Source of the DNA: Paragordius varius
Lineage: Eukaryota; Animalia; Nematomorpha
Direction: 5' to 3'
DNA: 64,000 nt
NCBI GenBank assembly: GCA_964247055.1
Contig: OZ176052.1
Location: forward strand, 11,594,001 to 11,658,000
In this document: positions 1 through 64,000 of the stretch, one piece after another
How the letters are laid out: the number at the start of each line of letters is the position of its first letter
Numbering within the stretch: position 1 is the first letter of the stretch
The notes under the pieces: generated by a model
The model's database searches: none
What the model saw: the letters and a program-made list of their open reading frames with translations, nothing else
Told to the model about the DNA's origin: nothing
Program-made: the position numbers and the translations under genes

Positions 1-1255
1 TTTGTCATTATCCACTAAATAATTTATAGATATTATGAACAATTATCAATATTTAAATTTGGTACATTCTTGGAACCGTATTATTTTATTTTTTAGTTTA
101 AAATCAGAATAATCCGATGCTATCTAATCATGTAGAAGTTTTAGATTTCGAGGGTGTTATAAAGAATGTGTTAAATTTACACTGAGAAAACAAGAATAAT
201 GGTAGATTTTTTATTTTATAGGTTAACGAACTTTGCAATTTGTCTTAGTACATAAAAAAATAAATATTATTCCTGTATTCACTTAAGCCTGAAAATGTTA
301 GTCTTTTCAAACCAATCTTATATTTGTTTTGTATTATCATTCCTGTTATAACTCATTTGTTTCAAAATAATAAATCGGTTATAATGTTTCATTCATTTTG
401 GGTTTATACTTCGAAGAAATTTTGGTCATACAAATTGATCGAATTCAAGTTTCACCAGTAAATAAAAACAATCTGGTCTTAATTCATTGATTGATATATT
501 AATTCATTAACTACCAGGCCCAAGAACTTGGCCTGTTCTGGTTGCTTTTATGTCCCATACTTTCTCCATATTTACTTTTATCTGACGATAGAAAATTATT
601 ATCTAAAATCAATTCAACAAGAAGTTTTATAGGCAAAGAAAATATAAACCACCATAACCTAAAGAAATTTTAAAAAAATGGCACTATTATACCGTAACAC
701 ATTCCAACTTAATATTTTCCATGTTAAACCGAATTTTTATTATTGCGCAAAAAAGGACATATAATTTTAATTGGCCCAGTATAAATATTTTTATAAATTA
801 ATAACAAATAATAGTTGATAGTTTGTGAAAGCATGTTAATATTGGAAGGAGATATTATTGCAATGCTTTAAGATTTAAAATATATTTAAAATATGTATTG
901 TCTTCGAAAATGTATTTGCCAACTTTTCAAAATTTACCGTATCGTTAGATAATTTAGTTGGACTACATCCAATAATAAATATTTTTGGAAAAAATTGAAG
1001 GATACAATTCTTGTTTTAGATGATGTTAAAATAGTTCGGACTAATGTAAACCTTTGTTAAATATCAAAAATCTGTGTCTTTACCAGTTCAAGGGAGTCAC
1101 AAATTTTTGTTAATATGTTTTGTTGGTGATGATACCGTTGAACTTGGTATATTTTGCGATAGTTTTACCATATTTATGTGTATTTTATTGCAGTAGCAGA
1201 ACCCATTTAATATACAAAATAAGTTGATCCACTTATTTAAAACAATATCTACATG

Positions 1256-1760
1256 TCATTCGATACGCATAAAACTGTTATTGATCCCAACAAAGTTCTT
1301 CCCGGAGAACATGAGTGATTGTTTACTCTGATAATAAGCTTTTGGTGAGGGTTCATTGCATATTTTGCCAGAAGTTCTGAAGAATGATTGACGTCCCTCT
1401 GCCCTAAGGAGCGTAAAAGCGTAGGAAGACGGTACGGGTCGTCCTGTGCGGACAGTGGCGGTAAGGAGCAAGCCTGTCACACACTTTTCTGTATACCTGG
1501 ATTAACTTGATCAAACTATAATGATAGTTGTATTCTAGCAGAAGGCTAAACGATTGTTAAGAGATATGTTACATGAACAGAACAATGTGGGAAGACAGGA
1601 GCCAAACCCCGGCAAGTGGGCAACAAATTTGAACCTTTCCCACAAGCCACAAAATTATTATAATCAAAATTGACAAAATTAAATCTGACGCTGATATTGA
1701 TTGATAATGCTGTTATATAAATTTTTTATTACTAAATATTTGTAAATTTTCGGAAAATTA
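1256..1760 (-). CDS. Possible exon(s) of an unidentified minus-strand gene, head-to-head with AGL
   Basis: GC-enriched patch in an AT-rich background. An open frame follows a TGACAG acceptor at ~1475 (ACSLPPLSAQDDPYRLPTLLRSLGQRDVNHSSELLAKYAMNPHQKLIIR), and there are open frames across ~1570-1710, one hydrophobic (SISASDLILSILIIIILWLVGK). No family recognised; exon chain not resolved. Confidence 0.25.
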
Positions 1761-2202
1761 TCTAGATGTCCATTAACTCTTTTCCCATTTGAAATATTGT
1801 AAAATAAATTTTTATTTTCTATAATAATATTTTAATATATCATTTAGTTACATTTGAATACATTTAGTTTGGCAAAGCCGCTTTTACAGATTAGTTTCTG
1901 TAATCAACTGTAATATAACATTTTTTCAAAATATACTTTAAATCTATATTTTGGTGTATATATTAAGCCTTTTAATTTGTTACCGATTTTATTCTTAAAA
2001 TAAAATAATTACTGGATTGATTCTTCGTTACAGCGAAGCGTAACAGAGCCGTCTATTTTTTATATAATTTGCTACTCCTACAGATGTAACTCATGTGTAA
2101 TATACGCGGCTCGTTTTATCAGTTGACAAAAATATTTGACCTTAGCTTACCACTAAAATATATGAACAAATCATAACATGTGCACATAAATAAACTATTG
2201 CA

Positions 2203-5200
2203 ATGAATACATCTCCATTATATAATAATCCAATGGCGCAACGGATTATTCATATCCATCAACTGAATTTTAGAGAAAACCTGGAAACAAAACTCTATCG
2301 TCTGGAAAAAGGTTTATATCTTGGAATCTTATATTATAGGATCGATTGTACATTTTCGTATGGGCCCATCATTGTTTGGAAAGCATATTCACTTGTATTG
2401 CAATCACCCACCCCTTAAATCAGAAGAAGAACTCACCGCTCAAAATGCAACAAATCAAAGCGAACGGAGTTTAGATGATCCCTTTTCAGAAAATTTTAAG
2501 CCATTTGAACGATCAAAATTTTATGAATTGGAATGGCATAAAGGATCTCGATATGATTGCGATGATACTGATTTGTACGCTGAATTAGAATTGGGAAGAA
2601 GTGGAACTTTTAGGTTTTTATTTTGTTTAATTATTCAATTAAGTTTAAATATATTTTAAAATATCATTTACCAAACATTATATGTTATAGATATTATTTT
2701 GTGGTATGCGATGCTGAACATAAAAAGCTGCACCCTCTCCTAAAGGACCGAGATTCTAATGAGTAACTTTAAATAACATTATATGTTTTAAATTATAATA
2801 TAAAAATTTCTAATTGATTTTATAAACAGTAAATAATAAAAAAGTTTATGAAAGATTTTGATTCCATGATTTGTTTTGCACAATTATTTAGTTTTATTTT
2901 ATATACTTCATCAATTTATAATCGAATAATTTATTTATTTTATATATAGACCCATACTATGTTGTACACGCGTTAAATGGATGGAACAGAGACGGGCCCA
3001 ATTATTGATGGCAGAATCAAATGATACACCCAAAAATGAAGAGAATACTAAAACACCAAACGCAGATAACTCTGGAGCATCGAAATCCAATTCAATTCAA
3101 CCGGATAGAAAGCATTCCTTGTTAGATTATGTGTCTGATCTTAAGGGTCTACCTCTTATCTATAGGTAGGACTTGGTCCATAACAATCTTTTTATTAGGA
3201 TATGGCTTCAAATATAATTATTTCAAAGATAAAACTGTATATATTTATTCAATAATTGTTAAATGCGATAAATATACAATTCAGAGTTTTTTAATTAAAA
3301 GTTTTAAGGCAAATTTAAAAAATGTCATATTTCATCTATTCAAACTGCACAAACCAATATCCATATTTATGTTATGCTCAAATTAAAACGCATTATAAAT
3401 TCATGTGTTCTATGTAACAGATTCCCCATGAGCGACCTACACGGCATCAGTGTCGAAGATTTTGAGGGCGATGGCTGTGGTTATTTTTTGGTTCCTCCAA
3501 CCCTGTTGGTTGGGCCTGAAAATGACCCGATGGAAGTTCTGCTAAATTCTTTGCGGTGTCAAACATTGTTGGCTAAATCTCTGGGCCGGTTTGATCAGTG
3601 GAAGGCTCGTGTGGCCGTTTCCTATCAATCCGGTTTTAATGCAATTCACTTGACCCCGGTTCAGGAACTGGGAATCTCCAACTCAGCCTACTGTATCAAA
3701 GATCATTTTAAACTCAATCCCGGATTCTACCTCCCTATCAATGCGTCGGCCAATCAAACGAGTATTACATTGTGTTATTAAGTTTGAATTCGTTTTTTTC
3801 TAGTTTGTATGTAAGTAATATGTGTTTTTCCAACATTTGATTTACACATCTTTTATTAAGCAAAGAAGATATTATTTGTTGAAAGAGTCCATAAATTAGT
3901 TTGTGGGCCAAAAAAAATAAAATATAAACCATTTTTTCATTTCTTTTTTAGTATACCTATTTAAACTTATGGTGTTGTTAATGTTTTTCAATACATCCTT
4001 ATTTAACAGTAAGAAGTCCTATTCTTGCTTAAATTGTATCGATATAAATGGAAACTCGTTTGTGTGTATATAAGTATTTTTTTGCTTTTGTTTTTTTTCT
4101 CCATTTCACAACTGATGGAAATGATTTATTTAATATGAGGCTGTTTCTACTGGATGTTATAGATTTATCGATAAGTAAAATGGCCTCCCCCAACGACAGT
4201 GAAATAAATTTGGTCAAACTCGGAGGGAATGGAAATGGAAAAGAGAATTTAAATTCTATGATACCATCCGAAGAAATGGACGCCGAAAATGATGATTTGA
4301 ATGCCGAACAATCTCCTGAAACCAAACGAGGTTTTGATTTGTAAATAATATGTATTTAATTTTATTTGAAATACAAACAATTTTATTTAATGATATCTGT
4401 TTTAGCATCCAGTGTTTTATAAAATTTTCTATATTATGTAGTGTTTGAGTAAAAAGGCTAATTGATGCCTTTAGTTGAATAAAATCCTTATATTTTAATC
4501 AAAAATAAGTGTGAAAGATAAATTGCTGAATGTTATCTCTTTTTTAATATCTTAATTTATATTAAAAAGTTTTCTATATAAATGGAAAATATGTTGACTA
4601 TAAATTATTACTCTTAATTAAAAAATGATGCATAAAATAAAAAAAATGCTCTTTTTGAAAATAAAAGATTTTTGGTAAATAATAATATCAATCTCTAAAA
4701 AATTAAATCTAACACATTGTAGTTTTATCACACATTTTTATATAATTTTTATAATTGATCTGATGATATTAGGTCGTTCGACAAGCCTTGCTCGCAGTAA
4801 TCGCCGTGTGGCCACCATGGAAGAGTTGGGGAAAATGATTGATTTCTTTAAAAGTCAATGGGGAATGCTTTCCATGCAAGATTTGGTGCTTAATCATGCT
4901 GCCACCAATTGTCAATGGATTTGGGAGCATCCAGAATGCGGGTATAATTTTTTAACTTTTTTTTGTCCTTAATTGATATACCATTTTTCAGTCGAAAGTA
5001 ACAACTTTTTAACTAACGCAATATTTACCATCCAAACGGAGGTAAAAATGTTGCATTTAATTGAAAAAGTTAGGATTTTGGATGAAAATGGTATAGCGAT
5101 TCGCAGTTTGCAGTTTATAATAAGGTATGAAAACTCAAATTTTTAAAAAAAATTGCTGGGTATTAAATTATACTTTTAGCTCCGCTAATTAAATACGCTA

Positions 5201-8200
5201 TTTGTCTTGCCTAATTTCTAATTATAAGGGTATAGTTTTTGGGTTTTTTATAGAATTTTTGTGAAAATAATTTGTTGTTTATAGTTTAATAATAAATTTT
5301 ATAAATTTAAATTTATCAATTTTTTTGCTGGGTGTTAAGTTATAAATTTAGCCTGTTAATACCCCATTTATATATTTTTCTCTCTCTAATCATAATCAAT
5401 TTTTTATATATGAAGTAAATAAAACTCTATCATTTATATTCTTCCGTTTATCAATATATATGTGAGTCAAGTTAAGCTTACCAGACTATACATACTTCCT
5501 TATTGTCGAAATTTACGACTCAAATTGACTTTCACAGATTTTTTTTGTTATCACATCTGCTTAAAATCAATGATATCACTAGTTTTAATCATAGATAATC
5601 TCTTTTTTGTAAATATATTTCTTAGTTAGCAAAAATGGATATGAAACTAATTTTGTTTTTTTTCCAAACACAATAAATGAATATGTTTTTTACCTGTTTA
5701 TAAAATTAAACCAATGTTAATCTAGATTAGTAGATAATTTTCCCACCAATGAAAGTATATAATAATTAAATATTTTTATATTTTTTTTTAATTTAATCAC
5801 AAGGTATAACATGGTAAACAGTCCACACCTTAAACCGGCATACTTGTTGGATCGTTCACTTTGGCATTTCACATTGCAAGTGGGTAAAGGCGAATGGGTT
5901 CATCGAAATGTCCCACCACAAATCAGGGATGAATTCAATCTTAATGTAACCATTTTTTTGATCTAAATTTGTAATATATACTTTCTCTGGAACAAATTAT
6001 AAATATTACAGAAAATTTTAATTTTAGAGCCGAAATCGGATGGTAAAAGTTTAGGTTTTTTAAATATGAGCCCCTACTTTAGTATTAAAAGTTTGGATAA
6101 ATCTTTGATTTTTTCATTTTTTCTAAGCCTATCTTTTTATTGTTAATATACGGTTAAGGGAACTTCAGCCTCATATTTTACAACCCGATACTTAGCAACC
6201 TTAAAAATGTAAAAATTAAATAATGGTTGAATATATTAATAAATACTCCTTTTTATAAATTTTAAATTAGGCTTTTATACATATATTACTCCTTATTCTC
6301 AAATTTTACTGATTTATAACATCTTTTTATTCCTTTACGCACCACAAGAGATTATGATTAATTTAAAAACATTTATTTAACATGTATCAAGGTTATTCAC
6401 AAAACCCTCATGAATAATTCATTCTTACATTCTATACTAGATTATTTCATTAAAATTGTAAACATATATAGGCGATAAGGGCAATATTGTTGGATACAGT
6501 TTTTCCACAACTCAAAATATACGAATTCTATTTGGTGGATGTGGATAAAGTCATTGATGAATTTAGGCAACGCATACGAAGTAATTTTTCTTTTTTTATA
6601 TAACGCGTTTTGAATTAAAAATTAAGTTCAAATTCAAATGTTTATATGTCAGTTTAATGAAATGTTTTAAATTATTAAACCCAAATTGATTTCGATGCCA
6701 AAAAAGTATTTTTTGTTTATTATTATAAATTTTTGAAGCAAAATAGAAGAAATATTAATGTTCTGCTAAAATTCCCCATTGAGCTCTAACTGTCAGCTCC
6801 TTATTTTGCGATAAACTATGCAAGAGAAATTGCAGTAAAGTTCGACGATTTTTTATTTTGTAAGCTAAAATAAGTCTTTGAATCCTTATAATTCTATTTT
6901 TATATGAGGGTTTAAATTTGAGTAGCGATCAACTTTATATTTTTAAAGCAGCCTTTATCAAACAACCCCAGTGTACTGGCTATAGAGAATTTAAACATTT
7001 AGTAGAACCTTATAGAATTGTAGCGATATATTTAAAAACTTCTACCACTTTACATATTTTACTCCTTATCCAAAACTTTATTGTAACTAAAATTTTTTAC
7101 ATTTTTTTGCCTAAAACACAGAAATGGGAGGTTCGAATTCCGACAAACTTAGTAGAATACGGCCTTCATTAACCATGATTGTCCCAAATGAAAGTCTTAA
7201 ACTCGTGCCTGACGCTCATTACTTGCGTATGAAATCTAGCATAGATTTCAATCTGGCCTTAGCGCTTTACAATAAACCCCATAACAAGGATATGCCTGAA
7301 CAAGATCGCATTGAAATTTGCTGTAATGAACTCCGATCCGTACTTCATGGACTTAATCATGCGGTAAATTTTTTATGTGTTTTATAATTTATTTATTGTT
7401 AAGAATATATAATGATAGTTAAAAATATGTTGCCTGAGGGTATTAATAAAACTTTATAATGTAAATAGGTTAGTCATTTTCTAAATTTTTGCTAAATCAT
7501 TTAGCCTTAATAAATAACGTTAATCCTTTTTTCCGATTCTTTAAACATTAACTTCAAATATGAATAACTAGTAATCTTTCAATTTGTACTATTTAATCAT
7601 TAGAATATATTTTTCAAAGATTTGCCCTGAAATAAAAATAACAAGATATCCCTTTTTTTAAATTCTTTATACATTAACTCTAAAGTTATTAACTATATAT
7701 TTTAATTGCATGCACACATACTTATTTTCCTTTTTTAGCGTTTAAAATTGAAACAAATATTTTGTATGATTGACTATTATCATTTATATTTAGAAATGGG
7801 AAGAATGTGAATCCCATTTGCGAAACGCCGCAGAGGCCGTAGTTAACACTTGTCGTTATTACTTTATCGATCACAGTGGACCGAGATGGCCCACCGTTTC
7901 CATTGATACACCCATTGTTTATAAGTAAGGAAAATTTTTATTTGAGGATTTTAACTAATAGCGTTTTTGTTTTTACTTCTAGTCCTTTTTGTTTTTGGTT
8001 TTTAACAAAATGTTTGTCAGACAAATTAGTCCTGCATCTAAAGTTATGTTGAAAAATACTTTTAGTATTGGTTCTAATAATTTCTGGCGGTCTTATATTT
8101 TCCGAAAAAAAAAATCCGTTTAAATTATTTTCTTAAAAAATTTGGTTTCATTACGATTAGGGGTAATTTTTGATTTCGGCTCTTCCATTGTTTTTTAGTT

Positions 8201-11200
8201 CGATTGCATTTTTTAAGTTTACAATAAGTCTATTATTTGATACGTTGCGAATAATAGCTAAAAAGAATATATAGTTACGAAGAGAAAAAAATGTTTCCTA
8301 ATACTTTTATGATATCTAAATATATTTACTAATAAACAAAAACATCAAACAGATAAGATTAACATTATATAAAAGTAAATTCTTTGAAAAAAATTAAATT
8401 TTTCTCATTTTCCCTTTCAATTATCTTATGTAAACTCATTAATATGGTTTTATCATCGTATAATTTTAGATATTTTACGCATCCGTTTGATGATATGCCT
8501 TTGGACCGAGAAGAGGCGACGATAGTGAATGACCCTCAAAAAGGTCAATACATTATGGCTCACAATGGTTGGGTCATGAACGATGACCCTCTTAAAAATT
8601 TTGCTGGTCCTGATTCAAACGTTTTCTTGAGACGTGAGGTATGAAAAATATTTTTATTTAATTTAAGCTTACAAAATATATAGGCTTGTGGAGCGTGATG
8701 TATATATATTTATTATTATTATCATTGATTGCAAATCTTATTATATTTTATGGAGTGAGGTATGTTAATATATCTTTATTATATATTATAAGCATTTTAT
8801 CGGATAACATTTTAAAGTTATAATTATGACTAACTTTAATTAATATGGTTTACATTTTACAGATTCTTTGTGGATTGAAATGCATAAATATGAATATTTT
8901 TTGTTAAGCGCATTTTATTCTATAAAGTATAAAGATTACTTTAAAATCTTTATTATGTCGTAAACGTTTTAATATTAGCCAAATTTCGTTTTCTGATTTT
9001 TTATGAAGCGAAATGTCTTTTTTCGTTTCAATTTATAAGTATAAGCAACCGGCTATAATTTTGTTTTAAAGTTTTAATTATATGTAAACATTTTTTAAAG
9101 GATTAAAACGCGAGAATTTTTTATTATTTTGTGTTATACGCATTTTGCCATAAATATATTTAAGCCTTAATTATGCGGAAACTATCTTTATATTTTGATT
9201 TTAGCTATAGTTTATGCCTTTTTTTTACTAAATTCATCTCCTCATTTTACTATACAAATATACATTAGCCTAGATATCCTTTGAATTTTAGCTTAATTTT
9301 ATGATTTTTTCGTTAGTTTATTTTTACATACACCTTTTAGCTCATTGTGTGGGGCGACAATGTTAAATTACGGTACGGAGAGGTGTATGAAGATAATCCC
9401 TTTTTGTGGGACACGATGCGAAAGTATTCGGAATGTGTTGCTCGAATATTTCATGGCATACGTATTGATAATTGTCACAGTACACCCTTACCTGTTGGAG
9501 AGGTTTTTTATATAACTCTTTTTTTTTGTTTAAATAAATAATTTCATTCCTGTTAAAAAAATTTTTAAATAATGCTCAAAAAAATCGGATATGTGCAGAT
9601 TATTATGCTTTTTTCCAAATACGGAATAAAGTTCTAGTTATTGAGATAGCTAAAATTCTGTGTGATTTTCCACAAACTAACTCTTTTTTATAAAAAAAAA
9701 GTCATCATATTAAAAACTATCGAGAATAAAATTTGATCATTTAACAAAAGGCCATTGCGGATACCTTGTATTTTTTAACGATTGGGCTTATGATAAACGG
9801 AGTTTACCGTCAATTATATATCTTAGCTTTAGATAGCTGTGTAGAACATTAAAGTTATTTCAAAAAAAATTATTTAAAAATTTTATTTTTAAAGTTATTA
9901 TATTAGTATTGAATTAATTTACATACATGTAAAATTATAGTATTTGATTGACGCTGCACGCAAAGTACGGCCTAATCTTTTGGTAATGGCCGAATTATTT
10001 ACGCAATCCGAAGGGACTGACAATATTTTTGTTAATCGATTCGGAATAACCACCCTAATACGAGGTACAATTATTTTCTTTTTCGAAAGCAAATAAATCT
10101 TTAATTAAGGTTGAATGAATGGTTTTTAATAGCAAGGAACTTTGTTCAATTCATTTTTATTAACCATAACAATACATAAGAAATGATTGGTGACCTCTTT
10201 AAAATATATGTATATACATTACTTTTGAAATTCGCAAAAAATTAAATCAAATCAATATGCAATTAATCGAATATATTAGTTTATTTATTACTTTAAGCAC
10301 CAGTTAATATTTAGATTTATAAAACCTATCATTTATAATGTGTATCCTTTTCATGAGTATACTTTTTGTATCCAATTCTTAAACATTCCCTATTCCGAAA
10401 ATAATATATCTTTTAATTAATTATACATTCATTACTCAAGAAATCTGTATTTAAAAGCTTAAAAATAAAAATCAAACAATCTGGTCATATATTTTAATAA
10501 GTCATGACATACATTATTTAAAAAATTATTTTTTTTAAAAGCTTAAAAAATATTCATTTTTTTCTTTTTCTACAGAGGCAATGGCTTCCTGGAATGCCAA
10601 AGAACTGGGTCGTTTAGTACATCGGTATGGTGGGAACCCGGTGGGGTCTTTTTTGCCCCCTCCTACGCGTAAACTGGTGCCTCAATTAGCTCATGCTATT
10701 TTCATGGATCAAACACATGACAACCCTTCTCTGATTGAAGTATAAATCAATTTAAAAAATATTTTATATTTGAAATATGCGGAAAAATCTTAATTATCAA
10801 CATAATAACTTATTTTTATCCCACTGATTTACATTTTCGAAGGAATTCGTTTAATTAACTTTTTGATTTTTAGGCCAGATCGGTGTTTGATGTCCTCCCC
10901 ACCAGTGCTATAGTATGTATGTCTTGTTGCGCCATCGGTAGTACAAGAGGTGTAGATGAACTTTATCCCAATAAGGTATAACCTTTTGTCCACTCTTTTA
11001 AAATTTAATTACATTCCAAAAAAAATATTAAGCATAAAACTTAGAAAAAAATCCAATTTTCTTTGCAAAAAGACGCTCCAAATAAACATTATTCATTTAT
11101 ATAAAGTCAACATTATCTTACTTACTATTTATATAAAATCTATGTTAAATATGTGTGGTTGATGGTGTAATTGGAATATATATACCCAACTTTATATTCT

Positions 11201-14200
11201 ACAACTTAGATTTTAAAGAATGATTAAATAAAAAAATTTTCTAAAAATTTTTAGATTTTATAATTGATTATCTTTTACTTTAATATTAACCATTCCTTAT
11301 AAACGAGTCGAAACCTAAATTTATTTTAAGCCTTATATTTCCAGATTTTTATGTAATTTCATAAATATTAAATGTATTATTTACGTTATTCTTTTTATAT
11401 TTGTTTAAAGATTGACATAGTTAATGACAATCGAAAGTACAAATTTTGGACGGATAAAGAAAATAAAATACCACACAAAGCTGTAAATTCCGAAACTGGT
11501 ATATTAGGACTTTATTGTTAAAAAAATCATACCTTTATAGAATGAATTATACAATTTATGTATTTTGTAAAATTTAATATAGGTATCATTGCGGCCAAAC
11601 GGGTCCTTAACCTACTTCATCAAGAATTAGCCTTGGAACATTATGATCAGGTTTAATTTCTTGATTGAATAATCTCTAAGAATGCCTAGTAATCTTTGTT
11701 AAGGATTAAGTTTGCCCATTAAAAATGCATAATTAGAATCGTGACTGTGCCATTTCCAAAAATAAGCACTTAATATTATGATAATGGTATTTTAATAAAA
11801 TTTTTGCAAAAATTTTAAGGATTATATTTGTGAAAGAAAATATAATCAATTAGTCAAACTCATTTTTGTTTCCATAAATATGTATATTATTTTTGATACT
11901 AATTAACTGTATATTATCCTGAATGACTCCATACATGAGTAGCGGTCATAGCTGTTTGGACTTTTTAACTGTGAGCAATTTACCTTTATACTCTAATATA
12001 CTCTCCAGATATTTGTGGATCAAATTGATGATGATGTTATCGCTATAACGAGACATTCACCCTTAACCCATAAATCGATTATACTTGTGGCTTACACCGT
12101 TTTCCATAACATAGGGATGAGCGTAGATAAACACGAAAAATACATTAAGCCTATGAATGTACCTGGTATCACTTTCGAATTAGATATTTCTAAAAACTTT
12201 GGATCACTAAATGTTTATATAAAATAAAAAAAGGTTAGAATTATATCATACAAAATCGATTGATTGTGAAATACTATTATTTTAAAGTAAACTCTAACCA
12301 TTTTTGTTTTTTTAGGTAATTATAAAATTAGTTACCTATATATGTAAAGTAATGCATGTGTTTTAACTTTTATTATTGCGTCATGACCGTGAACCTAATA
12401 GTATATAATAGATATAACATATTAAATGGAAATGTAGAAACTTAAGTTTAATGTAAAAGGAAAGGCAAAATTATATATATTATCAATATTGTAAAATTTA
12501 AATTTTAATTGGTTAACATTGATACAACACATTCATTATAGTCCTTCGATTCAAATTGGGGTAGTTAAATACCCCAGGCCTGTTTAAAATTTAATTCTTT
12601 AAAAAATTAAAAAGGAATCAAAACCATGGCAAAATTTTGCACTTATATAACAACGGAATTATATAAAAAAATTTATTCGAAAAATAATATACTTTTTCTA
12701 TTTCTATCAATGTTAGATGTAATTTAAATAAAAATTAGCTTTAATTCTACCCTTAAATTTAAGGAAGACGATATTTTGCATAAATTTTGTAAGATAAAAA
12801 TGGCGTCGAAGTAGTTCATGAAACTTTTTTTTCAAAACAAAATTTTATTATTTCGGCATATTTATATAATTTTTATTAGGATAGAAACATAAATTTAAAT
12901 TGGGGCCGTTTCCTTCAGTAGTTTTTAAAAAAATCCTACTCAAATTGAGTCAGGGGTATTTAGATACCCAAATTGAATCGAAATGTTAAATGGTTTAATT
13001 TTTGTATTTTTCGACACCTAAAGGTGTTATCGAAGAAATCATTTTGGAAGCAAGTTTGGAGTATAAACCTAGCAGTCCGCCACCGGGCGGATCTGGACCC
13101 CAATTTATACCGGATCCGAAATATTTTAATGGACTCTCCGATTACAAACTTAAAATGAGAACAAACATACACTTTTACGGTAGTGAAATGATTGAATATC
13201 ACGAAACCGGACAAAATAAAGCCACAGTTCAGGAGATTGATTTTGTACGATTTTATCCTGGCAGTGTTATCGCTTTTAGGTAATATGATTTTATACATAT
13301 TTGATTTTTTCTAAAATTAGAAAATACATTTTTTCGATGAAAGTTAGAATGAGTCTTATTTCGAGTGATTATAAAATGAAAAAAATGCGCTTGCTTATCG
13401 TTTTCTTATTTTTTGTATTTCATATAAAAACCCGCTTTTAATTTAAAATGAATTGATTTAGAATTATGGTTATGAAAAATTAACTTCTATACTTATAAGC
13501 AATATTATATATTCCAATAATACCTACAAAATATAGAGTAAATCTAAATCCAAATTCACGCTCTGCCATACTAAAAATCCGAAAATATTTGAGTGAATTT
13601 GGTTATAACCCTAGGAGTTATAGCGGTACAGAAATTGTGTTTGATCCGAAATCCTCGTCTTTCAGCAAACTTATTTTGGGTAGCTGTGTCATACCTAATA
13701 GGTCCGTAACTTTATATAGAATTATAATTAATTTATTTTTATTATGCACATATAACTTTTTTCTTCGCTTCCTTAATAATAAATTTTCAGACAAATAGAT
13801 CCAAAAGCATTGGAAGCCCTTACAGTCGATGTAACGAATGATTTAATGAATAAATCCGGATTTGATCCATACATGGTTGATAATCAAATTCAAAGGTAGA
13901 CCACACCATATTAATTCAAACCATGCCATTTTTATTCCCTATATTTCTTTTACAACTTTTTTCGATAAATAAATTGCATGATCTAATACACACAAAAGTT
14001 GTACCACAATATATAAATTTGAACCATTTTTTATACCCTTTCTATCTGATGATTATTAAATTTTATTTTTACATTTTTATTGTTTCCTTAGAACTTATAG
14101 TGGTTTAGAGATTGGCATGTTTTTAACGCAAGTCGTTAACCGTGTTCTCTACAAGTGCGAGGCTGAAGAACGCGCAGACACGGATGGTAAGTTTGGTCCT

Positions 14201-17200
14201 TATAATGTTCCCAATTATGGCTCATTCTCATATTGTGGACTTAAGGGTAAAAATATGATTATTTAAAAGTTAACATTGTCAGATTATTTATATTGTATGT
14301 ATCCTGTTAATAAGTATCTCGATTATTTATTTCAAATTTTTTTCCATAAATATGTATATTGAAGGGCATCTAGTAATAACAATTACTAGTTATAAGATTG
14401 TTTTATAATTAATATAATTTTCATATTGCAATCTTTTATATATTGTAAGAATATAATGTCCAAAGCATTTTGCACTATTACTTATCAATTAATAATAAAA
14501 TGATTTTGAAATAATTTGATTTTGTAGACACAATTATATATATTTCAACATTAATCAATATGTTTGTTTTTCCTTTTTTATTAGAAACATTCAATTACCT
14601 AGGTACTATACATATTATATAAAACATTTTAAAATCCTTTGCACAGGTATGTGTGAGATTTTGAAGGACATTCGCATAAATAACGATTTGGGACATCCGA
14701 TGTGTGAGAATTTACGAAAGGGGGATTGGATGATGACATACATAGCTGACCGTTTAAAACAAAACCCACACACCTTTAAAGTTTATTCTAATTCCTATAC
14801 ATAATTATCTTTTTGGACTGTATTTGAAATCACTTTAAACAAATTAAACAAGTGGTTTAATGAATATATTTTTAACCATCCCAAATATATCAATTTGTCT
14901 TATTAATCAGTAATTAACGACTTTTTTTATTAAGTTTTAACAAAGTCTAATTTGATATTTTTGATGTGCCATTCAGATTGGTGAATGGTTTGGTGAGGCA
15001 TTTGATCAACTTTCCCAAATTCCACGATACTTGATTCCTTTCTACTTTGAAGCGATTGTCAATGGTGCTTATCGTGTCATTATAGACACAACTACCAAAT
15101 CATCATCAAAGTTTATAATTTATCTTTAATGAAACCTAAACCAAAAGAGAAATATTCATTTGAAAAATAAAACACCAAACATTTTCAAGCCTTAATTTTT
15201 TAGATATTAATTATCGTTTTAAATAACAAAATAAATATTAAAAATGTAAATTAATAATACATATTTCATGATTGTAAGAATTTAGTTTATGTATATTATG
15301 TCAAGGTTTTATAAAGTTTGACTGTCTTTATTTTGCTTATATCTTTATAATTTCGATTACTGTTGTTAGAGGTATATATTTATAACGAATACGGTTAAAT
15401 ATAATGGTTTAGATTTCGGTTTCAAAAATTTTTTTTATTTAGTTTCGGTTTTTTTAGTGAGAAGCTAAAGTTTCTTTTTGCGCAATGCTTTGAAAAATGA
15501 ATATACAAAAGCATTAAAAAATAAGGCGTCATTGCGTAAAAACTTAACAAAAACAAAAAATTAATTATATAAAAACCCCTTGAATCTAAAGTTGAACGAA
15601 TACGAAACAGTTTATAAACCTTTTTTGGTTTAAAGCTTTAAAAAATATTATTGGGTTTTTTCTACACATACGGTTGAGATATTTATTATCTTAACGTCAT
15701 TTCTTATACAGAGTTTTTATTCATTATATTTTGATGATATATGCACTGCATTTTTGATAATAAAAAACTCAAAGATAAGGCCTTATAATTAAAAATATAG
15801 GTTCCAAACCAACAAATTTATGCAATTTTTTAAAGTGTTTATCTTTTTGATGGAAAAATAGATTTATTGAATATGGGAGTCCATTTGCCAAAGATTTAGC
15901 TTTGTGTGCAATAGCCCTTGTTGGCCAAGTCAAATCATCGCCACTGCCAGCCCTTACAAAGGATCCTGAAAGCGAAAAAATTGAACAACTTTTTCCTTCC
16001 ATATCTGCAGGTAATATATTCACATAGAAAGCATAATTTATTTTTTATATTATTGTAGAAAAAATAGAGCGTAAATTATGCAAAATTATGGCTAAGTTTC
16101 TGTAATTTGAATACTAGGGGTCAATTTTTGAAAATTACTTTAGACTTTGGACTTTGTATGCATATTAGGGTTGGATATATGGTAAATGTTACTCAACATC
16201 TTTTCACAATCCCATATTATATTGGCTATATCGAAATATATTGGATTTGAAAATATAGTTGGCATTATGAAAAAGGGATACACTATTAGTTTTTAAATTT
16301 ACGGCGTTTTAAAAAAAATCTGTTTTACAAATAAAAATAGGTTTAAAATAAAATTTGTCCAATAATGTTTTATAGAAGTTACTTATATTAAATATTTTTT
16401 ATCCTATTAAAGGTCTTCCGCACTTTTCCGAAGGTCTCTTTCGATCTTGGGGTCGTGATACTTTTATCAGCCTGAGAGGAATGTTGCTATTAACTGGTCG
16501 CTTCGAGGAAGCAAAGTATTTAATTATATGTTAATAACACTAAAATTTAAACAAAAGCTTGTTGATTTATATTTAAAGTCTCAAATCCGAAATAAAACTA
16601 TTTTATCTCTAAAAAGTTAACATATTAAAATTTTTATTTTTGGGGATAATTATATTTACATTTGTTATATATTGGGGTTAAGTGACAATCAATTATATAT
16701 TTATTTTGTATTCAACATACTAATTACATCTACTAAAAACAATAACGATGTGAAAATATGGTGTTTTTATAAAAAATGCAACAGTTTTTTTGTCGGCCAG
16801 ATAGAAAACCTCAGTTTTCAGTATGATTACTTTCAGTACAAAATATATCAATTTTTCGAAAATATTTTTTTTGATAGACATATTATCCTGGCGTATGGAA
16901 GTTCAATGAGACACGGTCTTATACCCAACCTTGTGGGTGATGGACGCGTTGCTCGTTATAATTGTCGGGATGCTATTTGGTGGTGGCTTCAATCCATACA
17001 AGATTATTGTGAAACCTTGAATTACATTAAAGTAATTTTAAATTTTATAAATGAGTGATTTAAGTATGTTTGCACTAATAGATAAATATAAAGTTGATTA
17101 TATATTTTCATATAAAATCAAATATAAACATGTTATTTATATTGTGAGAAGTTTTATGATTTTGTGTGAGAAACACCATTTTATACATGCCAATTTTAAA

Positions 17201-18552
17201 TATAATAACTTAATTAATTGTAATTATTACTAGGTAACGGTAACACAAAAGAAAGCATCGACAAACATTTGGGAAGCAAACAATGCTTTGGGTAGACTGC
17301 CTGAAAATTATGAATTATTGAAAACTAAACTAACTCGCATGTATCCTGCCGATGACTCCCCTCCCCAAGAACCGGGAAAATTTGTAACAAACTACAGTTT
17401 AAATAAAATTTAGCTTGCCTTACAAAATTTTTACAAAAAAAATTAATATGATAAGTTACAACATACATCACGGAATCTAATTTTTTGGTAAAGAGTCGAA
17501 ACTTTAATAGTAAAAAAATGACAATAATTATTTTAACTTGATCTTTTTTTAATACCTTAAATACGGGTTCGTTTGGTTAGTTTTAAAGAATATAAAAAAG
17601 TAAAATTGTAAAAATATATAGTTGACCTATTAATCTGAAGAACATTGTTTATGGGGATCTTTATTTGAAAAAATTTGCAATACAAATAATTGACATACAA
17701 TTGAATTAATTTTCGTTGATAGATGCAACCGTTGTGTGATATGATACATGAAAGTTTAACTAAACACGCTCAAGGCCTTAAATTTAGAGAGAGGAATGCA
17801 GGTCCCGCCATTGACAACAATATGTCTGATTTAGGTGGTTTTACATGTTATTTAATAATTGCGAATCTATTTATGAATTCTGGGGTATATATCTCACAAG
17901 TGTAATACTCTAGTTTTCTCAATAGCCTTCGCGGTATGCATTTTTTAAATAAACAGTACCGTAAAAATAATTTTTTATTTATGATTCGTATCAGGCTTTT
18001 TTAACATTTTTATATTGGTGTTATTTTTAATGTACAGTAGCTTAAAGTGGTTTGATGTTTTTACAAGCTATCATAATGAATGAATAATATTTTTTATCTA
18101 TATCAAAATTTTTAAATATTGTTTAAAATTAGTCCAGGAGTATAATGTTTCATTTCTTAGATATGGGGTTGGATGAGGGTTTAACTGTAATCGTTCGCGA
18201 TATAAATATTTTTTGTTATACTTTAAATAATATTTATTCCCTTAGGTTTCAATAACAGTATTGGAGTTGATTGGAAAACAGGATTTGTAATTGGAGGAAA
18301 TCAATATAATTGTGGAACATGGATGGATAAAATGGGAAGCTCTCAATTGGCTGGGAATAAAGGTGTTCCTGCTACCCCACGGTTATTTTTATATGTTATA
18401 CCACACGTTTTATTGTAAACGTATTATAAAATTTATCTGAAGTTTTAGTTAATGCGAATTATTTAATTTTATAAATGTAAAATAATACTGACGAATAATC
18501 TATAAATGTTAAAATGTTGAGGTACCTTCCATATATATATATATATATATAA

Positions 18553-18597
<45 letters not shown>

Positions 18598-21500
18598 GAT
18601 GTTTAAAAAGGCTATAATCTTGTAACAATATTATCGTTCTTAAAATTTCATATGTAATTTTATTTTTTAAATTATTATTTTTGTTTGAAGAGATGGGTCA
18701 GCCGTAGAAATCGTGGCTTTATGCAAAAGTGCTTTGAGATGGCTCATAAAAATGAAAGAACTTGGATTTTATCCTTATGACACGGTTAATCGAACAGATC
18801 CACTTTCTGCCGGTATGGTTTTACGTTCATTTTGTGAAAATAATTTAGAAAACAGATATTTTTCCGAATTAATTAAATTGTTTAAATATTGGCTAAGATA
18901 CGAAAAGAATCAATATTAATGATTAAAATTTTACCATCCAACTGGCTTCCGAACATTTTATGTTAACATTAAACAGCTTCATATGTCATTATCTCAATCA
19001 AAAGGGAATATTAAAACCACAGAATTTTTATTATAAAAAATAGTCAGTCGTCCAATTTTAAAAGCTGCTCATTTAATATAAAATAACTTTGATTTTGAGT
19101 CATTTACGCCTTATATTTTTATTATATTTTTAGAAGCCCAAAATTTAACAGCCAAAGACAAAACTATTACACTAAAGGCTTGGGATGAATTAATTTCCCA
19201 AAACTTTGAACGACATTACTGGATTCAACCGCTAGAAAAGTTTGTCCTTGAAGGCGAAGAAATTATCGATAATGATGGTCGTCGAAGACCCAGTGTTGGT
19301 ATATAAACCTTTAAAAAATCTTATTTTTTTGTTATATCAAAATTATTTTTTTACCTTTATTATGCATGGGTATATATATATATATATAAAATTGTAAATT
19401 TAAGTAATCATAGACATATTAGTCGTTTTGTTCAAATATACTTATACCTTACATCTTAATTATAAGATAATATGAATTGTACATGCACATGGGTAAAATT
19501 TGTAATATAATCATTTACAAAAGTTACAGAATTTCACATTTCAATAATGTAAATGTGATATTTGGCTATCCTAATGCGAAAAAAATAATTTATTATCAAA
19601 TCAACTAGATGTCATCATTTATTTCCTCATAAATTTCCATAATTAATAACGACAATTTATTTATAGTAACTCAGGATCCAAGTAAACTGCCATCCTCACC
19701 CCTTCCCATACGTGAACTCGTTAAAAAGGACGATGGTGCGTGCATTTGTGCAGATGATGTTGAATCCAACAAATATATAAATCGCAGAGCAATCTATAAG
19801 GATACTCATGGCTCCAGTCAACCATGGACCGATTATCAATTGAGATGCAATTTCCCTGTTGCTATGGTCGTTGTAAGAGCTCTCTATTCCAATTTTATAC
19901 ATGTTTTTTAGAGTTTTTTAAGGTCGTTTATTGTATATAGTCAAACTTTTTTATGCGTTCTTTTTTGTAAGTAACCCCTTTTTATTTTTTTAAAAAGCTA
20001 TTATATTTCTTAACCTAATTGTGTATTTTTTGTTGACAATGATCCTTCTGTATAAATTAAGTTTTAAGGGAGACTCAAATACATTTATTATGACGCATTT
20101 TTAATTAAAAGTGTTTATTTATATTTTGTGAATATTGTATATTTATATTTGTTTGTTTATTCTCATTTAAGGCACCCGAATTATTTAACTCCGAAAACGC
20201 TTGGAAAGCTTTGAAAATAGTTGAAGATGTTCTTTTAGGCCCTCTGGGGATAAAGACGCTTGACCCATCGTAAGATAATCGAACTTTAGTTATATATACC
20301 ATTTACAGTTCAAATTCACCCTTGAATTTAAATTTACCCTTGAACAATTCAAATTCACCCACTAACAATTTAAATTCACCCTTAAACAATTTAAATTCAC
20401 CCTAAAAATTAATTATGTGTTTTCGAACTAAAATAACTCATTATTAATAAGAAATATATCTTTGTGGCATAGTTTATTATTTTTTCAGTATTATTTTAAT
20501 TTAAAACAAAATATTTTATTTTTTAAAAATATATAAAAATATTGGTAATTTTTATTCTAAAAACATATATTTTATTTGAGGGTGAATTTGAATTGTTTAA
20601 GGGTGAATTTGAATTGTTCAAGGGTGAATTTGAATTGTTCAAAGGTGAATTTGAATTGTTCAAGGGTGAATTTGTTTAAAGGTGAATTTGAATTGTTTAA
20701 GGGTGAATTTGAATTATAAATGGTATATTAACTAACATTGAAACAGTAGCAACAATAAAAAAATTTAAGTTTTAACTTGTAAAATATCGATTTTCTAATA
20801 TAAATTCTTTTACAGGCTTGTTTTTATATCTTTGTATAAACGGGTCTACAATTTTTAATTTATGCTTCATGTATATTTATATTTTATTTTAATTCTTAAG
20901 GGATTGGGCTTACAACGGATTCTATGATAATGACAATAATTCTAATGATTACAAAATTGCTCATGGATTTAATTACCATCAAGGGCCGGTAACACTTTTT
21001 CTATTTTTATACACAATTTCAATTGTAAAAATAAATATCTCAATGTTCGCTTAGGAATGGTTATGGCCAGTCGGATATTTTTATCGTGCAAAATTGTATT
21101 TTGCACAAAAGTTACAAAAAACGGATCCACATTTATATGTGCACACCATACATTGGATTAAGGAAAAATTGGCACCCCATTATGAGGTTTGAATGTCATT
21201 AAAATATTTAAACTATACCTTTATAATAATACGCATTAAAAATGGGAAAGACGGGAACCTAGAATTTTATATGTGTAAAATTCAATACTAAATATCCGTC
21301 ATTTTCTCCAAATATTATCATATTTTTTATATAACTTATGTGATTTGAGTAATTTTTCATTAACCTAATTATATATGTAGAAAGAGAAATCAAGAAAAAA
21401 AATAGAATGTATTGATTACCTTATAAAGTTACAGTTTAGACCACTTTCCACATTTTATATCATTTTATACAGATTTGTTTTTATAAAATAAATGAACTAT

Positions 21501-21796
21501 TTTATCTAATGCAATTTAATCGTAATTAAATATGTGTTTAATCATTACGCAAAATGAAGCCTAACTATTTGAATAATTTTATTTTATATTATTAATATTA
21601 GATGTTAAAAAAGGCACCTTGGTACGGACTCCCTGAGTTAACGCAAGAAAATGGGCGAGAATGTATTTTTGGGTGCTATATACAGGCTTGGAGTACTTCA
21701 GCTATATTAGAAACATTGTTTGACATGCGAACTTACAGCATAATAAACCCTGACAATATTGTTGAAACAAATATTCCAAAGGATAGATTAATTTAA
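2203..21796 (+). CDS. AGL: Glycogen debranching enzyme (4-alpha-glucanotransferase / amylo-1,6-glucosidase), 38 exons, ~1918 aa
   Basis: Phase-consistent GT-AG chain: 2203-2311, 2340-2613, 2691-2762, 2950-3165, 3421-3761, 4163-4330, 4773-4941, 5804-5945, 6472-6580, 7122-7363, 7794-7924, 8470-8638, 9341-9502, 9941-10064, 10576-10739, 10874-10975, 11411-11498, 11583-11650, 12009-12165, 13024-13279, 13537-13701, 13791-13895, 14101-14246, 14647-14780, 14977-15110, 15862-16010, 16413-16515, 16878-17031, 17234-17383, 17723-17834, 18246-18381, 18691-18812, 19134-19298, 19667-19872, 20172-20269, 20901-20988, 21055-21186, 21602-21796 (5757 nt). Hallmark motifs: [88 protein letters not shown]. The exon 21/22 junction is ambiguous (alternative 13679|13799). 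Confidence 0.97.
4981..5091. mobile_element. 111-bp minimal foldback/MITE derivative (CCATTT family, related to the element at 47720-49247), in AGL intron 7
   Basis: TATA|CCATTTTTCA ... GATGAAAATGG|TATA. Internal AAAAATGTTGCATTTAATTGAAAAA matches the 21-bp unit of the 47720-49247 element, with a degenerate reverse-complement copy on the left. Confidence 0.7.
12517..12985. mobile_element. Non-autonomous TIR element (MITE, family C) in AGL intron 19
   Basis: TTAA on both flanks; ~35-bp subterminal inverted repeats (TTCGATTCAAATTGGGGTAGTTAAATACCCCAG versus CAGGGGTATTTAGATACCCAAATTGAATCGAA); homologous along its length to the inverted copy at 43910-44623. Confidence 0.75.
18531..18592. repeat. 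Interrupted (TA)n microsatellite in AGL intron 31
   Basis: (AT)10, AAATG, then ~18 more TA units, read directly. Confidence 0.95.
20299..20723. mobile_element. 425-bp foldback MITE (CCATTT family, subtype A) with 21-bp tandem arrays in both arms, in AGL intron 35
   Basis: TATA|CCATTTACAGTTCAAATTCACCC ... GGGTGAATTTGAATTATAAATGG|TATA. About 5 units on the left and 7 on the right of AAGGGTGAATTTGAATTGTTC in inverted orientation, with a ~175-bp AT-rich spacer. Confidence 0.9.
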
Positions 21797-23508
21797 CATA
21801 TCCAAAATTATGTTTTAGCGTTTAATAATTTACAATTAATCATTACTAATAGGTGTAAAAACATATTTTATAATTTAAGAAATGCAATTGTATATATTTT
21901 ACTCTAAAGAATACTACTTATAATTTAAGTTTATATATAGAGTGCAATGTTAATACAAATTTATTATCTGTCCATAGAATATTATATAAAAGATATTAAA
22001 ATAAAATTAAATAATTAGTTATAAAATTAAATTTGGCCATGTGATATATATATATATATATTTTAGTCAATTAATATATAACCTGTACATGAAAAATATT
22101 GAATGTATATAATAATTCAAAATTATCAATAAATTGTTTGATATTAATTTATGATTCTCCTAATTTCTTGATTGATTGATTTGCATTTATTCGATATCTT
22201 TGCCATTGATTGCGATTAATGTTAGGTTACATAGCTTTTTAATAACTTTCATCCGTCTTTTCATTGGTCCCTTGTGCTATACATTCTATAATTATTAATA
22301 AAACATTTTTTTTCCTTCCCATTTGCACTCATAACATGCGCAAAAAAGACTATTTTATTTTATACTCTTCAATAGATTCCTTCTGGTTTGTTTGCAATCA
22401 AAACCTTGTCAATACTAATTTTATTATACCATTTATCTGTGATAACCTCCTCCACAGCCGTTAGCTTGAAAGCGTTTAAAGCCATTTTATTTGCTTATTT
22501 TACGGATGGACTATATAAGTTACTCAATTTTTATATTTGCAATTTATATTTTAGAACCAATAAAATTATATCGGTCATATTTCTTAAACCGATTTGCCTG
22601 ATAAAAACATTATCCTTGGGCTGATCATGCGTTTACTAGTATAAAAGAGACTGCTTCAAAAGGCGGAGCAATACCCATAAAACATATAACCTGATTTGGG
22701 AGGCTCTAAATTGTCCAAAATAAAAAACTCTAATTAAGAAGATTTGCTACGCCACTAGCTTCCAACACACAATATTTAAGTAATTTTGGATAAAAATGCG
22801 AAGTTATTAATTGTCATATGATTTTTAAACAACTTAATCAGAAATCCAACTTAAAAATTTTATATATTAATAATTTTGCATTTACAGAATATTCAAAGGA
22901 ATCTTTGAGTATTTACATAATATGAGTAACAGCCCCTTCTTACTAACGTTTGATTTTATATTAGCAATAAATAAAATTTCACATCTCTTTTATTTTTTGT
23001 CTTTGGTGAATACCGCTGTCAATATCTTTGCAATCTAGCCAAAAATACCCTAAAAGGCAGAAATAATTTTTTTAATTGGTGCAAAGCCTTAATAAATTAA
23101 AGAACAAGGTTTAAATAATTTTTTAGCATTACTTACTCGGAAAATATTATATATAACACAACATTAGTTGGTAAATCATCCGTACTCTAATAGTTACGCT
23201 TGTCATTTATTAAATGCGATGTTTTATTTTAACTCACAAATTTTCGATATAATTTTAAATTTTTTATCAAAGCTCAAAGCATGGTAGGCAAAATAATAAA
23301 AAACATTATTTACTCACAATCACCAATTTTAATATTTAAAATGTATTAATTATTGTCTGCTAACACAATGACCTAATACCTCTAATAGTTATTAATAAGC
23401 ATGTTATCAAAAAGATTAGTGTATAATATAAAAAAATGATAATTAACGTCTAAAGTATTTGCATAAAAAAGATTTAGACTTTATTTATTGAGCGTTTTTT
23501 AGAAAGTA

Positions 23509-24791
23509 TCATAAATGTGTTTCTAAGCCAACTTGTCCATGGTAGGTGTATTGTCGCGAATTTTTTAAACCATATACCACGCAAGCACCTAAAGCGCTTC
23601 TTCGTATGTTCATATTACTGCAAGTGCTCCATCGATTTTCTTCCGGATCATATTTTTCCATCAACGAAATCGTTGTATTGCCTAAAAAAATAATCATTTT
23701 CAAATGTTGATTATGGATATTATAGATTGTTTGCCTTAATTTTAACATTAAACTGTCATATATTTGACAGCTAAAATGCAATTTAAAACCTAGATATTAT
23801 CATTTGCTAGAATGTGTTGAATCATACGTATGTTTTACAAGTTTTTATTTCATTTGGGCTATATTTAATGCTAAGGGTATTAAGGGAGGCTTAAATTTGT
23901 TTCTTTAACGAAATTCATTCAAATTAGGCAAACAATGTTGCATAGATACTTTGACTAAATTTGGAGTTGGCCAGTCGCAAAAATTTGAAGTTGTACAAAA
24001 CATTATAAAATCTTACAGTAAATATGAATTTATACGGACAAAACGCAAAAATATAAAGATATTATTTTCTAAAATAAATCCATACTTTTTAATCTTGATT
24101 TTTTTAATATGGCTCATTCTTTTAAACTTTAAAGTATAGAATAGAGATGTATGCCAGTAACACTATCAATTACGTATTTTACGATTGTTATTAAATGACT
24201 TTAATAGGATAAATTAAGGTTTGAGAAAGTATGGTTGTCTTTTGAAAAAAAATTGTCTTTATATTTTTACATTTTTTCCGTATAATTTCAATTTTTAGTG
24301 TACTTTCCAAAATTAAAAAAAATAACACAAACAGTCATTTGAACGTTTACAGTAGATTATTAAAATATTGGATAGTACAAGTCAACAGAAGTGAAAATGA
24401 CCTGTACTATAAATATTCCGATTGCAAAATAGCGTAAACTGAATCGCAACAATGGCTACTAAGTCATCAAGAATCTAATGTCCATCGACATTGAAAAATG
24501 GGTAAAATGATAAAAATTCTCCAAGTTAATGCGATTTACTACCATTATGCACTCAAGCCATAGAAAAAACGGCCAGTGTATAAGAAAGAAATGATAAAAT
24601 ATGTCAGGATGATAATAATGGCCCGTTTTTTGCAAAAAAACTATATAGCATGTACATAAAATATTTGTGAATAGAGGGGGTTACCCTCGAAAAAAAGCGA
24701 GTTTCCGATTTAAACACTAAATGTTACACAAACCAGGCATTATCATTTAAAAGATATGATTATCATAAAAAATGACATTTATAAGAAAAAA

Positions 24792-24844
<53 letters not shown>

Positions 24845-27523
24845 AAAAACTAAAAGGAAAATTTAAACCAATGAATTAAATTATTTAATTATTAGACCAG
24901 AACCACCCAAAATAATACCATTGAATCCTCCGATAGCATAAAGTGTTCCTTCCATTTGTAACAGCGTAAAATTACTCCTTGGACAAATCATATTAGCTAT
25001 TTCTCTCCACTCATCCGTAACAGGATCATAACATTCACCTTAAAAATTAGAACTATATTATCTAAATTTTAAAGACTAGGTATTTATGCCAACAGTAGAA
25101 TGAAATTGATCGCTTCCAATGACTAAAAAAAAATCTAGTATTAATTGAAAATCAAAAAATAACCATACCTGAATGTAACCTTTGAGTTCCATTAAAGCCT
25201 CCAACTACATAAAGCAAGTTTTTATGGATAACACATCTGACGCCTGTTCTTGGTGACAGCATTTCTCTAATCAAAACCCATTGTTCAATGTTTGTATCAA
25301 AATATTCGGCAGTATTGGATATATCCTGTCCGTTAAAACCTCCGACGATGAAAACCTTATCTAAAAGGAGGAAAAATTGTAATTGTAGGATTTCTTATAT
25401 TTTATATGTTTTTAGGACACCGCTTACAATTTCTTATAAATTGGGAAAAATTATTCCACCCAGAAATGGACTGAAATATGAAAATAACGCATAGTTTTTA
25501 ACTATATATTGGGTTTATATCCAATTATAACGGCATCATATTTATGATTAGTTTTAGAAAAATTTACAGACAATAAAAAAAGTTAAAACGACATAATATA
25601 CCTTTGAGTGTTGCTGCACAAGCATCACTTCTTTCTCTGTGCATATTTCCTGGTAACATGGTCCATTGGTTTCTAGCAGGGTCATATCTCTCCCCACATG
25701 AAAGTCGGGAGATTCCATTGAATCCACCCAGCGCATAAATCTGTCCTTTACAAACTGTCACACTTACGTAACATCGGGGTTTATGCATAGGTGCTGCCAA
25801 AGACCATTCTTCCGTTTCTGCATCAAATTTCTGGACCATGTTAAAGTAATCGGTCCCGTCGTAACCGCCAATGACATAAATCAAGCTATTGACATAGACC
25901 ATCCCGTGATAAGCTGGGCGGACGGTTGTAAGATTCGTATCACTGCAAATGAACCATCGATCAGTCCGCGCATCGTAGGTCTCCATGAAATTTGTTGTGC
26001 TCCCAGTACTCCAACCACCCATGGCAAAAATTATTTCATAAGGGATGCTTGAAAACAGGAAGATATGTGTAAAAAAATTCTATGTTTGGATTAACCAATG
26101 TAAAATATAGGGCCCCTTCGAAAAGTTTTATTTCACAAATTACTTATCAGTTAATGCATTTTGTTTATTAAATTTAATTAATGTATCATAAATTTTAAGT
26201 CATTTATTTGAAAAATGGTTAACATCATATAAAACCCCACTTTACAACTCAGCCTCGTTAAAATTTACTATTACTAGTTCCGGTTGTACTTTTTCGGCCT
26301 GATGAAACTTAACAAAAATAACAGTGACTGAAACTGTTTGCCGGGACTTAATTATTACAGGATGGCGTGAACCAGTCCACCCATACCACCTTATCTCGCC
26401 ATTATAAAAAATGGTTTAAATTAACAAATAAATTTGTCAGTACAAAACAATATCGTTGTAAAATTTTAACAAAACGAAGTGGAATATACAAATGAAAGGC
26501 GTCGGCATCCGATATAAAAAAATTTAAACAAGGAAAAATTACATGTTTTACTTACCGAGGTCTTGAATATGTAAAGTTGAAACTTGTATCATTCGATTCG
26601 GTATTATTTGTTTGCAAATTTTTTGCATACTTTTGAGCTTCTAACATATAATTGCGACTAAAATCGGATCTTAGCGCTTCCAAATAGTATGGATTAGTCA
26701 TGAGCGTTTTTGAGCAATATTCGAAGGAGAGTAAACCAAGGCGTACACTTTTAATTAAATTTGCGCATAAAGATTTCCGTTCTTTCGGGCAACTGTGGAT
26801 CCAATTAATGAGACTTTCAAAAACGATTTGTTCATTTTTGACATTGAGTTCATCATCACTCAGCAAATCTATCATATCGTGTTCCTCAAGTTGTTTGAAT
26901 TCAAGCGAGGAGCGTACAGACATAAATTGACACAAAATATATTTACGAACTAGATCGGTAGTCGATTTCATGCCTGATTTTTTGCACAACTTATATATGC
27001 CTAAAGCATTTTCGGGTTCAATCGCGTTAAGTAAATAGTTACCACATTGGTTTAGTATATCTTGAATATGGAATTGATTGGCATAAATCACTAGGGACTG
27101 GCAATTCTCATGCGTAATCTCAAGTGGAAGCTTATGGGACTGTTTTATAAAATTTTGTATGACACAATCAGGCACATTTTTAAGCTGTAGTATGGGTATA
27201 TATTTGTCGTCACCATAAGCATTTCCTTTTACTCCAATGTCGGACGGTGTAATTCCATTCAATTTTTTATCTCTTCGAAGTTGTTTTGCTTTAGTGGTAG
27301 CAAGTTTACATAAAATCTCAAACACTGGGCTAATTGTTGCAAGAGCGACGATTGGGACACTGTGCAAAGTTCCATTACACGATTCTAATAAGATAAGGTT
27401 GTTAACATTGTTTGTTTCACATAATACTGGCAAAGACTCTTTTTTTCGTTTTTTATAGGTAGGGTTGTTAACATTTTTATATGATTCCTCGTTTACATTT
27501 AATGAAAAAACTTTTGAACTCAT
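23509..27523 (-). CDS. KLHL10: Kelch-like protein 10-like (BTB-BACK-6x kelch), 5 exons, ~632 aa
   Basis: Exons 27523-26556, 26047-25602, 25360-25169, 25038-24919, 23681-23509 (1899 nt, in phase). RPRIPYEIIFAMGGWS, YDARTDRW, RPAYHG, PRCYVSVTV, RSDACA, PRSNF and RRSALGACVVYGL match the KLHL10 subfamily pattern. Orthology versus other KLHLs is untested. Confidence 0.88.
24795..24840. repeat. (AT)23 microsatellite in the last KLHL10 intron
   Basis: Perfect dinucleotide run. Confidence 0.95.
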
Positions 27524-30500
27524 TAAATAAAATTTCAATTATATGTCATATGTTCTAACAATGCGTTAGTACTTAGGCATGAACTTGATTTCGACGTCAT
27601 TATTTAATTTTTTACTATTTTATTTTTAAATTCGTTTCAAAAATTGATTATTTTGTAAGAACCTTATGAAATAATCGACAATATTATTAATATATATTTT
27701 CTCCTGAAACCATTTTTGTCCCTATTAAGCTTATATAGATATTCCACCTCTAAAATCTAATCGACATGATTTCAATTAAAACGGCCCAAAATTAAGTTTG
27801 GTTGTATATAAATTTGTCGTAGGCCTGAAACAATGTCAGATCTAAAATACTAATAAAGTTTCGTTTTATAAAATTTTGTGGATTATCTATCAGCCATATA
27901 AACTTTATCCTGTTTTGATAAATTTTTAATTAGGGTGAACCCCCTTGTTAAAAGGTCAATAAAGTTCCGGTATTACTTCTTTTTATAATTGAAATTTTAA
28001 TGATTATGTAATATATAATCCAAATACCTTTTATCCTAAATGAAACTTAATAAAATTAATTTATAAAATATTTTAATCCATATAATGTGTAATATTAATT
28101 AAAACGATATGAACATTTTATTTATTTGTTTACCATATTATAATACCTTTTTACATATATATACTAAATATATAAAGACGCATATGAAATGTAATTTTGA
28201 TATTCCCAATCAAAATTTTATTCGAAAAGAGGTATTATACTAAAAAGTTATCTAAAAATTTTATATCCAGACCATTCAAATACCCGATTATTTTTAAAGA
28301 AAAATCATACAATTAAATGTTAGATATTATCCCGAGCTTTTTTATCATAACTGTCAGCTCCCTAAGCTAAAATTAGTTAAGGTTTTTTCTTTGTAATTAT
28401 AAAATAGTTTCCTTCAAATATGGGCGAAATTTTGGCCCATTAAAAATATTTTGCCATGATTTAACTTTTAATGCTCTAAATAGTTTAGAAAATGTCATTT
28501 GTCGATTCGTTTAATTTCAAACATAATTTTTTAAATTATTTACTCGACAGTAAACATTCTCTATAGTGTATTGGACGAAATATAAATATACAAGTGCATA
28601 CACTTCAAAGCAGGAGTTAGAAGTTGTGTTTAATTTATGGTGGTCATTAATTTTATTATGTAACATATAATATTTACAGCATAAGAACATTTTCAAACTA
28701 AAGATTGTAAACAGTTATATTTCTTTAGGGTATTGATTTTGCAACGCCCCTCCCCTACAATCGTTTTAATGATCCCCTAAAAGTTACTTGTTTTCAAATA
28801 ATAAAGGGATTTATGTAACATATTTTAATTCGCTGACTCATTGCTTAATATAACAACATACTAAAAGGAAGCTCTCTTTTAAAATGATATTAATCTTTAT
28901 TTGTAATAGATATTTTACAACGGTTATATGAGAAAGTGGCCAACATTAGCTTCGTAAATAATGTGTATTTTGTGTTGTTTCATAAGTTATTTTTCTTTAA
29001 CCGGCCTAACCAAAACTTCACAATCAAAATCATACAGCAAAGAGTAACATATAATTGGTGTTTAGGGTTATTTAATTAGTTAGTATTGAAAAAAAATTCA
29101 TCTTTAATAAAATTCTTTTGGACAGATATTATTTCATGTTACCTGATATTAAATTATAACGAAACACATTGGAAGAAAGAAAGAGTTTTTTTTAGATAAA
29201 AATGGATAATTACAGATGGTTGGTTGTATTTCTATTGCCATAAATATTTACCGACATACATACATAATTAAAATAAAAAGTAATTAATTTATTATTCAAG
29301 GGTATCATAAGGAAAAACTTAATTTTTGTTTATTGTAAAATTTGTCCTCCCTCATACACATGTTAATTAAATTGATGAATTTCAATTTTATAGTAACACT
29401 CAAAAAATAAAAATCACATTGTGTTTGATTTTTAGTGTAGTTTAGTTTAACTTTAGAGGTTAAAATAATTATGTAATTACTACTTGCCTGCCTATTTGTG
29501 AACATTTTACGCGAAAATTGACAAAATACAAATATAATATCTAATACATATTTATGAAAAAAAAATGTTATTTCTAAACTTTTGAAAGTAATTTTCAAGT
29601 ATATTTTGCTGACTTGAGAGTACCTAAATTTTGTAGAATAGGTATATATTTAATATTATCAAAAGATATAACAAGTTATATATGTCATATATATATATAT
29701 ATATATACATAACATAAGTACTATTTATCAATGTATCGTACCAAGGTGATAAAAAATATTTTTATATTTAGTCATCTATCTCCACATTTATAATCTATAA
29801 CATTAACGTTTAGTTTTGTAATTCATCTGAAATTATATTTGGTGCAATCGTTTTATCTATAATTTTGGATCCGATCCAAAAAAGTATATATTAATTTTAT
29901 TTATCAAATCCATTTTGAATTTGAAGTTAATAATAATGCAGCATATATGATAATATATCAAAACACCAAAAAAATGTGTCACAAAGAGAGGACTTTGAAC
30001 CTCAAGCATGGCTAAACTACTGCTTTGTCCGTTCGCATGAGAAGACATATAATCAAAAAATCGATTATTTTCAATTACATCCATTATTATTATTATTCTG
30101 AAAATACTGACAAAAAAAAGTTTAATCGAAAATAGAGATGAATGGAAATAGGCTAATGTTATACATGTATAAATAAAATTTCATAGAAAGATTCTTACAT
30201 TTTTACTACAAAATGATTCATTTACTGTATGTGTATACTAATTTATGTATTCAACTCCAAATGTGTTTTGTGGTTTAGTAATAATTTAGCTTATTATATT
30301 TTTACCAGTATTCACGATAAAGCGTTATAATTATTTAGTATTAAAGATTATTGCACAAGATTATATTTTCTAGCTCATATTTTTTAATCTAAAAATTTTA
30401 TCAGATCAACTTAAAATTTGCGCATACTATCAAATCTAAAAACGTTTAAAATTAAAAGGCAATTATTAATGTTGGGTGTGGTTCTCATAATTATATATGT

Positions 30501-31078
30501 TAGTTATAAAGTCTGACAGATTCACGGTTATAAATTAATTTTTTTTCAAATACTTTTAATTAATTTATAAGATTAAGCTTATCTTTAAGGATTGCTCTTG
30601 AGAGGCAGTTAAATATGCTTCAGTTATAGTAAAAATCTTTTTTTGTGGTTACAATATACCAAACAAGAGAGGTAACTGAGTGAGCGCTTATAACAACTTT
30701 TCAATCGAGTGAGAAAATATAGAGATTTATAAAAAACGTGCTCTTTGTTATCTCGAAAAACACATCTTTGTAGAATTAGAATTGCAGCTTTTTTCTTTCA
30801 TTCATGCTAATGTATCTATTTATTTCTCCGTAGGTAGCAAAAATGATAGAATAGTATTAAAAATTCATTACATACAAATTTAAAAATGAAAATCAGTAAT
30901 TTTATTTCATGCTTGGTAATGATTTTTTCCCGGCATATTTATTATATATCGGCAAATTTATATAATTTTATTTATTCGAAAAAAAAAACACCTTAAATTC
31001 TGTATTTTTTTCTAAACACAGTTATCATTTCCTGGTACCAAAAAATACAAATTTTAAATTTGTTGCGAAAAACATAAT

Positions 31079-34000
31079 ATGAAACTTCTTAACGGGATTG
31101 ATATTATGTCTCCCATCTACAAATCCATCAATCTCAACGGAAGTCACCAGGTATTTTTGTCATTAATTAAATTTTTGTTAGAAATTTTTAATTTCTCGAA
31201 AAGAATTTGGTAGTAAGGAAAGTGCTTATGTAAAAAATCATGGTGTATAGATTTTTGTAAAAATTATTTTTATAATAATAATAATGATGATGTTAAAATG
31301 CGAAAAATCAATAAAAATGTTTGCCCAGTACTAGGCGCACCACATCACAAATTAAACTTAAATATCCATATGATTTTTATGTATTTAGGAAAACTCCTCT
31401 TCCTTATTTCTTGCTCTTTTATAAATCTCTATTTTTCCAAAAAAACAGACTGAGCACTCTTGTATTTTTATTTTAAAAATACAGACTTTTCGGGAAAAAA
31501 ACGTTATTTACTCCTATGTATTTCTAATATTTATATTTGTACCCATGTACACAAACAACTTGATTTTTAGCAGAATTCTAACCTTTTTGGCGATGGAAAT
31601 TTTTTGAAAACTCAAAAATCACATTTGGCTACCACAACAAGTAACACTATCAAAGCCCTACAATCCATTAACCATAACATAAATTTGCACAAACAAATTA
31701 ATTTGCGAAATCCTTTTCATCATGTTTCCGAAAACAATTATAATAATTTAAACAAGAAATTCCAAAATGGTATATCAAGAACCAATGAACCAAATAACAA
31801 AACTTCGACTTCTACCACAGCGTTTAGGATGCGTCACTATGATTCTCGAAATGGCCTGTTAAACAATGGTAATGTCATTAGGGCCCCGATATCAACGAAT
31901 ACAGAAATAAACGAAACATTTTCACACAAAATTCATAATAATTATAAAGTTACAAGTGTTAATTCAAGCATAATTTCTAATAATATAAATGATAGTATAC
32001 AAAATTTTAAGGATAATATTGATCCACATTCCAATACTAAAGGCAAAAAGGTACAAATATCACAAAACACGCCAGATGTCATAGGCTTCGGTGGCCAAGA
32101 ATGGTTTTTTGTTACACATCATTACAACAATGACACCATCACAAATGAAAATATAACTAATAATTTCGAAACGACAGATTCCTTGTTTCTGAATAATCAA
32201 AATAATTTGCTTAAAAATAAGCACCCTTTCTCTCAAGTTCAAGGAACAGAGTTTATTGAAAAAAATTCTAATCGATCCAATAATGACGATTGCAGCGATG
32301 ATGATTTGAGTTTTTTGTCGTCAGATCCAACCCTTACACCTGATGAAATTGGTGAATGGCGAAAACGTATATACCAAACTCTCATAAATACGGAATTTAA
32401 TGCCATATCCAAAAATCTTTCATCTGACGCTATTCCATTTTCTTCATTTAAGGATACAAATCAAAATACCATCGTCAACAACACTTCTGCAACAACTAAT
32501 CTATTAGATTCAAACTCTATTTTATCGCAGGCTCATACCGATTTTACCCAATTTCTTTCTGATTCCTTTGGACAGGCAGAAGGAATCTCAAATTCAAGAA
32601 ATATATTTCAACCATTAGAAACTAATTTGTATCCCATAACACAAAACGAAACAATTCAAACCTCTTCGCCAAGTCCAAAAACGATGCCATCTGAAGAACA
32701 ACTTTCTCCAACAAATTTACACATGGTCAAAAATAAAAAAGATGGTAAAAATTTTGGATGGTTCAAAAAATCTAATCCTCCTCCATCAGAAAAGAAACTA
32801 TCTGAAAACTTTTGTGACACTAATGCTGGTTTGAAGGAAGATATCATGCCTTCATTTGATTGTTTAAATCGTTCACCTTCACCTCCACTTCTTGATCTAA
32901 ATTGTGATTTAATGAGCGAATTTTCAAAATATTTTTCGGATTTGTCTACCTTTAACGATACAGCAACCAACGAAAAAATTATAGACAACCATCATGATAA
33001 TAATAATGATACGGAACATTCTTCGACAGGCTTGTTGCAAGAAATAGATGAGACTTTTAAAAAGAGCGTAATATCAGACTCATTACCGAATGATAATCAA
33101 AGAGAAAAGGAATCAAAACCTTTATCCAATCAACAAGCTCTTAGGGAGAACGGGATGGATGCGACAGCAGCAGACCAACAACAGTCAAACAAACATAACA
33201 ATAAAGATTTTAAAGTTGATGAAAACGTGAAATTCCATCAAAGCCCAACGATTATTCCCGTAACACCTATTGCTGAACCGTCCCCACTGTACGAAGAATT
33301 AGACTGCAATCAACACAATCAAACGATTAAAAACCATGCTCATAATACCGTATTCCATTCATCAAATGCTTCACCATTGTTATCCTCTAATCATGTTTCA
33401 AATAACAGAATTGATTTGCGAGAATCTCCTTTCGAACCAAACAACACTTCAAAAGGAAGTTCAATATCATCATTTTCAGATGATTTAGATGTGATTCCCC
33501 AACCTGCCCGAAAAAATTCGCTTGTAAATAATTTGTTGAACAGGTCAATTTTCAAACATGTCACCTCATCCCCACAAAACAATAATTCGAAAAACGATGC
33601 AGATAAAAACGATACTATTGTATCACGAAAAAATGCGAACGACGTCAAAAAACTGGATATCGTTCATATGTTTGATCCATCTCTCGAAGACAATGCCACG
33701 CATAATTCTACTGAAACTAAAACGCCCGAAAAATTGTGTCATTCTGAGTTACCCGCCAGGAAAGCGATTCAAAATTTTTGTGAAAAAAAGGAAGGAAAAA
33801 ATGGCCAAACCTCTTTCTTAGATTTGATGAATAAGAAGAGTTTTGCTTCTCGGCAACGCATAATAAAATTTGATTCCAAATTAGCAACCATAGCCCAAAC
33901 ACTTAATCAAAACAATTCAGATTCCAACATATCTTTGTCGGAGCATTCACACAATGAAGTTATTAGTAAAACCCAAATTAATATAAAAGATCAATCTACC

Positions 34001-36703
34001 ATGGGTAATGAACTTCAATCCAATCTTCTCAATAATTTTCATGAGAACATTCCAGCTACTTTTGATGTGAAGCCAATAACAAATTCGCAACCGATAGCCA
34101 CGCATAAATCAGCGTCAATGAGCCATACAGATATCTCTAAACTTGAATTTAAAGACATGTTTTCTCTACAAGAGAAGAAAGATTATTCCGATGATTTAGA
34201 CATTTCCAAAGATCATATGCGATCAAATACCAAGCCAAATCGGTCTAAAAGTTTGGATAAAACATCACTTCTTGCAAACTTGCATAATTCAAATAAGTTA
34301 TGTCCTAATGCTAACACCCTTTTACCATCCCAACACATTGCATCTGAAGTTACGAGTCTTATTTCAACGCCTTGTGCAGAAAATAACCATGAATTTAATG
34401 ATTCAATACCATCATTCCTTCACAGTTCAACTCGCACTTTAAATTTCCACACAGGATTTATGGACTCTAAAAAAAGTCGCATCGCACACAACAATATAAA
34501 TATTAATTTTAACAATTTTAAAAGGCATAGTACCCAATCATTTAATGACAAATTTTTTTCGCTAAAAAATTTTTTCCGTAAACCTAATTCTGGAAATGGT
34601 AATGGACACTCTTCAAAAAACGTAAGGTCTAGTTTTGGTCCAATTTTAAAAAATGTTTTGTTAAATCATAGTCGTACAGATTCTACGACAAATATTAATT
34701 TAACTGTAAAATCTGTGCAATCTAAATGTGATACGACCGATTATAATAATAATACAACTCGACACCATTTAGCCAAAGATTTATTTAATCCCAATAATAG
34801 CAAACATAACTCAAACAGAATGAATGGCGACGTAAGCGACAAAACAAAAAGCACCCTCGATGCGAATCTCCTTAACATTCCCACAGCATTGTCCATAACA
34901 TCGGCCATGGATTCGTTTAGCAGTGGTGGAGATTCGAGTAATTTTAGTAATAATGAAAGTGACGAAAATTGGAGCTCAAATTCTTCCGTTAAACCCACCA
35001 AAACGCAAATTAATGGTCATCACACTAGAAACTCTCAACCCGCTATGGATAATACAAATTCGATCGTGGATACTACACAAAATTTATATCAAAACACACC
35101 GACTTTAACCCATAAAACATTGGTGTCTGACAGCATTACCAATAACAATAATAGTTGGATGGAAAAAGATTCATCTGTACCCCCACCCCTACCCGAACGA
35201 AAAATTATGCCACATCTGGAACCACACAAATTTGAGGAGATTAAAAACACTGTAATAACTATAGAAGAATGTAAACCTATTATACCTGCTATTCAGCTAA
35301 TACCCCTACCCCCAATTCCAGAGCGCTCTAATAAGATTGCAAAATCTACAACACAAAATTCCAACGTTAAAACTATTGGCAATCAGAAAAAACCAATCGT
35401 AAATGAATCGTCTCTAATGATGCCAGCGAACTACAATACATCCTCATCTTCTGAGGTAAAAACGACTTAATTGTATTATTATTAAATCTAATTTATTTAA
35501 CCTGTAAACATGGAGAACACTATTTGTATCAAACAATTGAAATTTATGATAAATATTTAATTTTTTATGATAATCCAAGTGCTTTATTACAATAAATATT
35601 TGTATTGTGGTTCGAATCATAAAATTTTTATGACTTTTTTATTATTATAATTTTAACAATTTTTTAATATATATATATATATGTATATATATATATTGTA
35701 TTTGCTTAAGCATTTCTCGTCTGGAGATGGAACAAATTTCATAAATAGTAATAGCAAAGGGAAAGAAAGGAATTCTTTGATGGCAAACCATGCCGCCGGC
35801 ATTCGAGGAAGCAATCGAAATATTTCAAAGCCAAAAGTTCCCCCACCTAAACCACCTCCTCAATCAAATAAATCCTGTGATCCTGTAAAAGTATATAAAC
35901 GTACTTTTATGCGTTATTTTTTTATGAGAGCGCTCCTAAGTTATAATAAAATAGGTTGCGTCATTTAGAAGTTTGATTAAATTTATTTTTTATTACGACT
36001 ATTCTTTGATCCAAATATGGTTTTAAATTATAAACAGTCTTATAAACAATTATATTAGATTCCACCGCGCGAACAACTCGTCAAGAGCAAAGATGAGCGT
36101 TCAATTGTAATTTCGAATATAAAGAAAAAGCCGACGATACCGAGTAAACCTCCAAAACTTTGTGCTAAAGGAAAAGGTTTTTTTACGAGATATTTCTTTG
36201 AAAAGTGATCTAGAGTTATTTCATTCAATATAGACATATAAATTTGTGCAATATTATGCAATACAGTAAAATCTCCAGAACATCGTGTGAACGTCGTCCC
36301 TTTAACTGATATAGTCGCCCAAATTTCGACATTAAAGCCCATAGAACCTGTGGAGAATTTTTCAACACAAAATGGATGTAATCCGTCTCCTAATCAAGGT
36401 ATGATGGAAGAGTATGAGGCTTATTTAACTCCAATCATTGATACAACCGCTATGGAAAGGCCAAATTTAACATCCACTGATTGTTGCAATAATTTAATTA
36501 AACCAAACCCGATGGAAAAAAATATAGCTGTTACTAAGCACCACACACCTCTCTTTAAAGAGAGCCCACTTAAGGAAAAATGTACGAAAACTGTGTTAGC
36601 TGAAACTAGCAATATTATAGTTTTGGAGGAGGATCAAAGGAAACTTATTATGGCCGGTTTAAAACCGAGTGAAATTAAGCAAAAACTTAAATTAAAAAAA
36701 TAA
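31079..36703 (+). CDS. Uncharacterised ~1563-aa Asn/Ser/Thr-rich, probably disordered protein with several PxxP motifs; 5 exons including a 3885-nt exon
   Basis: Exons 31079-31150, 31571-35455, 35711-35890, 36059-36176, 36267-36703 (4692 nt, in phase). A 3.9-kb stop-free frame in AT-rich DNA cannot be chance. Motifs PPPLPERK, PLPPIPER, VPPPKPPP, PTIPSKPPK. No globular domain recognised; the first exon is the least certain. Confidence 0.85.
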
Positions 36704-37248
36704 GATATTATATTTTAAATATGTATGTTTAAATTCGTAATATTAGCTTTGAAATTATTTTAAATACAAATATTATATGAGAATATGAGCTCAAATCATA
36801 CTTATTATAAATGAATGGCAATGTTTTAACAGCACAAGAATATTTTTTAGATTTTCCTGGAATCTCAGATATTTCCATTATATACGTGATGTAGAACTTT
36901 AAAATATTAAAATTTATATAATATATCTCACCACAGATCCGCGCTATTATATGATCATGCATTTATTAATTATAAATGTTAATTAAAATTTTCGTACATT
37001 CATATATTTGCCATCAATTTTTGATATGTATGTTATGAAATAAATAAAGCACCTGTGCAATAATTATTAATTAATTTTTGAGAGAAATATTTAATTTTTT
37101 ATCATATTTGGATTGCAGTGTAATTACAATATAATACATATATGCATATATTTAGGATAAACTAATTTCTAGCCGCGATTTAGGTTGTCGTCTGACTCTT
37201 TAAGTCACCTAATTTTTATTAAACAAATTAAAAAATTGTTTGATGGAA

Positions 37249-40200
37249 TTACAAAATAATTTGTTGTTGATGTGAATGCTTCTTTTGGCCCTGTTTCAAT
37301 TTAGTTTTCTTGAAATCTTCCAATTCCTCACCTCTCATAATCAATTGTAAATCATCGCTTTCATCATCTTCTGTATTTGCATCATCAACACCAATTAACA
37401 TTGCATCAGGATTAATATTTGATTCCTTATCTATTGGATTCATCAAAATATCTGTATCTTGCTGTTGTTGGTACGAAGCAATTTTTAACTTTGTTCGTTC
37501 ATGCAAATTTTTTGAGCTTGGATTAGAGTTTTGAGGATATAACCCAAAATCAATGAGATCCTCGTCGCCGCGTACTCTAACATTGTAAAATAAGTAATCC
37601 AACATGAGATGGTACGTTCCCTTGATTTCATGGAAGGCAAACGGATAAAAACTGCAACAATCATAACCCTGTGATGTAAAATTTGAGTTTAAATTATGTA
37701 ATTAGTGATTCAAAAGGAATATATTAATTGGCGCATACTGAAAAATATATTTTTTGTGCATTAAATGATATCCTTTCGCCTATTTTGTTTGTATACCGTA
37801 TACACATAATGTTGGTCAATTTACATTATTTTTTGTTAATTCGCAATACAATAGGGTATAAAACAACATTTCTATCAAACAACTTCTTTCTATGTTACAA
37901 CATTAAATTTTTTATCATAGACAAAATTTGTTTTATACCATGCGCTACTGTATCACAAATTTATGAACATCAATGTGAGTTGACCAGCATTAATATACTG
38001 AAAATCTATATTTTATAAAAATGGAAAAGTTTGGCTTTGTGTGTTTCCGGAAAACCGGTACACCCATTCAAATCCAAATGTCGAAAAAATATAATCATTA
38101 ATGAATGCCCTGACAAAAACTTCGCCATTTATTTGCCCAGTTTGGGCCCACCCCTGGTAAAAAACGGTTTTTTTGAAAACAGTCCACAAAAATTGTCTTG
38201 AGAAAATTTTCCGGAAAACGTGTTTTCGATTTCAAATATCATTTTTATTTACTTTTTTTCAATTGCGCCGAACATAGTCGCTCGCTTTTTTAATTTAGTC
38301 CCCCCTTTTTAACCTGCTTCCCTGCAAAATGCTATTTTTTTCCAAAAAATTGAATCTATTTTTCGTTCAAGGAATGAGACCGTATAACCAATAAATTTCA
38401 TACTAGCTTATTTTAATAATCAATTATATAATAACATTAAAGCAGGCCGCATGCAGCCCTTCGAGATATTAGTGCGGCCTACGGATAAATTTGTACATCC
38501 ATATTTTGCAAATTTATGCTCATAAGCTCTTAGCATATTGGTTTCATTTATAATTTATATAAAAATGGTCATTCAATTAGCTACCAACCTGAAAAAAAAT
38601 GTTATATAGTGTTTGCATTTTACACTATTATGTTTAAAATTTAATAAAATATTTTATGCCCATTATTGATACGGCGAAGCTATTTGTGTTAGACACCTCT
38701 GTATTAAAGCCAATATTATATAGTTTTTCTATTTGCTTTACTTTTATTAATAATTTATGATTAAAGTTATATAATGCATCTATTATACTTTTTGCAACAA
38801 ATTTTTGTATTCGTATTCATATTCCTCCCTAAACCAACTAGGAATTTTGTTTGCCATCAAGTCTCCAGCCCTAAAAACGAGTATTCGTTCCCGACCCAAA
38901 AAGTCAACTGTGTCTCTGCCTTTTGCACCTGAAACTAAGGATAGGCAAAAGGATGTTTTCCAATCCTCAGCGTCGCCATAATGATCTTCTAACAAACATT
39001 GCGGTTTTTTCAAAACTACATCCGTTACAAAAGTTTTGAGAGATTTCCTCGTAAGTATAAGACCGCTCCCTGCTTGATCAAACGGTTCTTTAGTTTGGCC
39101 CAGAAGGGTTTTTTGAGCAAAGAATTCCAAAGCATTGGGGTCCTTGTCCGCCAAAAATAATTTAAGATTTTCCACTACCACGTATACATCATCATCGGTT
39201 TTGAGGAAAAAATCGTAATCCTGTCCGTAATGTTTGTAAATATATCGCCAAGCTCGGATAGTTTTCACTATATTGTTATTCCTAATAAACATGCAAGTAA
39301 AAGTATAAATTTAATATAATAAAATGTTTATATCCGTTATTTTACCAAAATACCACAAATAAATTAATTGATATCCATAATATACTTGGTTTCTTTTCTC
39401 TGTTTTATGTTAAGTCCAATTGTAGGAAAGGATGTATTGGAGTTATCACTTTGGAAAAAGAGTGTTTTGTCACAACGACGTGCCCAACTTTCTCGAATAT
39501 AAATTGCACGATTGAGCAAATTTTGTCGTCTGGTCAATATCCAGCAAAATACTTTGATTTTTGGAAAAGCTTTGACTAACACCAAAAAGAAAATTATAAA
39601 AAAAATTGAAATAGTAGTATAACTTTTTAGCGATAAATTTTATGTAGGGCAATTGTGTTTTAAGAAATATCATAATCATTATTTCAATATTAATTTCATA
39701 ATTCAAAAATTTACAAATTTAGGTTTAAAATTTTTAATATTATTAATATTTGGTACCATAAATTCCTATATCAATTTTATTATTTAGTATGTACACAATC
39801 AATAAATTACCTAATAAACTCCTATGTTAATTAATTGGTATCCATGCTTATTCTGTTCTGAATACATATAAACCTGGTAAATAAACCATAAGTCAATATC
39901 TATATATAATTCTAAAACTTATGACTTAAAATTTGTATTCAATTTTGATTACCGAAACAAGCCTTTAAAATATACGATTCTGCCTATTGCCTATTTTATA
40001 TATTTCGTAGCGAGACGTTCCGAGGTCGGAAGAACTTGAATTATGATCGATTATAAAGACAAAAATGTTCATATGATTCACATATTCCAAAAATCATTCG
40101 TATTTAATTTGTGTATAGGTAAAAACTTTTTTAATAATTAAATATTGTAAAAGCATTTTATATTTTTGATTGATAATTATTAATAACACTGCTCAACAAG

Positions 40201-40407
40201 GTTTTGCACCACCCCATTATTTTTGCATTTTCTGATACCTAATGGCATGGAAAGGCCAAAACAAAAAAGAAAATTGAGGCCATCAATAGGATTTTTCCAA
40301 AATTTAATTTTTAAATTTGTATTTAATTCAAAAATAACAATCATTCCTCGTGTACATATGTTTAAATATTCAAACAAGCAAGTCGATACAAGTAATTTTT
40401 CATGCAT
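37249..40407 (-). CDS. C1GALT1: Core-1 beta-1,3-galactosyltransferase-like (GT31 / T-synthase family), ~459 aa
   Basis: Exons 39575-39386, 39281-38789 and 37668-37249 carry family motifs KVFCWILT, SWARRCDK, FFLKTDDDVYVVVENL (DxD), GSGLILTR, AEDWKTSFCL and CCSFYPFAFH..LDYLFYNVRV. 5' exons 40407-40190 and 40034-39976 are in phase but low confidence. Could be a paralogue rather than the orthologue. Confidence 0.85.
38441..38701 (+). mobile_element. hAT-like non-autonomous element, 5'-truncated copy
   Basis: Ends GCGAAGCTATTTGTGTTAGACACCTCTG, homologous to 52320-52585 and 42309-42618; starts with GGCCGCATGCAGCCC, a GC-rich subterminal motif of the hAT Charlie/Buster type. Confidence 0.6.
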
Positions 40408-40470
40408 GGATAACAAATTCTAGGCATTAAATAAGATACTAAACAAGCTAAGAGCCAATGTATTAAAAAT

Positions 40471-41780
40471 TTAAAAGGGCTTAGTATAGTGTGATAGATC
40501 CGGGCGGCTGCACAAGCTCTGCATATCCCCCAAGCGATCCTATAATTATGCCAGATGTGGCAAAGATAACAATAAGTAATCGTAAAGTCCGATAAGAGAG
40601 ACTTCCAAGCAAAATCTAGGTAAATTGACATGTCAAATTAACCAATTTACAGAATAAAGTTAGATAAATACAATTAAATTAAATATAAATTAGGTAAATA
40701 CAAATGGTCCAACCCCATAACAGTAAATACTACTAAAAGTGGCTACACAACATCCATCTGAAATTCAAAATACAAAACAACCAATAATTTTACAAAAATA
40801 AGGTATATCCACTAGGTATAAATAAAGGATTTTTTATAAGAACCAACTCAAGAGAAAAAGTCTAATAAGTACTCGAAAGAATGAAAACTAACAAAAAAAA
40901 TATAGCCTATATGAAAGCCGAAGGTTTAAACCATAGAATGCCTTTTTTAGTATTTTTTAAAAAAATTTTATATGTGTTAAAAATTCACTTGAAAAAAAGG
41001 ACTCAATTTTGACGTTTATGTCGTTACTATTTTTTTCTCCCTGATATTTAAATGACATATTTATATTCAAAAGATAGAGTTTAAAACGCTTTATTAAATG
41101 ATATTAAGTTTATAATATAATAACATTTAATTATAAAGTTATATTTAATTTTCTCTCGATTTTCACATGTTTTTGAAAAATTGAAAAACCTATAAAATTT
41201 CAAAATTCTGATTGGCGGGATCAAATTTTTTTTCAAATTCAGTTTTAAAACACCGAAATTAGTCATAATTTAAAAGGTTTGAGTGGTGGTGCTTAAAAAT
41301 GTCCAAATTTGTCGACTAGTGTAATGGTAATATGGTCATGAATGCACCCCATCGAATTCTGTTTTAAATCCATTTTAATAAACTGTTTGCCTAGTGGCAA
41401 CCCTTATACTTTACCTAATAGTTTATAATTTTGGCATAGATTACGATTTATTTATTAATAAAAAATATTTAATGTGTTAAACGAAATGTCAAATCGTAAT
41501 TAGTAATTAATTGATATAATTAAAACATCCCTATATTTAAACATCGAATACCATATATATTATTTACCTGGGGTAGTTTTTATTTCACTCCAATGATGTA
41601 AAGAGTCTAATTTTGTATTTGATGGGATTATACCGATTAAAACGGTTGGGATTCGTGTGAAAATACCCATTTTGGGGAAAATGTAGATCAAACAAACCAA
41701 AAGTACAAAAGTGATTGAAAAGATCTTCAAATTCTTGTTGCATGACGGGCCCGTCCAAATCGATGAATACTTTTTCCGCT
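40471..41780 (-). CDS. Candidate small multi-pass membrane protein (3' exons only)
   Basis: Three canonical, phase-compatible exons (41780-41568, 40757-40702, 40615-40471) give RKKYSSIW..KIFSITFVLLVCLIYIFPK..TTPDGCCVATFSSIYCYGVGPFILLGSLSYRTLRLLIVIFATSGIIIGSLGDMQSL..KPF-stop, with three hydrophobic segments. Upstream exon not found; family not recognised. Confidence 0.4.
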
Positions 41781-42308
41781 CTAGAAATGCATATATACAT
41801 ATTAACAAAATAAACAGTTTTAAATGTGAAATAGCATACTTGTCATAATCTTAATATTCTGTTTATATTTATATTGGATGATAAGATTTGGGGTAATCAC
41901 ATCTCGTAAGCAAATTATTTGAAATAAGTCTTGGAATTTTAAAAGTTAAAATAAAAAATGCAACATTTATAAAGAAAATTTATAACTACTAATACAACAG
42001 GCAATCAAGCTTTAATGGATATTTCTTATTTTTTTCCATTTCTCTTTCTTATGCATAGAATGAGATTATAAAAGGTAAAAGGAATACCTGATTTTATAAT
42101 ATATACATTACTACATTAAAAGGTTCTGTTCTTTACTAAACACTAAAAAATAATAATTTATAAATGGATAAATAAAATAAGTATGTCACAAAGTTCAATA
42201 AATTATTATTTTTATATCCATTATTGATTACAATGTGAGTTTTTGATTAAATAAATGAGGTCCATATTAAACACTATATATATACATACACAGGTACCGT
42301 ACTTTTTA

Positions 42309-42618
42309 TAGGGTTTTCCAAAATGAGGCCCTTTAAAAAATTTTGTGCGGCCCAAGAATTTGGAAAATTACCAAATAAATATAAATTCCCTAATTGACAA
42401 AAATTTGCTACTTATAAAATAATTTTAATAAAATTGACATTTTTAAACATTTTTTGAATAAGTCATCAAAAATTTTGGAAACGAACTACATAACCTATTG
42501 AAACAAAATTTTATTTTGTGGTCCCATTTTTTACAGTTTTATGTTTGAATCTGGTAAATTTAAAGATTCCCATATACTATTTGAACGAAGCTCGCAACAT
42601 TTGTGTTTAGCACTCCTG
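42309..42618 (+). mobile_element. hAT-like non-autonomous element, diverged near-full-length copy
   Basis: 5' TAGGGTTTTCCAAAATGAGGCCC and 3' TTGTGTTTAGCACTCCTG resemble CAGGGGTGTCCAA...TTGGACACCCCTG termini. No intact 8-bp TSD. Confidence 0.55.
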
Positions 42619-43654
42619 TTTATATATTGGTGCTTTTTTATAAAATACATTTTGTGTCAATAAGAAAAATCATTAATGTTATTTTAATTATGTCTAGACA
42701 TATGGAGTTAGCCTTCCACACCAAACATATATAATCGTGCAATTGAAAACTAACAATTTTTATCATTGAGAAACAACACCATGCGTATAATTGGAATAAA
42801 GGCCGATCAAAAAAGACCCTCTTGCCCCTTAAACTAGTTAGGTTGGACAAAATCTCTTGTTTTCCCAGTTACAATGCTAATATCCCACTAAACCACCCTC
42901 AACACTTGTAAATTTTATTTTGATTCTCCAAAGCTTATCTGTAATTCTGTGTGAATATTTAAACTGGTAAGTTTTGTAACCATTTTTTGAAAAAAAAACA
43001 TACAAAATTCCTGCAAAATAATAAAATAAACATATATTTTTGGCGTAATAGTTTAGAGTTACGGGTTTGGGATTTGGTATTTATTCTCGAAATTAATCGA
43101 AAGGGTATAATTTTTAACAGTCATTTTGTTATATAGCTAAATAAATATTAAGTTATAAACTGTATTTAATATAGATAAATACTAAAAAAATTTATATTCA
43201 GCTTTTTACCATTCCACTTTTTTGCTTGTCCTACGGGTATTATATTAATTTGAAGACATGTTTGAAAAAGGGTCAAGATATGTATTCTATAGTTTTTAGG
43301 TATTAATAACGTTTTTAAATTAATTGGTAAAAATCTATTTATTATCATCAAAATATTTTTATGTTTTTTGAATTATAGCAAATAAAAATTAATTAAAAAA
43401 ATAAAATTGATCAACAGTCGTCTCGCCTTTTTGATTTAATCCCTCTTTTTACCCGCTCCCCCCGTAAAATGCCATTTTAAAAAAACAAAATTTTTTATAT
43501 TTATTTTACCGCCATTTGTACAAAATATTACTATGAATGCACCGTTTTAAAATTCCTAAATTATATCTATTAAATAACGTTTTGAAATAATCCACATATG
43601 TGGTTATTTTATTGTCCCTTATTTTAAATGGCCCCCCTCCCCCCTTCCCCTCCA

Positions 43655-43705
43655 GAAGTCCAAAGGACTTCCTCGGGCTGCGTAACAGTCCGAGATTTAC
43701 GCTAG
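43655..43705 (+). mobile_element. Helitron-like 3' terminus
   Basis: Hairpin GAAGTCC-AAA-GGACTTC, then hairpin CTCGGGCTG-CGTAA-CAGTCCGAG, a 7-nt spacer, then CTAG followed by T. The 5' end was not identified. Confidence 0.55.
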
Positions 43706-43909
43706 TATCTAAATAAAAGTTTAAAAAAATTACATATTAAATTACTTCGATGGTATATTTACAACATTTTTGCCAAATATCGTGTTTAGTTAAATTAAAA
43801 GCTAAATTAGCTAATTTTCCATTTTAATCGCATATAACATTGATATAAACAGAAGTGGTTTATTTTGTATTTTTTTAAATTTAGTTCATGCACACGTGTC
43901 ATGGATTAA

Positions 43910-44623
43910 CACTTCGATGGGGTGTCTAAATACCCCAGACTAAAATTAAGCTAAGATTAATAAAAATTACTGAAGAAACGGTCCCTATTTAAATTTATGC
44001 TTCTATCCCAATAAAAATTATATTATGCCAAAACATCTAAAAAAAATTTGTTTTGAAAAAAGTTCCATGTCAAACTACTTCGACCCCATTTTTATTTTAC
44101 AAAATTTTTGCCAAATATCGTCTTCATATAATTTTAAGGGTTAAAGCAAATTTTTAATTTAAATTACATCTAACATTGATCGATATAAAAAAAGCGGTTT
44201 TTGTAGTTTTTTTCAATTTTACTATTGCACACATGTCAGGTTGACTAAATTTTCACCTTTCAGTTTTAGCATAAAATAAGTTAATGTATTTTTGAATAAA
44301 ATTTTTATGTATTTCGGTTTATTAATGTTATATAAGTGCAAAATTTTGCCATGGTTTTAATTCCTTCCATGTTTTTTAAAGAATTTAATAAAATGAATGT
44401 GTTGTATCCAATTGTTAAATTTTTACCCTTGGGTTTTGTCTTAAAATATATCAAGTATTTTTAAATGATTTTTTTATTTTGCTTTTTTGTGGTACATAAG
44501 TCCAAATTTCTGCCTTGGTTTTAATTCCTGCCATATTTTTAAAATATTAATTTAAACAGGCCTGGGGTATCCAAAGACCCCAAATTGAATTGACGGACTG
44601 AAATGAAGGTGTTGCATTAAGTG
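43910..44623. mobile_element. Family C TIR element, inverted longer copy with internal duplications; an adjacent partial copy at ~43735-43905
   Basis: TTAA|CACTTCGATGGGG ... GCATTAAGTG|ATAA. Reverse-complement homology to 12517-12985 (for example CAAAATTTTGCCATGGTTTT and ACAGGCCTGGGGTA). Confidence 0.7.
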
Positions 44624-44933
44624 ATAATATCGATTTATTTCGATCGTCTTATCTGAAATCGAAAATCTAGAAATTAAAAATCTAAATTTTTTATATAAAA
44701 TTAGAGAGTGTTTATTAATTAAATTTTAACCAAAGCAAAAAAACAGTAATTTGTTAACTTTGAACTCTTGGAAAACTTCCTCGAAAACTCATCTATACAA
44801 CAGAAAATGTAATGAAGTGTCAAAATATATAATTTTGAAGTTTGGAGATATATAAAAATTTTTAATCAAACAAAACCATTATTTTGTTCTCAACCCATAT
44901 TTTCATTGATGTTTTATAACACACCGTTTTCAC

Positions 44934-45791
44934 ATGTTTAATTGGCATGTTTTTCAAAATTCTCACGATAAGTTACCAATTTATCTTTGTGACTCTTATT
45001 TGACCATATACCTGACCGATTTTTTTAATATTTATATCTGTAAATTTGATTCAAATGATTTTGAAAAATTTAAAGTAACTAATACAATTAGTATAGGGCA
45101 CATCTTATCACCACATGAACTTGAGTTATGACAAGGGTTTAACATTATCATTTAAGAACGTTACAGTTGAATTAAAAAAAGGGGATAGTAGTCAAGTATA
45201 TATTATTAATATAAAGCTTGCTTTTTTCTTCTACGTACCCATTGTGATTACCCTGTTTGAGTCCATAAAAATTTATAAATATGTTGACACACCAGAGCTG
45301 CGTGATCAAATAAATGTCTCTCCAAAAAGTTTATATAACATTATTGTAAGAACATAAAAATAATGAAAACAGTATTGAATACATGTTTCATCAAACCATT
45401 AAACGAATTAACGAGGGCACATTAATTCAACACACAACAACTTCTCATGTTTCCCAAAAACAAGATATTGTAATTAAGGATCAAAAATATTTTATTGCCA
45501 AAAAGAACCGAACTGGAGTTACTTATGATGATGATTCTGGCCAAGAAGATAATGCAAACTCTGTCGATATTTTAAATCCATATCAAATTTTGATTAATTT
45601 AATTAAAAATGCTTTTAATTTATATAATGATAGTATTGAAAAAAATCAGTCTATTCCATTACCCACCCATGTCAAAAACGTTTTAAAGTACTTCAAAGAT
45701 TTTTAATAGTTATAGGAGTGTTTTGGAGAATGTCTCCAAAATATCAAATTTAACGGATTTGTTAGAATACTCACCCTTGGAATCCTTACGG
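44934..45791 (+). CDS. 5' part of an unidentified gene assembled through three very short introns (22, 22, 28 nt)
   Basis: Exons 44934-45074, 45097-45328, 45351-45687 and 45716-45791 give a continuous ~262-codon frame that joins three adjacent ORFs in different frames. Alternative explanation: a frameshifted remnant. Confidence 0.45.
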
Positions 45792-47012
45792 GTTTTGTTT
45801 ATTTTAACATATTTTAATTCATATTCATTTCTATATATAATGAAAACGATAAGTATTCACAATTGACAAACTTAAATTATAAAGAGAAATTTACACCTTG
45901 CAAAAAAGTTTTTCAAATATCATTAAAATAATTATATATTTCACCCACTCAAGCTGTGCTCAGCGCGATAAGTGCGGAATAATCTAAATTACTTATTAAT
46001 TTATATATAAAAAAATATTTTTTAAAGATTTGATGAAAAATTATGAAAAAAATACGCTTGACAATTGTAATTATATTTTATAGATAAAATACTTTACTTA
46101 CTTATTACCTATATATTCTATTAGGATTGAAAAGGAGATTACTTTTATTATTATAATTTAACCAGACCAACAAATTTTATTAATAAAAAGTTTAAATTTG
46201 AAGAATAGAAATAAGCTGTTTCGAAAACGTTTCATACGAGTGAATGGATAATATTGTGGGTTCTTTGCAAATTATTTCTGCATAGGTGTTGAAATAATAT
46301 TAATCTAAAACTTTTTGTGTTCATTGAATTGGAAAATGTATCATCTAATATAAAATTTCAAAATTATGCCAAAATAATTTAAAATATTGTCAAGGTTTCA
46401 TGATTTTTAGATACGGTTACTAAGAAACGAATGTTTGGTTTTAAGTTACTTTTTATAGAAAGCCATGGATATTAATGAGACATACTTCACAAATAATGTT
46501 TAATATGGACTTCAATCTTGGAGGCAATTATTTTTTCTTTCTCCAAATCCACCTGAAAATGTTTTTATTTTCTGTCTGATGATATTTCCCCCTTTTGAAA
46601 TTTTATCCTTGTTGGCGATAAATTATTGTAAATAATAGATCAGTTGTGGTTATTTTGTGTTATTACCCCCTGAAATGATGAATTAACAGATTAAAATATA
46701 TGTAATACCATATTCCAAATAATGACACAATTTAAATCTTACCATATTTCATAATTATATCATGACTAAAAAAAATGTTAAATATTTGTGTTTTCATACA
46801 AGAGAAATAGAATATCGATAAAATATAAAAACTAAAACATTCAATCCACAATTACTAACTGAACAGTTATGGTTTGAATTTTTTGTCGCTATAAATCCAT
46901 TTTATGCAAGTTTTTTAAACTTTATATTCCATTTTTTAAAAACAACTTTTTATTTCAAACGAAAAGCATTACTAAACACCATAAATTTATTGTGTGTGTG
47001 TTTCGGGCATAG

Positions 47013-47375
47013 ATTGAGTACGAAAAAAGCATATCTGCCGCCACCACCACAGTACTTAAACGTCCAAAATCCAGAGTCGAAACTCCCATTTCTCCCCGCT
47101 TACCAAGGAGTCCTAAGAGGGTTAAAACCCGACGATCTCCAGCTAAAACGGTTCAGGATTCTCTTGAAGAATTCGAACCAGAGCAGGGAGAAGAATTAGA
47201 CATTGATGAAGGCTATGAAATGACAGCAAAAGAAAAACGCGAATCGGAAAAGCTATTGGCGCAAAGGCAAGAAATGTTGGCAAAACTCCTGGAAATCGAT
47301 GAACGTCGTCATAAATTGAAGGAAGCCATCAAAGCTAAACAACGATCGCAGCAAGGCAAAGTGTTTTCACTTTGA
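47013..47375 (+). CDS. Terminal coding exon missed by the ORF track: basic SP-rich segment, acidic patch, coiled coil
   Basis: After the GGCATAG acceptor: IEYEKSISAATTTVLKRPKSRVETPISPRLPRSPKRVKTRRSPAKTVQDSLEEFEPEQGEELDIDEGYEMTAKEKRESEKLLAQRQEMLAKLLEIDERRHKLKEAIKAKQRSQQGKVFSL-stop. GC-enriched and protein-like. Linkage to 44934-45791 is unproven. Confidence 0.7.
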   Translation: MEYEKSISAATTTVLKRPKSRVETPISPRLPRSPKRVKTRRSPAKTVQDSLEEFEPEQGEELDIDEGYEMTAKEKRESEKLLAQRQEMLAKLLEIDERRHKLKEAIKAKQRSQQGKVFSL

Positions 47376-47446
47376 ATTATAAATATATTACCGCATCATA
47401 TTTGGATTGCAATAATATATTAGTGAATATAATTAGTTAATATATA

Positions 47447-47711
47447 CCATTTTCAGTACAAATTTATTCTTCAACAATTAAAATTTACCCTCGAACAATT
47501 CAAATTCATCCTAAAATAAATTATGTGGTCTTTAAAATTAAAAATTAGCTATATTATTTTATATTTTTATGAAATGAAATTGAAATTTTGTTTAAAATTT
47601 ATATAATACTGAAAAAATAATAAATTATCCCATAAGTATATTTTATATTAATGATGAGTTATATTAGCCCGAAATCACATAATCTCTTTTTAGGGTGAAT
47701 TTGAATTGTAA
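47447..47711. mobile_element. Degenerate subtype A foldback MITE, inverted relative to 20299-20723, right end eroded
   Basis: TATA|CCATTTTCAGTACAAATTT start and remnants of the GGGTGAATTTGAATTG unit. The spacer's reverse complement aligns with the 20400-20580 spacer (for example TTTATTATTTTTTCAGTATTAT). Confidence 0.8.
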
Positions 47712-47719
47712 TATATATA

Positions 47720-49245
47720 CCATTTTTCATGCAAAAACATCATTTTTTCAAGCAAACGCACCATTTTTTCAAGCAAACGCAACATTTTTTCAAGCAAAGG
47801 CAACAATTTTTCAAGCAAATGCAACATTTTTTCAACCAAAGACAACATTTTTTCAAGCAAACGCAACATTTTTTCAAGCAAACGCAACATTTTTTCATCC
47901 AAACGCAACATTTTTTCATCCAAACGCAACATTTTTTCAACCAAAGACAACATTTTTTCAAGCAAAAACAACACTTTTTTATAATATTACAAAGAATTAT
48001 TATTTATTGTTAATTATAAATTATTTATTAAATTTTAAGTAAATGTAAATTATTTTTAGCGTTGAATTATGATTTTTATCGTTTTATCATCAATATTTGA
48101 TGGTAAAATTGATTTTCAAATATTTTGAATTCATAAATTGCCTTATTTATTTATATTAATTATATTTTTCTTTTACAATTTTGGTTTCGCCTAATCAAAT
48201 TATTTAATTTGCACTTCAAGAGTGTCTTTGAAAGTTTAAAGTTGTCCTTCACTTCAAGTTGGTCCTTTGACTTTTTTGTTTTGTTTTTAACTTTTATCAA
48301 TTAAATCGAAAATAATTTATCTATTTTATTGTTTTTAACCTATTTTCTATTATTTAACATAATTTTTAATCGATATCATCTTTTAATCCTTGAGAAACCG
48401 TATATTAATTTCTTAAAATAATTTTAGATATTTATAACACGAAAAAAAATATATGAGTTTTCTGGGTTATTAAAAAATTTTCATTAAAAACATTAAAAGT
48501 TAATAATTTTGTTCAATTAAAAAAATATTTTGAAACAAAAAAGTGGTTTTAAAAATTTTTATTTTTAAATGGATAAATATATAATAAATAAAGAAAATTA
48601 GGTTAATAAATAATAATATATATTAAAAAATAAATGCAAAAATTAGGGTAAAACAAAATTTATATATTTTAAGGACCAACTTAAAGAGTTCAAGGACCAA
48701 CTGGAAATGTTCAAGGACCAACTTGAAGTGTTCAAGGACACTGTTGAAGTGCAAATTAAATAATTTGATTAGGCGAAACCAAAATTGTAAAAGAAAAATA
48801 TAATTAATATAAATAAATAAGGCAATTTATGGGCAAATTCAAAATATTTGAAAATCAATTTTACCATCAAATATTGATGATAAAACGATAAAAATCATAA
48901 TTCAACGCTAAAAATAAATTACATTTACTTAAAATTTAATAAATAATTTATAATTAACAATAAATAATAATTCTTTGTAATATTATAAAAAAGTGTTGTT
49001 TTTGCTTGAAAAAATGTTGTCTTTGGTTGAAAAAATGTTGCGTTTGGATGAAAAAATGTTGCGTTTGTTTGAAAAAATGTTGCGTTTGCTTGAAAAAATG
49101 TTGCGTTTGCTTGAAAAAATGTTGTCTTTGCTTGAAAAAATGTTGCATTTGCTTGAAAAATTGTTGCCTTTGCTTGAAAAAATGTTGCGTTTGCTTGAAA
49201 AAATGGTGCGTTTGCTTGAAAAAATGATGTTTTTGCATGAAAAAT

Positions 49246-49247
<2 letters not shown>
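47720..49247. mobile_element. 1528-bp foldback element (CCATTT family, subtype B): ~550-bp near-identical inverted arms, two kinds of 21-bp arrays, ~400-bp spacer, no transposase
   Basis: TATA|CCATTTTTCATGCAAAAAC ... GTTTTTGCATGAAAAATGG|TATA. Twelve outer units (AAAAAATGTTGCGTTTGCTTG) per arm; inner units CAAGGACCAACTTGAAGTGTT at ~48670-48750 with degenerate mirror copies at ~48210-48270. Confidence 0.92.

Positions 49248-49339
<92 letters not shown>
49248..49339. repeat. (TA)46 microsatellite directly abutting the foldback's right end
   Basis: 92-nt perfect run. Confidence 0.95.
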
Positions 49340-49340
<1 letters not shown>

Positions 49341-51148
49341 CTTGTCAATGCAAATTAATAAATTATTAATTATCGAATGGCAAAAGTTTTAATATGATGT
49401 TGCTTTAGGTTTATTTTTATTTTATGATATTTTCCGTTTAGACTTTTAAAGCAATATGCATCCCTAATCTAATTAACATAGTAGTTTTGCATCCCAGGCC
49501 GATTTTAAATTTGAATGTATTAAAATGTAATTTGGGGCAAATTGAATATTTGCATACTTGAGCATTTTAGGTGCCTGATTCGAAAAGAAATAAAATTAAA
49601 AAATTCTCAACTCAAACTTCTCCGATTTTTATTGGCTTTTAGAAATAATACAACATTAAATGTATATTATCGTTAAATATTATATTGAGGTTTTCAAATT
49701 ACATGTTATTAATTTTAATATCATCTATTCGTCTAAATCGGGTTTTGTAATACAATTTAGGACTTTAGTTAATAAATTGCAAAAAATTGAACTTCTATTT
49801 TAACCCACTAAACATTAAAACAGTAATGATTTAATAGTTAAACTCTGCGATAAACTACCCAATATCGACTGCATAAAAAGGTAATATAATGCGATATGTA
49901 AATTAACATATTAAAATTAAATGTCATCAAATAAATCTATATAATGAAATTAAAACAAATATCATTAAAAGAATTAACAAGATAAATTTCTATATATTAA
50001 CAAATTATCAAGTTTTTTAAATTTTTCACGCTTAAACAAGCTTCCCGGTTGCATTATACATAAATTTTTTGTTTCGCTAATATATAAGTAACGATCACTA
50101 TTATAGGCCAATTTATATTTTGAAAAAAGCTAAAGGTGATATACATATCAGTAGTTTATTAGCTACATTTTTGAAAGTTGCGGAGAAAGAAATTAAAAAC
50201 TAATATAAAATAAATAATTCATATATGGCCAGATATGAATATTAACTACCTTTATACAGTAGCGTATGGAGCAAAACAATATTAGTCCATAAAAGAATAA
50301 AAAAATGTAAAATACAGATAATAGTTCTCCTTTGTTTATTAAATTATATGAACACCAACCTATCAATTAGATAGGGGAAAGGGAGGAAGATACATTTATT
50401 GACTGATACTTTACTATATTTATGTGGTTTGGTTAATACAAACAACATATTTGTGTTTTCAAAGGTGTTTTAACCAATTTGGCAAATGGATAAAACAATA
50501 TTATTATTTTTTTTGAAATTCTAAAGGTATAGTTTCTATGAATGGGCTCTAGCGGTATTCTGTAAAAAATAATTTGTAAATTATTGGTCTGAATATTTAT
50601 AATTAATTTAAAGATTCAAGGAGGTAAAGCCATATAAATGAAAAACAGTGACGCCTAAAAAATTATTTAATTTACTCATAAAGATTTAATTTATTATAAC
50701 TTTTCAGAATTTTTAGACCAAATATTTTGATTTCAGCCTCTGTTAACATTATATTTAAAAATTTGATTGATTTTACTTTTATTTTTTTTGTTTTCAAACA
50801 TTATGAAAAGTACATCTACAGGCGCACGTGCAAATTTATCGGTATAAAAGGAGAATAAATTTCCATTCCAGATGTGCACAACCATCTTGATCGTATCGAG
50901 TAAACAGGAATGTACAATTATAAAATAAAATACATAAGGGCAGTTTGCATGCTATTAATGAATAAAATAAATATGTATGGGAGCACATAAGGAAACTTAG
51001 AAAAAAAAAGATGATTAACTCAAACTCTATCTTGTGAGAAAATCAGTTTAGAAAGTTTGCATTTTTTATTTTTATCGTATTAAACATTTCTTTAATTCTG
51101 TTTGATTGAAAATAAATATTTTTTTATTTACCCGACCAAATTAATTTT

Positions 51149-53210
51149 ATGTGGCGGGTATCGAACTGTTTACCGCTTATTTATTTTTTGGTTTTCGTAC
51201 CATTGTGTTTGACCCAATCTCAAGAATCTCAAACCGTTTATGTTGGGGATACTCAATCGGTTGAAAAATCATTGATATACGACAATAATTATCAAATCAA
51301 TGAGGACCCTAGAAATACAACACCACTAGACGGAAAATTCATCAGTGATGACACTAATAAGAATAAGAAAATTGAAAACAAAATTCCAATCCCTTCCGAC
51401 CTTGTTTTAGGAAAGTCTGTCGTGGGAGCTGTTGGAGGCGGTTTAGATCTAAGACCGCCTTACTTTAATTTAGCCGAGGGCCGTAAAGTTGAAGCAAGTG
51501 CCACGTGTGGTGTTGGTGTTCCCCTAGAGCTCTATTGCAAACTCATAGGGGCCACATCAACGGAACAATGGAAAAGACCACATCTCAACATAATCCGCGG
51601 ACAAATTTGTGATTATTGTCAAGCCGATGATCACCCAGCTAGTTATGCGGTAGATGGGACTGAACGATGGTGGCAAAGTCCCCCTCTCTCCCGTGGTCAT
51701 CAATACAATGAAGTCAATTTCACCATAGATTTGGGACAGGTAAATTATACATGTTGTTGTATCTAAGATTGTTTTATCACTTTTTTCGTAAATCAAGTAA
51801 ATAAAATATAATTATAATGGGTAGTGCAATAAAACTTGTGTTTTTACATAAGGTAAAATTTGTGAAACTGAAAAATATTATCTCCATAATTTAATATTTT
51901 ATGCGCCGATATCCAAAGACAAACCTTATAATTGAAGTAGAAGAAGCCCTAGTAAATTTACAGAAAAACCCGATGTTCTCCTAAAATACTTTTCGCATTT
52001 TATAAAATAGCTTAACAAATCCAATTATTTTTAAAAACTATTTGATAAATATTATAAAATTTCATTCGATATAAATTAATTTGTTTTTATTCTTTATTTT
52101 TCTACAATTCGATTTTTTTTCCAGATTCTCGATTTTTTTCTCTTTTGTCTTTCCCACGATGCCTAAAACCATGTCGCATCCAAATTTATTAATGGATAAT
52201 ATGTATATAAACAAAATTATAACAAAGCTCCTCAATCACTTTTTATCAACCGATTTAAAAATATAATCTGTTTTTGTTCTCGGCCAAAAAATGATTATCT
52301 ACCTTACTGGCATCTTAATGAAAATCGTTCATGGGGCCTTCTGAGACTTTGTGTGCGGCTTGCGAAATTTTTGAAATTTATAAAATATAAAAATAACAAT
52401 CATTATAAAATTGATACTCCCCAAACATTTATGTAAATAAGTAATTTCAATGGCAAGAACTAGAAAAAATTGCTAATATAGTGATTGCATTTTCCAGTAT
52501 ATGTTTAAAATATTAAATTCTTTCTGAATGCCCATATATATTTCGAATGTGGCCCGCGAAGCTATATTTGTGTTGGACACCCCTGTTCTAAACTAAACCA
52601 ATGTTATTCAATGCAACTACAATTTAGTATATAAAATACATTTCTACGTGACATGGCTTTGATGACAATATATTTCGAAAGCAAGCGGATATCGTTCATA
52701 TAGATAGGACATTATTAAAGAAAAATGCATGTGGTTTATAGACGCTGAAAGTTTATAAAGAGTTTTATTGTCGAACGCACCTGTTTTAAAATATGCTGTT
52801 TAGTGCAGGGTTTGTTATTGTAAAAATATATGCCATATTTTTTTCAATTTATAACAAATCTTTTGACAGAAAAAATAAGTTGATTATGTTTTGGTGTGCA
52901 TGAAACTTTACATTATTTGATAGGAATTTCACGTTGCATACGTGTTCATTAAAATGGCCAACTCTCCGCGTCCTGCTGTGTGGGTCCTTGAACGCTCTAA
53001 AGACCAAGGAAAAACTTGGCAACCCTGGCAATATTTTGCGGACACTGATGCAAACTGTGAAATATATTTTGGTCGTGGTGTTAAACGCCTTATCAGAGCT
53101 GATGATGATGTTATCTGTACAACCGAATTTTCTCATCTTGTCCCCCTCGAGGATGGAGAGGTATGTTACAATGAAATGTAAAACCGCAAGTACTAAATGT
53201 ATTTTTGGGG

Positions 53211-53248
<38 letters not shown>

Positions 53249-56200
53249 ACCAAAAAGATTTGAAAAGTATTGGTCTCCTCTTTTATATCAAGGTCCGTAT
53301 ACTCAAAAATTAAAATTGTCATTTTTTATGAAGTCAACCATAATATTATGATTATGATAAATGGGGATGATTTAACATTTACCTATATTTAACACGCTTA
53401 TTTTATAGGCCCTGCTTTACGATTGGGGTTTTAAATAATACTAATATAAAAAAGATTGACAGTTTTGATCTTTGTGCTGACGGCTATCATAATTATTACC
53501 TTATATTTTACCTTGAGGTTCCAATGACAAATATCTAGAATATATATTTTTTTTTATTTAAATTTGTCATTTGCTTTCTTACATGCTATATAAAATGTTA
53601 AATGTCATTATTTTACAGATTGTCATTTCCCTTATAAATCATCGACCAAATGCTCATAATTTTTCGTATGCAACCGAATTGCAAGAATTCACCCGAGCCA
53701 CAAATGTACGGATTCGGTTATTGAGAGCCAAAACATTGCTTGGTCATTTAATGGCCTTAACACGGCAGGACTCCACTGTTACTCGTCGAGTAAGATTAAT
53801 ACGTAATTAAAAATAAGATAAAATTAAAAATATCTCCAAATAATTGGATTTTTACCAGTAATAAAATAAATATATTTTCAAATTTAGTTAATTTCTATTT
53901 CGTAATCGAATTTAGTTTTTGGGTCAATTAGGCTACAATAATACATGCAAAAAAGATAAAAACTTACAAATAAAACGCAAAAGTATAGAGGAAATCAGCT
54001 TACTAGAAGTTTTACTGTAAAACATGGCATTTTTAATGATTTTCTGTTACTAAGGAATATATCAAAATATTGAATTTAGTGCATTTATTTTCTCTTTCTT
54101 GTATGTAGTACTTTTACAGTATCAAAGATATATCGATTGGTGGGCGCTGTGTTTGTAATGGACACGCAGACACATGCGATAAAACAGATTTGGAAAATCC
54201 AAGTAAATTGGTTTGTCGATGTCAACATGATACCTGTGGTCCACAATGTGAATACTGTTGTCCCGGCTTTCGACAAAAGCCTTGGAAACCTTCCACGTTT
54301 GATAGTGTTAATCCGTGCGAACGTAATTTAATTTCATACTTTTAATTATTCTATGTTGGTTTTTTATGAAAAAGGGATTAATTTAAACAAATTAAACGGT
54401 AAATATATTGTAATAGTATTTAATGCCTTAATCTTTTTGTAAATTTGCGGAACTATTCTTTGAATCAACCAAATTTAAGCATCCAGCATATGATACCTCT
54501 TTCTCATTGGCTTAGGGAACTCAAGTTTTTTTACTGAAAAATATATTGTAATACTTTCTAATTGGAAAAATATTTTTTTAACACAATTAGTTGTTTTTAT
54601 ACTAGTATATTAAGTTTCCCTACATTTAAAATAAAATGATTTTAATTAATTACATTCTTCCAATACAAAAAAACAGCGTGCAATTGCTTTGGACATTCGA
54701 GCGATTGCGATTACGATGCCGAAATCGATCGCAAAGGATTGAGTTTGGACATATTTGGTCGCAGGTCTGGGGGCGGGGTTTGCAAAAATTGTCAACACAA
54801 CACGCAAGGCATTAACTGTAATGAATGTCGCCTCGGGTTTTATAGGCCCGTGGGTCGAGCTTGGAATGCTACTGATGCTTGCATACGTATAAATTTTTAT
54901 GTTTAAATTTTGTTTTTTCTGTCAAAGAAATTATTTGTTTAAATATACTTTTTTCGACAGATAAAACATTTTATTCATTTTACGGTTTATTAAATGCGGT
55001 TTTTAATCCGGAATCAAAAGTTCGGAATTTATAGACACACTCTAGGCAAAAATTTATCAAATTCTGTTGTAAAACAACGCCAATAATATCTTAAAATTAT
55101 GTTTAATTTTTTATTTTTTCAAATCTGTAATGTGTAAAACCACCTTTTGTTGTTAATAGCTTGTGTATGTGATTCATACTATTCAAATGGTCATTGTGCC
55201 GAAGAGACTGGGATATGTGAATGCAAACAAAATTTTACTGGACCCAATTGTGGAATGTGCAATAAGGGTATGCATATATTATGGCTAAATAAAAATGCAA
55301 AAATATTAACAACAAATATTTCGAATTAAGAATTTTGTAGACTCACAATATTTGACATACTTTTTTTGTAGGATACTACGATTTCCCTACTTGTAAACCA
55401 TGCGAATGTTTTGGAAACGGTACCGAAGGCGAAATTTGCGAGTATCAAGATGGTTTTTGCCCGTGCAAGTTTAATTTCCAAGGACGCAATTGTGATCAGT
55501 GTGCACTTGGCTATTACGGTTTCCCAGCTTGTCAAAGTAAGGAAAAGATAAAACTTTAATATTTTTTATCACAATTTTTTGATATGCTTTTGATGTTTAA
55601 TTACATATAGTTGAATATATTTTTATATTTTGCAAAATTAAAAAATTTAAACTTTAGAGATTTGAACTTAAAATGTTTATGGAACCATTTACCAAAACAA
55701 ACAGTTTAGTTTTTTAGGATCACAACCGCGGTTCACACCAGAAAATTGATTTTTTCAAATTTTTATTTTTTTATTCATCAATGTATAATAAAATTTTCAG
55801 ATGAAAACATGCGATAGATTATATTTTTAATATTACTAAAAATATTTAGTTACAAGTGGCAACGGAACCAAAATAAGAACCGAAAGCAAAATAATTTTAT
55901 TTACATTTTCCAATTTAAAAGATTATGTAAAACTGGATCAAATGTTTCTTTGCCTTTTCTTTTATTATAATGTTTTCGACACCATACTTTTGTTATTGCG
56001 TTTGTTAGGGTGTGAATGTGAAATGAGTAATGTGATTAATTATGTGTGCAACACTCAAAACGGTCAATGTAAATGTAAACCAAATTACGGTTCCAAAAAT
56101 TGCAATGAATGCGCTAACGGTTATTATCAATATCCTGCCTGCCTTTACTGTTCGTGTGATCCGACTGGCACGTTGCCTCAAATATGTGATAAAGAAACAA

Positions 56201-59200
56201 GCCAATGCCTCTGTAAACCCGGGTACACTGGCCAAAGGTGTGATCGATGTGATAGAGGCTACTATGGTTATCCTGAATGTAAAAGTAAGCTCTCTCGCTA
56301 AAAATGGATCTATGCTAAGAGGACTTTACTAAATTTTGTATTGTTAATAGTATAAATAGTTTAAATATGGTTAATGGTTGATTTTTGTTTTATGTGTGAA
56401 GATAGAGTTTAATGTAAAAAAGTTTGCTGAAATTTGTATTTAATTTTAAATTTAGTTTTTGCAAACATATATTTTGCAGGAAACCCTGTGTTACAGGTGT
56501 ATTTCTTGTGAGTTAATAATAATCATTAGCCAGGCAAAATTTTCATTAATAAGATTCAAATTTTTTAATCGTAAAATTCTTGTTGTAGTAATGGTGGTAG
56601 TCAAAATAATTGAAAAATATTAAATATGTTTTAAGGAAAAGTTTACTAATTTGCTCTAACAAAATCTTTGATTATGTTACACAAGATTTTAGAAAAAAAA
56701 TATTTTATAATACACCAAATTTAATTCGATAGAGTGTAATTGTAGCGAGCTGGGTTCGTTTGGGTTCGAATGTCAAAATAACGGCCAATGTCAATGTAAA
56801 ACGAATTTTACCGCAAGACAATGCGATCAATGTGCAGCGGGCTACTACGAATTCCCAGAATGCAAGGGTAAATATATTCTTTATTAAGTGAACCTTAAAT
56901 TAAAATTCGTAAAACATAAAAAATAGAATACAATAAATAAAATTATGTTTATTCCACAATTCATATCATGTATAGAAAAACAAAAATTAAAATATATGAT
57001 TTAATTAAAAGTTATTAATTTCAACTTTTTATGTGTTGTCTAATTAAGAAATCAAAATCAGGTTTTAAAAGCCAGTAGATATAAGTTTTAAATTTAACTT
57101 ATATGAAATATTTTTCTTTAAACCGAGTATCTATCTAAAAATATTTTTTTGTAGATTGTGAATGTGATGTATATGGATCAAAGGGGAGAAATTGTGATGA
57201 TAACGGACAATGCTGGTGCAAAGATAATTTTGATGGAAATAAATGTACAAGCTGTAAAGAAGGATTTTACAACTTTCCTATATGTGAAGGTTTTTTCTTC
57301 TATTTTTATTAATCTATAATTTGTTTACATGGTTACAGTAAACTTATATATTTGGGGCGTAAAAATTAAAATGTGAAAGAAGTGACAACTTAAAATTAAA
57401 AAACTCATTTTCAAAATGTAGGTTATTATTAACCATATGTTTAGGGATCAAAACTAATAAGCATAGTCAAAAATATTTTACTTTAATCATATGGATTTGG
57501 AAAATAAGGCTCAAAAAAATATTGTTGAAAAATCAACAGTGTTCACTTTTTTGAATAAATGGCGTTTGATAAAAATTGGACCTTGACCCTACTATAAATT
57601 ATACAACTATTTAAAATAAAACCAAAATTTTACACATTATATCAACAAAGAATGTAATTGTGATCCTGCCGGTATTATATACAATTTCCTGGGTTGTGGC
57701 GCAATGCGAGATGGCTTACTCTGTCAGTGTAAAGAACGCGTGACTGGCCATATTTGTGACAAATGCAAACCACTCTACTGGAATCTTAAAATATCCAATC
57801 CATTTGGTTGTGAAGGTAAAGTTTTTAAGATTTATATGCATTAAATTTTTTCTCTTTCAGTATATATAAATTTTTTAGATCAAAATATAAGAAGTCTATT
57901 TTTTATTTTTAATTTATTGTGTAAAAACTAAGTGATATGAAAAATCATATTTATAAGAATCAACGTATATATAAATTTTTTGTAAACTTTTTATTTTTTT
58001 GAACAAATTTTTTCCAAATTTCACAAGATTGTGGATGCGATGCACGGGGCGTTGTTTCCGGCTTTAAAGATTGCGAATCGGAAAATGGTCAATGCATATG
58101 TAAAGCTAATGTTGAGGGTCGTGCTTGTGATCAATGCAAGGATGGTTATTTCAATCTGCAAACTGGCAATCTTTTTGGGTGCACAAGTAATCTATTTGCC
58201 TTTTTCAATCGTTATTATTTTAAGAATCTCATATATATGTTTTTATCGTATCAAAGCATATAATCTTACAGCCCCCAAATTATATAAATTTATAGTTCTT
58301 TACGCTACCAAACTTTGAAATCGGTAAGGTTATAATAATGTAAATGTAAAAACTTAAACTCCTTCATATAATAATTTTAAGATAAATTAATATCACCACT
58401 TATTTTAATATAATAATATATCAGATAAACCACTCATATTTGCCAAAGTTCAAAATAATTATCATAATTAACTCACTAAGAAGTTTGATTTATATTATAT
58501 TTTGTTTAAGGTTGCGACTGTAATCCCGGCGGTTCAGTTAGCAATGTTTGTGACAAAGAAACCGGACAATGCCCTTGTCTCCCACGCATTGAGGGTCGGA
58601 CCTGCGATCGATCCATTGGGAATCATTATGTACCGTTGTTGAATCATTTGCGATTTGAATTGGAGGATGGACTGAATGCTGAAACTAATGCACCCGTACG
58701 ATACGCATACGATGAAAATGTGTTTCCTCGTTATTCGTGGCGAGGATATGCCATTTTCTCTGAACTCCAGGTAACTAAAACATATAGATTACACATACAT
58801 TACTTGATTGGTTGGTTGATATTTATTTAGTTAATTGAAAACTATGAAAGTTTTGGATGTTTAATTTTATTAGTCAAAGATATAATGTTAATCAACATCA
58901 GGGAATAGAACCGGAACCGTTTTTGTGCTTCATGATTACCCTTTTCTAGTTTCGTGTTAGACAAAAAACGCTTTGGAAATCGTTTCGCGAATTTTCAAGC
59001 CTTTCAAAATATATGATAAATTATTTCTTTTATTCAAAATTTTTTTTAGCAGAATTAATTAGAATAACTTAAATTTTGAAATAATAAAACCATTTGATTA
59101 AGAAATTAAATTATTTTTGGTAACTTTTGAACCGAAAATGAATATTGACTGCCAATCTTTTCAAAATACTTGTATTATTTTGCATTTATTGTTAAACGAA

Positions 59201-61456
59201 ATTTATTATGTCATATTTGCATAGCCCAAAGTCATTATGGATGTATCTAATATTCCACATGGATTATATCGGTTAGTAGCACGTTATGTTAATCGTAATG
59301 CTAAACCCGTACTCATGGAAGTGTCCGTTAAAAATAGACCCACCTATGAACACAGCCATTCAGGTCAAACTTTACCAATGAATCCTTCATCATCTGGAAT
59401 TTCAGATGCGTCCTCATCCTCGAACATTATTCAATCACATTGGCTCATATTAAAACCTGATCAAGCTTACATTGAACACCAAAGTAAACGACCCCAAAAT
59501 GTGACAATTTTTGCCTCCCTTCCCCAATATTCATATGCCACGACTTTGTCCACTTCACCGACAAATCGTGAGTTATTTCTCAACAGGCAAGAAGAAGGAG
59601 ATAATCAAATGTCTAAGATTGCAACTTCGTTTGTCATTGACTCCAATTTTGTGGATGTTGTGTTTGAACTTAAGGACATAACGGATTCCGTTTTCATAGT
59701 ATATGATATCTTTTTAAAACGTTCTATAAAATATTAGGGTTATCACCATTAAAACGGAAAATTTATTTAAATTTAAGATTATAAGTTTAGCGAAAAATGT
59801 CAATTATTAAAATATAGAAATATTTATATTTCAATAAATCGCATTATTTGCCAAATATAATTTTATTGCTTTAACATAGCGCAAATCGTTATTTAGGCCT
59901 ATTCCTGTTACTCTGCTTATTCTTTATAACAATACCACCTTAAAGTTTAGTGTATTACCCCTTTATAAATGATCAATTCAATTTTTCAAAAATTTATTCA
60001 TATATGTAGGATTACTTTAATCTCATACCCTCTGAGTATTACGAGGCAACTAAACTGCAATACCACGTAGAAGATGCGTGTAAGGTTGGAGATCAATTGA
60101 CAGGACTATGCCGACAATACGTTTATCCTCCGTTAGAGCCTGACTTATATCCAGGATTCGTTAACATATTTGGAGATCAGTCTTACATGTTAGAAAAAGA
60201 TGGTTACTACAGACAAGTACCACAACATTTGGGCGATTTTGCACTCATACAAAATTTGAACTTGACTAATGATATGGTTGTTTTGGATACCAAACAAGTA
60301 ATTTAAAGTTTTGCTCTCCTTAAATGCAATAAATTTATTTGATTTATATAAAATTATATTATTGTGCTATAAAATTATTTTGTAACACTAAAATAATGCT
60401 ATTTTGTGAATGTTGCTAATTAACCAATCTAACATCATTTATTTGCATTAATAATTTTAATATATATAAACGAAATAATATTATAAATTATCTATTGATC
60501 TTATTATTTTTACTGTTGCAGAAAGAGGTCAATTTCGACATGAAATTGGAACCGAGTGAAGATTATAACTTCATAGTTCATTACTATACACCACACGAAA
60601 TTTACCCTTATCAAATTGATACTACGCTGAGACATAAAGAGACTAATGCAAAATATGAAGGACATTTAACAATTAATCAGTGTGATGATAAGTAATTAGT
60701 TTTGTTATGATAAGCTTTAATAGTTTGATACAAGTAAAAATTAAATGTAAGTATAAGCTTGCAACTGAATATTGTAAGTTTTTGACTATATCCAGCGGCT
60801 GTTTAAACATTTTTTTCTGCCAAAATAGATTATTATGTCGTCAATTTTTAACGACACGCGATGGGAAAGTTTTGACGGTTCCCTTCAAAACTTCTGGCAT
60901 TTCAGGTGATGATTTTAGCGGCAAACCGAAACATTTAGCGGAAACGAAATTTATAGATTCGGCAAATGGTTTATCTAATGTCGTCGATTTAGCTAACGTT
61001 GAAATCACGTTTCGTCTCAACACATATGAACAACAAAGCTTTGAGGCTGCCCTAAACAACAATAATAATAATAACAACAATAATGGGGCAAATAATGACC
61101 CCAGAATGTCAGCCTATAATCCTAGTTTAGCGATTGCATCTGTAAGTGCTTTACCTGCTCGACACTGGAATATAGATTTGGTTAAACCGACCCTCCTGTC
61201 CATTAATAATAATGAACAGTAATGATACTTTCCATATTATATGAATATTAATATTTCTTTATTTAAATTTGGCAAAATAAAATGTCATTAAGGCCTCAAG
61301 TTGTAAAGTAAATAGTACAATTTTTTTTTGATTTGGCCTGACACATTGTATTAACGATTATCATCTAATGATTGACTTTGCACTTTTGAAGAAAAATATA
61401 TTAGCTCCAAAGTTATTTTTGACTTTTTGTTATTTGCTTTTTATTAACATATTCTA

Positions 61457-61498
<42 letters not shown>

Positions 61499-63916
61499 AA
61501 TTCTAGTAAAATAATATCCCATTTTGATCAATTGGGTACGTATCGATATAGACTAGATGATGATAATAAAAATGCGACTCAACATATCGTTCATCAAACT
61601 TTTAATCAACACAATTATTCTCGGGTCGATCCAAAAGTAAGTTGTGCATTTATGATTTTATTCAAGTAATATTAATGAATAAATTAAAAAAAAAAGAAAT
61701 TACTAAGAAACAATGATTATTAATTCAGACAATATTATTTAAAACATATATTCAATGTATAACTTTGATATAAAGGATAGGTATGAGGTTGTCGACGGTT
61801 TATTTCTTTATAAAAATGGGTTTTACATAAATCTTCAAATATTTTTATCCCTTATTGCCACATTTAATAATAAAAACATTTAGAACCAAACACAGTAATA
61901 TTTCAATGATTTGGTTTTGTGCGTTCCTTACACAAATGCCTAATTCGGCTTTGTGGGTATATCAAAGTTTTACAACTAGCTGCATTGTTGTAATAAAATT
62001 TTTACTCATGAAAAAAGCATTCGTTAGGATTTAACTGGGGATAGGGGTTGAAAAATTGATCTAATCGCATACGATACAAGATCATTTGGGAAACAAAGGT
62101 AATTTTCTTCTAAAAAAATTCGAGCCACTTAAAGGATCCTATTTTGATTTCAAAATTGATGATCCCCTCAACTCCTATCATACAAATGTGTGATACGTTT
62201 TTTCCCCACAATATATATGCGCTAAACCATTTGAAAACTTTCTGCGGCAGAAAATTGTCCTAAAGGTGCGTATCCAATATTTTTGATTCTTCCTGACAAA
62301 TTTTCTCCTGTTGTGTTTAAGGCGTATTAGAAGCGCGTTTCATATCGCTTCGAATAACTAGCAAAGAAATTCTTTCTCTCAGTTCTAAAATGCACTTTTT
62401 ACGGGTTATATTTATTTCAGTATTTTACGCATTGTAGGTTTTAAAATCTTTGGAGGATCTGGTATTTTATTCAATTGATCATTAATCGTGGTTTTACTGG
62501 CATTTTAAATGGTTTCAAGTTAAATCAAGATACCCAAATCTGGAAATTTTTAATACCCAAAACCATATTCCGGCTAAATTTATTAACCCGATAGTTTTTC
62601 ATTTTCCAGAGGATTAGAAAATACTCTATATGCCTTGTATTTTTTTCTTTCGCCCAAAATTCATAAACTTTATTATAAAAAATGCTGGCTAACTGGCATA
62701 TATAGAGGAACGTATCATTCCTATGTATGATAGGAGTTGAGGGAATCATTAATTTCGAAATCAAATCGAGATTATTGAAGCGGTAACTCCTTCAAATTTT
62801 GCTTGGGGCTTTTTTTACCCCCAGTTAAACGCTATTAAATGTTTTTTTACCCCCCCCCCCCCCCCCCCAGTTAAAATCTATAAATTGTTTTTGACAAATT
62901 CATATTTTATCTCCAAAAAGACCACTCCATTGTTATAACTATGATAGATCAATATATCCAATTAAGACGTTTGTGTGAGGAAATACAAGACAAAATCAAT
63001 GAAAAATTATTTTGGTTTTTCTAATTCTATTTTAATAAAATAGTTGCCTTAAAAAAACTAAAAAATGAAAATAATTAACAACTTTTTAAAAAATTTTATC
63101 GTTCCTCCCAGAATTGGCGGTACTTTATAATTTTTTACTGGGAATTAGTTTTTCTAAAACGCTTTCATTTTTTGCCCTTTTCATCTTACTGCATTATACT
63201 ATGTGATGTTTTTTGTTATCACAATAGGTAAATCATACCATACAAATCAAATTACCGAATGAAGAAGAATACGTTGTTATAGCCAAATATGTTCAAGATA
63301 AATATCCAGGTTTCACAGTTAACATTGATATTGATGAGGGAAAAGGACACATCATAGGAAAGTTTAAGTTGGATTACTGCCCAAACTTATCGGGTTGTTA
63401 TGTTCTCCTTAAAGATTCAGACCTTAAATGGGTCTTTGAATTGCCGAAAGAATTCAATCTAACCATATATCATCATACTCCCTATCTGTTTTGGCTGGTA
63501 TATAATTGCTTGCATACATAACTTAATTTTTTAAATATACAAGTTTAACATTTTATGATAAATATATTTGTGTTGTTTGTAGAACAATATAATTCTCATG
63601 CCCAAAGATGTATACCAAAACAATTGGTTAGTTAATACACAACCAATTGACCAAACTGTCAAATTTATTGAAAGGTGTACAAACATTTTTATCGAGAATG
63701 ATACGAACACATTGATGGACCCATTTTGTCAAAAGGCCATGTTTTCGCTCTCCACCGATTTTAATACAGGGGCACTGCAATGCGATTGCGATAACCGCGG
63801 ATCTATCAGTTATAGCTGTAACCCTGTGGGCGGACAATGCCAATGTAAAGCCAATATAATTGGTCGGACTTGTTCCCGCTGTAAATCGGGATACTATGGA
63901 TTCCCTAATTGCCAAA
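51149..63916 (+). CDS. LAMA5: Laminin subunit alpha, alpha-3/5 (LanA/epi-1) type; first 20 exons, continues beyond the window
   Basis: Exons 51149-51739, 52924-53160, 53609-53789, 54109-54322, 54677-54886, 55160-55267, 55372-55536, 56009-56284, 56733-56867, 57155-57289, 57651-57815, 58028-58186, 58511-58770, 59225-59698, 60010-60297, 60522-60691, 60829-61218, 61552-61636, 63228-63497, 63583-63916. Signal peptide; LN domain ([62 protein letters not shown]); tandem LE repeats; the long alpha-3/5-type globular domain (RFELEDG, YSWRGYA); then further LE repeats. Confidence 0.96.
52320..52585 (+). mobile_element. hAT-like non-autonomous element with the best-preserved 3' end, in laminin intron 1
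   Basis: GTGGCCCGCGAAGCTATATTTGTGTTGGACACCCCTG; homologous to the copies at 38441 and 42309. Confidence 0.65.
53214..53245. repeat. (TA)n microsatellite in laminin intron 2
   Basis: Direct reading. Confidence 0.9.
61465..61494. repeat. (AT)15 microsatellite preceded by a short (CA)n, in laminin intron 17
   Basis: Direct reading. Confidence 0.9.
62810..62876. repeat. Local duplication of TTTTTACCCCCAGTTAAA with the C-run expanded to C19 in the second copy
   Basis: Direct reading at 62811-62828 and 62843-62875. Confidence 0.75.
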
Positions 63917-64000
63917 GTAAGCTACTTTTTTGCATGGAAAGATGCGCCAAATTTGGTCAATATTGAATGAATGAAAACTTTGATTATATCTACTTTTAAT

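Follow-up and report, generated by a model that had tools for sequence, protein, structure and literature searches.

Evidence for an abundant group of non-autonomous foldback elements with CCATTT tips and tandem 21-bp modules in the nematomorph Paragordius varius

MITEs that are flanked by TA and fold back over their whole length have been documented, and template switching was proposed as the origin of MITEs with long terminal inverted repeats (TIRs) or a hairpin structure (PMC3814204). TIRs composed of tandem subrepeats are known from Galileo (PMC3573991) and Tetris (PMC4079207), and the subrepeats of Tetris and FB can expand into satellite DNA (PMC4079207, PMC3573991). The TA-flanked foldback MITE, the TIR of tandem subrepeats, and the growth of subrepeats into satellites are already known. 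Here, four elements were analysed in a stretch of 64,000 nucleotides (the window) from Paragordius varius (Nematomorpha), which covers positions 11,594,001 to 11,658,000 on the forward strand of contig OZ176052.1 (GenBank assembly GCA_964247055.1). These elements, designated E1 to E4, were compared with the closest described systems.

The families PALTA1_CE, PALTA2_CE and PALTA4_CE of Caenorhabditis elegans (Repbase names, PMC3814204), compared by description only, are likewise small, non-coding, nearly total foldbacks, TA-flanked and high-copy, and also belong to an ecdysozoan worm. Goblin and other long-TIR MITEs of Aedes aegypti (PMC3814204) offer a parallel in template switching during gap repair, which fits the 500-bp arms of E4 (about 99% identical, with a sharp inner boundary); the Goblin TIR is 54 bp, against 500 bp for the arms of E4, and its autonomous parent is known (Ozma). 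The Drosophila element FB, Galileo (P superfamily), and Tetris share the long TIRs of tandem subrepeats and the variable arm length; whereas their tips and unit lengths are different. The target duplications of Galileo and FB are 7-9 bp long (9 bp in FB), in contrast to the TA or TATA found here. To our knowledge, neither a CCATTT tip nor 21-bp tandem arrays have been reported for the PALTA families.

The Tc1/mariner elements of the IR/DR kind (Sleeping Beauty, Tc3, Bari3 and Paris) use a TA target, and their long TIRs contain repeated transposase-binding sites, the outermost of which holds the cleavage tip. However, there are two or three spaced sites per TIR in these elements, whereas up to 12 copies stand head to tail here; and their tips are typically CAGT... 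instead of CCATTT. We know of no Tc1/mariner transposase that has been linked to CCATTT ends. In the piggyBac-type MITEs the tips are likewise CC...GG, and the junction again shows a 4-bp palindrome of A and T only, but this palindrome is TTAA rather than TATA. No description of a CCATTT-tipped family was found in the literature, and the literature reached on nematomorph transposable elements consisted of automated annotation only (10.1101/2024.06.11.598342). Judged on the literature rather than on Dfam or Repbase, the CCATTT-tipped family is likely undescribed, and represents a known kind of element.

Direct reading of the window showed that all four elements open with CCATTT immediately behind TATA, and the four starts given in an earlier sequence-only reading of this DNA (4981, 20299, 47447 and 47720) were read as stated. 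The right end (AAATGG followed by TATA) is present in three of the four elements, E1, E2 and E4, as had also been claimed. E1 (4981-5091, 111 bp) is a degenerate mini foldback MITE of type A, with TATA at 4977-4980 and 5092-5095. E2 (20299-20723, 425 bp) is a foldback MITE of type B with TATA on both sides, and its 21-bp arrays occupy 20305-20403 and 20575-20715. E3 (47447-47711) is also of type B, and has three units on the left and the terminal unit only on the right. The right tip of E3 is 4 nt short (without ATGG) and ends at 47711; it is followed by TATATATA (47712-47719) and then by E4. The last TA or TATA of this gap is the left copy of the target duplication of E4, and the first TA or TATA of a perfect (TA)46 microsatellite at 49248-49339 is the right copy. 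E4 itself (47720-49247, 1528 bp) is a composite foldback element, and with E1 it marks the size span of 111 to 1528 bp that was reported earlier. The tip loss of E3 at 47706-47719 could be due to erosion by the TA tract, or be the scar of an aborted excision. Further (AT)n tracts are located at 18531, 24795, 35667, 53214 and 61465, and TA-targeting elements might be connected with TA microsatellites.

The 10-mer TATACCATTT was matched nine times on both strands of the window (1.06 expected), a count that was reached by none of 100 shuffles; and seven of the nine matches are element ends. The single strand of E2 folds into one hairpin of -101.8 kcal/mol (z-score -13.8), and E1 also folds as one hairpin (z-score -3.1). 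All four elements are inverted repeats (foldback) without coding capacity, in line with the earlier statement that none of them encodes a transposase. E4 has no real ORF; its sole ORFs are low-complexity frames running across the arrays. For the 94-aa array ORF of E4, no match was obtained in a word-index protein search and an exact-protein look-up; an exact look-up of a host exon ORF likewise gave none. No transposase was evident among the 125 stop-to-stop frames of at least 70 aa in the window, which were mostly judged by eye; ten of these frames, picked as host-gene candidates, were run through Pfam, and seven showed host-gene domains while three had no match. The features of MITEs were found in these elements, including TIRs, short flanking TATA, lack of a real ORF, and high copy number with varied flanks; the 1528 bp of E4 exceed the usual 800-bp limit for MITEs.

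The window has about 28% G+C and contains animal genes, including a glycogen debranching enzyme gene (roughly 2.3-21.2 kb), a BTB/BACK/Kelch gene, a galactosyltransferase-like exon, and a laminin gene. Introns of the debranching enzyme gene hold E1 (40 bp in) and E2 (28 bp in), and E3 and E4 are located just past the stop codon of an ORF. An open frame of about 1300 codons at 31571-35467, which is very rich in Asn, Ser and Thr and is probably a large low-complexity exon of a host gene, contains one chance match to TATACCATTT. An inverted-repeat element unrelated to the CCATTT group is also present in the window (62125-62783, about 660 bp); it has 75-nt arms at 80%, and TTAA immediately precedes the left arm. 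Another dispersed repeat lies at 50228-50378, where the contig depth is about 400 times that of the neighbouring sequence; it has neither the CCATTT tip nor 21-bp units.

Contigs of four public runs were aligned to positions 46000-50500 at a likeness of at least 85%. The depth summed over contigs, which represents a contrast in repetition and not a copy number, was 10^2 to 3x10^3 times higher in the elements than in the unique flanks (runs X2, X4 and X5); in X2 it was about 1.7x10^6 over E3 and the C region, about 9x10^4 over the private spacer of E4, and about 6x10^2 over the flanks. This shows high repetition, E4-type composites included; in the read contigs, the repetition of the spacer at 47981-48206 is of the order of 100-fold, again as summed depth and not as a true copy number. 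For the B-type start, 86-102 contigs per run align from 47474 on, and the consensus of the loose ends before this position finishes with ...TATA(TA)CCATTT. These contigs are other B copies, in which the tip abuts a unit, TATA and CCATTT lying immediately ahead of the second B unit. For the C-type end, 126-145 contigs per run align up to 48756 and continue with GG followed by TATAT..., so that an intact canonical C-type end can be read from them as ...GTGCAAATGG followed by TATA (...GCAAATGG followed by TATAT past the C units). The flanks of these B and C contigs are AT-rich and agree at only 0.5-0.6; therefore, the copies represent many separate insertion sites. Short A-type foldbacks elsewhere are shown by joints such as 47788>49075, which contain various inserts of 12-39 nt. 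The sequence-only reading had named a failure to find further copies with the same ends as a reason to abandon the family, and about 100 contigs per run were found to carry other copies.

These contigs also bear on whether the elements are mobile at all. If they were only local palindromic tandem repeats, or assembly artefacts sharing a few letters, one would expect neither that ends and units recur at four sites, within two gene contexts that are unrelated, nor thousands of contigs from independent runs with unrelated flanks and sharply defined ends. Moreover, contigs identical to the reference extend across the left junction of E3 in two runs (X1 record 2 and X2 record 14). Such a reading could appeal to the facts that no clean empty site was seen in the run contigs over 46000-50500 and that no transposase was observed in the window; however, it is effectively refuted by the run contigs, and its probability is close to nil. 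E1 to E4 very probably belong to an abundant group of non-autonomous foldback MITEs, which move by cut-and-paste with a putative transposase acting in trans.

Two contigs that represent a diverged haplotype, X4 record 20 and X5 record 26, match the reference up to 47446, the base before the CCATTT of E3; past this position they carry 26 letters unlike E3, and (TA)n comes next. This is suggestive of a site without E3, and perhaps without E4, on the diverged haplotype, and polymorphism is possible. The two haplotypes are about 5% apart and differ by many small indels (46000-47400 and 49400-50500); both were seen in S2, and only the non-reference haplotype in S3. This divergence represents either very high heterozygosity or a mix of lineages. 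Run X1, which is labelled organism A, contains low-depth 151-nt contigs that are identical to the reference over 47114-47529, including the left junction of E3. These contigs fit DNA of Paragordius varius in a sample of another species, for example a parasite's host.

A period of 21 was called by TRF in three of the elements, with 12.2 copies per arm in E4 (90% matches), 4.9 and 7.0 copies in E2, and 2.2 copies in E3; a third unit with 3.3 copies was called within E4. In the window, unit A has 23 matches (0.02 expected), unit B has 14 (0.18 expected), and unit C has four (0 expected). Each type combines a terminal 21-mer with an array unit. These are CCATTTTTCATGCAAAAACAT and CATTTTTTCAAGCAAACGCAA in type A (E4 arms, degenerate in E1), with an in-register identity of 15/21; CCATTTACAGTTCAAATTCAC and CCTTGAACAATTCAAATTCAC in type B (E2 and E3), with 17/21; and CCATTTGCACTTCAACAGTGT and CCTTGAACACTTCAAGTTGGT in type C (inside E4), with 13/21. 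Since the terminal 21-mer corresponds to the first array unit in register, the arrays arose by amplification of the terminal module in tandem. Inheritance from this module is the simplest explanation for the 21-bp period, rather than three separate inventions.

The sequence-only reading had reported 21-bp units in the inverted arms of all four elements, with three different unit sequences. The first part applies to E2, E3 and E4; whereas the units of E1 are degenerate, as a single unit (5048-5068) matches the A consensus with 3 mismatches or fewer and no array was called by TRF. The left terminal 21-mer of E1 is 15/21 identical to that of E4. As to the second part, there are indeed three sequences, but they are not independent, and are better described as one terminal module amplified in each lineage. 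Units B and C are identical at 16/21 positions, and both types have a similar inner junction (CCTAAAA...ATTATG); on these sequence comparisons, B and C are sister lineages. The palindrome TTGAA-N3-TTCAA occurs in each B and C unit (20345-20404, 20578-20716 and 48671-48733), and is lacking in the A unit. It might serve as a dimer-binding site or as a hairpin seed.

The A unit has no significant similarity to B (10/21) or C (6/21) in register, and past CCATTT the A tip has just a loose motif in common with the other types. The extended shared tip motif CCATTTNCANNNCAAA was not clearly enriched in the window (four matches against 1.38 expected, with four reached by 8 of 100 shuffles). Many MITE families with similar TIRs can also share one genome (PMC3814204). 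These observations would suit a reading in which A and B/C are separate families with different, possibly related transposases, and in which CCATTT and the 21-bp period were shared through descent within a superfamily or through convergence. However, all types agree fully in their first 6 nt, flank and period, the terminal 21-mers are 12-13/21 identical across them, and the left tip of E1 (CCATTTTTCAGT...) is intermediate between A and B. Separate families are considered somewhat unlikely. Three module lineages occur in the window, with A in the arms of E4 and in E1, B in E2 and E3, and C in the core of E4; one transposase for all three types, the 'system' of the sequence-only reading, is conjectural.

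E4 is a composite, in which A-type arms surround a presumably dead C-type foldback. The left A-type array (47720-47980, + strand) begins with the terminal 21-mer CCATTTTTCATGCAAAAACAT and continues with 11 units of the consensus CATTTTTTCAAGCAAACGCAA, and the right A-type array (48987-49247, - strand) is its mirror, in which 2 units differ. The left AT-rich spacer (47981-48206, + strand) is mirrored at 48757-48986, with a 4-nt insertion there at 48832-48835. Between the spacers is the inner C-type foldback (48207-48756); its C units, CCTTGAACACTTCAAGTTGGT in register, occupy 48671-48756 and, in degenerate form, 48207-48267. The arms of E4 are complementary over 421 nt at 99% and over 113 nt at 95%. 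Alignment of the outer 500 nt (47720-48219 vs 48744-49247) showed 4 substitutions and one 4-nt indel (about 99% identity), and the arm identity drops abruptly from 99% to 76% and lower at 48219/48744. The inner C-type tips are TAATTT, not CCATTT, and both read TAATTTGCAC... against the canonical CCATTTGCAC.... Because both tips are non-canonical, the inner C-type foldback is presumably immobile. E4 is probably a young composite, in which 500-bp A-type arms of about 99% identity enclose an older C foldback with ruined tips.

Each of the seven intact ends found in the window is flanked by full TATA, and TATA likewise stands beside both kinds of tip in the consensus drawn, in each run, from about 100 copies elsewhere. 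A duplication of 3 bp or of 5-9 bp, or of ATAT with shifted ends, fails at E1 and E2. Since the direct repeats of 3 bp and 5-9 bp fail, the duplication is TA or TATA; the sequence-only reading had left the choice between these two, and the present copies fit both lengths. Several superfamilies were rejected on their target duplications. For the Drosophila Foldback (FB) group, its trait of long TIRs with tandem subrepeats is present, but E1 and E2 show no direct repeat that exceeds 4 bp, and the FB duplication is 9 bp. The likeness to foldback elements that was drawn earlier thus extends to the architecture and the tandem-repeat TIRs, and not to membership of the FB group. The 7-8-bp duplication of the P superfamily (Galileo-like) fails at E1 and E2 as well. 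For PIF/Harbinger, the left flank ends with ATA and the right flank starts with TAT, which gives no 3-bp direct repeat (TWA). For piggyBac, every junction is TATA and none is TTAA; and no local TTAA-flanked elements with CCC tips related to the CCATTT group were found in the window. The duplications of Sola2 are AWWT (PMC3627910); here the duplication would be TATA, and a one-base shift to ATAT fails, as the right side of E1 is ATAG. Exact-pattern searches with unit A in metagenome contigs, and with unit B in contigs of viral and prokaryote genomes, returned no arrays and just two isolated hits due to chance.

On balance, we lean slightly towards a partner of the Tc1/mariner type that duplicates TA and prefers ATATATAT-like sites. 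This combination predicts the observed flanks, and Sleeping Beauty reportedly prefers ATATATAT-like sites. The genome is rich in TA (72% A+T, full of (TA)n), and E4 is located at the (TA)46 tract. At the inner C site of E4 (...ATTATT-TA-[tip]...[tip]-TA-AATAAT...), a perfect palindrome is restored if the duplication comprised TA alone; the damaged tips at this site make the evidence weak. A genuine TATA duplication of 4 bp would place the elements outside Tc1/mariner, for example in a piggyBac-like lineage acting on TATA, or in an unnamed one. It explains the full TATA at the seven window ends more simply than a site preference does, and the consensus of the run copies is in line with it. The CCATTT tip also resembles the CCC(T/A)... 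tips of piggyBac elements. However, we know of no superfamily that is defined by a TATA duplication, as Sola2 has AWWT and both piggyBac and Kolobok have TTAA. Moreover, the TA duplication with a ATATATAT preference gives the same flanks in a genome of this composition, and the palindrome of the inner C site, with the caveat of its damaged tips, also speaks for TA. A true TATA duplication is regarded as unlikely. A more specific proposal is that a strict TATA duplication of 4 bp is made at CCATTT elements by a novel transposase lineage, such as a piggyBac-like enzyme retargeted from TTAA to TATA, which reads a diversified 21-bp module with a fixed cleavage tip; this is improbable.

For the favoured reading, a non-autonomous group mobilized in trans, the following mechanism may be proposed. 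Each end opens with CCATTT, and its first 21-nt module is present in 2 to 12 tandem copies, which makes arrays of the TIRs. The 21-nt module might be the binding site of the transposase, with CCATTT as the cleavage tip; and the 21-bp spacing, equal to two helical turns, would set all copies on one face of the DNA. Insertion would take place at TA where the surrounding sequence is TATA or ATATAT. Growth (and shrinkage) of the arrays most likely comes from slippage or unequal exchange; the long identical arms most likely result from copying of one arm onto the other in double-strand-break repair, by template switching or inverted-repeat extension.

The CCATTT group may rank among the most abundant DNA-transposon groups of a little-studied and very AT-rich animal genome. 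With the putative cleavage tip inside the first of the serial 21-bp modules, the TIR looks like an amplified, putative binding site. The strong hairpins in introns and next to genes matter for annotation, for the production of dsRNA or small RNA, and for genome instability. If the duplication turns out to be TATA, real interest would attach to the partner transposase.
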